51,158 nucleotides of DNA from Candidatus Scybalousia scybalohippi (lineage in GTDB: Bacteria > Bacteroidota > Bacteroidia > Bacteroidales > P3). The translations under genes were made by a program, and so were the position numbers. The stretch is from assembly GCA_018065645.1 (NCBI GenBank), contig JAGHSX010000132.1, positions 1 through 51,158 on the forward strand. The letters are read 5' to 3'. Of this stretch, positions 1-51,158 are shown piece after piece. How positions within the stretch are numbered: the first letter of the stretch is position 1; every line of letters begins with the position of its first letter. The notes beneath the pieces are model-generated. The model ran no database searches. It saw only the letters and a program-made list of their open reading frames with translations, and was not told the origin of the DNA.

Positions 1-165
1 ATATATAGAAAACTCTATAAAATCATTTATTTCTTTTTTGTTTTTTAAATTGTGAAGTTTCATAAAAACTTTTTCTGTATATATGTTTACTTGAGTAAAA
101 ATATCTATTTTGTTGTTTTCTTCGCAATCTAATTCTTTAAAAGATAATACCTTATATAAAATCAT
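1..165 (-). CDS. small hypothetical early protein, truncated by the left window edge
   Basis: ATG at 165-163 preceded by GAAAGGAAATAAAA leader (same SD context as neighbouring leftward genes). 55 open codons to position 1, below the ORF-track cutoff. If the molecule is circular the frame closes at TAG 51134-51132. Confidence 0.4.
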   Translation of the reverse strand, partial: MILYKVLSFKELDCEENNKIDIFTQVNIYTEKVFMKLHNLKNKKEINDFIEFSIY

Positions 166-181
166 TTTTATTTCCTTTCTT

Positions 182-397
182 TTATTTTAGACATTTTGTG
201 TTTTTAACAACACAACCAAACTTGAAAACAGATAGGTAAGTTGTGGAATTGTATATAAAATATCCAACCTCAACCAATTCATCCCCAACGTATTTACCAA
301 TATAGTTTATCTCAAAATCAAAAATCGTTTTGTTTTTAATTAAGTCTGGTGTGTTGTTTATTATTTCAACAATCTGTTTTTTTGTAAATTTTTTCAT
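182..397 (-). CDS. hypothetical early protein (71 aa)
   Basis: ORF track; AGGAGAAAATAAA-ATG SD on minus strand; head-to-tail packing with neighbours. Confidence 0.6.
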   Translation of the reverse strand: MKKFTKKQIVEIINNTPDLIKNKTIFDFEINYIGKYVGDELVEVGYFIYNSTTYLSVFKFGCVVKNTKCLK

Positions 398-408
398 TTT
401 ATTTTCTC

Positions 409-651
409 CTATTCATAAACTTCTACTAAAGAAACATAATACCCGTCTAATTCCAACAACTCGCTGGCATCTTTGTCATTATTCGGCTTTGTTTCGTGCT
501 TTTTTAAATAATCCTCTATTGTATCATCAGAAATTCGTCCCTCTTGCCAACAGACATTTGCATAATAAGAAAGACACCCCTCTTTCACAATATCAATATC
601 ATCAGGATGCTCAAACTCATCATAATAAGTAATTTTATAAACTTTTGTCAT
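409..651 (-). CDS. hypothetical early protein (80 aa, acidic)
   Basis: ORF track; GAAAGGAAATAAA-ATG SD context. Confidence 0.6.
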   Translation of the reverse strand: MTKVYKITYYDEFEHPDDIDIVKEGCLSYYANVCWQEGRISDDTIEDYLKKHETKPNNDKDASELLELDGYYVSLVEVYE

Positions 652-712
652 TTTATTTCCTTTCAGAATTCATTTGTTTTTTGGCTTGTCATCATCAGGT
701 ATAAAGTCGCCA

Positions 713-744
713 TCTCTATACGATAGAGAGTAAAAACTCTCTAT
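713..744. repeat. cluster of three CTCTAT/ATAGAG elements in alternating orientation
   Basis: tctctat-acg-atagagag-taaaaa-ctctctat read directly; 8-bp arms ATAGAGAG (723-730) / CTCTCTAT (737-744); lies in the 652-751 intergenic gap. Confidence 0.6.
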
Positions 745-751
745 TTCGGCT

Positions 752-937
752 TTAATAATTGAATTTTAGCATTTCAGATAAAACCATAGTCCAAAAATTC
801 TCCATTTTTCTATCAATTTTAATAAATTGAAAAGTGTCTATTTGTTCGTTGGCATATTCTTTCGCCATTTCAATATCCCCTTTAAAGCTCTCATTTATTA
901 AACGATATGTAAAACTCTCTATTTTTTCCTTTGTCAT
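752..937 (-). CDS. hypothetical early protein (61 aa)
   Basis: ORF track; AAAGGGGGAAACA-ATG SD. Confidence 0.6.
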   Translation of the reverse strand: MTKEKIESFTYRLINESFKGDIEMAKEYANEQIDTFQFIKIDRKMENFWTMVLSEMLKFNY

Positions 938-950
938 TGTTTCCCCCTTT

Positions 951-1000
951 GAAAACTCTATATTTAAAAATCCTCTATTTATTTTGAAAATTCTCTATTT
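951..1000. repeat. three tandem direct repeats of AAAAyyCTCTATTT (CTCTAT at 956, 973, 993)
   Basis: gaaaactctatattt / aaaaatcctctattt / gaaaattctctattt, spaced 17 and 20 nt, in the gap between ORFs 752..937 and 995..1186. Confidence 0.6.
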
Positions 1001-1186
1001 TTCTGTTTCAATTTCAATCAATCTTTTATCATCCACAATGTGTGTTTTTATCCCATATTCGTTTTGTGGATAGTTCTTTGAATACAGACAAGACACATAG
1101 CAAGCCTTTTTAAACGTGCTACATATCATAAACGTTTCAAAATCGTCCATCTCAGGTGTTCTTTCTTCAATTGCATATACTTTCAT
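995..1186 (-). CDS. hypothetical early protein (63 aa)
   Basis: ORF track; leader AAAAACTGAAAGGAAATAAAA-ATG downstream of promoter 1234..1262. Confidence 0.6.
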   Translation of the reverse strand: MKVYAIEERTPEMDDFETFMICSTFKKACYVSCLYSKNYPQNEYGIKTHIVDDKRLIEIETEK

Positions 1187-1233
1187 TTTTATTTCCTTTC
1201 AGTTTTTCAGGCACCATTGCCTTTATGTTCTAG

Positions 1234-1262
1234 GTTATACCATAATTTTATGGTAAAGTCAA
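1234..1262 (-). promoter_or_regulatory. sigma70/sigmaA-type promoter (TTGACT-17-TATAAC) with palindromic spacer
   Basis: Minus strand reads ttgact-ttaccataaaattatgg-tataac. The spacer contains the perfect inverted repeat CCATAA-AA-TTATGG. It is followed by 5' hairpin 1209..1222 (AGGCA/TGCCT) and the AAAACTGAAAGGAAA leader. Confidence 0.55.
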
Positions 1263-1290
1263 GCACTTTTTTATCTTTTTTTACTTTCAT

Positions 1291-1310
1291 ATGGTATTAT
1301 ATTACCACAT
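1291..1310. promoter_or_regulatory. palindromic operator-like site (ATGTGGTAATATAATACCAT on minus strand)
   Basis: Near-identical to the two 18-bp palindromes at 2778..2795 and 2816..2833; sits ~30-50 bp upstream of the -35 of promoter 1234..1262. Confidence 0.45.
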
Positions 1311-1505
1311 TTAAAAATTGCACTCTTCAAAATTCTTTCGTTGCTTTTGGTGTTCTTCCATTGCGAGCATATATAAATCAAAAGAAAAATCAAGCCCAAA
1401 GAGCCGGCAAACATTTTTTGCAAAATCTGTTTTAGATTGACCGGTTGCAACCGAATCATATGCCATTTTTGCAATTTTTATTTTTTCATCCTGTGAAAGT
1501 TTCAT
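1311..1505 (-). CDS. hypothetical early protein (64 aa)
   Basis: ORF track; AAAGGGGGAATAA-ATG SD; abuts stop of 1506..1697. Confidence 0.6.
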   Translation of the reverse strand: MKLSQDEKIKIAKMAYDSVATGQSKTDFAKNVCRLFGLDFSFDLYMLAMEEHQKQRKNFEECNF

Positions 1506-1697
1506 TTATTCCCCCTTTAATTCTTCGATTGTTTCAAAAGCGGACGCAAGGCGAATCTCCAAAAATTCAATATATGCGTCTTTTTTGTTTTTCTGTGCAT
1601 ATCTGCCACCATATACATTCGGGTTGGCTAGTGCGTTTTTTCTAATTGTTTCAAAAATCGCCTTTGTTTCGGCTGGTGTTTCTGACCAAGTAATCAT
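1506..1697 (-). CDS. hypothetical early protein (63 aa)
   Basis: ORF track; weak SD (GAAAGA). Confidence 0.5.
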   Translation of the reverse strand: MITWSETPAETKAIFETIRKNALANPNVYGGRYAQKNKKDAYIEFLEIRLASAFETIEELKGE

Positions 1698-1851
1698 ATT
1701 TTTTCATCTTTCAATCATAGCGAGCAATAAAAGAGCCACACGCCCCAAAGAAAAACCCCGCTTGCGTTTCCCTTTGTTAGATGCCACGAATGGCATCAAA
1801 TAAAAGGAAATCAGGCACGAACGCACAAAAGCACGTTCGCACCCAGAAAAG

Positions 1852-1929
1852 CTACTTTTTGGAGTCTAAAAGAATAGCCAACCCAAAAGCAACAAACAAA
1901 AACAAAAACAGACAAAGTTCGAAATTCAT
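1852..1929 (-). CDS. 25-aa hydrophobic peptide MNFELCLFLFLFVAFGLAILLDSKK (candidate small membrane protein)
   Basis: Hand translation. AAAGGGGGAAAGT-ATG uses the same strong SD as two neighbouring genes. Starts 12 nt after the stop of 1941..2504. Single predicted TM helix with a charged C-terminus. Not in the ORF track (too short). Confidence 0.4.
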   Translation of the reverse strand: MNFELCLFLFLFVAFGLAILLDSKK

Positions 1930-1940
1930 ACTTTCCCCCT

Positions 1941-2504
1941 TTAATAGTATTTTTGACACGCATTGCGAACTTCTGCCGGAGCATCGTCCGAATCATAGTA
2001 GCCATTATAGTCTTCCTGTGTTTTACAATTCCAGCAAGAAACAACCCCAGCCTCATTGAAAAAGTTGCAACGTATGTCCCAATCAGATTCTGATGGAATT
2101 TTGTAATCCAATTCGCACATTGTATTCAAAAACTCTTCCTTGTCGCAGTTCAGAATGGCATAGGGAGTGTAATTACCTCTAACATCTCCAAACCTATGAA
2201 ACGCAACCGCAGTGTATTTTTTGCCTCTGTATTCAAAAAATCTTGCCTGCAATACAACGGAACCATTCCAATTGTATGAGTTCAAAGTTGCATCGTAATC
2301 TTCGGAAATTTCATCACTCTTCCAATCTTGAAAAATAAAATCTTCATAATTCTTGCGAGTCCCAAACGGATAAACCTCTGTGAAATTCCTTTGGATGAAT
2401 TCAATTGTTTTTATTTCTTCCGAATCAGCACCAAACGGAGTCGCATCATATGTTCCGAACACCTTGCCACTCAATGTCATCAAGTCTTTTTTAATGTAAT
2501 TCAA
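1941..2504 (-). CDS. hypothetical early protein (187 aa, acidic, HRFGDVRGNY motif, C-terminal CxxC)
   Basis: ORF track. The start is TTG at 2504 (or ATG at 2480); an ATG at 2514 next to the conserved leader is out of frame. Confidence 0.6.
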   Translation of the reverse strand: MNYIKKDLMTLSGKVFGTYDATPFGADSEEIKTIEFIQRNFTEVYPFGTRKNYEDFIFQDWKSDEISEDYDATLNSYNWNGSVVLQARFFEYRGKKYTAVAFHRFGDVRGNYTPYAILNCDKEEFLNTMCELDYKIPSESDWDIRCNFFNEAGVVSCWNCKTQEDYNGYYDSDDAPAEVRNACQKYY

Positions 2505-2568
2505 AATTTTTCATTCTTTCAGTTTTTTTGTTTTTCACGAATCGCCCACCGATTCGCTTTATGAATAT

Positions 2569-2597
2569 ATGTTATCACAGAAAAACACAAATTGCAA
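2569..2597 (-). promoter_or_regulatory. promoter TTGCAA-17-TAACAT with TGn extension
   Basis: Minus strand reads ttgcaa-tttgtgtttttctgtga-taacat, followed by leader hairpin CGAATCG/CGATTCG (2538..2556) and AAAAACTGAAAGAA. Confidence 0.5.
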
Positions 2598-2777
2598 GAA
2601 AAAAAATCACACAAAATCAAAAAAAATTTAATTGTTAACTTTTTGTTAACCTTTGGCATAACTCACTGATAAATAAAACCAAATCCAAAAAATACAAGTG
2701 GGAAAGTAAAGCAAAAAGATAAAGGGAAAGAATAAACCAAAAAGAAAGAAAGTTTTTGTTTTTTCCGCCTGAACCAA

Positions 2778-2833
2778 GTGGTAATATACTACCACACTAG
2801 CAAACGTCAAAATATGTGGTAATATAATACCAC
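2778..2833. promoter_or_regulatory. pair of 18-bp palindromes GTGGTAATATA(C/A)TACCAC flanking a leftward TTGACG-16-TATATT promoter
   Basis: Site A 2778..2795, site B 2816..2833 (38 bp centre to centre). Between them, minus-strand TTGACG (2810-2805) and TATATT (2788-2783) overlap site A. Site B itself contains a plus-strand TATAAT (2823-2828). Confidence 0.5.
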
Positions 2834-2844
2834 ACAAAGCCAAA

Positions 2845-2871
2845 CCAATCCAAACCGACCCGTTGGATTGG
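2845..2871 (-). terminator. 9-bp perfect hairpin, probable intrinsic terminator for leftward transcription
   Basis: CCAATCCAA-(9 nt)-TTGGATTGG. On the minus strand it is followed by TTTGGCTTTGTG; on the plus strand it is followed by an A-rich tract, so it would not terminate rightward transcription. Confidence 0.45.
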
Positions 2872-3495
2872 GGAAAGCTGGAAAAAAGCATGCTTTTATC
2901 ACAAAAATAAACACATTTACCATGGTCATCTAAAATTCAGTGATATAACCTATACTATAAAACCACCCGTATCGTTTGGGGATAAGGGTGTCATGGGTAC
3001 GCTATGTATATGTGTGTTATATGTTTAGTGGATGTACTTATGATGTTGTGGGTGAGTTTAGATACAATAATCCCTATAAGGAGAGATTATATAGAAGATA
3101 TGAGTGTGATAGGATAGCATACGGTCAGCCTGTAATGCTTACTCATAGTAATCTGGGTTATGTCCTATAGGACTAAGGCTTCATACCACTCTATAAAAGA
3201 GACTCTTTGAAGTTCGTCACCCAACTGGCGGTCAATGGGTATTACCCCATTTACACATACAAGTTATGTCTTCCTTTTCTTGTATGTCCTATTGGTTAGA
3301 ATAGGTCGTGGGCTTTAACACAGGAACTCGGTAAGAGGTAATCCTTTTCAGGGGATACTTTATGCTATCTGCTAGCTGTTTGCCCCACCTCTAGGGTATA
3401 TTGGGAGTTTCTAACTCCCTTATACCAAATTATAAGGTGGTTGTCAAACTGACCCCCGGTGTTTGAGGAAATAGGGTGGTGTGGATGTCTGATAT
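2872..3495. ncRNA. candidate large structured non-coding RNA (~600 nt; class and strand unresolved, minus strand favoured)
   Basis: No SD-preceded ORF in any frame. Richer in G+C than its flanks: my hand count of 3301-3360 gives 27/60 versus 9/60 for 1-60. Dense perfect helices: 3385..3440 nested hairpin CCACCT/GGTATA/GGGAGTT-tct-AACTCCC/TATACC/AGGTGG; GTCCTATAGGAC 3162..3173; CCTATT/AATAGG 3288..3305; CACCC/GGGTG 2964..2990. Possible closing helix ACCACCC 2962-2968 / GGGTGGT 3474-3480. Confidence 0.45.
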
Positions 3496-3816
3496 TTATT
3501 GTCTTACAGCCTTCACTTCCTTGACATTCGGTGTATAGAAAGCAACATCACCATAAATGTAAAAGAAGGGCTTATCTTGGGCAGTTTGTGCCTTGATGTA
3601 ATCCAAAATGGTTTCATAATCTAATCGCATCTGACCACCATCGGTGTCAAACTCTAAAACACTACGACCAACAACACTCGCATATGCAATGTGCGATAGT
3701 GTCTCTAATCCAGAATTAGTTAACAATTCCTTAACAACCTTGTTCTTTAATTGGTCAGACACATACATAATTGTAGATGTCTTGCCTTCTTTGAATTTAA
3801 TGGTTAATTTGTACAT
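3496..3816 (-). CDS. hypothetical protein (106 aa)
   Basis: ORF track; start overlaps the stop of the upstream HTH gene. Confidence 0.6.
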   Translation of the reverse strand: MYKLTIKFKEGKTSTIMYVSDQLKNKVVKELLTNSGLETLSHIAYASVVGRSVLEFDTDGGQMRLDYETILDYIKAQTAQDKPFFYIYGDVAFYTPNVKEVKAVRQ

Positions 3817-3962
3817 TTTTCCTCCTTCTTAACATAAATGCGTGTCCCCTTAATTCTCATAAACGGAATAGCCCCACGTCTAATCCAGTCAGATGCCTTC
3901 CTTCTTGTAACGCCATAGGAATTGGCTATGTCATCTATTGTATAATTTATATTTTTCTTCAT
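3804..3962 (-). CDS. small excisionase/MerR-type helix-turn-helix DNA-binding protein (52 aa)
   Basis: Start trimmed to ATG 3962 (MKKNINYTIDDIANSYGVTRRKASDWIRRGAIPFMRIKG...) with AGAGGA SD. The pattern matches HTH_17/Xis-like proteins from memory. Confidence 0.55.
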   Translation of the reverse strand: MKKNINYTIDDIANSYGVTRRKASDWIRRGAIPFMRIKGTRIYVKKEEKCTN

Positions 3963-4184
3963 TATATATCCTCTTGTTTTGGTGGATGCTCTAGGTAACG
4001 CTCCTAGCGGGCCCGAAGGCAAGGGGTTTACAGTCCCTCCCGTCTCTTTAGCGGACTACGCATCCATTTGGCTGACGCAGCACAGCTTTAGTGAAGCTCT
4101 CACCAACAACGGTAAGTTTACAGCACCATTATCACTGTACCATCCTTTTGTGCACACTCGGATGGGGGTACCACTGGGCCAGCT
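3963..4184 (-). promoter_or_regulatory. ~220-nt GC-rich structured 5' leader of the leftward early transcript (candidate riboregulator, or part of a packaging site)
   Basis: Lies between promoter 4191..4219 and the ATG at 3962. Helices CTAGG/CCTAG (3991-4007), GCC-cgaa-GGC, AGCTT/AAGCT (4085-4099), GGT..ACAG/CTGT..ACC (4111-4141) and CATCC/GGATG (4141-4165). TTTACAG is repeated twice. Confidence 0.35.
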
Positions 4185-4190
4185 AATCAT

Positions 4191-4219
4191 ATATTAGCAC
4201 TATTTTTTATAAATGTCAA
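4191..4219 (-). promoter_or_regulatory. leftward early promoter TTGACA-17-TAATAT
   Basis: Plus strand has tgtcaa at 4214-4219 and atatta at 4191-4196, with an exact 17-nt spacer. Confidence 0.6.
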
Positions 4220-4225
4220 GATAAA

Positions 4226-4255
4226 AATGTATTTTAATGTATTTTAATGATATTT
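4226..4255. repeat. tandem 10-bp repeats AATGTATTTT x2 plus a degenerate third copy, between divergent promoters
   Basis: aatgtatttt aatgtatttt aatgatattt read directly; the period is about one helical turn. Confidence 0.6.
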
Positions 4256-4265
4256 ATAGACCGAC

Positions 4266-4294
4266 TTGACAAACGATTTTTTTTGTGATACTAT
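4266..4294 (+). promoter_or_regulatory. rightward promoter TTGACA-17-TACTAT with TGn extension
   Basis: ttgaca-aacgattttttttgtga-tactat. Confidence 0.6.
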
Positions 4295-4300
4295 GTGTTC

Positions 4301-4371
4301 AAGAGGCTAGGTCCAGCTCATTACTTGACCGAAAGCCTGTCCTACAAGGGTCTGCCTCTCTCGTTTTTTTT
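4301..4371 (+). ncRNA. short promoter-proximal transcript ending in a T8 run (candidate attenuator/terminated leader RNA)
   Basis: AGAGGC (4302-4307) can pair with GCCTCT (4354-4359), followed by ctcg + TTTTTTTT (4364-4371). The alternative pairing AGGCT(4304-4308)/AGCCT(4334-4338) plus GGTC/GACC suggests mutually exclusive folds. Confidence 0.35.
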
Positions 4372-4725
4372 GTAGGGTGCTATTGTAGGAAATAAATAAC
4401 AATCTTTTATTTTCGTTCTTGGGACATAGCAAAGGTTTTAGGTCATAAGAGTTATTCCTACTCAAAAAACTCTCGTGCTGGTGTTCTTGGCGACCAGTAT
4501 AAACAAAAACAAGAAAAACGGTTGTGCTTATGAGGAATGGCACAGAGTGGTGTAACAGGCACCACGAACAAACAGCTTCTGCTCAATTAGCATTAGGCGT
4601 AAGGTAGGAGTACCAAGGCATACGATAAGTGTCAGCTGATAGAAACCGTTGGGCAATACTGTGTATAGATTGTACTTTGGGATGCTCATAGTCGGCTATA
4701 GAGTATATTCCTCAACTATGCCTAT

Positions 4726-4754
4726 TTGACATTACAAGTATTTTTTGGTATTCT
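4726..4754 (+). promoter_or_regulatory. promoter TTGACATTA...-17-TATTCT directly upstream of the terminase genes
   Basis: ttgaca-ttacaagtattttttgg-tattct, then GAAAGG SD and ATG 4776. Confidence 0.5.
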
Positions 4755-4775
4755 GTAATCACGAAAGGCATTTAG

Positions 4776-5582
4776 ATGAGGATAGAAATTAAAAATGTTG
4801 GCACAAAGGTGGTTCAAAACGAAGTCACCCAAGCCGAAATGGAAAGATTAGAAGAAAAAGCAAGATTAAATGGTGGTAACCACTCTTTAAGCTGGAAAGA
4901 ACGTTCTAGGTTGGCTAGAATTAAAAAATATGGGATAAATGCTATTGCACAGAATAAGTTCTTACATCCAGAGCCAGAAGTTCCCGCCGGAGTTCCAACT
5001 TTTGAAAATCCAAGTGGCACTATGACAGTAAAAGAAGCAGAAAAAAAAGAAGAAGAGGCTAAGGAAATCAAACACAGAATGGTAGATGAGGTTGATGCCG
5101 AGGGTAATCCACGTAGATATGATGAAGCAGGCGACCCAATATCGTTCAAAACAGAGGAAGTGACCGAAAAAGCGTTCCTTCGTGTTATAAAAGAGATTAA
5201 AACCGGTATTTCACCCTATCAAGCCTGTATAAATAAGCGTATTTTGCCTGATGAGTTCTTCAAAATGGCTAAAACAAGCCCGCATTTACAAAAAGAACTG
5301 GATGAGGCTCGTGAAGTATATGCAGAAAGCCAAGTGGCTAGGTTGGAAAAACTCAGTATGCAGTTGGAACACAACAAAATTGACACTTCTACCTATACTT
5401 CTGTGACAAATAACATAAAATGGCTGGTAGAAAAGCTGTTTCCTACACTTTATGGTAATAAAACTAAGGTTGAAACCTCTGTAACCCACAATTTAGAGAT
5501 TTCACAAGACAAATTACGTGAATTAAACGATTTATTGCGTGGAAACAAGCCTTTGGAAGTGGAATATCAGGAAGTTAAATGA
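4776..5582 (+). CDS. putative terminase small subunit (268 aa)
   Basis: Assigned mainly by position: first gene of the late operon, with its stop overlapping the terL start (ATGA). Charged coiled N-terminal half plus an HTH-like segment ISPYQACINKRILPDEFF. Confidence 0.45.
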   Translation: MRIEIKNVGTKVVQNEVTQAEMERLEEKARLNGGNHSLSWKERSRLARIKKYGINAIAQNKFLHPEPEVPAGVPTFENPSGTMTVKEAEKKEEEAKEIKHRMVDEVDAEGNPRRYDEAGDPISFKTEEVTEKAFLRVIKEIKTGISPYQACINKRILPDEFFKMAKTSPHLQKELDEAREVYAESQVARLEKLSMQLEHNKIDTSTYTSVTNNIKWLVEKLFPTLYGNKTKVETSVTHNLEISQDKLRELNDLLRGNKPLEVEYQEVK

Positions 5583-7054
5583 TAAACGAAGAGGTAATTA
5601 AACAGTTTGAAGCCAATCCTGGTGTCGCCCATCAAATACTTGGGTCTAGCTTTGAACAGTTTATTCGCTTCTTTCATTGGTATATGTACCACCAAGAGTT
5701 TATATTTAAGCCTTTTCACCTAATGATTATTAGAAAAGTGGAAGATATTGCCTTTGGTCGTAATGCTAAACGCAATTTAATGATAAATATTCCACCACGT
5801 TTCGGAAAATCTGCTATGATGAAGTATTTGTGTGCTTGGTGCTATATGCTCAATCCACAGTCAAACTGTATTTATACATCTTATTCTGAAGATTTGGTAA
5901 GCAATTTTTCTAAAGACATTCGGGAAATTATTGAAAGCCCGGCATTTAAGTCTTTTACTGGAATTAAGCTAAATAAAGCAAAAACTGGTGCTGATTATTG
6001 GGCAACAGAGCAAGGTGGTGGGTTTCGTGCTGCTCCATTGGGTGGTGCTTTGACTGGGTTCGGTTTCGGTATATCTGGTGATTCTTTTGGGGGCGTATGT
6101 TTAATAGACGACCCAGTTAAGGCGAGTAACGTTAAATCACAAGCAGAATTACAAAATACCGTAGATTATTACCTAAATACACTTAAATCTCGTGCTAATA
6201 ACCAAGCAAAAAGCCCAATTATCTGTATTATGCAGAGATTGGCTATAGAGGACTTGGCTGGTTATATCTTGGACAACGAGAAAGAAGATTGGGACTTGGT
6301 TAAGCTCCCAGCCCTCGATGAAGACACAGGAATTGCCCTGTGGGAAGAAAAGTTCTCGGCTAAGGACTTGCTTAAGCTCAAAAAACTCTCACCTTTCGTG
6401 TTTTATGGGCAATATCAGCAGGAGCCGATTGTCATTGGGGGTTCAGTTTATAAAACAGAGTGGTTTAAGTTCTATAATCCAAATGAACACTTTGATTACC
6501 AATTATCGTTTATTGCAGCTGATACAGCTCAAAAGAAGGGTGAAGGCAATGACTTTACCGTTATGCAGTATTGGGCTAAGACTTATGACAACAAACTCCA
6601 CCTAATTGATATGGTAAGAGGAAAGTTTGATGCAATGGAGCTTAAAGAACAGATTAAGCTTTTCTGGCAGAAGTGGGCTGGCGGTATAAATGGTTGCACC
6701 CCTTATGGGTTCTACATTGAAGATAAGTCTTCTGGTATCGGTGTAATCCAAGAAATTAAGAAAACAGACCCAATTCCTGTTATTCCAATAGAACGTAATA
6801 GACACAAAGATGAGAAGGGTATGTGGGTATCTATGGACAAGTTCTCTCGAGCTATGACCGCCATCCCATATATTGCGAATGGATGGGTCTATTTGCCTTT
6901 TGATGAAAAGTATGATATAAGTAGTAGTATATTAGCGGAGGCGGCTGCCTTCAAGGCTGATTTATCGCATAAGCACGATGACCAAATTGACCCGATGAAT
7001 GATGCGATAGACATAGCTTTTGGTGCAACTGGCTTAAGTTCTATCTTTATTTGA
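5579..7054 (+). CDS. terL: terminase large subunit
   Basis: Walker A-like PPRFGKSAMM, Walker B-like VCLIDDP, and C-terminal nuclease-like region with HKHDDQIDPMNDAIDIAF; size and position are typical. Confidence 0.9.
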   Translation: MINEEVIKQFEANPGVAHQILGSSFEQFIRFFHWYMYHQEFIFKPFHLMIIRKVEDIAFGRNAKRNLMINIPPRFGKSAMMKYLCAWCYMLNPQSNCIYTSYSEDLVSNFSKDIREIIESPAFKSFTGIKLNKAKTGADYWATEQGGGFRAAPLGGALTGFGFGISGDSFGGVCLIDDPVKASNVKSQAELQNTVDYYLNTLKSRANNQAKSPIICIMQRLAIEDLAGYILDNEKEDWDLVKLPALDEDTGIALWEEKFSAKDLLKLKKLSPFVFYGQYQQEPIVIGGSVYKTEWFKFYNPNEHFDYQLSFIAADTAQKKGEGNDFTVMQYWAKTYDNKLHLIDMVRGKFDAMELKEQIKLFWQKWAGGINGCTPYGFYIEDKSSGIGVIQEIKKTDPIPVIPIERNRHKDEKGMWVSMDKFSRAMTAIPYIANGWVYLPFDEKYDISSSILAEAAAFKADLSHKHDDQIDPMNDAIDIAFGATGLSSIFI

Positions 7055-7062
7055 GGTAAAAA

Positions 7063-8682
7063 ATGGCAAAAACAAAAAATAATAGTAAAGATGAAAAACA
7101 AAATAGTTTAGTAGATTTTGCTGGTAATGTTCAAGGTTGGGGGTTGGGCGGTAATCCATTTGCTCCACAAAACTCACGTTTAGACACTGTTTTCTTAAAT
7201 ACTCGGTGGAACTTAGTAAGTAACTATCGTTCTGTGTTGGCAGAAGCATACGCCGAGTATGGTTTGGTTCAAACTCTTGTAGAACAACCGGTAGATGATG
7301 CTTTCCGTTCTGGGTTTAAAATTGTAACAAATGAATTAGAAGATAGCCAAAAGATTGAATTGCAACGCTTTGTTGAAGAAAATCGCATTATTGAGGAATT
7401 AAAGAAATCTGTTGTGTGGGCTCGTTTGTTTGGTGGCGGTGGGCTTGTTATTATGGTAGAACAAAACCCAGCCAAACAATTTGATATTTCTAAAGTTAAA
7501 AAAGGCTCTCCGTTGGAGTTTAAGGCTGCTGATATGTGGGAACTCTACAAAGACCAAACAAACTTCTGGAATCCCTGGGAAGTACAAGACGAAAAGAAAA
7601 TGTACAACTATTATGGGGTAAGATTACACAGAAGTCGTGTTTTGCCTGTTTGTGGTAAAGAAGCTCCTTCATTTATTCGTCCTCGTCTTCGTGGGTGGGG
7701 TATGAGTGAACTAGAACGTGTTATTCGTTCTATCAACGCCTATTTAAAGAACCAAGATTTAATCTTTGAATTATTAGATGAAGCCAAAATTGACGTTTAT
7801 CAATTAAATGGCTTTAATACAGCGATGTTGACAGATAAAGGTACGAGAGTAGCCGAAAGACGTGTTCAGGTTTCTAACAGCCTTAAATCGTATTTAAATG
7901 CACTTATTTTGGATACCAACGACAAATATGAACAGAAACAACTGTCTTTCGCTGGTTTAAGTGATATTTTGACACAAATTCGTCAGGGGGTGGCTTCTGA
8001 CCTTAAAATGCCAATGACAAAGTTGTTTGGTGTGAGTGCGGCTGGTTTTAACTCTGGTGAAGACGATATTGAAAACTACAACTCAATGATTGAATCAGAA
8101 GTTCGTAGTAAGGTGAAATACTTGGTGGTCGATGTCTTAAAGATTTGTTGTCAATATTTGTTTGGGTTTGTTCCAGAAGATATGTCCATCAAGTTCAATA
8201 CACTTCGTATTCTCTCGGCTGAACAAGAAGAGAATATGAAAAACAGCCAATTTAACCGTTTAATTCAAGCATATTCAAACGGTTTGGTGAGCGTGGGTGA
8301 CTTTATGGTCGGATGTAACAATGAAGCCTTGTTGCCATTTACATATGCAGAAGAGGATATTCAGGCTATGAGCCAAAGTGGATATTCAAAAATCGGTATG
8401 GAAAAAAGCGATAAAAAAGGAAAGAAGGGTGGTTTGTTCAGTAAGTTCTTTGGTGGAGCCACAGAACCGGGCGAAGACCCAAATGCCGTTCAGGGAAATG
8501 GTATGAACTTTCCAAACAAGGCGAAGAAGGGAAACGAAGCCAACGAACAGGGCAAAGTAAAGGAAGTTGATGTGACTTCTAACAAGTTCACAACACCTGA
8601 CCGTGAGAAAAAACCTTTGCCTGAAGAATCTTTCCCATACAAGGGTCACAGAACGAAACGTTATGTTGAAGCAGGACACTGA
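7063..8682 (+). CDS. portal protein (DUF1073/HI1409-like) with long Lys/Gly-rich C-terminal tail
   Basis: 539 aa immediately after terL; WARLFGGGGLVIMV-type motif recalled for DUF1073 portals. Confidence 0.75.
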   Translation: MAKTKNNSKDEKQNSLVDFAGNVQGWGLGGNPFAPQNSRLDTVFLNTRWNLVSNYRSVLAEAYAEYGLVQTLVEQPVDDAFRSGFKIVTNELEDSQKIELQRFVEENRIIEELKKSVVWARLFGGGGLVIMVEQNPAKQFDISKVKKGSPLEFKAADMWELYKDQTNFWNPWEVQDEKKMYNYYGVRLHRSRVLPVCGKEAPSFIRPRLRGWGMSELERVIRSINAYLKNQDLIFELLDEAKIDVYQLNGFNTAMLTDKGTRVAERRVQVSNSLKSYLNALILDTNDKYEQKQLSFAGLSDILTQIRQGVASDLKMPMTKLFGVSAAGFNSGEDDIENYNSMIESEVRSKVKYLVVDVLKICCQYLFGFVPEDMSIKFNTLRILSAEQEENMKNSQFNRLIQAYSNGLVSVGDFMVGCNNEALLPFTYAEEDIQAMSQSGYSKIGMEKSDKKGKKGGLFSKFFGGATEPGEDPNAVQGNGMNFPNKAKKGNEANEQGKVKEVDVTSNKFTTPDREKKPLPEESFPYKGHRTKRYVEAGH

Positions 8683-8683
8683 T

Positions 8684-8712
8684 TTGACAATGGGTAAAAA
8701 GTGGTATAATAT
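8684..8712 (+). promoter_or_regulatory. internal promoter TTGACA-17-TAATAT
   Basis: ttgaca at 8684-8689; taatat at 8707-8712 (an overlapping TATAAT at 8705-8710 would give a 15-nt spacer). Confidence 0.4.
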
Positions 8713-8737
8713 AAAATATATACAATAGGATTTGTGG

Positions 8738-9871
8738 ATGTTAGAAAACGAAAAACAATTACCGAAAGTGTACTATGCCCGACACATTACTGAAGGGCTT
8801 GTCCACTATTTTGAAAATGGTCAAGACAGACTTTATTTGGTAACAAATGATGCTCTTAAAAAGATGAACCGTTCTTTTGAGGGCAAGCCTGTATTTGTTA
8901 GTCACGTTGATAAGATAGATTTAGAGAACTTAAAGGAACAAGCTGATGGTTATGTTTCTGAGAGCTTCTATAATGAGCTTGATGGGTCTTGGTGGGTTAA
9001 GTTTATCGCTGTAAGTGATAAAGCCCAAGAGGCTATCAAAAATGGTTGGGCTGTGTCAAACGCATATCTCCCAACCGAGTATAGTGGTGGAGGGTCTTAC
9101 CACGACATTGATTACCAAAAGGAAATCAAGAATGGGACATATGGACACCTTGCCATTGTGAGTAATCCTCGGTATGAGGAGTCTGTGATTATGACACCAG
9201 AAGAGTTTAAACACTTTAACGAAGTCAAAAAACAGGAACTTGAACAACTTAAAAACTCAAAGGAGAAAAAGATGCTTTCCAAAGAAGAAATGGAATCTTT
9301 GATGAGCACTATCCAAAACTCTCTTCCCGGAATGATTGAAGCTTCGGTCAAGAAAGTTATGGAAGAAAATGCCATTAAAGAGAAGCAAAATGCCTTAGAT
9401 GAGAATAAGCGTTGTTTGGTTCGTGAATTGGGTGGCATTGCTGCTAAAGACGAATCAGAAATGGCTTTATCAGAAAAGGTGAATTCCATTATCGGTCTAG
9501 CCGAGCAACTGAAGAACTCTTGTGGGGAAGAACCTAAGAAGGAAGAACCTGCCAAGGAAAACGAAGCAGAAGAACCCAAAAAGGAAGAAGAACCCAAAGA
9601 AAACGAAGCTGCTGACGAAGATAAGCCAGCCGATAATGAATGCGGGAAAGAGAACGAAGCAGAAGAAAAACCTGCTGAAGAACCTAAAGAGGAAGAAAAG
9701 GACAACGCTGCTGAAGAACCTGCGAAGGAAGAAAAAGCAGAAGAACCTAAAGAAAACTCAAAAGGATTCTTTGAAGCTCTCAAGAACGCAAAAATGGCTG
9801 TATGTGGTAACAAAGTTTCCACTATGGCTACTGGCTTACAACTAGGCAAAGACCGTTATGGTAAAAAATAA
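8738..9871 (+). CDS. prohead scaffold/protease-like protein (DUF2213-like) with E/K/P-rich C-terminal tail
   Basis: Start moved to ATG 8738 (TAGGA SD 7 nt upstream). Follows the portal. The C-terminal ~90 aa are EEPKKEE-type repeats. Confidence 0.55.
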   Translation: MLENEKQLPKVYYARHITEGLVHYFENGQDRLYLVTNDALKKMNRSFEGKPVFVSHVDKIDLENLKEQADGYVSESFYNELDGSWWVKFIAVSDKAQEAIKNGWAVSNAYLPTEYSGGGSYHDIDYQKEIKNGTYGHLAIVSNPRYEESVIMTPEEFKHFNEVKKQELEQLKNSKEKKMLSKEEMESLMSTIQNSLPGMIEASVKKVMEENAIKEKQNALDENKRCLVRELGGIAAKDESEMALSEKVNSIIGLAEQLKNSCGEEPKKEEPAKENEAEEPKKEEEPKENEAADEDKPADNECGKENEAEEKPAEEPKEEEKDNAAEEPAKEEKAEEPKENSKGFFEALKNAKMAVCGNKVSTMATGLQLGKDRYGKK

Positions 9872-9886
9872 AAAAAGGAGAATAAA

Positions 9887-10369
9887 ATGGAAACCAAAAT
9901 GTCTTATACTATGAACCAGTTTGCTCCTACAAGCGAAATTAAAGGTCGTTTGTGTTTACAAGCAAACTTAAATTCATATGCGGGTGTCGTGGATTCTACG
10001 CAATCTGATGCGTTGTTACCCGGTGACCCAATTATGATTGTGACAACTTCAACAAAGTTGCCCCATATTAAAAAAGCCGCTGTTGGCGATATGGTAATGG
10101 GATTTGTTAAATGGACAGCTAAAAAGCCTTCCTTCAAAGCTGGAGAAGCAGTTGAATTCTGTGGTGCTGGCGATGTGATGTATATGGAAGCTGACGCTGC
10201 TGTGAACGCTGGTGCTGCTGTGAACGTTGCTGACTTAACTAACGTTCAAATTGCTGCTGCTGGTGCTAGCAAATCTGTTGTTGGGTATACTCTGGAAAAA
10301 GCTGCTAACGCTGGCGAATTAGTCCGTGTTATCATCGGTGCTCCAGTTGTTTTAACCGCTAACTCTTAA
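9887..10369 (+). CDS. head structural protein (decoration/auxiliary, Ala-rich)
   Basis: AGGAG SD; lies between the scaffold-like gene and the major capsid gene. Confidence 0.35.
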   Translation: METKMSYTMNQFAPTSEIKGRLCLQANLNSYAGVVDSTQSDALLPGDPIMIVTTSTKLPHIKKAAVGDMVMGFVKWTAKKPSFKAGEAVEFCGAGDVMYMEADAAVNAGAAVNVADLTNVQIAAAGASKSVVGYTLEKAANAGELVRVIIGAPVVLTANS

Positions 10370-10383
10370 TAAGGAGAAAAAAA

Positions 10384-11415
10384 ATGAGTTTGATTTTAAA
10401 TTCAAAAGGTGAACGTGTAGAAGCCGCCTCCGTCTTAACAGACAAAGAATTAGCACACGCTGAAATGTTGACTAACGCTGCTCAACAAACCGGTTATGAA
10501 ATTGATGTGACCACTTTGACAGCTGTTATCAAAACCGTTGCTGAACAAAAATTCTACGAAATCCCTGTGGCTGAATATATGCCTGTCCGTGTTGGAGAAG
10601 GTACAGCTTGGGCTCATAACATCACAGCTTTCCGTTCTTTCATTACGGGTGGTGACTTTGATAAAGGTTACATTGACCAAGGTAATGGCACTCGTTTGTC
10701 CAGCACAGACGCTGCTGTCGATGCTTTGACAATTCCTGTGAAGACTTGGGCTAAAGAATTAGCTTGGTCATTACCTGAAATTGCCGAAGCTTCTCGTACA
10801 GGTGTGTGGGACATCGTTGCTGCTAAAGAAAAATCCCGTAAAAAGAACTGGGACTTGGGTATTCAAAAAGTCGCTTTCTTGGGTTCTACAGACGGTGTGT
10901 TAAAAGGTGCTTTGAACCAAACAGATGTTACAGTGAACACTTCTTTAATTACTGCTCCATTGTCTTCTATGACAACAGCTCAATTAAATACGTTTGCTGC
11001 TAAGATTTTGGATGCTTACCAAGCAAATGCTAACTACACAGCTTACCCAGACTTTATGTGGGTTCCTCAAAACGATTACAATGGTTTGGCTACCTTCACT
11101 GGTGACTTCCCAATGTTGTCTCGTAAAGAAATCCTTGAAAAAGCTGTTTCTGGCATTACTGGAAAAGAATTCAAGATTCGTCCTTTGGCTTATGCTAAAG
11201 CCACTTTGTCTGGTGGATTATTGACCTACAACCGTTATGTGTTGGGTCGTTATGACGAAGATGTGGCTCGCTTCGAAATCCCTGTGGATTACACAGTGAC
11301 TGTTGCGAACAGCATTGAAGGATTTACATTCCGTAACGTTGGTTATGGTCAACATTCTGGCGTATTATCCTTACGTCCTCAAGAATTGTTGTACTTGGAT
11401 GACCAATCCGGCTAA
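10384..11415 (+). CDS. major capsid protein
   Basis: 343 aa, strong AAGGAG SD, codon usage typical of a highly expressed gene, canonical position after the scaffold. Confidence 0.75.
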   Translation: MSLILNSKGERVEAASVLTDKELAHAEMLTNAAQQTGYEIDVTTLTAVIKTVAEQKFYEIPVAEYMPVRVGEGTAWAHNITAFRSFITGGDFDKGYIDQGNGTRLSSTDAAVDALTIPVKTWAKELAWSLPEIAEASRTGVWDIVAAKEKSRKKNWDLGIQKVAFLGSTDGVLKGALNQTDVTVNTSLITAPLSSMTTAQLNTFAAKILDAYQANANYTAYPDFMWVPQNDYNGLATFTGDFPMLSRKEILEKAVSGITGKEFKIRPLAYAKATLSGGLLTYNRYVLGRYDEDVARFEIPVDYTVTVANSIEGFTFRNVGYGQHSGVLSLRPQELLYLDDQSG

Positions 11416-11432
11416 TCTAGGAGGACTTTACT

Positions 11433-11696
11433 ATGAGAATTAAAAACGAATCTCAAAGAATGTTCTACTTTAATGGGGGCTGTCTTGCCCCCGGCAAAGC
11501 CGCCGACATTCAAGATGTAAAAGTTGCTGAAGCCTTGGTTAAAGGTTATCCTGGAGAAATTATCTCTTTGGATGATGTAGAGGTGACAGTAATCCCTGCG
11601 GTTAAAGAAGAAGCTCCTGTTGAAGAAGCTCCTGCTGAAGAACCAAAGGAAGAGAAAGTTGAAAAGATTTCTCGTAAATCTAAAAAGTCCAAATAA
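11433..11696 (+). CDS. hypothetical head-associated protein with E/A/P/K-rich tail
   Basis: ORF track; AGGAGG SD. Confidence 0.45.
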   Translation: MRIKNESQRMFYFNGGCLAPGKAADIQDVKVAEALVKGYPGEIISLDDVEVTVIPAVKEEAPVEEAPAEEPKEEKVEKISRKSKKSK

Positions 11697-11713
11697 GTAA
11701 TAGGAGGGAAGTT

Positions 11714-12193
11714 ATGTCAGAAATGTTAGACTTGGTTACCGTTGAGGATTTCAAATGTCAGTTTCCTCGTAACTTCCCTTATTTTACTCAAAAAGGACCT
11801 TTTGCTAAACCAAAGCCAAATGGGGCTTCTGCAGAAGATTATGTTTTAGATTGCGACATCGAAAGGGCTTTCAAAGAAGCCGATGCTTGTTATAACATCG
11901 ACTTGTTAGGAAAAGATGACACTGGGAAGTTGATATTTTTATATCTCGCTGCATTTTACTTGGCGTACGACTTATCGGTCGCTGCAGGTGGGGCATTTGG
12001 TCAAGTTAATTTCCCAGCGACATCTGTTAAGGTGGGAAGTGTTGCGGAGACATATTATATCCCTGATTCCATTGCAAACAACCCAGCGTTAAGTTTGTAT
12101 ATGACAAATGGATTTGGCAAGAAGTATTTAAGCCTTGTCTATCCGAAGCTTGTTGGAAATGTTGGAGTGGTGGCAGGATGGTCTTTACCGTAA
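11714..12193 (+). CDS. head-tail connector/adaptor protein (DUF4054-like position)
   Basis: ORF track; AGGAGG SD; synteny. Confidence 0.4.
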   Translation: MSEMLDLVTVEDFKCQFPRNFPYFTQKGPFAKPKPNGASAEDYVLDCDIERAFKEADACYNIDLLGKDDTGKLIFLYLAAFYLAYDLSVAAGGAFGQVNFPATSVKVGSVAETYYIPDSIANNPALSLYMTNGFGKKYLSLVYPKLVGNVGVVAGWSLP

Positions 12194-12639
12194 CTTCAGA
12201 AATTAAATATAACGACAATGGATTAAAGGATGTTTTAGAAGCCTGCAAAGAACTTTCTAAAACATTGAGAGTTGGTATATTTGGTCAACCAGAAGAAGCC
12301 ACGAAGGCATTTAATAACGAATTTGGGTTTATTACAGATACAGGTAATCTTGTGCCCGCTCGTTCTAACTTATATATGCCATTAGAGGTTTGTTCTAATG
12401 ACATTGTTGAATCTGGAAGAAAACAATTAAAAGAAATTACAAAGGAAAGTGCTAAATCAGCACTAAATGAGATGGGAGAAGAAAGTTTAAAAGCCATAAA
12501 CGATTCATTTGAATCTAGGGGGTTCTTTACTTGGGAAGACAACGCTCAATATACAATAGCTATGAAGGGTAAGGATACTCCTCTTATCGATACTGGCAAA
12601 CTAAAGAAATCGTATAGTTACGAAATTGTAGGAGGTTAG
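12178..12639 (+). CDS. head completion/neck protein
   Basis: ORF track; overlapping start; synteny only. Confidence 0.35.
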   Translation: MVFTVTSEIKYNDNGLKDVLEACKELSKTLRVGIFGQPEEATKAFNNEFGFITDTGNLVPARSNLYMPLEVCSNDIVESGRKQLKEITKESAKSALNEMGEESLKAINDSFESRGFFTWEDNAQYTIAMKGKDTPLIDTGKLKKSYSYEIVGG

Positions 12640-12640
12640 A

Positions 12641-13021
12641 ATGGGTTTTAGTCCAATTAGAATGACATTAAAAAGCAGATTACCAAGACCTCAGCTGGGT
12701 ATCAATATGTGGTCTCAGGGCTCACAAGCAAAGGTTATTACACAGGTTGTAGATGGGTATGGAAATGTGACAGACCAAGAATCATACTTTAATTTTGACG
12801 GGGTTATTCAACCATTAGACCCAGAACAAATCAGATTAAAGGAAGAAGGTCAGTGGTCTTGGAGTTGGTATTGGTTTCACACAAAGGAAAATGTGAAACT
12901 TGCAACCAACGACAGAGTTGAGTATAATGGAAGTACTTATAAGATTATGGCTGTAAAGGATTACTCCGATTATGGTCACATTGAATACCATTGTATAAAG
13001 GATTGGCAGAATGCAGGTTGA
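12641..13021 (+). CDS. head closure/neck protein
   Basis: ORF track; GGAGG SD; synteny only. Confidence 0.35.
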   Translation: MGFSPIRMTLKSRLPRPQLGINMWSQGSQAKVITQVVDGYGNVTDQESYFNFDGVIQPLDPEQIRLKEEGQWSWSWYWFHTKENVKLATNDRVEYNGSTYKIMAVKDYSDYGHIEYHCIKDWQNAG

Positions 13022-13568
13022 GGAACACTTTGTTGACATTATCCGTAAGGAAATGGAGCTTGACCAACAACATATTTGGATTCAAGCACAGAATAGGAAG
13101 ATTCCTCCTAATTCACAAGATTTGTTTGTTGTTGTGGGGGCTGTTTCTTTTAAGCCCATTTCGTCTAAAAGCGAATATATCCATTCAACAGATAAAGAGC
13201 GACAGGTTGTATATGGGCGGGCTACCGTTCAAGTTGATATAATGAGCCGCTCAAACGAGGCAAGGGTTCGGAGAGAGGAAATCTTGATGGCCCTAAACTC
13301 ATTCTATTCTAAGGAGATACAGAACAAGTATCATTTTAGGATATTTGAGTTGTCCGAAAGTTTTATCAATTTGTCTGGCCTTGCCGGTGGTTCTGATATA
13401 AATAGATTTTCTATTAGAATCCCTGCAATGGTTACAGAGGAAAAGATAAAATCTACTAACTATTATGATAGTTTTAATGCCAAGCTCTTTGTTGAGGAGA
13501 AGGGTGTTGATGTCATAGAGATGAACAATTTGCAGAACGACCCTGAAACCGATTTGCAAAGTTCATAA
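13011..13568 (+). CDS. tail completion/neck protein
   Basis: ORF track; synteny only. Confidence 0.35.
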   Translation: MQVEEHFVDIIRKEMELDQQHIWIQAQNRKIPPNSQDLFVVVGAVSFKPISSKSEYIHSTDKERQVVYGRATVQVDIMSRSNEARVRREEILMALNSFYSKEIQNKYHFRIFELSESFINLSGLAGGSDINRFSIRIPAMVTEEKIKSTNYYDSFNAKLFVEEKGVDVIEMNNLQNDPETDLQSS

Positions 13569-13607
13569 AAATGGTTTATTATGTTAATATAAAAAGGAGA
13601 ATAAAAT

Positions 13608-15074
13608 ATGAGTGAATTATCTATCTCAAATATTATTCGGGTTACTGTTCAGGGTTTAGAGCGTTCTAAGACAGCCAAGAATGTAAACGAGGTTGCCTTG
13701 TTCACGACAGAAACACCAAACAATTCTGACCCGTTTATGATTGCGATTGACCCATCTGATATTGTAAATGCTTATGGTACAGATTCTTTAACCGCTAAAA
13801 TGGCTAACAATGTGTTTGCCCAAAATTCAAATTTGAACTCTGGTCGAGGTTACTTGGTTGTTATCCCGATGCAAAGTGCTGTTTCGGCAACCGCTGAAAC
13901 GTTCGAAACAACAGATTTAACTTCTGCTGTCAGTTCTTTTAAGTCTGTAACAGATGGTTCTTTGAATATTTCTGTTGATGGCAAGTCTGTATCTTTGGCA
14001 AACTTAAACTTTTCGAGTGTATCGAATGTTAACGACATTGCTAAGGTTATTTCAAATGCAACAAAGGCTTGTTGGGTCAGTGTTTCTTCTGGGAAAATTA
14101 AGTTTTCTGCTAAAAAGGTTGGTGCTGATTCTGCTGTTGTTCTTTCAAGTGGAACAGGTGGTACCGATATTAGTGCTTCTCAATATTTGAATGTATCTGG
14201 TGGAACAACTATTAACGGTTCAAACAGCTCTGGAGAAAAGCTTTCTGCGGCAATTGCTCGTGTTAAAGAAAGTGTTCGTTTTACTGGAATTATTGACAAC
14301 TTAATGGTTGAAGATGATGAAGCAAAAGCGACAAGTGCCTATATTAACTCAAACGATATGATTTGGGTTCACGCTTTCTGTTCGATTGCTGATATTCAAG
14401 GTGTTGCCACAGATATTAAATCTGCTGGTCAAAAACAAACACGTTGCCTTGTTTATACAAATGGTCTAGCAGATGCTTGTTTGATGGCGGCCGCTTATGC
14501 TGGGCGTGCTTTCTCTGTGAACTTTAGTGGTTCTGCTACAAGCCAAACAATGAACTTAAAAACACTTGTTAACGTGTTGCCAGACGAAGGAATTACACAA
14601 ACAGACTATGCCGCTGCTAAGATTGCTGGTTGTGATTTGTATGTGTCCTATGAAGGAGATTCTGGTGTTTTGTCTACTGGTGGTAACGGATACTTTGATA
14701 CTATTTATGAAAACATGGCTTTGAAGTTTAACGCTCAAGTTGCTGTGTATAATGTTTTAAAAACAACCGGAACAAAGATTCCTCAAACAGAAACTGGTGT
14801 GTCTGTGTTGAAAGATGCTTTGGCTCAGGTGTTTATCCAGTTTGTCCGTAATGGTGTGTTGGCTCCCGGTAAGTGGAACAACGCTCAAACATTCGGTGAC
14901 CCGGAAACATTCCGTGAAAACATTGCTCAACAAGGTTGGTACATTTATAGTATGCCAATCGCAGAACAAGCTCAAAGCGAACGTGAACAACGTATTGCTC
15001 CTGTTATCCAGGGTGCTTGCAAGCGTGCTGGTGCTATCCATGAAGCCGACGTTTTAATCATAGTGGAGGAATAA
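13608..15074 (+). CDS. tail sheath protein
   Basis: 488 aa directly upstream of a ~150-aa tube-sized gene and the chaperone/tape-measure pair; AAGGAG SD. Confidence 0.65.
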   Translation: MSELSISNIIRVTVQGLERSKTAKNVNEVALFTTETPNNSDPFMIAIDPSDIVNAYGTDSLTAKMANNVFAQNSNLNSGRGYLVVIPMQSAVSATAETFETTDLTSAVSSFKSVTDGSLNISVDGKSVSLANLNFSSVSNVNDIAKVISNATKACWVSVSSGKIKFSAKKVGADSAVVLSSGTGGTDISASQYLNVSGGTTINGSNSSGEKLSAAIARVKESVRFTGIIDNLMVEDDEAKATSAYINSNDMIWVHAFCSIADIQGVATDIKSAGQKQTRCLVYTNGLADACLMAAAYAGRAFSVNFSGSATSQTMNLKTLVNVLPDEGITQTDYAAAKIAGCDLYVSYEGDSGVLSTGGNGYFDTIYENMALKFNAQVAVYNVLKTTGTKIPQTETGVSVLKDALAQVFIQFVRNGVLAPGKWNNAQTFGDPETFRENIAQQGWYIYSMPIAEQAQSEREQRIAPVIQGACKRAGAIHEADVLIIVEE

Positions 15075-15075
15075 A

Positions 15076-15534
15076 ATGAGTGAAACTTACAGACTTACTG
15101 GTGATGATACTTTTACCGTTTGGGGACGTACTATTACTGACCTTGCTGACGGGGACATTATCACCGTAACAGCCGATAACAACATTGCTTCATCGGTTGT
15201 TGGTAAAAACGGCAATATGATTATTGCCAAAGACGAACAAGGTAAGAAATGCACAATTACACTTCGTTTGTTAAAAGGCTCGGGTGACGACAAGTTCATC
15301 TTGAACTACTACAAGACATACGAAATTGACAGTGCGTTGTTTATCTTGGGCAACGGTAGCTTTAGCAAACGTTTGGGTGATGGACAAGGGAATGTCGTAT
15401 ATGATACTCGTTATCTAAAGGCTATTCACTTTACACGCCCCCCTTACGATGCGACAAGCAACGTGAATGGTGCAACAGACCAAGCTGTTACAGTTTATAC
15501 AATGCAAGCCATTGTTGACCGTACGATTGGTTAA
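15076..15534 (+). CDS. tail tube protein
   Basis: 152 aa between sheath and chaperone genes. Confidence 0.6.
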   Translation: MSETYRLTGDDTFTVWGRTITDLADGDIITVTADNNIASSVVGKNGNMIIAKDEQGKKCTITLRLLKGSGDDKFILNYYKTYEIDSALFILGNGSFSKRLGDGQGNVVYDTRYLKAIHFTRPPYDATSNVNGATDQAVTVYTMQAIVDRTIG

Positions 15535-15561
15535 TAAGTAAAAAAGAAAGGAAGGGTAGAT

Positions 15562-15960
15562 ATGGAATTTCAAACAAAAGAAAATGGGGCAAAGGTTGTA
15601 ATCAACCCTTGTTCTTTGTTTGATGCTTTTAAGCTTAAGTCGGAAATACAAAAGGCTTTGTTGAAAAACAACATTAAAATAGAAGAAGTATTTGAAAAAG
15701 ATATTGTTTCTCTGTTTTTAGCCTTAGATTCTTCTGAAGAAATATTTAAGTGTATGTTTGCTTGTTTGAAAAAGTCAACATACAACGACATTAAGATAAC
15801 AGAAGAGGTTTTCGAAAAGGAAGATGCAAGGGGTGACTTATATGAAGTATTCTTTGCTTGTTTAAAGGTGAATATCTACCCTTTTTTCAAACCTCTCCTT
15901 TCACAGTTAGGAATCCAATTAGAGATTCCGAATGTAGGAGAGAGCCTGAAACACGAATAG
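15562..15960 (+). CDS. tail assembly chaperone (G-like, short form)
   Basis: 132 aa, acidic, immediately upstream of the tape measure; overlapped by a -1 frame ORF. Confidence 0.65.
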   Translation: MEFQTKENGAKVVINPCSLFDAFKLKSEIQKALLKNNIKIEEVFEKDIVSLFLALDSSEEIFKCMFACLKKSTYNDIKITEEVFEKEDARGDLYEVFFACLKVNIYPFFKPLLSQLGIQLEIPNVGESLKHE

Positions 15961-16136
15961 AAGACGAACTACGATTTGTTTGTGTTCGTGTTGCAAAACT
16001 TGGGTATTATGGAGGTGACCCAGAAAAGGTTGCCGAGGCTTCTGTAACAAGCGTTATGGATGTTCTAGGATACGAAAAGTTTGAGGCAGAATATAAAGAG
16101 ACACAAAGGATTTTAAATGCCCCAGAAAATAGGTGA
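15562..16136 (+). CDS. tail assembly chaperone, -1 frameshift-extended form (GT-like, ~190 aa)
   Basis: Slippery heptamer T_TTT_TTC at 15882-15888 is in the zero frame of the upstream ORF (cct ttt ttc). The -1 frame continues as ...FFQTSPFTVRNP..., which equals ORF 15858..16136. Confidence 0.6.
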
Positions 16137-17559
16137 ATTGTTTGCAGAGATTAAGTTTAATGTAAACAAAGATGGTTTAAAAGAATTTACTTCTGAGATT
16201 GGTTCCTTAAAGTCTCAAATAAATCAATGTGTATCTTTATTAAACAAATTATCAGAATCGGCAAAAAATTTCAGCTCCGTTGTTTCTAAAATAAACAATT
16301 CTGCTGCCAAGGGTGAGGCTCAAAACAAACTATTTGGTATTAAGCTAGAAAGAGAAGAAATAAAGAACGCAGAAGCATATGCAAACTTTCTCAAAAAGAT
16401 TGCACAATGGAAAGAAATTATTTCAAGAACAGATGTAAGAGAGCGTTCCCAAAAACTTCGTGAGTTTAGAGAAGGGAGAATGTGGGCTTCAGAAGAACGC
16501 AGACGTGGTGGGTCTTCTGGTAAGGGTGGCCTATTAGGTGGCCTTGTTTCTGCTTTAATCCCTGGAATAGGTAGAATCGGTAGCATAACAGATGCTATTT
16601 TGGTGGCTGTAAAACAATTTAAGGCAGCCTGGGAAGAATCTGCAAAGAGAGAAGCATATAGATACCAAACGGGGCTAGATACAGCAAAATTAAAAGACTT
16701 GGAACAAAGAATGGCCAGGAGTGGATTTTCTTTGGGAAGACAAGATGTTCGTTCTTTTGTTGCTGGATTACAACAGAAGATGATAGACATTCGTTATGGC
16801 GGTGGAGATGTTTCTGCTTTCACGATGCTTGGTGTTTCTCCTTATGGGAAGGATGCATATCGTGTTATAAGGGACATTGGAGAAGCATTAAAGGGTGTTG
16901 ACGTATCTGTTGCTATAAATCGTTTGGCCGCACTTGGTGGTGGAAATGTAGATACATACAGAATGATTATGGGGCTTCAAAAGGGAAGTCTGTTCGGTAG
17001 GTATGCAGAATTAACAGGTCAAGAAGATGCAGAAAACTCTGCTGCATATGTTGCTTTAAAGGGTCTTTGGGATTCTGTAAAAGGGTTGTTTGCAAAAATA
17101 GCGGCTTTCTTTTCTCCGCTGTTAACCCCAATAATTAAGTTTGTGACAGCGATATTTGATGGCGTAAGTTCTATATTGACTGTTTTAAATTTTATAACAC
17201 AGGGCATTTCATATGCGGCTGGATTTATATGGGGGGCATTAAAGGGTGTAGCGTTTTATATTGGCGATGCAATAGCAAAGGTTGTTATTGGATTAAAAGA
17301 GATTTACAATGCACTTCCAGATTGGCTCAAGAGTGGGAATGATGGTTCTGTAACAGAGGGAGCAATGGAATATGCTACAAACCCAGCAAACTTTATTCCA
17401 ACAACAAGTACATCAAGTGGGGTGTTTAACCTTTCACCTGTATTTAATGGCTATTCTAAAAATGAAGCAATAAGCACAGTGGGTGGATTATTGAACCTTC
17501 CACAAATAAATGCTTTTAACAATGACTTTATGAGTGCTAGTGCGGCATCATTTAGATAA
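16117..17559 (+). CDS. tape measure protein
   Basis: 480 aa; coiled-coil N-terminal half, Gly-rich segment and hydrophobic helices (FFSPLLTPIIKFVTAIFDGV...); position after the chaperones. Confidence 0.8.
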   Translation: MPQKIGELFAEIKFNVNKDGLKEFTSEIGSLKSQINQCVSLLNKLSESAKNFSSVVSKINNSAAKGEAQNKLFGIKLEREEIKNAEAYANFLKKIAQWKEIISRTDVRERSQKLREFREGRMWASEERRRGGSSGKGGLLGGLVSALIPGIGRIGSITDAILVAVKQFKAAWEESAKREAYRYQTGLDTAKLKDLEQRMARSGFSLGRQDVRSFVAGLQQKMIDIRYGGGDVSAFTMLGVSPYGKDAYRVIRDIGEALKGVDVSVAINRLAALGGGNVDTYRMIMGLQKGSLFGRYAELTGQEDAENSAAYVALKGLWDSVKGLFAKIAAFFSPLLTPIIKFVTAIFDGVSSILTVLNFITQGISYAAGFIWGALKGVAFYIGDAIAKVVIGLKEIYNALPDWLKSGNDGSVTEGAMEYATNPANFIPTTSTSSGVFNLSPVFNGYSKNEAISTVGGLLNLPQINAFNNDFMSASAASFR

Positions 17560-17568
17560 GGAGTAATT

Positions 17569-18423
17569 ATGTCTATTTCTGATATTTCTCTTGGCAACAT
17601 AAAAAACCAATTTAACAAGGTTAAAAATCAATTAACAGAATACTTTTTTGAACCAGAAGATAATACTATTACCAATCTAAGACTAGATATTGTCGGCACA
17701 GAAACAATGTATATGTCTAACGAAATAACAGATTATTTTGTTGAGAACAATACAACATACCAAGACCAAATAGGCATAAAACCTGTTGTTTATACGATAA
17801 AGGGTGAGGTAGGTGAGCTTTCTTGGTATAAGAAAAATGAAGATAACAGTATAAGTGGTGCTGTTGCTCAAAAACTGACCCCTGTCGTTTCGTTTTTACC
17901 TTCCGTTTCCAGAACGATGTCAAAAATACAAGACAAGGCATTAAAGGTTGCTAACGTTGTGGATAGCTTGGATAATGTTTCATCTAGGTTGTTAAAGGCA
18001 ACATCATTCGAATACGTAGATGAAAACGGAAAAACACAGAGCCTTTACCCAACAAAACAACAGGACATATACAAATATCTTCGTTCTTTAAGGGACAGTA
18101 GAAAACCAATAAACGTCAAGACAGCGTGGGGAAACATCGGTGGTGTAAAAGATATTGGAAACCCAGACAAATATACTGGGTATGTAATACAAGATGTTAC
18201 TCTCGAACAAGGTAGTAGTGTTGATAAAACAAACATCTCAATAACTCTTAAAGAGTTTAGGACTACAACAACAAAGTATTCTGCTTTTGATGCTAAGTCT
18301 TTTTCTGATAGACTTGGTATACAAAAATCAGATGAAGAAAACGTCACTCTTTCTGCTTGGGAAGATGGAGAAAAGAAAGCACTAGAGTTAATGGGAATTG
18401 ATGCTAAAGAAGTGAGGTTTTAA
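17569..18423 (+). CDS. tail-tip/baseplate assembly protein
   Basis: ORF track; synteny after the tape measure. Confidence 0.4.
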   Translation: MSISDISLGNIKNQFNKVKNQLTEYFFEPEDNTITNLRLDIVGTETMYMSNEITDYFVENNTTYQDQIGIKPVVYTIKGEVGELSWYKKNEDNSISGAVAQKLTPVVSFLPSVSRTMSKIQDKALKVANVVDSLDNVSSRLLKATSFEYVDENGKTQSLYPTKQQDIYKYLRSLRDSRKPINVKTAWGNIGGVKDIGNPDKYTGYVIQDVTLEQGSSVDKTNISITLKEFRTTTTKYSAFDAKSFSDRLGIQKSDEENVTLSAWEDGEKKALELMGIDAKEVRF

Positions 18424-18761
18424 TGAGAATTATATCTTCTATTACAGAAAATCCATTTCAAACCTTTTATTTTTATACAGAAGAAGGTGAAGAAATAAAA
18501 TTTTCATTAAGATTTTTGCCAACACAAAAATCTTGGATATTAAATGTTGTTTGTGACAATATGAAGGTTGATGGGATTAAGGTTTGTCGTTCTGGTAATA
18601 TATTAGATAAATTCCATAACATTATAAATTTTGGCGTTGCTATATTAACGGAAAGTGGAGAAGACCCGTTCCAAATAACAGACTTTGCTGATGGAACGGC
18701 ACAGTTTTGTGTTCTTAACAGAGATGAACTAAAAGAAGTTACAGGGGCTTTAGATGGCTAA
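18423..18761 (+). CDS. baseplate/tail assembly protein (112 aa)
   Basis: ORF track; TAATG start-stop coupling. Confidence 0.4.
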   Translation: MRIISSITENPFQTFYFYTEEGEEIKFSLRFLPTQKSWILNVVCDNMKVDGIKVCRSGNILDKFHNIINFGVAILTESGEDPFQITDFADGTAQFCVLNRDELKEVTGALDG

Positions 18762-19656
18762 GAAAAACAGAATCTATCGTTTAACCGTCGGTCTACAAGA
18801 TGCCAAGGGGAACCCCATAGATAAAGCAATAATTATTACTAATCCGATAGGGATAAGTTTTAATGTAACAAGGGGCATATATGCACAAAGACAGCAACTT
18901 GATATAGATATATATAACCTAAATGATAGCAACAGAAGGGCTTTGTTTAGAGATGTTTTTAAGAATGGGGCTAACGAAGCAAACAACTTCTTAATTTGTG
19001 TATTAGAAGCTGGATATGAAGATTCTGGCATGTCTGTTGTTTTTGCTGGTTTTGTTTGGTCTTGTTACACAAAGAAAAATGGTGTAAACGCCGTTACACA
19101 CATTCAAGCAAACACCAACCTCGGTGAGCAATATGCGGCAATGAATGTCACTCTAAAAGAGGGTCAAACACTTACTGACATATATGAAGCGGCAATGAGG
19201 ACTTGCCCATATTATACAACTGGTAAGGCTTCAATACCGGATTATACATTTATAAGACCGGTTAGTATTGCAGATAATGCCTTTCGTATTTTAAGCACAT
19301 ATACAGGTAAAGATGTTTTCGTTGATTTAATGAAAGTGTATGTTCTTGGTCAGCAAGAGGCCGTTGAGGGATATGTCCCAAAAATTGATTTTGAAACTGG
19401 CTTGCTTGGTGCTCCAGAAAGACAAAACGGTGTTTTATCTGTAAATGTTATATTCGAACCAAGAATTGTTGTTGGACAGATAATAGAAATAAAATCTTCT
19501 GTTGCACCAGAGTTTAACGGTCAATACAAGGTGTTTGGTATAACACATCAAGGAGAGATAAACGATGCTGGTGGTGGTAGATTAACCACAAGACTTGATA
19601 TGCAGGTTGGAACACAAATTTATGGAGGGTTCAATGTCATCTCCCAATACAAATAA
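18754..19656 (+). CDS. baseplate hub-like protein
   Basis: 300 aa; synteny with Mu gp44 / P2 gpD / XkdQ-type position. Confidence 0.4.
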   Translation: MAKKNRIYRLTVGLQDAKGNPIDKAIIITNPIGISFNVTRGIYAQRQQLDIDIYNLNDSNRRALFRDVFKNGANEANNFLICVLEAGYEDSGMSVVFAGFVWSCYTKKNGVNAVTHIQANTNLGEQYAAMNVTLKEGQTLTDIYEAAMRTCPYYTTGKASIPDYTFIRPVSIADNAFRILSTYTGKDVFVDLMKVYVLGQQEAVEGYVPKIDFETGLLGAPERQNGVLSVNVIFEPRIVVGQIIEIKSSVAPEFNGQYKVFGITHQGEINDAGGGRLTTRLDMQVGTQIYGGFNVISQYK

Positions 19657-20278
19657 ATCTCTTTATGAGGTGTTAAGAGCATGGTTTGCTAATTTTTCTC
19701 AGACACTAAATTGTGTTAAGATTGGGGAAATTGTTTCATATAACAAGCAAGAACAAACAGCAACAATTAAGATTTTGCACAAAAACAAAGACCCTTTTGT
19801 TATTTCCAAAGAAGCGTTGGTAGATTATCCAATTCTTGAAAAGGTTCCGGTTGTCGTTTTTGGTGGAAGTCAAACATATATAGCACACAGCATTAACACA
19901 GGAGACCAATGTTTGCTTCTTTTTAGCGATTATATGATTGACCGTTGGTGGGCTACCGGAGCTACACAGCCATCAGATTTCCCAAGAAAACACGACATTT
20001 CAGATGCAATCGCTATCGTTGGTATGCACGCTCTTCCAAAAGCCATACAAAACATAAAAGATGGCATTGATTTGCATTATTCTGATAATTCGAGTATAGT
20101 AATTGGAGAAACAATAGAGGTTAAGAATCAACAAATTAAACTAGATGGTTCTGTTACAGCCACGGGTGCTTTAACCGCACCAACACTAAATGCAACCACC
20201 GCAGCAAGTGGTTCTTTTGTAACGGTAGATAACAAAACTGTCACTGTGGTAAATGGAATTATAACGAGTATAGCATAA
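19634..20278 (+). CDS. baseplate central spike-like protein
   Basis: Start trimmed to ATG 19634 (GGAGGG SD at 19625-19630); synteny. Confidence 0.4.
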   Translation: MSSPNTNKSLYEVLRAWFANFSQTLNCVKIGEIVSYNKQEQTATIKILHKNKDPFVISKEALVDYPILEKVPVVVFGGSQTYIAHSINTGDQCLLLFSDYMIDRWWATGATQPSDFPRKHDISDAIAIVGMHALPKAIQNIKDGIDLHYSDNSSIVIGETIEVKNQQIKLDGSVTATGALTAPTLNATTAASGSFVTVDNKTVTVVNGIITSIA

Positions 20279-20619
20279 TGAAATTTAGAACGTTAGATGG
20301 AAATTGGGATTGGAACTTTGGGTTGGGATTAGGAAACTATGCTGACAACTCAATAGCTGTTTCTTATGACTTAAAGAGTAAAATACTTTCTTGGTATGGT
20401 GATTGCTTCTTTGACACGACAGCTGGTATAGACTGGAAGAATTATCTTGGTTCTAAAAACAAAAAAGAACAAATAGATAAGGCTATAAAACAAATTGTTA
20501 TTTCAGAGCCAGATGTTGCAGAGCTTGTTTATTTTGACAGTACCATTGAAAACAGAACATATTTGTGTGACATTAAAGTAAAAACAATTTATGGTGAAAC
20601 TATTGAGGTGAAAATATGA
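20278..20619 (+). CDS. small baseplate wedge protein (gp25/W/XkdS-like)
   Basis: 113 aa immediately upstream of the Baseplate_J-like gene. Confidence 0.45.
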   Translation: MKFRTLDGNWDWNFGLGLGNYADNSIAVSYDLKSKILSWYGDCFFDTTAGIDWKNYLGSKNKKEQIDKAIKQIVISEPDVAELVYFDSTIENRTYLCDIKVKTIYGETIEVKI

Positions 20620-21809
20620 CAGATAAATTTGATTCAGATGGCTTACAAATTGCCACAAATAACGAAATCGTTGCCGACCTAGAAAGTTCTTTTAAGAACA
20701 TCTATGGGGCAGATATTAACCTTGACCAAAACTCACCAGATGGGCAGTTGTTAAACATCATTGCCCAAGGACAAACAGATGTTCGTGAATTGTTAATGCA
20801 GTTATACCAATCTTTTGACCCAGACCAAGCGAGTGGTCGTTTGTTGGATGAACGTTGTGCTATTAACAACATCTTCAGAAAGGGTGGTAATTTTACAACT
20901 GTTGACATTACCATTGTAACAGACAGAACCGTGACACTTCAGGGTGTTGATGATAATTACAACGACCCATTAGCCACTGGATATACAATTCAAGACAATG
21001 CTGGTAATCAGTTTGTCTTGGTTAATACACAAACATTAACTGCTGGTACAAATAGTGTTTTGTTTAGAGCCAAAGAATTGGGTGCGGTTGAAACAACAAT
21101 TGGGACAATTACAACCCCCGTTACGGTTGTCTTGGGTGTAATCTCTGTAAATAACCCAACAGACAGCACTCCGGGAGAAAATGAGGAAACTGATGCAGAA
21201 TTAAAAGTCAGACGTAGACAGTCGGTTTCTATCGGTTCTAGTGAGTATTTAAATGGGTTGTTAGCTTCTGTTTTACAATTAGATGGTGTAACTGATGCAG
21301 CACTATATGAGAACGTAACAAGCGAAGAAGACGACAACGGAACACCACCACACTGTATGTGGTTGGTTGTTGAGGGTGGTTCTTCTGCTGATATTGGTGA
21401 TTTAATCTATCGTAAAAAGAGTTATGGTTGTGATATGCGTGGGGATATTACATATAACATTGTTACACCGAGTGGTTTAACATTTGTTTCAAAGTGGGAT
21501 GAGCCAACAACCAAATCATTAAGAATGAAGTTCAACATTCAAAAGAAAGTTGCTTCTGCATCTTTTGATAAGGCGGCCATCGCACAAAAGATAGCAGAGT
21601 ATGTTTCGTTCAGAATTGGTGATGGTGCCGAAACAGCTTCTTTAACCACGATAGCACAAAGAGCCATTGATGAGCTTGGAGAAAGCGGGTATGCACTTGG
21701 TGTGTTGATTTCATCGGACAATGGAGCGAATTGGGTTGAATATGTAGCTCCTGCTGTCGCACAAAAGCTGGTTCTTTCGATAAGTGCATCTGATATAACG
21801 GTGTTATAG
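20616..21809 (+). CDS. baseplate J-like wedge protein
   Basis: 397 aa; NSPDGQLLNIIAQG...SGRLLDERCAINNIFRKGG resembles the Baseplate_J family N-terminal region. Confidence 0.7.
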   Translation: MTDKFDSDGLQIATNNEIVADLESSFKNIYGADINLDQNSPDGQLLNIIAQGQTDVRELLMQLYQSFDPDQASGRLLDERCAINNIFRKGGNFTTVDITIVTDRTVTLQGVDDNYNDPLATGYTIQDNAGNQFVLVNTQTLTAGTNSVLFRAKELGAVETTIGTITTPVTVVLGVISVNNPTDSTPGENEETDAELKVRRRQSVSIGSSEYLNGLLASVLQLDGVTDAALYENVTSEEDDNGTPPHCMWLVVEGGSSADIGDLIYRKKSYGCDMRGDITYNIVTPSGLTFVSKWDEPTTKSLRMKFNIQKKVASASFDKAAIAQKIAEYVSFRIGDGAETASLTTIAQRAIDELGESGYALGVLISSDNGANWVEYVAPAVAQKLVLSISASDITVL

Positions 21810-21818
21810 GAGATATAA

Positions 21819-22457
21819 ATGGCTGACTTCAATTATGCAGATTATCTTACAAACCTACTTATCTTGCAATATCATAATAAGCCAAGAGCCAAAGCCACAA
21901 TAAAGGCTTGCACAAAGTGGTTCCCAATAGATTTGATATTTGCTGTTAGAGATGGGTTTTCTATCGATACTGCAGTTGGCAAACAGTTGGATATTATAGG
22001 TAAATACATTGATGTAGACAGATACTATACAAACGCAAGTTCTCAACCGTCAACATTAAGTGACGATGACTTTAGAAAGTTGTTAAAGTTAAAAGCCATT
22101 GTCAATACTGGTTCTGGTACGGATTATGGTATTGACTCGGCACTCAGAGAAACATTCGGGTCTGATATACGTGCTGTCGATGATATTGATGCTAATGGGC
22201 ATCACACTATGAGTATGACATATTACATCAGAGACACACTACAAGATTTAGCATATGCTGCTATTCAAAAGGGTTGCTTGCCGAAGCCATTGGGGGTTCA
22301 ATTAAACAGCCCTGTGTTTGTAAGTGAAGAAGACTTGTTCGGGTTTGTTACATACACTGACCAGACACATCTGTTTAAGACTGGGTTTAAAGATTATGAA
22401 GACCGTGTTGATACAGATGGTGAGATGCTGACGTTTGACAGGGTAAGAGATTTATAA
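21819..22457 (+). CDS. baseplate/tail-fibre attachment protein (gpI/DUF2612-like)
   Basis: 212 aa after the J-like gene; LILQYHNKPRAKA motif recalled for DUF2612. Confidence 0.45.
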   Translation: MADFNYADYLTNLLILQYHNKPRAKATIKACTKWFPIDLIFAVRDGFSIDTAVGKQLDIIGKYIDVDRYYTNASSQPSTLSDDDFRKLLKLKAIVNTGSGTDYGIDSALRETFGSDIRAVDDIDANGHHTMSMTYYIRDTLQDLAYAAIQKGCLPKPLGVQLNSPVFVSEEDLFGFVTYTDQTHLFKTGFKDYEDRVDTDGEMLTFDRVRDL

Positions 22458-22480
22458 TATAATTTTGTAAGGAGATAATT

Positions 22481-23005
22481 ATGGCACGTTTAACTAGAGT
22501 ACATCAAAAGTTGTTTGCAGGACAAGCCACAAATAATGGTGTGTTTGGCTCTTTGCAAGCGGGTAATCCACAGACATCAACAAGTGTAGCGACATTACAG
22601 AGCTTACCGGCTTTTGAACAAGGTTGGGATAGTGCGGCATACTCTGGAGAAAAACTTCCACCTTTAGAAGAGTTCCAAGGTATCCAACACGCAATTAGCT
22701 ATCAACAATGTTATATGTTGCAAGAGGGTGTTCCTGAATGGGATGCAGACACAACATATTATAAGGGTGGATTTGTTAAGACAATTAGTGGCGTAAACTT
22801 TAAATTGTTTGCTTCTTTGACAGATAATAATCAAGGAAATGTTACCACAAACACAACCCACTGGAAAAAGATTATGGACAGTGAAGATTTGTATGTTTTA
22901 AACAGTGAAATGATTTCTTATATTTCTAACAAGTTCCAAACTGTAAATAGTCTTCCTCAAAACCCACAAACTGGAACATATTATTTTGTTAAGGAACAAC
23001 AATGA
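22481..23005 (+). CDS. tail fibre / distal baseplate protein
   Basis: ORF track; AAGGAG SD; position. Confidence 0.4.
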   Translation: MARLTRVHQKLFAGQATNNGVFGSLQAGNPQTSTSVATLQSLPAFEQGWDSAAYSGEKLPPLEEFQGIQHAISYQQCYMLQEGVPEWDADTTYYKGGFVKTISGVNFKLFASLTDNNQGNVTTNTTHWKKIMDSEDLYVLNSEMISYISNKFQTVNSLPQNPQTGTYYFVKEQQ

Positions 23006-23682
23006 GCTTAAAAATAGACAACGACAACATAATAGATATCTTTTCTAAAGATAAAAAGATTGCTCGTGTCTATGACGGGAATCAGCTTGTTTGGGGATAC
23101 CATCCTGGAGAGGTTATTTTTGAGTCTTCAACACCAGGAACATACCAAGTAAAAATAAAATGTAATTGCAAAATAAGGGTAATTTTGGTTGGTGCTGGAG
23201 GTGGTGCTGCTTCTTGGGGTGGGTACTATTCAAATAACTATACCTGGAACTCGTCTGGTGGGGGTGGTTCTGGTGCTTATATTGATGGTGTTTTGTCTGT
23301 TTTAAGCGGGACATACAACGCAGTTGTTGGTGTTGGTGGAAATTATTTTAGGGATGATGGGATTGGTTCTCACTTTGGGTATGCTGGAGACGGCAGCTCT
23401 TCTTCTTTTGTTGGAAATATAGCGGGGGGTGGAAAGGGAGGTTTTGCTGCTAATACTGCTATTGGCGGAACTGGTGGTATATACCAATCTGATTTGGTTG
23501 GGGTTAATGGTGAAGATGGCTCTGGAATGGAACACGTTGTTAGTTGGGGTTCATATCCAATACAAAATATAGACGGTGGTTCTTCTAAATATGGTGGTTA
23601 TGGTTATGGTGGTTATATAAACGACCGAACAATGAATAATGCTGTTGGGGGTAATGGTTATATAAAAATAGTTGCGGTATAA
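23002..23682 (+). CDS. glycine-rich tail-fibre-associated protein
   Basis: GAGGGAASWGG, SSGGGGSGAY, GGGKGGF, GGTGG, GGYGYGGY and GGNGYIKIV motifs. Confidence 0.5.
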   Translation: MSLKIDNDNIIDIFSKDKKIARVYDGNQLVWGYHPGEVIFESSTPGTYQVKIKCNCKIRVILVGAGGGAASWGGYYSNNYTWNSSGGGGSGAYIDGVLSVLSGTYNAVVGVGGNYFRDDGIGSHFGYAGDGSSSSFVGNIAGGGKGGFAANTAIGGTGGIYQSDLVGVNGEDGSGMEHVVSWGSYPIQNIDGGSSKYGGYGYGGYINDRTMNNAVGGNGYIKIVAV

Positions 23683-23683
23683 T

Positions 23684-23712
23684 TTGCAAAGTTAAAACAA
23701 AAATGATAAGAT
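23684..23712 (+). promoter_or_regulatory. possible internal promoter TTGCAA-17-TAAGAT (TGn)
   Basis: ttgcaa-agttaaaacaaaaatga-taagat. Confidence 0.3.
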
Positions 23713-23733
23713 ATAAATAAAGGAGAAAATATT

Positions 23734-24033
23734 ATGGCACAAGTAGCATTTATTAAAGTGACAAGCGACTGGGAAACTTTGGAAGATTTAATCTCCGAAG
23801 CTACTGGAGAAACTTTTACATTTGATGCAACCAAAACATATCAAATTGAATGTCGTGGTTCTAGCAATGTGTATTTAATTGAACCAGATTTTGAATTGCA
23901 AGATGATTTTTCTGGTGGTGTTATGTTGGATAACACTGGAAAGAAGTTGTTGAAATACAAGAAGGGGAGCTATGATTTGTATGTTCGTGCAGACTTAGCA
24001 TCTTTCTTAAACATTACTGTATTAGGAGAATAA
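23734..24033 (+). CDS. hypothetical structural protein (99 aa)
   Basis: ORF track; AAGGAG SD. Confidence 0.5.
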   Translation: MAQVAFIKVTSDWETLEDLISEATGETFTFDATKTYQIECRGSSNVYLIEPDFELQDDFSGGVMLDNTGKKLLKYKKGSYDLYVRADLASFLNITVLGE

Positions 24034-24034
24034 T

Positions 24035-24676
24035 ATGTCAGATAATATCGTTTATATGGGCACCGCCCAAGACATCCAAACTGTTGGGAGCGAAATCGCC
24101 AAGATAAACGGTGTTCTCCCCGTTGGTAATGAAGTAACTCTTACTGGTGCTAATATCAATGCAACGGTTGATGGAGAGGTTGACAGCATTACAGACCACT
24201 TAAACACAATTAAAGAAGATTTGGGTGATTTGGGTACACAGGTTGCCACTATTGAAGGTAAAATCCCAGATAGTGCTTCAACCACAAACCAATTAGCAAC
24301 TGCTTCTGATATTAGTGGTATTACATCAAAAATCCCAAGTGGTGCTTCATCTTCTAATAAACTAGCTACAGCTTCTGATATTGCTAATTTCTTGGACAAA
24401 ACAAGCACAGAAGAACAAACATTATCTGGTAATCTAGCGATTGAAGCAGACTTATCTGTTATGGGCGACGCCATCTTTGAAACAGCTAATCCTATCTGTC
24501 AAGGAACAGAAACCTATGGAAACTTAGACGATGGTGCTTTGGTAACGAAAGCCAATGTTGAAAGTCGTGTAAGTGGTATCCTGCCAGAATACCCAAGTGA
24601 AGATGGAACTTATGTATTGAAGTTCGTTCTTGATGGTGGAGTTGGCTCATTAAGTTGGGTAAAAGAGGAGGCTTAG
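24035..24676 (+). CDS. tail fibre protein (short)
   Basis: Internal repeats SASTTNQLATASDISG / GASSSNKLATASDIAN. The C-terminal EDGTYVLKFVLDGGVGSLSWV motif is shared with ORF 32491..32691. Confidence 0.5.
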   Translation: MSDNIVYMGTAQDIQTVGSEIAKINGVLPVGNEVTLTGANINATVDGEVDSITDHLNTIKEDLGDLGTQVATIEGKIPDSASTTNQLATASDISGITSKIPSGASSSNKLATASDIANFLDKTSTEEQTLSGNLAIEADLSVMGDAIFETANPICQGTETYGNLDDGALVTKANVESRVSGILPEYPSEDGTYVLKFVLDGGVGSLSWVKEEA

Positions 24677-24677
24677 T

Positions 24678-24935
24678 ATGTGCAGACCATACGTTGAAAT
24701 GATTTTAAAACACATAAAGAGTTTTGTGTTTGTTGGTGGTATGATTGTTGCTTTAGTTGTATTTTTGGCGACATTAAATCCACGAATTACATCATTAGAA
24801 AATCGTATGGAAGCTGTGGAACAAAAAGTTCTCGCCAATGAGAAAGAGTTCTCAATGAACTTTGCTCGGCTAGAAAGTTTGATGTTATCCGTTCAAACTG
24901 ATTTACAATTACTTAAACAAAAACTCTTAAAATAA
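24678..24935 (+). CDS. lysis-cassette membrane protein: N-terminal TM plus coiled coil (holin-like or i-spanin-like)
   Basis: GAGGAGG SD; FVFVGGMIVALVVFLATL TM segment followed by a heptad-like region. Confidence 0.4.
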   Translation: MCRPYVEMILKHIKSFVFVGGMIVALVVFLATLNPRITSLENRMEAVEQKVLANEKEFSMNFARLESLMLSVQTDLQLLKQKLLK

Positions 24936-24945
24936 GGAGGTAAAT

Positions 24946-25098
24946 ATGAAAAAATTATGGGAATATATGAAGGCTCACAAAAAACAAACAGCAACAGCTG
25001 GTGTTTTTATTGTTTGTGCTATTTGGTATGTCATTGTTGGACAAAATATTGACCCTCAACCATTGATTGATAAGGTTTGCACTATTATTGGGTGCTAA
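24946..25098 (+). CDS. 50-aa single-TM protein (holin candidate)
   Basis: Hand translation MKKLWEYMKAHKKQTATAGVFIVCAIWYVIVGQNIDPQPLIDKVCTIIGC; AAGGAGG SD at 24934-24940; its stop abuts the next ATG; below the ORF-track cutoff. Confidence 0.45.
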   Translation: MKKLWEYMKAHKKQTATAGVFIVCAIWYVIVGQNIDPQPLIDKVCTIIGC

Positions 25099-25650
25099 AT
25101 GAGATATTTAATATCTATCTTATTTGCTTGTTGGCAGAGTATATGGAGGCGGTGGAAAGGCACTGCTAGTGATGAGCATTGGTATAATGCTAAATGGGTT
25201 AAGGTTGTATGTAATATAATTTTAACTTATTCTGTGTTATTCTTATTGGATTATCATTGGCTTCAATCTCTTATTGCTACTGCTTGCTTCCAGTTCTTAT
25301 TTTGGACACAAGCGATAGGGGGAGCTCTGGACATTGGTAGGGATTATCCACCATCAGAAGAAACGATTAAACGCTATAAGAAGAAGTTTTGGAATAAATG
25401 GTGTGAATTCATTGTTCCAGAAAAAGCGTGGTATGGATATTTCTATGACTTTCTATGGATGTTCTTTAGATATGAATTGCCAGCTGTTCTGGTGGCTTTA
25501 ATACTTTGGAATCCATTTTTCTTGTTGGCTGGTCTAACATCTGCTTTATCGTATGCTATAGCTTGGGCTTTATATGAAAAGAAAGGTATAGACCCATCTT
25601 ATGCAGAATATGGCTCTGGATTTTTTGCTGGATTACTTCTAACGCTGTGA
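25099..25650 (+). CDS. polytopic membrane protein (183 aa; holin or unknown envelope function)
   Basis: At least 4 hydrophobic segments; immediately upstream of the endolysin. Confidence 0.45.
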   Translation: MRYLISILFACWQSIWRRWKGTASDEHWYNAKWVKVVCNIILTYSVLFLLDYHWLQSLIATACFQFLFWTQAIGGALDIGRDYPPSEETIKRYKKKFWNKWCEFIVPEKAWYGYFYDFLWMFFRYELPAVLVALILWNPFFLLAGLTSALSYAIAWALYEKKGIDPSYAEYGSGFFAGLLLTL

Positions 25651-25656
25651 GGTAAT

Positions 25657-26085
25657 ATGATAGATACACTTATTAGAAAATGGGAAGGTTGCCGACTTGT
25701 TGCTTATAAATGTTCAGCAGGTAAATGGACTATTGGGTGGGGGTCAACCAATTATGCTGATGGAAAATCAGTAAGAGAAGGGGATGAAATAAGCCAAGAT
25801 TTAGCTGATGCTTTATTGATAAATTATATTCAAAAGAATATCTATCCTGTATTTGATAAAATACCATATAAATTAACAGAAGACCAAAAGGGTGCTATAG
25901 CAAGTTTATGTTATAATGTAGGTGTTCCTGCTTTCTTAAAAAGTAAATGTTTTAAAGCTATTTGCGAAAAAGACTATGGTTCTATTGTAAAAAATTGGGA
26001 CTGGAATAAAGCTAATGGAAAAGTTATTAAAGGACTTGTAAAGCGTAGGATTGAAGAATTATATAATTTTACGAAGGATATTTAA
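25657..26085 (+). CDS. endolysin, T4/lambda-type lysozyme (GH24)
   Basis: KWEGCRLVAYKCSAGKWTIGWG gives the E-x8-C-x5-T catalytic spacing of the phage lysozyme family. 142 aa with no cell-wall-binding domain. Confidence 0.85.
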   Translation: MIDTLIRKWEGCRLVAYKCSAGKWTIGWGSTNYADGKSVREGDEISQDLADALLINYIQKNIYPVFDKIPYKLTEDQKGAIASLCYNVGVPAFLKSKCFKAICEKDYGSIVKNWDWNKANGKVIKGLVKRRIEELYNFTKDI

Positions 26086-26447
26086 TGAAAGAAGCACTTT
26101 ATTTTGTTTGGATTTGTGTTTTAGCTATTTTACTAATGATTCTTTGTGGATGTTCTAATATAACAAAGACACAGACAGAATTAACAATATCCGATTTAAA
26201 CGCCATAGAACAACGAATTGATGAAATTGGTAATAAGATACCATCCGAATGTAAAACCATTATAGAAACCGATTTAAATGGGGTTATTTTTGATTTAAAC
26301 GAGGCAAAGAAGTCTGTTGAGCAAATAAATAAAAATTGTAATGTTGAAAAAAAGATTCTGAAGCAAGAAAATACGATACAGGTTATTTGGTTGGTTATTT
26401 TATTTGCTTTGTGTTGCCTGCTTGGATTTAAAACGATTAAAAAATAA
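26085..26447 (+). CDS. unimolecular spanin-like protein (N-terminal lipoprotein signal plus C-terminal TM)
   Basis: Signal plus lipobox-like ILCGC-S near residue 20; C-terminal VIWLVILFALCCLLGF TM; directly after the endolysin (TAATG coupling). Confidence 0.5.
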   Translation: MKEALYFVWICVLAILLMILCGCSNITKTQTELTISDLNAIEQRIDEIGNKIPSECKTIIETDLNGVIFDLNEAKKSVEQINKNCNVEKKILKQENTIQVIWLVILFALCCLLGFKTIKK

Positions 26448-26448
26448 T

Positions 26449-26477
26449 TTGATTTTTTGCCAAAAAAAATATATAAT
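26449..26477 (+). promoter_or_regulatory. promoter TTGATT-17-TATAAT with downstream leader hairpin
   Basis: ttgatt-ttttgccaaaaaaaata-tataat; leader stem GTGTGGC (26482-26488) / GCCACAC (26526-26532); AAAGGAG SD. Confidence 0.5.
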
Positions 26478-26563
26478 ACTTGTGTGGCTAGGAACTCGAG
26501 CCCGAACAGCAGAACCTTACTGCCTGCCACACTTAACTTTAAGGACTACTAAAGGAGTAGAAA

Positions 26564-27211
26564 ATGGTTAAACAAATAGAAGTTTCAGTTGGAAAAAAAT
26601 ACGGTCATTTAACAATCTTAAAAGATTGTGGGATGTTAAAACATAAAACTAAAAATGTTCATATGGTTTTTTGTAGATGTGATTGTGGTGTTGAAAAAAA
26701 CGTCAACTTATATAACTTAACACACGGTAATATAAAAAGCTGTGGTTGCATTATTAAAAAAACAACGGGTGATGTTCATAGAACACACGGTTTTTCTGGT
26801 ACAAGACTTTATAGGATATGGCAAAATATAAAAAAAAGATGCTATGATGAAAAAAACTGTAGGTATAATAGATATGGTGGGCGTGGAATAAAAATGTGTG
26901 ATGAGTGGAGAAACGATTTTAAATGTTTTTATGATTGGTCAATACAAAATGGATATGATTGGAATGCAAAATATGGTGATTGTACAATAGATAGAATTGA
27001 CAATGATGGCAATTATGAACCATCAAATTGTAGATGGGTTTCTATTTTTGTACAAAACAGAAATAGAGGAAACAAAAGGATTGTTTCTTTAAACGGTGAA
27101 GAAATGTGTTTAGCTAATGCTTGTGATATATTGAAAATTGATAAAAAGAAAGCTTATTATAATATAGTAAAAATGAAAAGAAATTATTTTAATTTGACAT
27201 TGGTTAGATAA
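26564..27211 (+). CDS. free-standing Cys-rich DNA-binding/nuclease-like protein (paralog of 45139..45816)
   Basis: GHLTILKD...CRCDCG...SCGC zinc-ribbon-like N-terminus; LYRIWQNIKKRCYD...YGGRGIKMCDEW...TIDRIDNDGNYEPSNCRWV core; HTH-like C-terminus. Confidence 0.5.
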   Translation: MVKQIEVSVGKKYGHLTILKDCGMLKHKTKNVHMVFCRCDCGVEKNVNLYNLTHGNIKSCGCIIKKTTGDVHRTHGFSGTRLYRIWQNIKKRCYDEKNCRYNRYGGRGIKMCDEWRNDFKCFYDWSIQNGYDWNAKYGDCTIDRIDNDGNYEPSNCRWVSIFVQNRNRGNKRIVSLNGEEMCLANACDILKIDKKKAYYNIVKMKRNYFNLTLVR

Positions 27212-27243
27212 CTTGTTAAAATGTTACTATAAAAGGAGTAACA

Positions 27244-28047
27244 ATGGCAAATTATTGTGAAGAAAAGGCACTTGTATTATATGTTCAACAGAATAGCTCT
27301 CGTTTTATGGGGGTTGATTGGTTGAAAGTAAAATTTGCTAGTGAGTTTGATTTACAAGATTATACAGCTAATTTTAAAATTGGCAATGCTTTAAGACAGT
27401 GGGAAAACCTTTCAGAAGATTATATTATAAACCTAACAGACGAAGAAATTAAATCTTTGGCTCTTGGTATGAACTATGGAGTTCTTGTCGTAACAGATAA
27501 CGAAGGAAACAAAAAACCATTTACGACAGCGGTTCCTGTTATTCTTAAGAACTGGATAGAAGGAGAATATCAGAAGATAGATACGTTCCATTTATCTGTA
27601 AATGCCAAATTTGAAGGCGAAACAGTGATGACTATTACCATTGAAACAGCACAAGTGTCTGAACAAATGGTAGATAATAAAATAGCCGAACACAACGAAA
27701 GTAATATATCGCACCAAGATATTAGAGAAGATATTGGAACAAAACAGCCTAAATTAACATCAGAAAATGCAGGAACAGATATTTCTATTACAGAGGTTGG
27801 GGGAATTATAAAGATTAACTCCACAGCAGAAGGAGTGACAGTTCACAACCAACTAACGGGTCGTGATGCAGAAAATACACATCCGATGAGTTCAATAACT
27901 GGGTTAAATACAGCTTTGTCTGGAAAACAACCAACAATTTCTGATTTAGATACAATTAGAGCTGGTGCTGATTTGGGTGGAACATCACTTCAACCAGAAG
28001 ATATACAGTATATTAGCAACGAAGAAATAGATGAGATGTTTGAATGA
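27244..28047 (+). CDS. tail fibre protein (short; N-terminal domain paralogous to 32945..34591)
   Basis: NEGNKKPFTTAVPVILKNWIEGEY versus LQGNKHPFSTAIPCEVKEWQEGD; HNQLTGRDAENTHPMSSITGL versus HDELLHRDYDDQHPISAITGL. Confidence 0.5.
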   Translation: MANYCEEKALVLYVQQNSSRFMGVDWLKVKFASEFDLQDYTANFKIGNALRQWENLSEDYIINLTDEEIKSLALGMNYGVLVVTDNEGNKKPFTTAVPVILKNWIEGEYQKIDTFHLSVNAKFEGETVMTITIETAQVSEQMVDNKIAEHNESNISHQDIREDIGTKQPKLTSENAGTDISITEVGGIIKINSTAEGVTVHNQLTGRDAENTHPMSSITGLNTALSGKQPTISDLDTIRAGADLGGTSLQPEDIQYISNEEIDEMFE

Positions 28048-28700
28048 TGACATATAGAGAATATATCAATGCTATTTTATCAATGAGAGAAAACACAAAG
28101 AAAAAAGATGTGTATATGGAAAGACATCACATTATCCCAAAGTGTATGGGTGGAGATAATAGTCCTGAAAATCTTGTCTGGTTATTTCCAAGAGAACATT
28201 TTATTGCACATAAACTTTTATATCTAGAAAATAAAGGTATAACTGCTCTTTCTTATGCTTATTGGAATATGAGCCATTGTATAAAAAAAGGCAGATACAA
28301 ACTTACAGAATTAGAATATGAACAAGCGAGAAAAGAACATAGCAAAAATATGTCTGGTAAAAACAATCCTAATTATGGTGTCCGTATGACCGAAGAAGAA
28401 AGAAAAAAATCATCTGTACTACATAAGAAAATAGCAAAAAAATTATCAGAAGAACATATAAGAAAATTAAAAATTAAAAATTCTCATCCTTTTACACCAG
28501 TACACAAGAAAAAAATATCAGAATCTAGGTTAAAATCAAGCAAAAAAATAATAAATTTAACTACTGGAAATATTTATGGTTCTATAATTGAAGCTTCTAG
28601 GTCGCTTGGTATAAATAGATGTTGTATAAGTGATTGTTTGTTTAAAAGACAAAAAACTGCTGGTGGGTATAAATGGGGTTTTTATAAGGAGTCGGAATGA
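28044..28700 (+). CDS. HNH homing endonuclease with NUMOD-like DNA-binding repeats
   Basis: ERHHIIPKCMGGDNSPENLVWLFPREHFIAH (HNH); GKNNPNYG and NSHPFTP repeats; C-terminal INLTTGNIYGSIIEASRSLGI HTH. Confidence 0.8.
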   Translation: MMTYREYINAILSMRENTKKKDVYMERHHIIPKCMGGDNSPENLVWLFPREHFIAHKLLYLENKGITALSYAYWNMSHCIKKGRYKLTELEYEQARKEHSKNMSGKNNPNYGVRMTEEERKKSSVLHKKIAKKLSEEHIRKLKIKNSHPFTPVHKKKISESRLKSSKKIINLTTGNIYGSIIEASRSLGINRCCISDCLFKRQKTAGGYKWGFYKESE

Positions 28701-30511
28701 CAGATAAATTGCTAAACAAAGATGGTCTTTCTTATTATACGGGTAAAGTAAAAGAAATAACAAACGATTTGAGTGATAGAATAGATAATATATCGTCTCT
28801 TGGTCGTTATTTAAGCACTTGGATATGTCCAACTGGTCTTGCTGGAACAAATCCACCGCATAGCCCTTTTGAATATCGTTCTGGCGACTATTTCTTGGTG
28901 TCTTATGTTGCTCAAGCCGGTCAAACAAATTATAGACCAAGTGGAACAACATATACGACAGGAGTTGCATCAACTGTTGTTGAAACGGATACTGTTGTTG
29001 CTGGCGATAGATATTTATATGATGGGACACAATGGATATTACAAAAAGTCGCTGAAAGAAGTATATCTTTTAATAATGTTGTTGGTTCTCCATACGATAA
29101 TACAAACTTGGCTGCGGCATTAAATGGAAAACAGGCTTTAATTGATGCACAACACAAATTAAATAGTGATTTAGTGTCTGATGCCGACCAAACAAACAAA
29201 TTCGTCACAGCACAAGAAAAAACAACTTGGAATAATAAGCAAAACGCTATTTCTGATTTAGATGATATTCGGTCAGGTGCTTCTGCTGGTGCTACTGCAT
29301 TACAAAGCGGAGATAATGTAACAGAATTAGTAAATAATGCTGGTTATTTAACTGGCATTACAGGGCAACAAGTAACAAATGCTTTGGGATATACACCATA
29401 TAATTCTACAAATCCAGATGGGTATCAAAATGCTACACAAGTCAATACCGCTATTACTTCTTATCACGATACAAGTAAACAAGATACTTTGGTCAGTGGA
29501 ACGAATATAAAAACAGTAAATAACAACTCATTGGTTGGTTCTGGTAATGTTTCAATAAATGAAATCACATCGGCAGAAAGAACAAAACTTGGAACAATAA
29601 ATACAATCTTCACAAAGATTGGTGGTTCTGATATAGACTATGACTTATCTACAATAGAATGTTCAAAAGAAAGCCAAACATATGGTTTTGAATATGGAAC
29701 TTATACATACGGTGGCAGTTCTTTTACTGGTCTTGGCTCTCAAAACTATCACGTTGCAAACAGTTTTTCTTATGGGAAAATAAACTTTACATTTGCCAAA
29801 GCTGGAATATTAAAAGTAACTGCTTATTGTAGTGGGGAAAGCACTTATGACTTTGGTATATTAAGTAATCTTGACCAAGAATTAAGCAAAGATGCAACTG
29901 CAGATACAACCAATAAGTATTCATTCAGTGGACATCAAAAGACAACTTATGTTGCAGAATATGAAGTAACTGCTGGAAACCACTTTATTACAATAAAATA
30001 TAAAAAGGATGGTTCGCAAGATACAGACCTTGATAGAATGGTTATCACCAAGATTGAGTTTAAGACACAACACGGATTCTTTGTTGCTTCTTATGAAAAC
30101 CCATCAGAGCAAATAGAAATTGGTAATACTCCAGAGGTGGATTATCCTGTAACAGATGTTCAAATGCAAAATTCTACATCTGCAACAACATATACTTCAA
30201 TCTTGGATGGTAAAATTGCAAAGATACCAAAAGCTACAACTTCTGTTATGGGTGTTGTAAGACCAAGTAATACTTATGGAACTACAATTACAAGTGGATA
30301 TTTAGGAATTTATAGTGCAACAGCCGCACAAACACAAAGCAAAAGTTCAACAAGTGTTCCGTTAACACCAGCAAGAATACACGATATTATTAAATATGGT
30401 CTAGGTGGTTATAGTGGAACAGCTTTTACAGATGCAGAAAAACAAAAAGCAAGACAAACGATAGGTGTTGATGATGCTGGTGCAAAGATAACTTTTGTGG
30501 AGTGGACATAA
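28697..30511 (+). CDS. tail fibre protein (604 aa)
   Basis: Shares the cassettes HKLNSDLVSD...TWNNKQ and GYQNATQVNTAITSYHDTSKQDTLVSGTNIKT with 35803..37962. Confidence 0.65.
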   Translation: MTDKLLNKDGLSYYTGKVKEITNDLSDRIDNISSLGRYLSTWICPTGLAGTNPPHSPFEYRSGDYFLVSYVAQAGQTNYRPSGTTYTTGVASTVVETDTVVAGDRYLYDGTQWILQKVAERSISFNNVVGSPYDNTNLAAALNGKQALIDAQHKLNSDLVSDADQTNKFVTAQEKTTWNNKQNAISDLDDIRSGASAGATALQSGDNVTELVNNAGYLTGITGQQVTNALGYTPYNSTNPDGYQNATQVNTAITSYHDTSKQDTLVSGTNIKTVNNNSLVGSGNVSINEITSAERTKLGTINTIFTKIGGSDIDYDLSTIECSKESQTYGFEYGTYTYGGSSFTGLGSQNYHVANSFSYGKINFTFAKAGILKVTAYCSGESTYDFGILSNLDQELSKDATADTTNKYSFSGHQKTTYVAEYEVTAGNHFITIKYKKDGSQDTDLDRMVITKIEFKTQHGFFVASYENPSEQIEIGNTPEVDYPVTDVQMQNSTSATTYTSILDGKIAKIPKATTSVMGVVRPSNTYGTTITSGYLGIYSATAAQTQSKSSTSVPLTPARIHDIIKYGLGGYSGTAFTDAEKQKARQTIGVDDAGAKITFVEWT

Positions 30512-32490
30512 TGACATTACCAAACGGATATAGACAGTTATTGTGGATACAAAGCGACGGTAATCAATATATCAATACTGGTATTATTCCTACAACATAT
30601 ACAGAAACATTTATTGATTTTTTATTACCATCTATACCATCTAATCTAACAATATTTGGTGGAACCGATTTGTATGGTAAAAATGATGCAACTTATGCTA
30701 TTTTACGAAAAGAAGCAAATGAAAGCAGATATAATTTTCGTATGCACTACTTGGGAATAATATACTGCACATTGGAAGTAAATAAAAGATATAAGGTCGT
30801 TATGAATGAGGTTGGAACAAGAAACCTTACTTTAGATGGTAATATTATCGGGACATTTGATAATGCAATAAATGTGAATATACCAATTCACATTTTTATG
30901 AGAAACTCTGATGGTGTAACATACTATGATAATAATATAGTAAGGATATATGCTATTAGATTTAAAGATAATAATGGTATATTAAAAGATTTTGTTCCTT
31001 GTTGCAGAGAGTCTGATAATTCAATAGGGTTATATGATAAACAAAACGATTTATTTTATCCGAACGAAGGAACAGGAACTTTTACATATTCGGAAATGCC
31101 GACATTACAACAAGTAATGCCTTGTAGAGTTATTATTGATTCTTCTGCATCAAGATTACCTGCTGGTTATCAAGAAGTTGAGTGGATAGGTTCAACTGGA
31201 ACACAGTATATTAATACAGGATTATCTTTGCCTGATGGGTTTAAGTCAGAGTCAGAAGTAATGATTATATCTTATGGCGGTTCTGGTGATTGGTTGCCGG
31301 GGAGATTTATTGGTTCTCATAATGGTTCTGCACCATATAACAGAAACCACCACTCTTTTGTTCAACCAAATGGAAGTCTTTCTGATGTAAGAGCAGAACC
31401 AGCTTCTGGTGGTGTTGGATATTATATGTCTAATCAACAATTAACAAAAGATGTATTCTTTAAATATGAAGTAGACAATACAACTACTGTGCCAACTTGT
31501 AAGGTTAATGGAGTTTCATTAACTTTGTCAAACCAAGGCGGAACAACTGGTGCTGGAAATAGAGCAACATATAGTATTTATTTAATGGCAGCCAATCAAG
31601 CAGGAACGGCTTATTGCTCTACACATCTAAAAAATAAATACACAAAGATATGGGATAAAAACGATGTCTTATTAAGATATTATGTGCCTTGTTATAGAAC
31701 ATCAGATAACAAAACTGGATTTTATGATTTAGAAAATGGAGTTTTTTATCCAAATAAAGGAACTGGAGAGTTTGATATTGGTTCTCCTGTCGGTGCAAAG
31801 GTATTAAAACAAGTAATGCCTTGCATAACAATTATACAAGGAAGTAGATTACCGATTGGTTATCAAGAAGTTGAATATTTACAAAGCACAGGAACACAAT
31901 ATATAGATACAGGATTATCTTTGGTAAATGGATATAGAACAACAGCAAATGTATCTGTAATAGATGGCTCTGTTTCTGGGACAATTATAGGAAGCTCTAC
32001 ACACACAAGTGTTTGGGGAGATAGAAACTATGTTGTAAGTTCTTCAAATGGTCAATGGCTTGTCGGATATGGCGGAACTGGGTATCAGTATTTTGGAAGT
32101 TATTCAACAAACACTGTATATGAAATAGACTTTTGTAATATCCATAACAGAGAAAGTCTTAAAGTAAATAATACATCATATTCAATAGTTACAACTGGAA
32201 CTCCTGGAACGTTTTATAGTGGAAATCTGTATATGTTCGCCAATAATGGTTCCGGAACAGCAGAACTATTTAGTGGTTTGAAGATATACAACCTTAAAGT
32301 TTATAATGAAAACGATGTATTGGTTCGTGATTTTATCCCAGCAAAAAGAAACGATGGCGAATTGGGTATGTATGATTTGGTTGGTAATGTTTTTTATATA
32401 AATAAAGGAACTGGGAAGTTCTTATCTGGTAATGTTATTGGTGTAAAAGTATTAAAACCTTTAACAATGTTTAGAATTAAGGAGGTATAA
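30511..32490 (+). CDS. receptor-binding-type protein built from three ~215-aa tandem repeats
   Basis: Start trimmed to ATG 30511 (TAATG coupling). Repeats start at LPNGYRQLLWIQSDGNQYINTG, LPAGYQEVEWIGSTGTQYINTG (nt ~31153) and LPIGYQEVEYLQSTGTQYIDTG (nt ~31846). Confidence 0.55.
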   Translation: MTLPNGYRQLLWIQSDGNQYINTGIIPTTYTETFIDFLLPSIPSNLTIFGGTDLYGKNDATYAILRKEANESRYNFRMHYLGIIYCTLEVNKRYKVVMNEVGTRNLTLDGNIIGTFDNAINVNIPIHIFMRNSDGVTYYDNNIVRIYAIRFKDNNGILKDFVPCCRESDNSIGLYDKQNDLFYPNEGTGTFTYSEMPTLQQVMPCRVIIDSSASRLPAGYQEVEWIGSTGTQYINTGLSLPDGFKSESEVMIISYGGSGDWLPGRFIGSHNGSAPYNRNHHSFVQPNGSLSDVRAEPASGGVGYYMSNQQLTKDVFFKYEVDNTTTVPTCKVNGVSLTLSNQGGTTGAGNRATYSIYLMAANQAGTAYCSTHLKNKYTKIWDKNDVLLRYYVPCYRTSDNKTGFYDLENGVFYPNKGTGEFDIGSPVGAKVLKQVMPCITIIQGSRLPIGYQEVEYLQSTGTQYIDTGLSLVNGYRTTANVSVIDGSVSGTIIGSSTHTSVWGDRNYVVSSSNGQWLVGYGGTGYQYFGSYSTNTVYEIDFCNIHNRESLKVNNTSYSIVTTGTPGTFYSGNLYMFANNGSGTAELFSGLKIYNLKVYNENDVLVRDFIPAKRNDGELGMYDLVGNVFYINKGTGKFLSGNVIGVKVLKPLTMFRIKEV

Positions 32491-32691
32491 ATGGCAAGTA
32501 GTTCAACAGATATTAAAGATTTAAAATTTAACTTTGGAAAAAAGCAAGTTCTTGATACAAACGTAGGAAATATGAATGTTGGAGATTTTGCTATTGTTAC
32601 GGACAGAGTTATCCCGTTAGCTCCAACAACAGATGGTGATTATGTTCTTCGTGTTGTTGATGGTGTTGCAAGTTGGGTTTTAGTATCATAA
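32491..32691 (+). CDS. small fibre-tip-like protein (66 aa)
   Basis: TDGDYVLRVVDGVASWV matches the C-terminus of 24035..24676. Confidence 0.45.
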   Translation: MASSSTDIKDLKFNFGKKQVLDTNVGNMNVGDFAIVTDRVIPLAPTTDGDYVLRVVDGVASWVLVS

Positions 32692-32894
32692 TGAAGATAA
32701 CTCTTGAAACAGGTAAGGATAATGTTGTGAGAGTATTTAGAGATGGTTGCTTTCGTGGTGTTGTAAAGACAAAAGACCATCATTTGTTATGCTATGATGG
32801 TAAAAGACATACAACAGCAGAAAATCTAAATGAGGTTATTAGGTTCTTCAACGGGGATTATAAATCGTATTATTTTAGAGGTAATGAAAGATAA
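32691..32894 (+). CDS. hypothetical protein (67 aa)
   Basis: Start trimmed from TTG 32673 to ATG 32691 (TAATG coupling). Confidence 0.4.
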   Translation: MKITLETGKDNVVRVFRDGCFRGVVKTKDHHLLCYDGKRHTTAENLNEVIRFFNGDYKSYYFRGNER

Positions 32895-32895
32895 G

Positions 32896-32924
32896 TTGAC
32901 AGAGTGTATTCTGTTTGCTACAAT
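32896..32924 (+). promoter_or_regulatory. internal promoter TTGACA-17-TACAAT
   Basis: ttgaca-gagtgtattctgtttgc-tacaat, then AAAGGAG SD and ATG 32945. Confidence 0.5.
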
Positions 32925-32944
32925 AAAGTAAAAGGAGAATCCTT

Positions 32945-34591
32945 ATGTCTTGCTGTGATGAATTAAAAACACTTACTATTTTCAAGGGCTTTAATACAAG
33001 ATTTGCAGGTCGCCCACTTGTTAAAATGGACTTTCAATCAGAAGGTCTTGACCTAACTGGGTTTAAGGCATATTTGACTTTATACGGCATTACGAAAGAG
33101 TTTGACGATATAACAAGTCCTATTGATGTGGATTTTACAGCAGAAGAAACCGCTACATTTCCTGTTGGATTAAACTATGCCGAAATTATAGTAGAAGATT
33201 TACAAGGGAATAAACATCCATTTAGCACAGCAATCCCTTGCGAAGTTAAAGAATGGCAAGAGGGCGATATTGAGTTAGATAACTTTGATATAACCATTAC
33301 CACAGATATTCAAGAAAATACTATTGTTATTAAGTTTGAAAATGGTGGTTCTGGCACATTTAATCACGATGAGCTTTTACACAGAGATTATGATGACCAA
33401 CATCCTATTTCTGCTATTACTGGGCTTCGTGGTGAACTAGATGATATTTCGCAGGAAATTTCAACCGAAACAGATGTAAGGCAACAGGCTGATGAGGCGT
33501 TAGCTGAGGCAATCGGAAATGAGGCTCAAGCTCGTGCTAATGCTGATATAGCATTAGGTGATAGAATTAACGCAGAAGAACAGGCTAGAGGGCTTGCTGA
33601 CACTTCTCTTGGAATTCGTATTGATAATGAAGCAACCACTCGTGGAAATGCAGATATAGCTCTTGGGAACAGAATTGATAGTGAAGAACAAGCTCGTATT
33701 GATGAAGATGAAGCATTAGACCAAAGAATTGATGAGGTTGTTGGGGATTTAGGCGACCACGTTCAGGATAAGAATAATCCACACGAAGTAACAAAAACAC
33801 AGGTTGGTCTTGGTAATGTTGAGAACTTGGCACCTGAGGATATGCCTGTGTCTACAGCACAAGAAAATGCCATACAAGCTGTGCAGGATAACCTAGATGA
33901 TGAAACAGATGCTCGTTTATTGGCAGAACAAGGATTACAAGACCAGATAGATAATCTTCCAACTTCTACTGATGTGTCTAGTGCTATTTCTGCTCATAAT
34001 ACCAGTTCAACAGCACACTCTGATATACGGACAGAACTAGGGGAAAAACAACCGACACTTGTATCTGGAACTAATATCAAAACAATAAATAGCACAACTT
34101 TATTGGGTTCTGGTAATGTATCTGTTGCTACAGCTACACAGGGGGCTTTAGCTGATACCTTAAATACATATATGGCTGATGATATATCGGCGAGTAATCA
34201 AATTGCATCAAGGCAGTTTGTTAATTCAAGTATTTCTACAAATACAGCGAACTTTATTGGAACTTTTAATAGTGTTGCTGAAATGGAAGCGTATAGTGGG
34301 ACAAAGACTAATAATGACTATGCTTTTGTAATTGGGACTGATACTGCTGGAAATACAGAATATAATCGGTATAAATGGACAACCACAGAAACACCGAATA
34401 AATGGAAATATGAATATACATTAAATAATTCATCTTTTACAGCTGACCAATGGGCTGCGATAGGTAGTAAAATTACAGAAACAAAAGTAAATACTTATGA
34501 TGCCCACGTTGAAAATAATACTATTCACGTTACAGCAAGTGATAAAACAAATTGGAACGGAAAATCAAAAGTAACAATAAGGAGATGGTAA
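32945..34591 (+). CDS. tail fibre protein (548 aa) with ~11-residue coiled repeats
   Basis: ARANADIALGDRINAEEQARGLADTSLGIRIDNEATTRGNADIALGNRIDSEEQAR; LVSGTNIKTINSTTLLGSGNVSV cassette. Confidence 0.65.
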   Translation: MSCCDELKTLTIFKGFNTRFAGRPLVKMDFQSEGLDLTGFKAYLTLYGITKEFDDITSPIDVDFTAEETATFPVGLNYAEIIVEDLQGNKHPFSTAIPCEVKEWQEGDIELDNFDITITTDIQENTIVIKFENGGSGTFNHDELLHRDYDDQHPISAITGLRGELDDISQEISTETDVRQQADEALAEAIGNEAQARANADIALGDRINAEEQARGLADTSLGIRIDNEATTRGNADIALGNRIDSEEQARIDEDEALDQRIDEVVGDLGDHVQDKNNPHEVTKTQVGLGNVENLAPEDMPVSTAQENAIQAVQDNLDDETDARLLAEQGLQDQIDNLPTSTDVSSAISAHNTSSTAHSDIRTELGEKQPTLVSGTNIKTINSTTLLGSGNVSVATATQGALADTLNTYMADDISASNQIASRQFVNSSISTNTANFIGTFNSVAEMEAYSGTKTNNDYAFVIGTDTAGNTEYNRYKWTTTETPNKWKYEYTLNNSSFTADQWAAIGSKITETKVNTYDAHVENNTIHVTASDKTNWNGKSKVTIRRW

Positions 34592-34592
34592 A

Positions 34593-35393
34593 ATGAAAAA
34601 ACTACTAATGTTATCTATTGCGGTTATAATGTTTTGCGGTAAAGCATTATCAAATACTGTGGCTGAATATAGGGCTATGGGATATACGTTAAGCCAAGCA
34701 AAGACACTTCATAGTATGGATTCTCATACAGAAAATCCATTTAATGCTTGGTTGGCTTATAAAGCTAAAAACTTAAACAATATTCAAGATGTTAAAAATA
34801 GATTTGCCAACAATATGACCATTACTTGTGGTAGTAATACAGAATGTTGGTGGGATTGTGAGAATAATAGTTGTGTAAAATGTCCTATTAGCACAAAACC
34901 ACAATGCCAAATAGATGACCCATTATTATTACCAAATGGTTGCACTTGTCTTTGTAGTGGACCAAATGTAGAAGAAAAAGATGGGTATTGTAGAGAGAAG
35001 CAAACACCACTTACACCAACAGAAAAAGCAGCGTTGATGATTGAGATTTCTAATGCAATTTTACAAGTAGAAGCAACACGTTCACCAACAGATGGAAACA
35101 ATTTAACACTTCCAGATGTATTGGATGGATTACTTCCAGAAGATAGTTGTTGGATAGGTTCATTCGCAGGTAATTCAAACTCCGTATATATTGGTGGATG
35201 CTCAACAGATGTTATGAATAGTATTAAAAGTATTGTTGGAACAACACGTTGGAAACAAGGAGAAGAAGCAATTTGTGGTAATATGGTTATAACAGGAACG
35301 GCTAGTGAAATTGCAAACAGAAGATGTTTAGACTGCAGTAATCCAGCAAAGACAATCTGTTCATTATATGAAAACAGCCAAGTAATAAATTAG
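34593..35393 (+). CDS. Sec-signal-bearing cysteine-rich secreted protein (266 aa)
   Basis: MKKLLMLSIAVIMFCGKALS signal-like N-terminus; ~18 Cys including CGSNTECWWDCENNSCVKCPISTKPQC. Confidence 0.55.
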   Translation: MKKLLMLSIAVIMFCGKALSNTVAEYRAMGYTLSQAKTLHSMDSHTENPFNAWLAYKAKNLNNIQDVKNRFANNMTITCGSNTECWWDCENNSCVKCPISTKPQCQIDDPLLLPNGCTCLCSGPNVEEKDGYCREKQTPLTPTEKAALMIEISNAILQVEATRSPTDGNNLTLPDVLDGLLPEDSCWIGSFAGNSNSVYIGGCSTDVMNSIKSIVGTTRWKQGEEAICGNMVITGTASEIANRRCLDCSNPAKTICSLYENSQVIN

Positions 35394-35402
35394 GAGTAAG
35401 TT

Positions 35403-35798
35403 ATGTCATTATACATAGGAAACAAAATAATAACACCGATTATAATAAAAAACAATTATAATCCTGATTCAACCACTGTTATAGAAGGTCAATACGAAAA
35501 GAATTGGCAAATAGTAAGTATAGACCTAACAGATATAACAACAATAGGTAAAGATGCATTTAATCAATGTGCTAGTCTAACTAGTGTTATAATGGATAGC
35601 GTAATAACAATAGGAGAAAGGGCATTTGCAAGTTGTCCAGCGTTAAAAAATATAACAATCCCTAGCACCTGCGAAAGAATTGGGGATAATGCGTTTCAAC
35701 AATTTCACGGAACAATAACAATTAACAAACCACAAGGTAGTATTAGTGGTTCTCCGTGGGGTGCAGCTGAAGGAACAACGATAGTGTGGGAGGGATAA
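35403..35798 (+). CDS. BspA-type leucine-rich-repeat protein (131 aa)
   Basis: IGKDAFNQCASLTSVIMDSVITIGERAFASCPALKNITIPSTCERIGDNAF matches the LRR_5 repeat pattern. Confidence 0.6.
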   Translation: MSLYIGNKIITPIIIKNNYNPDSTTVIEGQYEKNWQIVSIDLTDITTIGKDAFNQCASLTSVIMDSVITIGERAFASCPALKNITIPSTCERIGDNAFQQFHGTITINKPQGSISGSPWGAAEGTTIVWEG

Positions 35799-35802
35799 TA
35801 AT

Positions 35803-37962
35803 ATGCCAACAGATACAGATGTAGATTTAATAATTAACGAGCTAACAAAAGCCCAGTATGATACTTCTACAAAAGACCCAAACCAGTTGTATATGGTTAC
35901 AGATGACGACCATTATGCCACATCCGAGCAGTTAAATGAATTAGATGCGAGTAAGCAGGATGTTATTGATAGTTCTCATAAATTATCTGCTGATTTAGTA
36001 TCAGATGGGACAACAAACAAAGTTGTGACACAAACAGAGAAAACCACTTGGAATAATAAACAAGCGGCAATAACAGGTGGGGCTACAACAATTACCTCAT
36101 CTAACCTAACAGCAAATCGTGCTTTGGTTAGTAATGGTTCTGGTAAGGTTGCTGTAAGTGATGTTACAAGCACGGAATTGGGTTATCTAGATGGGGTTAC
36201 AAGTGCTATTCAAACACAATTAAATGGTAAAGCTACATCTGCACAAGGTGAAAAAGCAGATAGTGCTTTACAATCATCCGATATTGTTAATAATTTAACC
36301 TCTACTGCAACAGATAAAACATTATCTGCTAATATGGGAAAAAGTTTAAACGATGCATTAAATAATGAAGCTCTTATGAGAGAAATTATGGATAATGATT
36401 TATATAATCTTTATCTGCAACTTAATTCATCAAAACAAGATAATCTTGTATCTGGAACTAATATCAAGACAATAAATTCTACAACTATTCTAGGAAGTGG
36501 AAATATAGATGTTGCCACAACAGAGCAGGGTGCAAAAGCAGATACAGCTTTACAACCAAACGATAATGTATCTGAACTAACAAATGATGCTGGATATCAA
36601 AATGCTACTCAAGTAAATACAGCTATAACATCATATCACGACACATCAAAGCAGGATACTCTTGTATCTGGCACTAACATCAAGACCATCAATGGTAATT
36701 CTGTATTGGGTAGTGGTAATTTATCAATAAGTGAATTACCAGACCAAACTGGACAAAAGGGAAAGTTCTTAACAACAAATGGAACGACAGCATCTTGGGA
36801 TAATGCGTTAAATTACAACAACATTTCAAACTGCATTACACATATTCCACAAGACATTAAACTTGAACTAAACAACGGAACACTTAAATTAAAAGCAGGA
36901 AGTAAGGTGTATGTTCCTAATGGACCAAGTGTATTTGATGTTGTAAATATTACAAGCGACAAATCATTAAATGGTTTTGGAACAGGAACAAGAAAAATGA
37001 TAATATGTTATCGTTCCAACGAAGATGTTATTGATTCAGATGCAACATCTTTTTCTGGCCCATCGACACCATCTGGAAGTGGATATTTTTATAACACAAC
37101 ATCAAATAAAATAGATTATGTTCTTAATGGAAGTTTGTTAAATAGAACATACAGTTTTCCAATAGCGATTGTTTCGTTTGTAGATTCAACAATCACTTCC
37201 ATAGACCAAGTATTTAATGGCTTTGGATATATCGGTAGCACAGTATTTGCTTTGCCTGGTGTTAAAGTTTTAATTCCTGATGGTAGAAATTCTGATGGAA
37301 GTTTTAAGAATATTGAAAAAATTGTAGAAAACGTTTCAATACAAAATGCTCAATACACAAATGGTCTTGATTTTGCAATAAATAACAACGGTGTTTTAGC
37401 GGCAAATACATTTAATAATCTTCAAGGTTATTATGTTGTAAATAATTTATCAGAAAAACCAGCTATTTCTGGAACATATTCTTGGTGTTATTGTGTAAAT
37501 GATAATAAATTTTATTCAAATAATGGAACGTCAAACTGGATTGAGTATAAGGCTTCATATTGTGGTAAAGCTTTTTGTGATAATAATTTAATAATCACAT
37601 CCTTTACATCTAAAACCACATTTCACGCATTAGACTATAATGATAAAGGAACTATTGCTGGTTTTGGTATGCCAAGTGATAGATATATTGATTTAACATT
37701 GGGTGCAGGTAGTACTACTTATACTGCGCCCGCAAACGGGTATGTAGCTCTTAGATTTGGTTCTAATTCTTCTTCTGGTTTACATTTTGTGCATATTTTT
37801 GAGTATAATACAAACAGAGGTAATACTCTACTTACAACAAATCCAAGTCTAACGAGCCTATATATTTCTTTACCAATTAAAAAAGGAAATACGTTTGTTG
37901 TTTCATACGGTCAAATTACATCAGAAGCGTTTCGGTTTTATTATGCAGAAGGAGAACAATAA
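35803..37962 (+). CDS. tail fibre protein (719 aa)
   Basis: GGGAGGG SD; two LVSGTNIKTIN..GSGN cassettes; shared modules with 28697..30511. Confidence 0.65.
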   Translation: MPTDTDVDLIINELTKAQYDTSTKDPNQLYMVTDDDHYATSEQLNELDASKQDVIDSSHKLSADLVSDGTTNKVVTQTEKTTWNNKQAAITGGATTITSSNLTANRALVSNGSGKVAVSDVTSTELGYLDGVTSAIQTQLNGKATSAQGEKADSALQSSDIVNNLTSTATDKTLSANMGKSLNDALNNEALMREIMDNDLYNLYLQLNSSKQDNLVSGTNIKTINSTTILGSGNIDVATTEQGAKADTALQPNDNVSELTNDAGYQNATQVNTAITSYHDTSKQDTLVSGTNIKTINGNSVLGSGNLSISELPDQTGQKGKFLTTNGTTASWDNALNYNNISNCITHIPQDIKLELNNGTLKLKAGSKVYVPNGPSVFDVVNITSDKSLNGFGTGTRKMIICYRSNEDVIDSDATSFSGPSTPSGSGYFYNTTSNKIDYVLNGSLLNRTYSFPIAIVSFVDSTITSIDQVFNGFGYIGSTVFALPGVKVLIPDGRNSDGSFKNIEKIVENVSIQNAQYTNGLDFAINNNGVLAANTFNNLQGYYVVNNLSEKPAISGTYSWCYCVNDNKFYSNNGTSNWIEYKASYCGKAFCDNNLIITSFTSKTTFHALDYNDKGTIAGFGMPSDRYIDLTLGAGSTTYTAPANGYVALRFGSNSSSGLHFVHIFEYNTNRGNTLLTTNPSLTSLYISLPIKKGNTFVVSYGQITSEAFRFYYAEGEQ

Positions 37963-38291
37963 TGTATAAAGCACTTAAAGACGAAAAGATTATAGCAATT
38001 AACGATACAGACAACTTTCCTTGTTTGGTTTGTGATGAAGTGGTAGAAGATACAGAACACACCGTTGAAGATTACATTCACTGCGATGGAGAGTTTGTTT
38101 TAACAACAGACGAAAAAGCCATAGCACTTGATAACAAAACAAAGGTAGCAGAAGCTCGTAAATACTTACAAGAAACTGATTACATTTGGAATGTTATTCG
38201 TGAAGGAGATGCAATAGAAGAACATTATGTAGATGTCATTGCTAAACGAAAAGAAGCTCGTGAGTTAATTCGGAGTTTAGAGAATGGTTGA
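37962..38291 (+). CDS. possible tail fibre assembly/chaperone protein (109 aa)
   Basis: Position directly after the fibre gene (TAATG coupling); no motif recognised. Confidence 0.3.
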   Translation: MYKALKDEKIIAINDTDNFPCLVCDEVVEDTEHTVEDYIHCDGEFVLTTDEKAIALDNKTKVAEARKYLQETDYIWNVIREGDAIEEHYVDVIAKRKEARELIRSLENG

Positions 38292-38487
38292 GCAACCATA
38301 TCTAGATAACTTTTTACAAGCTGAAGCAGAGGCTAGAGAAAGCACTATTCCAGTAAGAGCTAGACAAAGACATCTTGGAAATCTCTATTGGAAATATCGT
38401 AAAATGGCTTCAAAGTGTCCTGTTAATCAGCACGATAATATAATAAGGGCTTGGAAAATGGGGCAATTTTTTGAAAGGCAGAGATAA
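38284..38487 (+). CDS. hypothetical protein (67 aa), last gene of the rightward late arm
   Basis: ORF track. Confidence 0.4.
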   Translation: MVEQPYLDNFLQAEAEARESTIPVRARQRHLGNLYWKYRKMASKCPVNQHDNIIRAWKMGQFFERQR

Positions 38488-38524
38488 TGGAAGAAAAAGA
38501 CCCGGAATATGATGTCCTTTTATC

Positions 38525-38553
38525 TTGACATTTGTAAAAAAGTGTAGTATAAT
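38525..38553 (+). promoter_or_regulatory. perfect consensus promoter TTGACA-17-TATAAT
   Basis: ttgaca-tttgtaaaaaagtgtag-tataat. Confidence 0.6.
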
Positions 38554-38559
38554 TAAAAT

Positions 38560-38614
38560 CGTTGTAGCCAATTTATATCAACACTTAACGTCTTCTTGCA
38601 GGAGGACGTTTTTT
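38560..38614 (+). ncRNA. candidate ~55-nt sRNA ending at an intrinsic terminator
   Basis: Starts a few nt after the -10 at 38548-38553 and ends at the hairpin + T6 at 38588-38614; no ORF. Confidence 0.35.
38588..38614 (+). terminator. intrinsic terminator (also the likely end of the late operon)
   Basis: ACGTCTTCT-tgca-GGAGGACGT (9 bp including 2 G-U) followed by TTTTT. Confidence 0.6.
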
Positions 38615-38616
38615 AT

Positions 38617-38645
38617 TTGACATTATCAAGTAAGTTTTGTATAAT
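38617..38645 (+). promoter_or_regulatory. second perfect consensus promoter TTGACATTA-17-TATAAT
   Basis: ttgaca-ttatcaagtaagttttg-tataat. Confidence 0.6.
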
Positions 38646-38651
38646 GTATTT

Positions 38652-38750
38652 GGATTTAGAGGAATGCCCACATTCTTTTATTTCCCGATAGGAACAAGCC
38701 ACTCCCGCTAAAGGCAGAAATGTACAGCGAATACGGAGTGGCATATTTTT
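38652..38750 (+). ncRNA. candidate ~100-nt sRNA running into the 3' end of dnaB
   Basis: No ORF; ends at stem GCCACTCC (38698-38705) / GGAGTGGC (38735-38742) + atATTTTT, which overlaps the dnaB stop codon. Confidence 0.35.
38698..38750. terminator. bidirectional terminator-like hairpin between convergent units
   Basis: 8-bp GC-rich stem with a structured 29-nt loop; T-rich on both sides. Confidence 0.45.
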
Positions 38751-39963
38751 AACAAAACTTCATTAGTTGACAAACAAAGGTTCCATTAACAACCCCTCTT
38801 TTACCGTTTCTACACTTAGAAACTATATATTCTGTAGGGTCTCTTTCAACATCTTGGTTGCTATAATAACCATCACGATAAAGCAATATAACACAGTCCG
38901 CATCTTCTTCAATTCTTCCAGAATCTCTCAAATCAGACATTTTGGGTCTTTTATTTGATTCTTTTTCTGCAGCACGATTTATTTGGCAAAGACAAACTAT
39001 TGGGATGTTTAGTTCTTTTGAAACACTTTTTAACAACGCTGTTGTTTTACCAATTTCGTGAGCTAAGTTTCCTCTATCAGATACTTGAACTAATCCAATG
39101 TGGTCTATAAAAACAATATCACATTTCGCTTTCTTAACCATTTGTCTTATTTTTGCAATAACTTGTTGGCAATTTATACCACCTCTATCATCAATAACAA
39201 GGTTTTTAATGCTAAACAAAGCGTTTGCATAGGCATCAAATTCTTTTTCGCATTTTCCTTTTTCAATTTTCCAATGTGGAATTTCTCCTCTTATACAAGC
39301 AATTCTTTGCTTTAATTCTGTTGATTTCATTTCAAGGCTTATTATACCAACTTTATAATTTGGTTCTATATTGTTAATAATGGAACACATAAAAGCTGAT
39401 TTACCCATACCAGAACGAGCTCCAACAACATATAACCTCCCATTTTGTAAATCGTTTATATTATAATCAAGCATATCTATTCCTGTTTTAATACCAAGAA
39501 CACCATTGTTCATTTTATCTTGTAATTCTCTTAGCATAGCATCTGGAGAATCATCTATTTTTTCTATTAGGTCTCTTGTTGATATTTCAGACAATTTTGT
39601 AAAAACATCAACATCTTCCGTTTCTGCTTGTTCTAACAACTCTTGTGCCTTTGTCAGTGCGTTATATTTATCACTACTATCAATAAGTAGATTAACTTCT
39701 TTATCAACATTTCCAACAAAAGATAATCCTGATAGCTTATTTATGTATAATTTATCTTTTTCGTCTTTTGAAAGTGTTCTCATTACAAACGGCTTACCTT
39801 CTTCATTTGCCTTTAACATTCTTTCAAAAATAGTTGCGTTTTCTTCAAATAAAAAATGGTCAACCTTTAAATCTGGGTACAGGTTTATATCGTCATTATG
39901 AGCTAAAAATCTCCCAAGTATTCTTTGTTCAATTTCTTCATTAAGATAATTTTCAAAGTTCAT
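38749..39963 (-). CDS. dnaB: replicative DNA helicase DnaB
   Basis: GARSGMGKSAFMCSI Walker A; DIVFIDHIGLV Walker B; LCQINRAAE; RPKMSDLRDSGRIEEDAD arginine-finger region. Confidence 0.9.
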   Translation of the reverse strand: MNFENYLNEEIEQRILGRFLAHNDDINLYPDLKVDHFLFEENATIFERMLKANEEGKPFVMRTLSKDEKDKLYINKLSGLSFVGNVDKEVNLLIDSSDKYNALTKAQELLEQAETEDVDVFTKLSEISTRDLIEKIDDSPDAMLRELQDKMNNGVLGIKTGIDMLDYNINDLQNGRLYVVGARSGMGKSAFMCSIINNIEPNYKVGIISLEMKSTELKQRIACIRGEIPHWKIEKGKCEKEFDAYANALFSIKNLVIDDRGGINCQQVIAKIRQMVKKAKCDIVFIDHIGLVQVSDRGNLAHEIGKTTALLKSVSKELNIPIVCLCQINRAAEKESNKRPKMSDLRDSGRIEEDADCVILLYRDGYYSNQDVERDPTEYIVSKCRNGKRGVVNGTFVCQLMKFC

Positions 39964-39981
39964 TTTATACCCCCAAAATGT

Positions 39982-40512
39982 TTATAGCCAGTATTTATAT
40001 TCTTCTTCTTTTTGTTTCTGTGGCTCTTCTTTTACCCAGTTAGCCAACATCTTCTGCTTCCAATTCTTTACTTTATTACCACGACTGTCTTTCCAACCAC
40101 CAGCCTCATAATAATCGTAAAATCTTTTTGCATCCACAGAAAGTTTTTTTTCTTTTATATAATTCTCTACCTCTTCCAATGTTGGTTTTATAAATATATT
40201 ATTCTTTTCTTTTCTTGTATTGTATTGTTGCTTATGGGTACCCTTATCCCCACCTTTATCCGTACCCTTAAGGGTCGGGTTACCACCAAGTTTACCATAT
40301 TGTGAAGATATACCAGCTTGTTCTCTATATCTACGAATGTTTGTGGCTATAAGCTCATAGAATATGTTGTTTGTTTGTTCCATACTGTCAAAATTGTTTA
40401 ACAGTAACTTTAATCCAGAACCAACAACATCATCTGGTAAAAGACTTATTGTTGATAACTGGTCTTTAAATATAATTATCCCATTATTGGTTATTGATTT
40501 TCTTGTTGTCAT
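39982..40512 (-). CDS. replication-associated protein (helicase-loader/initiator-like, conserved phage C-terminus)
   Basis: PTLEEVENYIKEKKLSVDAKRFYDYYEAGGWKDSRGNKVKNWKQKMLANW resembles the Phg_2220_C-type motif; directly upstream of dnaB. Confidence 0.5.
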   Translation of the reverse strand: MTTRKSITNNGIIIFKDQLSTISLLPDDVVGSGLKLLLNNFDSMEQTNNIFYELIATNIRRYREQAGISSQYGKLGGNPTLKGTDKGGDKGTHKQQYNTRKEKNNIFIKPTLEEVENYIKEKKLSVDAKRFYDYYEAGGWKDSRGNKVKNWKQKMLANWVKEEPQKQKEEEYKYWL

Positions 40513-40669
40513 CCAAAATCTCCTTTTTCTCTTTAATATCTTCTTCCAAGCAACGCATAGAATTAGAAATGATTACCTTCATAACTGGTTGGAAACCATT
40601 TACCAAAGATAAATCGTTAATCATTCTGCTATAATGTTTGGAAAATAAATCAGATATATTTTTCTCCAT
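40484..40669 (-). CDS. small hypothetical protein (61 aa), first gene of the replication operon
   Basis: Track ORF 40484..40957 trimmed to ATG 40669 (GGAGAAACT-ATG SD), because the longer version spans promoter 40712..40740. Confidence 0.4.
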   Translation of the reverse strand: MEKNISDLFSKHYSRMINDLSLVNGFQPVMKVIISNSMRCLEEDIKEKKEILDDNKKINNQ

Positions 40670-40711
40670 AGTTTCTCCGTTTGTTAATGTTGGTTCCTGC
40701 CAACTGTTCCT

Positions 40712-40740
40712 GTTATACCATAATTTTGACACCCTGTCAA
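40712..40740 (-). promoter_or_regulatory. leftward promoter TTGACA-17-TATAAC for the replication operon
   Basis: Plus strand has tgtcaa at 40735-40740 and gttata at 40712-40717. The -35 is part of the palindrome TTGACA-ccc-TGTCAA. Confidence 0.5.
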
Positions 40741-40958
40741 ATCGGCTAACACATATCACATAGCATTTTGCTTTCTGAAAGTCAATTATTTTTTTGTATG
40801 TTAATATTTTGTTAATGAATAAAGACCCTCGGCTGAAAAATATAAGACCGAGGGGAGGGTAGGAAAAGCATTTCAAAAAACCCTCTAACCAATGGTTGAG
40901 ATGGGGGACTAACCCATTGGCTATCATCATTATATGGCTAAACAAGAATAAAGTCAAA
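40741..40958. promoter_or_regulatory. divergent control region / candidate replication origin
   Basis: AT-rich tract 40785-40822; hairpin CCCTCGG/CCGAGGG 40826..40854; direct repeats CTAACCAATGG (40885) and CTAACCCATTGG (40909). Confidence 0.3.
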
Positions 40959-40987
40959 TTGACAACAACTTATTGTTGTGCTACTAT
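40959..40987 (+). promoter_or_regulatory. rightward promoter TTGACA-17-TACTAT with inverted repeat in the spacer
   Basis: ttgaca-acaacttattgttgtgc-tactat; ACAACAA (40962-40968) / TTGTTGT (40973-40979). Confidence 0.55.
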
Positions 40988-41007
40988 ACATATGAAGGAG
41001 AAGCATT

Positions 41008-41247
41008 ATGAATGAATTAGAATTAGTTAAAGAAAGTTTAATGACTATTGGTCATAGAGAGGGGTATAGTGTTACTAAGAACCTAGAAGCCATTGCAAAG
41101 GCAAAACTTCGCTTTTTTGGCGTTGGTGATTTTAGACGTTGCCCTTGCTCTCCAAAATCTGATAGGTCTTGTATTAGCGAAACCTGTCAAAAAGAAATAC
41201 AAGAAAATGGTGTGTGCCACTGCCACCTATTTGAGAGGGTAAAATGA
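41008..41247 (+). CDS. ferredoxin-thioredoxin-reductase catalytic-subunit-like small Cys-rich protein (79 aa)
   Basis: RRCPCSPKSDRSCISETCQKEIQENGVCHCHLFE, i.e. CPC...C-x4-C...CHC-x-LF, resembles the FTR-beta cluster/disulfide motif. Confidence 0.45.
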   Translation: MNELELVKESLMTIGHREGYSVTKNLEAIAKAKLRFFGVGDFRRCPCSPKSDRSCISETCQKEIQENGVCHCHLFERVK

Positions 41248-41669
41248 TGGAGTTTTTCATTAAGTGTAATCCACCAAAGACAACCGCCCAAGCAACGACA
41301 AGGGTGTTTAAGAACAAATACACAGGTAAAATGTTTATTGGTAAGTCAGAAAAGGGTCGTGGAGTTCGTGAAGAACTAATGGCTCTCTTGCGACCATATA
41401 CTCCAGAAAAACCCATTGATAAACCGATTCGTATGGTTGTTGAGTGGGGTTATCCATACCTAAAGAGTGTTCGCAAGCGTGATATTGGCAAGATACTGCC
41501 TTGTACATCTAGACCGGACTGCGACAACTTGGCAAAGTTTTTTTTGGACTGCCTAACTAGGCTTGGGTTTTGGACAGATGATAGCCTTGTTTATGATTTA
41601 AGGTTTAGAAAGTTTTATACCCAAGACGCTGGGATTGGTGTAAAAATAGAAGAAAATGAAGAAAATTAA
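41244..41669 (+). CDS. rusA: RusA-family Holliday junction resolvase
   Basis: RPDCDNLAKFFLDCLTRLGFWTDDSLVYDL matches the RusA catalytic Asp pattern; 141 aa. Confidence 0.8.
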   Translation: MMEFFIKCNPPKTTAQATTRVFKNKYTGKMFIGKSEKGRGVREELMALLRPYTPEKPIDKPIRMVVEWGYPYLKSVRKRDIGKILPCTSRPDCDNLAKFFLDCLTRLGFWTDDSLVYDLRFRKFYTQDAGIGVKIEENEEN

Positions 41670-41678
41670 AAAAAGTTC

Positions 41679-41707
41679 TTGACATTACCCAAAAAATAAT
41701 GTATAGT
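41679..41707 (+). promoter_or_regulatory. promoter CTTGACATTA-17-TATAGT
   Basis: ttgaca-ttacccaaaaaataatg-tatagt; leader hairpin TTGTCC/GGACAA 41713..41729, then AAAACTCTGAAAGAAAGGAAAAGCA-ATG. Confidence 0.6.
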
Positions 41708-41752
41708 ATATCTTGTCCGATGGGGACAAAACTCTGAAAGAAAGGAAAAGCA

Positions 41753-42460
41753 ATGAGTACAATGAGTATTTTTAATAAATTAAATCACATTCAAACGACA
41801 TTAAAAGCACCAAAAGACAAGCATAATAACTTTGGCAACTATGATTACCGTAGTTGTGAGGGTATTTTGGAAGCTGTTAAACCTTTATTAGCTGAAACTG
41901 GTTTGGTTTTAACTGTTTCTGATGAAATGGTTGATGTTGGTGGTCGCATTTATGTTAAAGCCACAGCCACAATATATGATGGGGAAAGTGAAATTAAGAA
42001 CACAGCATATGCACGTGAAGAGGAAAGCAAGAAGGGTATGGATGCTAGCCAATTAACTGGTTCAACATCATCTTATGCTCGTAAATATGCTTTAAACGGA
42101 TTATTCTGTATTGATGACAACAGAGATGCAGATGAAACAAACACTCACGGAAAGGAAGACAACCAATTTGCAAAGGAAGTCTCAAAAGAGAAAGCCAGAG
42201 AAACACGTGAAAAGAACAAAAAGGTAGAAGAAGCTAGTAAATCAGAAGAAGGATTAAAACTTCGTTATGAAAGTGCAAAGGCTTGTATTGTAAAATTTAA
42301 AGATATTAGTCCTGTACGTGATGCAAAGCTCATTGAAAGAGCTACAGCATTGATGAATGACTTATTAGATGCTGGAATGGAAACAGAACGAAAGGATTTA
42401 TACGATAATTTAAATTCACGTATGTTGAAAACTGATGATGAATTACCAAGTTTTGCTTAA
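41753..42460 (+). CDS. erf: ERF-family single-strand annealing recombinase
   Basis: NFGNYDYRSCEGILEAVKPLLAETGLVL and TGSTSSYARKYALNGLF resemble conserved ERF motifs. Confidence 0.75.
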   Translation: MSTMSIFNKLNHIQTTLKAPKDKHNNFGNYDYRSCEGILEAVKPLLAETGLVLTVSDEMVDVGGRIYVKATATIYDGESEIKNTAYAREEESKKGMDASQLTGSTSSYARKYALNGLFCIDDNRDADETNTHGKEDNQFAKEVSKEKARETREKNKKVEEASKSEEGLKLRYESAKACIVKFKDISPVRDAKLIERATALMNDLLDAGMETERKDLYDNLNSRMLKTDDELPSFA

Positions 42461-42482
42461 TAATTAGAAAGGGAGGTAAACA

Positions 42483-42743
42483 ATGACACCACAAGCAGAA
42501 AGAGTAATGGAATATATGAGATATAATGGTAGTATTACAAGTCTTGAGGCTATCAACGAGCTTGGAATTACCAGATTATCAGCTGTTATTTTTAATATAA
42601 AAGAAGCTGGATGGGATATTCGGGATAAATTTATTAAAGTTAAAAATAGATTTGATGAAGAATGTCGTGTTAAGCAATACTGGTGCGTTGGGAGAAAAAA
42701 AAGTTGGTGGGAAAAATTTAAAGAAAAAATGAAAGGAATATAA
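42483..42743 (+). CDS. winged-helix DNA-binding protein (86 aa)
   Basis: GSITSLEAINELGITRLSAVIFNIKEAGWDI HTH pattern; GGGAGG SD. Confidence 0.5.
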   Translation: MTPQAERVMEYMRYNGSITSLEAINELGITRLSAVIFNIKEAGWDIRDKFIKVKNRFDEECRVKQYWCVGRKKSWWEKFKEKMKGI

Positions 42744-42744
42744 A

Positions 42745-42900
42745 ATGTTTAAATGGATTAAGAAACTGTTCCGCAAGGAACAACCAAGTTGTGAATATGC
42801 TCACATTGTGTGTGTATTGCAAGAAATTCAAAAATCAAATAAAAAAACAAAAAAGAAAGTGAAACAAAATGTCAAAAACAAAACAAAAAAGTCTAAATAA
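42745..42900 (+). CDS. possible 51-aa Lys-rich peptide
   Basis: Hand translation MFKWIKKLFRKEQPSCEYAHIVCVLQEIQKSNKKTKKK...; GAAAGGAA SD 6 nt upstream; overlaps the next ORF by 32 nt. Confidence 0.3.
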   Translation: MFKWIKKLFRKEQPSCEYAHIVCVLQEIQKSNKKTKKKVKQNVKNKTKKSK

Positions 42901-43219
42901 ACATTGTAATATTTTATTACTTTGTGTTGGCACCATTGCTTTTTGCTGGGGTTTTGCTTCATTTTATAAGACTACTGACTCATATCGTGAAAAACAAATA
43001 ACAAATTTGTGTTCACGTACACAAGATACACGTTTGTGTCGTTGTGAAATGAGGGCTATTAAGGTTTTTGGTGGAGAAGATTTATATGGAAAGTCTATCA
43101 AGTGTGCATCTAATTTAGACACAGATTGTTTGCTTTCTATTCGAGCACAATCAACACAAAAAACAACGCTTATTGAGTATGGAATATTTTTAAAACAATG
43201 TCATAAAGGAGTTATATAA
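42869..43219 (+). CDS. membrane-anchored Cys-containing protein (116 aa)
   Basis: N-terminal TM ILLLCVGTIAFCWGFASFY followed by a Cys-containing domain. Confidence 0.45.
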   Translation: MSKTKQKSLNKHCNILLLCVGTIAFCWGFASFYKTTDSYREKQITNLCSRTQDTRLCRCEMRAIKVFGGEDLYGKSIKCASNLDTDCLLSIRAQSTQKTTLIEYGIFLKQCHKGVI

Positions 43220-43452
43220 TGGCATACGAGAAAAAAGAGGGCGACATTACATTGTTCGACAACAAAAAGACCAAGGATACACAACCTGATTTTAAGGGAA
43301 CTGTTTTAATTGGTGGTAAAGAATTGGAAGTGGCTTTGTGGAAACGAACAAGCCAAGCAGGTAAAAACTTCTTGTCTGGCAAGGTAAGTCAGCCGGTTTC
43401 AAAGAAGCAAGACAATTGTGTTAAAGTAGAGGATGACGAAATACCATTCTAA
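43219..43452 (+). CDS. DUF736-like small protein carrying an SSB-type C-terminal tip (77 aa)
   Basis: PDFKGTVLIGGKELEVALWKRTSQAGKNFLSGKV resembles the DUF736 core. The last residues EDDEIPF match the bacterial SSB-Ct consensus DDD(I/L)PF. Confidence 0.5.
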   Translation: MAYEKKEGDITLFDNKKTKDTQPDFKGTVLIGGKELEVALWKRTSQAGKNFLSGKVSQPVSKKQDNCVKVEDDEIPF

Positions 43453-43643
43453 CGAGTTTTCCCCGAGTATCTTTCAGGTTGGCTAGCGTTGGGGTCAAAA
43501 TATACAATGCTTGTGGTAACTTGGGGAATAATGTTATGTATTAACGCCATAATTGTATAGACCAACGCACTTTCCTATGGGGCATCTCATTTAATACTCC
43601 CTATTAACTCCCCCTTGATGCCCCAACTATTTAAGAGAATAAA

Positions 43644-43898
43644 ATGAAAAGACCAGACGAATATAGATATGAATTGATGTTGTTGTGTAAGAACGCCAGA
43701 AAAGAAACTGGTGTTTCTTTAAGTGTTGTAGCAAATTTATCAGGACTATCACTCCAATACCTCAGAAACATTGAGTGTGGATATGAAACAATAAGCCAAA
43801 GAGTGGTTGAATCATACAAACAAATGGTTGAAATATTTACAAAAAATAAAAAAATTAAAGAAAATCAAAAAAATCTCTTGACATTATCATTAAAATAA
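43644..43898 (+). CDS. XRE-family helix-turn-helix transcriptional regulator
   Basis: ARKETGVSLSVVANLSGLSLQYLRNIECG HTH_3 pattern. Confidence 0.65.
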   Translation: MKRPDEYRYELMLLCKNARKETGVSLSVVANLSGLSLQYLRNIECGYETISQRVVESYKQMVEIFTKNKKIKENQKNLLTLSLK

Positions 43899-43906
43899 TG
43901 TATAGT
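43878..43906 (+). promoter_or_regulatory. promoter CTTGACATTA-17-TATAGT (inside the 3' end of the XRE gene)
   Basis: ttgaca-ttatcattaaaataatg-tatagt; leader hairpin CATCGTC/GACGATG 43912..43931, then AAAACTGAAAGGAAAAGTA-ATG. Confidence 0.6.
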
Positions 43907-43954
43907 TTACACATCGTCAATTGGGACGATGAATAAAAACTGAAAGGAAAAGTA

Positions 43955-44308
43955 ATGATAAACACAATTTGTAATGGGATTAGAACTCCAAGATTAGCAT
44001 ACACAAAAGAGAAACGTGAAGAACTTTTACCGGTTATTGAGAGTGTCCGTAAGAGCCTGAGAGAAGAATATCCAAGTGCTAGCCACGATATGTTGGTTGT
44101 GTGTGGAAGTCGTTTTGAAGGCACAGAACGTGTGTTTGCTGTTATGGAAAGTGTTAAAGACCAAGATAAGCTGTTTGAAAAGGGCAATAGAGCGGCTGTT
44201 CGTGATGCTTTGTTGGAATGTATGAGAGCCGACTATGACTATATGTTTGAAAAAGACTGGGGCGATTCTGATGAATACTACACAGATGACGATGTAGACG
44301 AAGAATAG
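43955..44308 (+). CDS. hypothetical protein with acidic C-terminus (117 aa)
   Basis: ORF track; conserved leader/SD. Confidence 0.55.
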   Translation: MINTICNGIRTPRLAYTKEKREELLPVIESVRKSLREEYPSASHDMLVVCGSRFEGTERVFAVMESVKDQDKLFEKGNRAAVRDALLECMRADYDYMFEKDWGDSDEYYTDDDVDEE

Positions 44309-44326
44309 AAAGGAGCTTTTGGGGGT

Positions 44327-44641
44327 ATGTCTATTTTAAGATTAAAAAACGGGAAAAGCTTAAATAAGGCTTGTATAGAAAATGGCGTTTGCTATGAAAC
44401 TGCTTGGAGGCAAATAGAAAATGGTTATGATGCGGATTATGCTTTAGAATATGCTATTAAACACCACGGAGATAAAACTTATAATAGGAAGCATTTTTAT
44501 AAAGGGCACTATGTTGGGGATTTGTTGGGTGGTTGGAAAAGTGTTTTACATTTAAGGTTTTTGGCAGAATATCGTAGAACAAAGGATTTAGAAAAAACAT
44601 TATCAAAGTATATTGATATTACAAAGGTGGAGGAAATATGA
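44327..44641 (+). CDS. small DNA-binding-like protein (104 aa), paralog of the next gene
   Basis: KSLNKACIENGVCYETAWRQIENGYDADYALEY versus ENLNQYCKRTGKNYQTLWFRMDKGWDLERAITE. Confidence 0.45.
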   Translation: MSILRLKNGKSLNKACIENGVCYETAWRQIENGYDADYALEYAIKHHGDKTYNRKHFYKGHYVGDLLGGWKSVLHLRFLAEYRRTKDLEKTLSKYIDITKVEEI

Positions 44642-44883
44642 CTTGTTTTAGGATTGAAAGCACTGGAGAAAATTTAAATCAGTATTGCAAAAGAACAGGT
44701 AAAAATTATCAAACACTTTGGTTTAGGATGGATAAAGGATGGGATTTAGAAAGGGCTATAACAGAACCAATTTTGGGGGTGAATGGGACAAAGTACTATA
44801 TCAATGGGAAACCTGCTCGTAGTCAAATGACGAAGAACGAATACCAAAGATATACAAAAAAATTAAGAAAGGAATCAAAATGA
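44638..44883 (+). CDS. small DNA-binding-like protein (81 aa)
   Basis: See the previous feature; ATGA start-stop coupling. Confidence 0.45.
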   Translation: MTCFRIESTGENLNQYCKRTGKNYQTLWFRMDKGWDLERAITEPILGVNGTKYYINGKPARSQMTKNEYQRYTKKLRKESK

Positions 44884-45146
44884 AAAAGAAATACATAACA
44901 TTAGAAGAAGTGTTAGCACTTAGAGGAACAGATACAAAGATTTATATTGAAAACATAACGGGTGTTTATCTTATGTTTGTTGGTGGTGTTTTATGTGGAT
45001 ATAACGATAAAAATGAGCTTAGAACGCTAAATATTTCTGCCTTCAGAGATGACAACCACTACATCCTAGAACCAGAAGAATTTAAGGTTGAAAAAGAAAC
45101 AGCAGAAGATAAATTAAGAAAAATAAAGGAGATTTTAAATGGGTAA
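44880..45146 (+). CDS. hypothetical protein (88 aa)
   Basis: ORF track; ATGA coupling. Confidence 0.5.
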   Translation: MKKKYITLEEVLALRGTDTKIYIENITGVYLMFVGGVLCGYNDKNELRTLNISAFRDDNHYILEPEEFKVEKETAEDKLRKIKEILNG

Positions 45147-45816
45147 TTATGTCGATTTAACTGGCAGAACATTTGGAAAACTAACCGTTATAAAAGATTG
45201 TGGTTGGAGTGATAAATCTCGCAACAGAATTTGGGAGTGTAAGTGTGAATGTGGAAACACAACAAAAGCACTATACTCTAATTTGGTTAAAGGAAGAACA
45301 AAATCTTGTGGATGTGCAAAGCCAATCCACTACAAACACGGTTTATGGAATAGTAGAATACACGGGATATTAAGCAATATGAAACAAAGGTGTTATAATA
45401 AAAACTGTATTGAATATAAACACTACGGTTATCGTGGAATAAAAATATGTGATGAATGGATGGATAAAGAAAATGGTTTTAAGAATTTTATAGACTGGTC
45501 TTTTGCTAATGGATATAAAGAAAACCTAACGATAGACAGAATAGATAATGACAAAGGATATTATCCAGAAAATTGTAGATGGACAACGTATAAAGAACAA
45601 AGGGAAAACAGTAGGAATAATATATTTTTCTTTGTATTGGATGGTGAAAAATTATGTGTTAGTGATATTTGTAAAAGATTGGGAATAAAAGAAGGGAACG
45701 TTTATTATAGAATGAGGGTTGGCAAGAAAAACATAAAAGATATTTTTAAGGGTGCTGATTTTAATAATCACACAATATCAAAAGTAGATGATTTAGTTGA
45801 GTATGTAGGAGATTAA
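45139..45816 (+). CDS. Cys-rich DNA-binding/nuclease-like protein (paralog of 26564..27211)
   Basis: GKLTVIKDCG...CKCECG...SCGC; ILSNMKQRCYN...YGYRGIKICDEW...TIDRIDNDKGYYPENCRWTT; HTH-like C-terminus. Confidence 0.5.
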   Translation: MGNYVDLTGRTFGKLTVIKDCGWSDKSRNRIWECKCECGNTTKALYSNLVKGRTKSCGCAKPIHYKHGLWNSRIHGILSNMKQRCYNKNCIEYKHYGYRGIKICDEWMDKENGFKNFIDWSFANGYKENLTIDRIDNDKGYYPENCRWTTYKEQRENSRNNIFFFVLDGEKLCVSDICKRLGIKEGNVYYRMRVGKKNIKDIFKGADFNNHTISKVDDLVEYVGD

Positions 45817-45817
45817 A

Positions 45818-46018
45818 ATGATTAAAAAAGAAAGAATAGAAGATTATAAATTAGACTATAAACACTCCTGTATGTTGTTATCAGATTTACAGGCTTGGTT
45901 TAGATTTATGTTAAAAGACGAAAACATACAGCCAGCAACATACGAAATGATGGATAATACATTATCAATATTGTTTGAAAATTATAAACTTTTATATGAA
46001 GATGTTATAGGAGATTAA
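45818..46018 (+). CDS. hypothetical protein (66 aa)
   Basis: ORF track; GGAG SD. Confidence 0.5.
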   Translation: MIKKERIEDYKLDYKHSCMLLSDLQAWFRFMLKDENIQPATYEMMDNTLSILFENYKLLYEDVIGD

Positions 46019-46021
46019 AAG

Positions 46022-46204
46022 ATGAAAATAGGAAAGTTTATACCAGATGTGTGTTATAGTGGGACTGGTCCAGCAGTAAAAGAGTTTAATTTATACTCAA
46101 AAGATTTGGAAGAAGCCCATAAGTGTAAAGTTAAAATGATTAAAATAAAGCATAGATTGTTTGGTAGCGTAAAATATATTAAATATGAAATACAGGAGGA
46201 TTAA
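46022..46204 (+). CDS. hypothetical protein (60 aa)
   Basis: ORF track. Confidence 0.45.
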   Translation: MKIGKFIPDVCYSGTGPAVKEFNLYSKDLEEAHKCKVKMIKIKHRLFGSVKYIKYEIQED

Positions 46205-46207
46205 AAT

Positions 46208-46702
46208 ATGAAAGTTAAGGTTGTATCAGATACTCATTTTGGACACGAAAAACTTTTAATGTTTCGTGGGTTTAATTCTGTTGAAGAAATGAATGAAGCA
46301 ATAATTAAAAGATGGAATGATTGTATAGATAAAAACGATAGAGTTATCCATCTTGGAGATTTTGCTGTTGGTATGAAAGAAGAAGATATTGAAAAAATAA
46401 TTTCAAGATTAAATGGTAAGATAACTCTTATTATTGGAAACCACGACACGCATAGTAAGTTAAAGAATGTTTATATTAAATATTTTAAGTGCCTGTCAGG
46501 TTTATATGCTCCGCCTTATTATTTTACACACGAGCCAATAAATGAAAGATGTTTAGAAGAACAAAACACGAGAGAACCAACTACAAATGTTCACGGACAT
46601 TTACACAATAACGAATATTGTGGAGAAAAATATATCAATATGAACTATGATGTTGTTGGTTTATCTAATATGGTTAAAGAATTTGAATTAAAGGAGGTAT
46701 AA
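46208..46702 (+). CDS. calcineurin-like metallophosphoesterase (164 aa)
   Basis: VVSDTHFGH, IHLGDF, IIGNHD and VHGHLH are the four canonical MPP motifs. Confidence 0.75.
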   Translation: MKVKVVSDTHFGHEKLLMFRGFNSVEEMNEAIIKRWNDCIDKNDRVIHLGDFAVGMKEEDIEKIISRLNGKITLIIGNHDTHSKLKNVYIKYFKCLSGLYAPPYYFTHEPINERCLEEQNTREPTTNVHGHLHNNEYCGEKYINMNYDVVGLSNMVKEFELKEV

Positions 46703-46703
46703 C

Positions 46704-46901
46704 GTGCAATGGGAAGAACTTAAAAAAAAAGCAAAAGAACTTGGTGCAGAAATAATAAATGGTTATATTGTGTTTCGTTGCTTTTGTTTTTATGCTGACG
46801 GAACAATAGATATATACAAAAACAGTGATGACGGTTGGGAATTATTCATAGAGAATAGAACTTATGAACAAATTCTTATGATTATGGAGGCACTTAGATG
46901 A
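46704..46901 (+). CDS. hypothetical protein (65 aa, GTG start)
   Basis: AAGGAGG SD 6 nt before GTG 46704. Confidence 0.5.
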   Translation: MQWEELKKKAKELGAEIINGYIVFRCFCFYADGTIDIYKNSDDGWELFIENRTYEQILMIMEALR

Positions 46902-47641
46902 AACTATATCAAGGTGATTGTTTAGAAATAATGAAACAGATACCTGATAAGTCTGTTGATATGATTTGTTGTGATTTGCCGTATGGAACAACAGCGTGTA
47001 AGTGGGACACGATTATTCCGTTTGAACCATTGTGGAAGTCATACGAAAGAATAATTAAAGATGATTGTGCAATAGTTTTAACAGCAAGTCAGCCATTTAC
47101 ATCTGCTCTTGTAATGAGTAATCCAAAAATGTTTAAATATGAGTGGATATGGCAAAAAGCAGTCGGTAGCAACTTCGCCACAACAAAATATATGCCAATG
47201 AAAGAACACGAAAGCGTATTAGTGTTTGGGAAACAAATGCCAAAATACTTCCAAATAAAACAAGAAAGAGCAGAAAGTGGCAAATCTAGGTTAAACTATG
47301 GACATAAAGGAAGTAAAACTGGCGAAGCAAACGGAACTATGGACTTTAAAGGATTTACACCAGAAACTTATGATAAAAACCTAAGATGTCCATCAAGCGT
47401 TCAGTTTTTCAACAACAGAGAGTCTTGTCGTGGATTACACCCAACACAAAAGCCAGTTAAACTTATAGAATATCTAATTAAGACATACACAAATGAAGGA
47501 GATTTAGTCCTTGATAACTGTATGGGTAGTGGAACTACTGGTGTCGCCTGTAAACATTTAAACAGAGATTTCATCGGTATAGAACTTGACGAGAAGTATT
47601 TTAACATAGCAAAGAATAGAATTGAAGGAGAATTATTATGA
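46898..47641 (+). CDS. DNA N6-adenine/N4-cytosine methyltransferase (beta class), orphan
   Basis: N-terminal motif IV CCDLPYG; C-terminal AdoMet motif LDNCMGSGTTGVAC; HPTQKP. No adjacent restriction endonuclease gene. Confidence 0.85.
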   Translation: MKLYQGDCLEIMKQIPDKSVDMICCDLPYGTTACKWDTIIPFEPLWKSYERIIKDDCAIVLTASQPFTSALVMSNPKMFKYEWIWQKAVGSNFATTKYMPMKEHESVLVFGKQMPKYFQIKQERAESGKSRLNYGHKGSKTGEANGTMDFKGFTPETYDKNLRCPSSVQFFNNRESCRGLHPTQKPVKLIEYLIKTYTNEGDLVLDNCMGSGTTGVACKHLNRDFIGIELDEKYFNIAKNRIEGELL

Positions 47642-48042
47642 CAAACATTCCTAGCAAAAAGTGTAAAACACTAATAGAACAGTATCGTAAAGGAAAACTA
47701 CATACTGGATTTTATTATGCAAATCTTTTCCAATATGATGGGGAAGATAGCGAGGATAGAGATTTTGAGGACATAGTATTTTATTCTAATAATACGAACA
47801 AATTCGTTTATGAGGATTGTTATGATGGCGTTAGCAATATCATTGATAAAGTTCCAGATTATGACCAATTTGCTGAACTTAGCAAAAAGGTAGATGAGTT
47901 GGAAAAGAAACTGGATATTGCTATATCTGCACTTAATGATTATGCAGATAAAAACTGGTATAATAGATATGCTCTTGACGAAGATGATGAAATGCCAGAG
48001 CTTGCCAAAGAAACATTAAATAGAATAGAGGAGGTAAAATGA
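47638..48042 (+). CDS. hypothetical protein (134 aa)
   Basis: ORF track; ATGA coupling. Confidence 0.55.
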   Translation: MTNIPSKKCKTLIEQYRKGKLHTGFYYANLFQYDGEDSEDRDFEDIVFYSNNTNKFVYEDCYDGVSNIIDKVPDYDQFAELSKKVDELEKKLDIAISALNDYADKNWYNRYALDEDDEMPELAKETLNRIEEVK

Positions 48043-48221
48043 ACAAGATGGTAGCAATAAAGCAAGGAAACAAGACAATCTATCGTATTATTGATGAGAA
48101 CAAAAAAGATGATGGTTGTGATGATAAGTATTATGGGGATATGACCACCACAGCTAGAAACAAAATAGATTATTTTGATGTGCCACAAGAAAGGTGGGAT
48201 AAAGTGTTTCCAAAAAAATAA
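48039..48221 (+). CDS. hypothetical protein (60 aa)
   Basis: ORF track; GGAGG SD. Confidence 0.5.
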   Translation: MNKMVAIKQGNKTIYRIIDENKKDDGCDDKYYGDMTTTARNKIDYFDVPQERWDKVFPKK

Positions 48222-48223
48222 TC

Positions 48224-48252
48224 TTGACATTATTTAATAAACAATGTAATAT
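48224..48252 (+). promoter_or_regulatory. promoter CTTGACATTA-17-TAATAT
   Basis: ttgaca-ttatttaataaacaatg-taatat. Confidence 0.55.
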
Positions 48253-48272
48253 CATATCAAGAGGAGGTGTAT

Positions 48273-48551
48273 ATGACAGGAGATGTTTATTACAATTCTG
48301 AAGTGGAATACAATAGACCAGTGTTCCCAGAACAAGAGCTAGGAATGGCTGTTGTAATGAAAGCGGTGGAGGATGCAAACGATGGGTATCCAACTCACAA
48401 AAGAAAAGAGGCTCGGAAATTCCTATGTGGGTATAACAAAGCGTGGGAAGATAGTTTATATAGTTGGTGTGAGGTGGCTAATATAGAAGCCACCTTTATT
48501 ATTAGAAAAAGCAGAGAAAAATGGTTTAAAGATGGGAGGTATATATGGTAG
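48273..48551 (+). CDS. hypothetical protein (92 aa)
   Basis: Start moved from GTG 48267 to ATG 48273 (GAGGAGG at 48261-48267). Confidence 0.55.
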   Translation: MTGDVYYNSEVEYNRPVFPEQELGMAVVMKAVEDANDGYPTHKRKEARKFLCGYNKAWEDSLYSWCEVANIEATFIIRKSREKWFKDGRYIW

Positions 48552-48802
48552 AAGAACAATTAGAATTGTTAGAGGTTAAACAATCTTATTCTTTGGTTAA
48601 TTTAAAAGATATTTGTTTTGAAGAAATAAAAAAACAATATCCAAAAGCTCTTGAGGAGGAAGAGCAAGAGGACTTTTTGGAGTTTGTCCACGATGAGGCT
48701 ATGCTTTTGTTTGCAGAACGTATGCGTGGATTGGCACAAGAAATTGAAGACAAGATATACAACAAACAAAAAGAGGCTATAAAAATCCTCTATTCTAAAT
48801 GA
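48545..48802 (+). CDS. hypothetical acidic protein (85 aa)
   Basis: ORF track. Confidence 0.5.
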   Translation: MVEEQLELLEVKQSYSLVNLKDICFEEIKKQYPKALEEEEQEDFLEFVHDEAMLLFAERMRGLAQEIEDKIYNKQKEAIKILYSK

Positions 48803-48804
48803 AG

Positions 48805-48833
48805 TTGCACAATTTCGCTATTTGTTTTATAAT
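48805..48833 (+). promoter_or_regulatory. promoter TTGCAC-17-TATAAT
   Basis: ttgcac-aatttcgctatttgttt-tataat, then AAAGGAG SD and ATG 48854. Confidence 0.55.
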
Positions 48834-48853
48834 ATAAGAAAAGGAGAATTACT

Positions 48854-49264
48854 ATGGATACATTATTGGCTATGCTTTACGCAATTAAATTCTTTTCTAA
48901 AGACCTACATTATTTAGCAAGTGGGGATAATTTTTATATTGACCATAAGTTCTGTGATGAAATTGCAGATGGGTTAGATGAGTTTATTGACCAAATCAAT
49001 GAGAAGATGTATTTAGGTAATGAACACGATGCTTTATATTCAAAAGAAATTGTGTCTAAATCTATGGGCTTTATACCTCCGAAGCCCACCAATATGACAT
49101 TAGGATGGCAAAATCTCTATTTTTTATTGCGTGATACCATTGAACTAATCAACACATTAGAAGATGAATATCCATCAGCTCAATTAAATGCCCTCCTAGA
49201 TAACATTGCAGATGATTTACAAGGCAAGAAGGGCTTAATTTGGCGTAGGAAGATGGCTAGCTAA
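48854..49264 (+). CDS. Dps/ferritin-like four-helix-bundle protein (136 aa)
   Basis: DLHYLASGDNFYIDHKFCDEIADGLDEFIDQINEKM fits the Dps pattern H-[WY]..G..F...H..[FL].E.......D.I.E. Confidence 0.5.
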   Translation: MDTLLAMLYAIKFFSKDLHYLASGDNFYIDHKFCDEIADGLDEFIDQINEKMYLGNEHDALYSKEIVSKSMGFIPPKPTNMTLGWQNLYFLLRDTIELINTLEDEYPSAQLNALLDNIADDLQGKKGLIWRRKMAS

Positions 49265-49454
49265 TAGAATTAAGCCTTCTAAGACGTTCTTCCAACGTTT
49301 CTACTGATATAACATTGTCCTTTGTCTTTTTTATTGTTGTATGTTTATCTTTATTCACGGGAATAATAGTTAAACAGCTCCCCTGAACATTGGATATTCT
49401 TCCAAACAAAACATCACTGCCAACAGCATATACAACGAAGTCTCCCCTTTTCAT
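49257..49454 (-). CDS. hypothetical protein (65 aa), last gene of the leftward arm
   Basis: ORF track; its 3' end overlaps the 3' end of the Dps-like gene by 8 nt. Confidence 0.5.
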   Translation of the reverse strand: MKRGDFVVYAVGSDVLFGRISNVQGSCLTIIPVNKDKHTTIKKTKDNVISVETLEERLRRLNSIS

Positions 49455-49840
49455 TTTGCCTCCTTTTTTATTTTTAATCCAATCTTATAAACTTCACGAC
49501 ATTCTTCAATAGTCCTAGTCCATCCTGTATGATATTGTTTAATCCCAAGATTTTCTGAAATAAGTTTGTAAAGTTTTTTTCTTTTGATGAACCCACCTTG
49601 CAAAATTGGGTCAATCAGAGCGTGAATAAATTTCCTTGCGTTTTTTATTTCTTTTGTCGGAATACATCCGAGAGGATTTTCTGTCCCTTTGTGGCATCCA
49701 ACAAAGTTTTTACACCTTTCACATTGATAAAAATTTAAACAATCTAAATCTGGTCTGTTTTGATAAACAACGTTTCCTTTTACTAATTTAGCATTTACAT
49801 TTTCTTTACATTGGCAGCAATAAATTGACTTAATTGTCAT
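49451..49840 (-). CDS. zinc-ribbon protein (DUF3268-like)
   Basis: CCQCKENV...YQCERCKNFVGCHKGTENPLGCIPTKEIKNARKFIHALIDPI. Confidence 0.55.
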   Translation of the reverse strand: MTIKSIYCCQCKENVNAKLVKGNVVYQNRPDLDCLNFYQCERCKNFVGCHKGTENPLGCIPTKEIKNARKFIHALIDPILQGGFIKRKKLYKLISENLGIKQYHTGWTRTIEECREVYKIGLKIKKEAK

Positions 49841-49841
49841 T

Positions 49842-50033
49842 TTAATCTCCCCTGCGTAATTTCTCTATTTCTAATGTAAGTTTCCCATTCTCTGCGAATG
49901 ATTTTATAAGCAACAACCTGACCCTATTGGCATCTTGTTCAAAGTGTTCCTTATCAGCAATAGCTTGCTGGTATTTTAAAGACAACTCATCGTATTCTTT
50001 TTTAAGTTTCTTATATTTGGTTGTAAAGAGCAT
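49842..50033 (-). CDS. coiled-coil hypothetical protein (63 aa)
   Basis: AAGGAGGAAGAGG-ATG strong SD. Confidence 0.55.
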   Translation of the reverse strand: MLFTTKYKKLKKEYDELSLKYQQAIADKEHFEQDANRVRLLLIKSFAENGKLTLEIEKLRRGD

Positions 50034-50286
50034 CCTCTTCCTCCTTTGTTAAGACACCACCATTTAATATATTTGTATCCAAAATTATCTTATATGTCAA
50101 GTAGTCCCTAGACACATCAAAGCCCGTGATATACTTCAAGTTCTTTATTTTTTTAATACATTGTGTAAATGTCCGGATAACTTCCCATTGTTGTGCATCA
50201 AGCCAAAGAATGTGTTGGTTTATCCCTTTTGCCTTTAATTTCTCTTTATATCTTTTTTCGGCTCTTTTTTGTGGCTCATATACCAT
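50011..50286 (-). CDS. hypothetical protein (91 aa)
   Basis: ORF track. Confidence 0.5.
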   Translation of the reverse strand: MVYEPQKRAEKRYKEKLKAKGINQHILWLDAQQWEVIRTFTQCIKKIKNLKYITGFDVSRDYLTYKIILDTNILNGGVLTKEEEDALYNQI

Positions 50287-50477
50287 TATTCTACCTCTTT
50301 CAGTTTAGTTTCTTCTTCTATTGCTATATTTCTTAAATAATCAACAAGATTTATCCTCTCTTCAATTGTTTCAAGTTTATGGCAACTAATTATATTCAGA
50401 ATTGCTCTGATGGCATCCACCCTGCCCCTTTGATAACTCCAAACAGCAAGACTTTTTACATCAACTTTATTAAACAT
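50286..50477 (-). CDS. hypothetical protein (63 aa)
   Basis: ORF track. Confidence 0.5.
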   Translation of the reverse strand: MFNKVDVKSLAVWSYQRGRVDAIRAILNIISCHKLETIEERINLVDYLRNIAIEEETKLKEVE

Positions 50478-50478
50478 A

Positions 50479-50727
50479 TTATTTTCCTTTCAAAAGTTTT
50501 TTAATAGAATCAATTACACTTTTTGTATTAAATCTATCATCAATTTCAAGAGCAAACGGCTCTAATTTTTCACAATCTGCCGAAAACTTAAAATCCCCAT
50601 ATTTTGTCTTTATTTTACAGACAAAATAGTTGATATCTTGGTTGATTGTTTCCAAAGAAATATCTACATCTTTGCCGGCATAACTTTGTATTTTCTTTAT
50701 TTTATTTTCAAAATCTTTTAATTTCAT
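50479..50727 (-). CDS. hypothetical protein (82 aa)
   Basis: ORF track; GAAAGGAAAAGAAA-ATG SD. Confidence 0.55.
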   Translation of the reverse strand: MKLKDFENKIKKIQSYAGKDVDISLETINQDINYFVCKIKTKYGDFKFSADCEKLEPFALEIDDRFNTKSVIDSIKKLLKGK

Positions 50728-50842
50728 TTTCTTTTCCTTTCGTTAAAAATTATCTATTTTAAGCGATTTTATTACTTTTGGCTACATACCCACCCAAGAC
50801 ACCCAAAATCGATTGTAAGGTGTCTTAAAACGCTTTCTAGAA

Positions 50843-51097
50843 CTATTCTGTTCTGTTTTTATCATCCCAACTCCACTTATCAATGCTCTTAAACAGAAAA
50901 ATAGCTAAAAGCCAAGATATTACACAAGAAAAAATGTTTGTTTGTTTTTTCTTTATTTTTTTTGGCTTTTGTTCTTTTACATAATCGCCAAAGAATTCGC
51001 ACTTAAAAGCCCTATACATCTCATCAAAGTCAAGATTATCTGCTTTTAACCTATTTTTTCGGTAAAATTCTAGCCTGTTCATCTTTCTACCTTTCAT
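50843..51097 (-). CDS. hypothetical protein with C-terminal TM segment (84 aa; start may be the ATG at 51082)
   Basis: ORF track; IFSCVISWLLAIFLF hydrophobic segment. Confidence 0.45.
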   Translation of the reverse strand: MKGRKMNRLEFYRKNRLKADNLDFDEMYRAFKCEFFGDYVKEQKPKKIKKKQTNIFSCVISWLLAIFLFKSIDKWSWDDKNRTE

Positions 51098-51158
51098 TTT
51101 ATAACACTAATACGCATATCATCAAAAACCTCTATTCTTTGTATGATATATTTCTTTT

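Follow-up and report, generated by a model that had tools for sequence, protein, structure and literature searches.

A probable new family of large structured RNA encoded by an accessory module in metagenomic phages

Positions 2880-3447 of a 51,158-nucleotide stretch of DNA (the window) very probably encode a member of a new family of structured RNA, for which comparison of homologous phage sequences gives a model of at least 16 helices and one pseudoknot, all held by compensatory changes. The segment is best read, with moderate confidence, as the gene for a structured RNA of about 0.5 kb that would be transcribed leftward and act in trans. A large structured RNA had been proposed for the block at 2872-3495 by an earlier, sequence-only reading; the present analysis supports that proposal, having found neither a decayed gene nor a lack of covariation. 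A literature search found no paper describing the element.

Homologues were collected from IMG/VR, JGI, ENA and Logan contigs using nhmmer and pattern scans. The 15 distinct sequences obtained, all from metagenomic phages, fall into about seven clades, the main ones 47-60% identical to one another; the family is small and comes from related phages. An exact 22-mer scan matched locus L010 only, and three matches to a degenerate pattern (L017, L022 and L023), which had weak or no nhmmer match outside the pattern, were dropped as chance. GenBank phages gave no match by blastn of the block or megablast of 20 kb, and IMG/VR gave none for either flanking protein (106 aa and 187 aa). A word-index protein search with the 106-aa protein found one relative, which does not carry the element. 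In the close relative L024, whose 106-aa protein is 94% identical, the element is absent and homology ends exactly at 3495.

The phage contigs carry terminase, portal and capsid genes. The element is located in a leftward small-gene region adjoining the terminase genes, where orphan DNA methyltransferases and further small genes of accessory type surround it. Its orientation with respect to terS is constant in all homologues. The flanking genes vary between loci, and those on the left (downstream) side differ from phage to phage. On comparison of the loci, 2880-3447 is a self-contained accessory module whose edges coincide with conserved promoter blocks. The carriers appear to be one clade of rumen or gut phages, with habitat taken from sample names. 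TerL is only 37% identical to that of Klebsiella phages, so no host can be inferred from it; a Shine-Dalgarno sequence (AAGGAGG) precedes the 106-aa gene, and the sequence indicates a host that uses such signals.

Within 2872-3495 the plus strand contains ORFs of 64, 37 and 30 aa only, and the tails of two minus-strand ORFs reach into it, so that the block, previously described as ORF-free, indeed holds short ORFs only; the ORF-poor gap is broader, at 2505-3495. No Pfam or PHROG family was matched by the ORFs of the window. It is extremely improbable that the block is a decayed protein gene, or AT-rich intergenic DNA with chance hairpins. A minus-strand frame in L010 is free of stops for 135 aa, and weak blastx matches were returned (E = 7e-4 and 0.03), but that frame is broken in all other members, the closest relatives of L010 included, and the longest frames elsewhere are 51-99 aa and shift in strand and frame between homologues. 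Substitutions have no 3-base periodicity (p = 0.11-0.94), and sequences that are 71% identical as nucleotides are only 36-40% identical as amino acids, whichever strand is translated. No ORF is conserved, and the element, as its sequences compare, is non-coding, with conservation that comes in patches.

The block had also been described as GC-rich and dense in helices. The first description holds for 3100-3500 (0.41-0.44 vs 0.27-0.28 in the left flank) but fails for 2900-3100 (0.34-0.36) and against the right coding flank (0.36-0.41). The second is confirmed by folding energies of -185.8 kcal/mol on the plus strand (z = -3.0) and -150.4 kcal/mol on the minus strand (z = -2.6); none of 20 shuffled sequences folded equally well in either case, and the fold thus beats shuffles on both strands (z about -3).

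Pair counting on the unbiased MAFFT alignment A5 gave 94.2% of cells paired, against 81.4% after shuffling and 34-47% in slid controls, with 18 pairs changed on both sides versus 5.0 +/- 1.8 shuffled (0/500). A hand alignment of 15 sequences and 104 column pairs, which was fitted to the structure, has 98.9% of cells paired; shuffling lowers this to 69.1 +/- 1.1% and sliding to 34-43% (controls computed in Python). Its cells comprise 1077 Watson-Crick, 14 G-U, 10 A-C and 2 other combinations, and compensatory Watson-Crick changes are present in 83 of the column pairs so fitted. In a swap test, pairing was 100% within one sequence and 41-67% when the 5' and 3' strands came from different clades. 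Helices set on the first seven sequences were all kept in the eight sequences fetched later, with new compensatory changes. Whole-element MAFFT alignment followed by RNAalifold gave a poor consensus (covariation term +0.8) because the variable arms misalign. Covariation in support of the helices is strong, and as the sequences stand the compensatory changes are inexplicable by coding or chance. The word GTGGTA/TACCAC is over-represented in the window, with 35 occurrences for 19 expected; as a repeated protein site behind the conservation it was rejected, since it leaves the covarying helices unexplained.

The left part of the comparative model begins with a variable arm (2943-3059) of 30-120 nt depending on clade in the alignments, which in the window includes a second, diverged copy of the ACCACCC-loop-GGGTGGT hairpin motif (2962-3005). 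Helix Pa (3067-3090; ATAATC/GATTAT around CCT-ata-AGG) covaries in all clades. It is followed by the pseudoknot strand GAAGA (3094-3098), whose partner TCTTC (3269-3273) lies in the loop of helix Pi; the two are replaced by differing complementary pairs in six clades, reaching 9 bp in L028 (GACGGTAAG/CTTACCGTC). Helix Pb (3099-3147; TATGAGT/ACTCATA), recovered by RNAalifold, by pair counting on the plain MAFFT alignment and by the hand alignment, encloses helix Pc (AGCAT/ATGCT; 3116-3120 with 3135-3139) and its conserved loop ACGGTCAGCCTGTA. Helix Pd (3162-3173; GTCC-tata-GGAC, GTCCTATAGGAC) is replaced elsewhere by GTTCT/AGAAC, TTCCC/GGGAA and GTCCAA/TTGGGC. Helix Pf (3179-3212; CTTCA/TGAAG), in which 5/7 pairs are changed on both sides by pair counting on the MAFFT alignment, closes a conserved internal loop (TACCA ... 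ACTCTT) holding hairpin Pe (CTCT/AGAG; 3189-3192 with 3198-3201), with covariants CTTGC/GCAAG, CTAT/ATAG, CTGT/ACAG and CTTA/TAAG.

The conserved segment ACTGGCGGT (3224-3232) directly precedes hairpin Ph (3234-3251; AATGGG/CCCATT), which varies as AGGTG/CACCT, AGGC/GCCT, AGGCTT/AAGCCT and GCTC/GAGC and is missing from the L008 clade. Helix Pi (3255-3287; ACATACAAG/CTTGTATGT), with a 15-nt loop, has compensatory changes in 9/9 pairs and further variants in the later-fetched sequences. It is followed by helix Pj (3288-3305; CCTATT/AATAGG), with CCTGT/ACAGG, TGTAG/CTACA, CTGGG/CCCAG and TGGTG/CACCA in other members. Pd and Pj had both been picked out in the sequence-only reading and are borne out by covariation. 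Helix Pl (AGAGGT/ACCTCT; 3334-3339 with 3387-3392; covariants GAGTGGT/ACCACTC and GGTAGG/CCTACC) encloses the conserved run GGTAATCCTTTTCAGGGGATACTTTAT and hairpin Pm (ATCC/GGAT; 3341-3344 with 3353-3356; covariants ATCT/AGAT and AGTTGG/CCAACT). In the clades of L008, L032, L026 and L011 the 3' domain is of another kind and contains helices Pk and Po. At 3393-3419, the block GTATATTGGGAG, conserved in all clades, is followed by a hairpin (3403-3419; GGGAGTT-tct-AACTCCC in the window) that has its own sequence in each clade and a constant position.

Three other pairings proposed earlier fared less well. The 19-bp interrupted hairpin can be formed at 3385-3440 of the window, but other members do not conserve it in that shape. 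In the comparative model the outer arm, ACCTCT, has AGAGGT (3334-3339) as its partner, and the inner hairpin (3403-3419) coincides in part with the -10 box and start site of the conserved leftward promoter described below. The CACCC/GGGTG hairpin (2964-2990) is likewise present, but it is an extra copy, seen in the window alone, of a motif that otherwise lies at 3452-3481. The long-range closing helix (2962-2968 with 3474-3480) was rejected, as it joins arms of two direct-repeat copies and has no comparative support: neither GGGTGGT on the 5' side with ACCACCC on the 3' side (L008 clade) nor the reverse order of the window has a compensatory change, and substitutions break it in L019, L020 and L015. 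The arm at 3474-3480, moreover, is situated upstream of the leftward promoter and so beyond the element.

The right edge of the module is a predicted leftward promoter of sigma-70/sigma-A type (3419-3447, minus strand), with a -35 box TTGACA (3447-3442), a 17-nt spacer ending in TTTGG, a -10 box TATAAG (3424-3419) and a predicted start near 3412. TTGACA-17-TAnnnT is present in all members at an invariant position (13/15 tabulated, L015 and L032 read by hand), and the promoter of L011 was also picked up independently by a promoter scan. Most members have T[A/T]TGn before the -10 box (overall TTGACA-17-TGnTAnnnT), which matches the Gram-positive -16 region of sigma-A promoters. Just upstream of this promoter is the hairpin motif ACCCCC-N16-GGGTGGT (3452-3481), conserved in all members as AAACCACCCC-N17-GGGTGGTATAGG; it is probably the terminator or insulator of the transcript of the 106-aa gene, external to the RNA. 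Inserted genes part hairpins of this type from the promoter in L015, L020 and L028.

At the left edge, the A/T block GGAAAAAAGCATGCTT (2880-2895) is conserved in all 16 sequences; it may serve a rightward promoter as an UP-like element, or form the 3' end (AAGCAUGCUUUUUUCC) of a leftward RNA. The candidate rightward promoter TAAACA-17-TAAAAT (2908-2936, plus strand) scores 9/12 matches in the scan; its position and T[A/C/T]AACA box are conserved, the spacer is 16-17 nt, and its -10 box fits TAnnnT in about 10 of 15 members by eye. Further left, the 9-bp hairpin CCAATCCAA/TTGGATTGG (2845-2871) that had been pointed out earlier is present with a U-rich tail on the minus strand, and may terminate the leftward RNA. 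Comparable leftward terminators occupy this position in L008 and L016; none is evident in L010, L019, L015 or L020. The proposal that a leftward transcript ends at this hairpin is plausible, but that transcript would start from the element's own promoter and not be the tail of the 106-aa gene's transcript. Operator-type palindromes and another leftward promoter lie directly downstream of the element, and past its left end come an AT-rich stretch and CGAATCG repeats, of which L011 has six. The downstream genes have predicted promoters of their own, TTGACG-16-TATATT (2810-2783) and TTGCAA-17-TAACAT (2597-2569), the latter also in L011.

In the working model, host RNA polymerase would start at TTGACA-17-TGgTATAAG near 3412 and transcribe leftward through the folded core, and the RNA would end at or beyond the A/U block (2895-2880) and the hairpin (2871-2845), giving about 520-570 nt. 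Like the phage-borne ROOL and GOLLD RNAs, for which this has been proposed, it would then serve in trans as a scaffold that works on the machinery of host or phage, either by itself or together with proteins.

Leftward synthesis has somewhat better than even chances on present evidence; inside the helices the G-U and A-C cells stand at 14:10, and the folding z-scores are alike on the two strands. A less likely alternative is synthesis of this structured RNA from the plus strand, with an A/T-rich UP-like sequence at 2880-2907, TAAACA at 2908-2913, TAAAAT at 2931-2936, a start near 2943 and an end at the clade-variable hairpin (3403-3419) and a U-rich tract before 3447; the strong leftward promoter would then give a controlling or interfering antisense transcript. 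Its UP, -35 and -10 blocks are conserved, but the -35 box is weak (4/6 matches), the -10 box is degenerate in L026, L025, L038, L028, L020 and L011, and a perfectly conserved consensus promoter would be left aimed into the gene from the opposite side. The right-end hairpin, which differs by clade in sequence and keeps its position, resembles a terminator together with the U-rich tract, and L011 has a clean one (CACCCCC...GGGGGTG, then T7); all genes adjoining the element, and the tRNA of L008, are nevertheless leftward. On the plus strand, helix-flanking positions have 40 G-U against 13 A-C, where composition expects about 1.6:1, L028 and L031 have internal U-G pairs in helices Pb, Pa and Pd, and a 4-bp inner extension of Pc pairs on the plus strand only, kept via A-U to G-U and C-G to U-G changes; this bias is not seen inside the helices proper, where the two kinds of cell are balanced. 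RNAalifold slightly prefers the plus strand (-63.8 vs -55.4). Against that strand, its unpaired bases are rich in U (34-41%) and poor in A (19-26%), a composition unusual for structured RNAs.

It is unlikely, though conceivable, that both strands are expressed from the facing promoters as a sense/antisense pair of large RNAs with mirror-image folds. Folding of both strands would explain why the helices are nearly pure Watson-Crick (1077 cells against 14 G-U and 10 A-C), since a G-U pair tolerated on one strand costs an A-C mismatch on the other. If true, the element would be a bidirectional RNA gene or switch of an undescribed kind, and by analogy with ROOL and GOLLD the products could form RNA-only multimers.

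Because the flanking genes vary, the leftward RNA would probably act in trans and not as the leader of one particular gene; we give this part of the model, argued from variable neighbours alone, about even chances. Action in cis is fairly unlikely. Here the element would be a long structured leader or convergent-promoter switch for the leftward downstream genes (the 187-aa gene at 2504-1941 and beyond), working by termination and antitermination or by interference between facing promoters about 470 bp apart. The two conserved promoters that face each other across the element fit this, as do the operator-type palindromes and further leftward promoter directly downstream and the near-pure Watson-Crick helices, expected were both transcripts important. 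Read-through is possible in the several members lacking a leftward terminator, whereas the window, L008 and L016 have one between the element and the downstream genes. Those genes, moreover, change from phage to phage and have their own promoters, and known leaders of this kind manage with far less than 16 helices and a pseudoknot folded from about 500 nt.

A transcript-primed replication origin, resembling RNA II of ColE1-type plasmids, is very unlikely. In such plasmids a strong promoter yields a pre-primer, folded and about 550 nt long, whose end is marked by a conserved A/T block near repeated protein-binding motifs. The distance of about 530 nt from promoter to A/T block, the CGAATCG repeats and AT-rich stretch past the left end and the near absence of G-U pairs from the helices all match, but the genes for DnaB helicase (38749-39963), RusA and ERF are distant (38.7-42.5 kb), no initiator gene is linked, the convergent promoter lies where the leftward RNA would end, whereas RNA I of ColE1 covers the 5' end, and the whole module is missing from L024, which is unexpected of an essential origin.

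The new RNA would join a short list. Only about a dozen classes of RNA that exceed about 400 nt and have a complex conserved fold are known from bacteria and phages, and ROOL, GOLLD and OLE were recently shown to form unexpected RNA-only assemblies. We know of no phage-borne large RNA class with a known function and, to our knowledge, a convergent promoter pair and near absence of wobble pairs are unreported for the known classes. As a further unrelated class, the element would be a candidate for structure determination, and it offers clean module edges, its own consensus promoter, a pseudoknot supported in six clades and natural relatives with and without the module as experimental assets. 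Since it lies among methyltransferases and accessory genes, it may take part in host takeover or in counter-defence.

The element was compared with known families using Rfam 15. The ROOL, GOLLD, OLE, HEARO, raiA and intron models had no match at E<=10 in the window or in L008, L010, L011, L015, L019 and L020, and the RNase P, tmRNA and 6S models had none; other matches were at chance level (snoR74, RT-6 and mir-4703; E = 0.006-7, far under gathering scores). ARAGORN found no tRNA or tmRNA in the window. Of the two outcomes left open by the sequence-only reading, membership of ROOL or GOLLD is thus unsupported and a new class is supported. ROOL (RF03087), first seen in rumen metagenomes and encoded in phages and prophages, is about 580-660 nt with many helices and pseudoknots, comparable to the phage-borne module of about 520-570 nt with its 16 helices and one pseudoknot, so that the two share a size of about 0.5-0.66 kb. 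ROOL has no linked protein (PMC12286853), nor has the module. The ROOL covariance model, with its P1-P19 structure, is however unmatched at gathering score or E<=10, and the conserved blocks of the new element (CATACCACT, AGACTCTTTG, GGCGGT, GGTC..CTGTA and TATTGGGAG) are unrecognised by any Rfam model. ROOL is often found by tRNA genes or islands; of the two loci of the new element that were scanned for tRNAs, L008 has one about 700 nt off and the window has none. In the sequences collected, the new element, unlike ROOL, comes from a single phage clade.

GOLLD (RF01998) is also a large phage-borne structured RNA, expressed during infection, but it is larger, often over 800 nt; its covariance model has no match at E<=10 and its universally conserved 3' domain was not found here. 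The likeness to ColE1 RNA II/RNA I lies in a folded transcript of about 550 nt, a consensus promoter, a second promoter on the opposite strand and overlapping transcripts. The new element differs in being distant from replication genes and dispensable in a close relative, and its opposing promoter overlaps the far (3') end of the transcript, in contrast to that of RNA I, which overlaps the 5' end. Facing promoters with 60-220 nt of overlap are found in coliphage 186 (pR/pL) and pCF10 (prgQ/prgX), where they encode proteins or small RNAs. These switches share with the new element two conserved convergent promoters, overlapping transcripts and operator palindromes close by; unlike them, the module has no regulator gene and places 470 nt of ornate, covarying structure between its promoters.

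Protein-family searches found phage genes in the window, which is a piece of a phage genome. The small terminase (terS, 4776-5582), large terminase (5579-7054) and portal (7063-8682) genes are on the plus strand, and to their left are small leftward genes encoding an HTH_17 protein, a 106-aa protein (3496-3816) and, after a gap, a 187-aa protein (1941-2504). Only short ORFs are present in 2505-3495, in agreement with the ORF-free block at 2872-3495 claimed by the sequence-only reading. That reading's G+C enrichment holds for 3100-3500 (0.41-0.44 vs 0.27-0.28 in the left flank), but the right coding flank is similar and 2900-3100 reaches just 0.34-0.36. The block is helix-dense as described, 2872-3495 being more stable than dinucleotide shuffles on both strands (plus, -185.8 kcal/mol, z = -3.0; minus, -150.4 kcal/mol, z = -2.6). 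No Rfam 15 family, including ROOL and GOLLD, matched the block at gathering score or at E<=10, which leads to the "new class" branch of the earlier proposal, and ARAGORN found no tRNA or tmRNA there. The sole above-threshold Rfam match in the window is an int-alpA RNA (RF02996) at 26481-26545 (plus; 37.7 bits vs gathering 35.8, E = 2.7e-4).

A second non-coding island (3956-4721, 766 nt) separates the HTH gene from terS; it gave no Rfam match and may be another RNA or a cos/pac region. Its 52% GC block (3957-4076) is 74% identical to 7465-7584 of L010 (L numbers denote related phage loci from metagenome collections). The close relative L024 has just 58 nt in place of the island; at the equivalent position, L008 carries a tRNA gene (6864-6936, minus).

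Loci L002-L010 were obtained from IMG/VR as large-terminase relatives, and DNA resembling 2860-3500 is present in L010 and, more weakly, in L008. The similarity is patchy, with invariant GGTCAGCCTGTAAT, CATACCACT, AGACTCTTTG, GGCGGT and GGTAATCCTTTTCAGGGGATACTTTAT alternating with variable stretches. A degenerate pattern built from three conserved blocks retrieved extra copies from IMG/VR and JGI metagenomes (two matches in a genome collection were chance matches), and small-terminase homologues traced to contigs gave nine more loci from ENA and Logan assemblies, seven of whose nine copies are mutually distinct. Besides truncated copies, the family has 15 distinct full-length sequences; it divides into about seven clades, the main ones being 47-60% identical to one another. 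No DNA similar to the block was found in GenBank phages, and the class has a narrow range: its carriers form a single phage clade, from metagenomes of rumen or gut type. The large terminases of L028 (6798-9122), L040 (2100-4589) and L041 (7301-9790) are 774-829 aa long vs 491 aa in the window, which suggests an insertion, e.g. an intein or homing endonuclease.

The element (2880-3447) keeps a constant orientation relative to terS across loci. In the window it adjoins the 106-aa gene; L010, L031 and L039 have an N6/N4 DNA methyltransferase gene beside it, L032 has a PAPS-reductase-like gene, and other loci have various small ORFs. The element is absent from the related phages L004-L007, the more distant L040-L042, and L024, which shares 94% identity with the window in the 106-aa protein and loses homology to it exactly at 3495; natural variants with and without the module thus exist. 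A leader for one downstream gene fits poorly with the variable neighbours and the absence in L024. A transcript-primed replication origin is unlikely given that the module is dispensable and the replication genes are far away. Distant genes of replication, recombination and modification in the window are a DnaB-type helicase (38749-39963, minus), RusA (41244-41669) and ERF recombinase (41753-42460), and further ones are a metallophosphoesterase (46208-46702) and an N6/N4 DNA methyltransferase (46898-47641).

The element is non-coding, and a decayed protein gene, the alternative that the sequence-only reading had set against its own proposal, is refuted. Nucleotide identity (71%) far exceeds amino-acid identity (36-40%) on either strand; no frame is shared, the longest stop-free stretch (51-135 aa) shifting in strand and frame among members and the 135-aa frame of L010 being interrupted in its closest relatives. 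Substitutions are spread evenly over the three codon positions (7 member pairs, p = 0.11-0.94), and no Pfam or PHROG family matched the ORFs of the window copy.

Sixteen helices and one pseudoknot were defined by side-by-side reading of four clades. In the window, Pa pairs 3067-3075 with 3079-3090 (outer ATAATC/GATTAT, inner CCT/AGG), and Pb (3099-3105/3141-3147) encloses Pc (3116-3120/3135-3139), the loop of which is conserved. These are followed by Pd (3162-3165/3170-3173), Pf (3179-3183/3208-3212), which closes the internal loop TACCA...ACTCTT and holds Pe (3189-3192/3198-3201) within its loop, Ph (3234-3239/3246-3251), Pi (3255-3263/3279-3287), Pj (3288-3293/3300-3305), Pl (3334-3339/3387-3392) and Pm (3341-3344/3353-3356). 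The pseudoknot joins 3094-3098 to 3269-3273, its 3' strand lying within the Pi loop, and in the L008, L032, L026 and L011 clades Pk and Po take the place of some of the 3' domain. Two helices previously picked out by eye, 3162-3173 and 3288-3305, are confirmed, as Pd and Pj, respectively. A long hairpin noted at 3385-3440 is not conserved as such, and a closing helix proposed between 2962-2968 and 3474-3480 has no support because its arms belong to two copies (the 2964-2990 hairpin and GGGTGGT at 3474-3480) of one hairpin motif, which in all members is found just outside the element on the right.

Four lines of evidence indicate that the element is a structured RNA. Given an ordinary MAFFT alignment (A5), RNAalifold predicts Pb, Pc, Pd and Pf unaided. 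In A5, 94.2% of cells are paired vs 81.4% when shuffled (slid controls 34-47%), and 18 pairs changed on both sides vs 5.0 +/- 1.8 in shuffles (0/500 reach 18), bearing out the covariation expected of the proposed RNA. When strands were swapped between clades, just 41-67% of positions paired vs 100% for strands of the same sequence (70/70, 75/75, 87/87, 76/76). All helices were kept, with new compensatory variants, in 8 sequences fetched after the model was fixed (Pi CTTATCGG/CCGATAAG and CTGTATGCA/TGCATACAG, Pf TGTCA/TGACA, Pm ATCT/AGAT, Po CGTGG/CCACG), and the pseudoknot changes to AAGTG/CACTT in L031 and, in L028, to an entirely different 9-bp GACGGTAAG/CTTACCGTC. A hand alignment (15 sequences, 104 column pairs), fitted to the structure and so biased toward it in a way that A5 and the later sequences are not, has 1077 Watson-Crick, 14 G-U, 10 A-C and 2 other cells, or 98.9% paired vs 69.1 +/- 1.1% with partners shuffled among sequences (maximum 71.9%; slid 34-43%), with Watson-Crick to Watson-Crick changes on both sides in 83 column pairs. 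Covariation support is unusually clean for the class size, and the pseudoknot is supported in six clades.

On the right, the element is bounded by the block TTTGTCAAAT, whose minus strand reads as the -35 box TTGACA, followed in every member, at exactly 17 nt, by TAnnnT. The predicted window promoter has its -35 at 3447-3442 and its -10 (TATAAG) at 3424-3419 (minus), with a start at about 3412. The other -10 boxes, tabulated with L015 and L032 read by hand, are TAACTT (L010), TATTCT (L039), TATCAT (L031, L025), TATACT (L038, L034), TAGGAT (L011, also picked up independently by a promoter scan), TAATCT (L008, L019, L020, L028), TACCAT (L026, L032) and TACTAT (L015). The spacer mostly ends T[A/T]TGn; T-R-T-G ahead of a -10 box corresponds to the "-16 region" of Gram-positive promoters. 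Conservation limited to hexamers, TG and spacing would be the signature of a working sigma-70/sigma-A promoter. The host uses Shine-Dalgarno sequences, as the strong AAGGAGG preceding the 106-aa gene shows.

Just outside the element on the right, all members carry the hairpin motif AAACCACCCC-N17-GGGTGGTATAGG. Written as AAACCACCCC-N17-GGGTGGTATAGGTACGCTAT, it covers about 50 nt upstream of the leftward promoter (window 3452-3481) and its loop is conserved; the window has a second, diverged copy in the element's variable arm (2962-3005). Small leftward genes are inserted between promoter and motif in L015, L020 and L028, and therefore the promoter is assigned to the element, the motif to the unit upstream. 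In L015 (340-1600) the motif flanks an inserted gene of about 530 nt on both sides, with the L020 and L028 insertions at the same point, a pattern that points to a recombination hot spot or a junction between modules.

An invariant block, GGAAAAAAGCATGCTT (2880-2895), bounds the element on its left. Past this block, the hairpin proposed earlier as a leftward terminator is present in the window (2871-2845, minus strand, tail UUUGGCUUUG) and is terminator-like, as are hairpins in L008 and L016, but no obvious terminator was seen in several other members. Further left are, in this order, a CGAATCG motif, operator-type palindromes and the next genes' own leftward promoters. The CGAATCG/CGATTCG 7-mer, which may be a protein-binding site or iteron, recurs about -40 to -100 and again about -400 from the element's left end (window 2538-2556; L011, six copies in 300 nt; L008, L019, L020, L028, L031, L032, L034). 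Two copies of the palindrome GTGGTAATATA[C/A]TACCACAC 38 bp apart (2778-2797, 2816-2835) resemble a pair of repressor operators and overlap a leftward promoter (TTGACG-16-TATATT, 2810-2783); L019, L015, L020, L032 and L011 have the same-type palindrome GTGGTATTATAATACCAC, and L008, L031 and L034 have GTAATTAC-n-GTAATTAC repeats instead. TTGCAA-17-TAACAT (2569-2597, minus) precedes the 187-aa gene, with TTGCAT-17-TATATT as its L011 counterpart; genes left of the element thus have their own promoter.

Facing the leftward promoter is a weaker promoter-like array (A/T block, T[A/C/T]AACA, 16-17 nt, TAnnnT; window candidate TAAACA-17-TAAAAT, 2908-2936, plus), conserved in position and with a degenerate -10 box in about one third of members. 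On the plus strand, a clade-variable hairpin (3403-3419) followed by a U-rich tract is terminator-like, and L011 has a clean terminator. Structural strand indicators conflict. Neither strand is favoured by MFE z-scores in four clades (plus -2.4, -2.6, -4.3, -0.9; minus -2.8, -3.2, -2.2, -2.7) or by G-U vs A-C cells within helices (14 vs 10). The plus strand is favoured by G-U vs A-C beside helix ends (40:13; composition expectation about 1.6:1), RNAalifold energy (-63.8 vs -55.4) and an inner 4-bp Pc extension that pairs on plus only. The minus strand is favoured by terminal C-A to U-A changes in Pk, Pc and Pj and a Pl G-U extension, which pair on minus only, and by unpaired positions that are A-rich on minus and U-rich on plus. 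We lean slightly toward an RNA made from the leftward strand because the consensus promoter is invariant, some members have candidate leftward terminators, and all neighbours, including the L008 tRNA, are leftward.

The two convergent promoters could form a cis-acting switch, a reading that carries more weight than the transcript-primed origin, which in turn outranks the refuted decayed gene. Because its ends are promoter-defined, its neighbours differ between phages and it is missing from near-identical L024, the element is most likely an independent accessory gene whose product would be the RNA itself, acting in trans. Two odd features are worth testing, the face-to-face promoters and the near absence of wobble pairs.

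No publication describing the element was found in the literature. The large, ornate, phage-borne RNAs ROOL (RF03087) and GOLLD (RF01998) have no assigned functions, with rumen samples as the first source of ROOL (PMC12286853). These are the nearest known RNAs to the element, which is likewise large, ornate and phage-borne but is excluded from membership of either by covariance-model tests, and we rate it as a new class among large structured phage RNAs.
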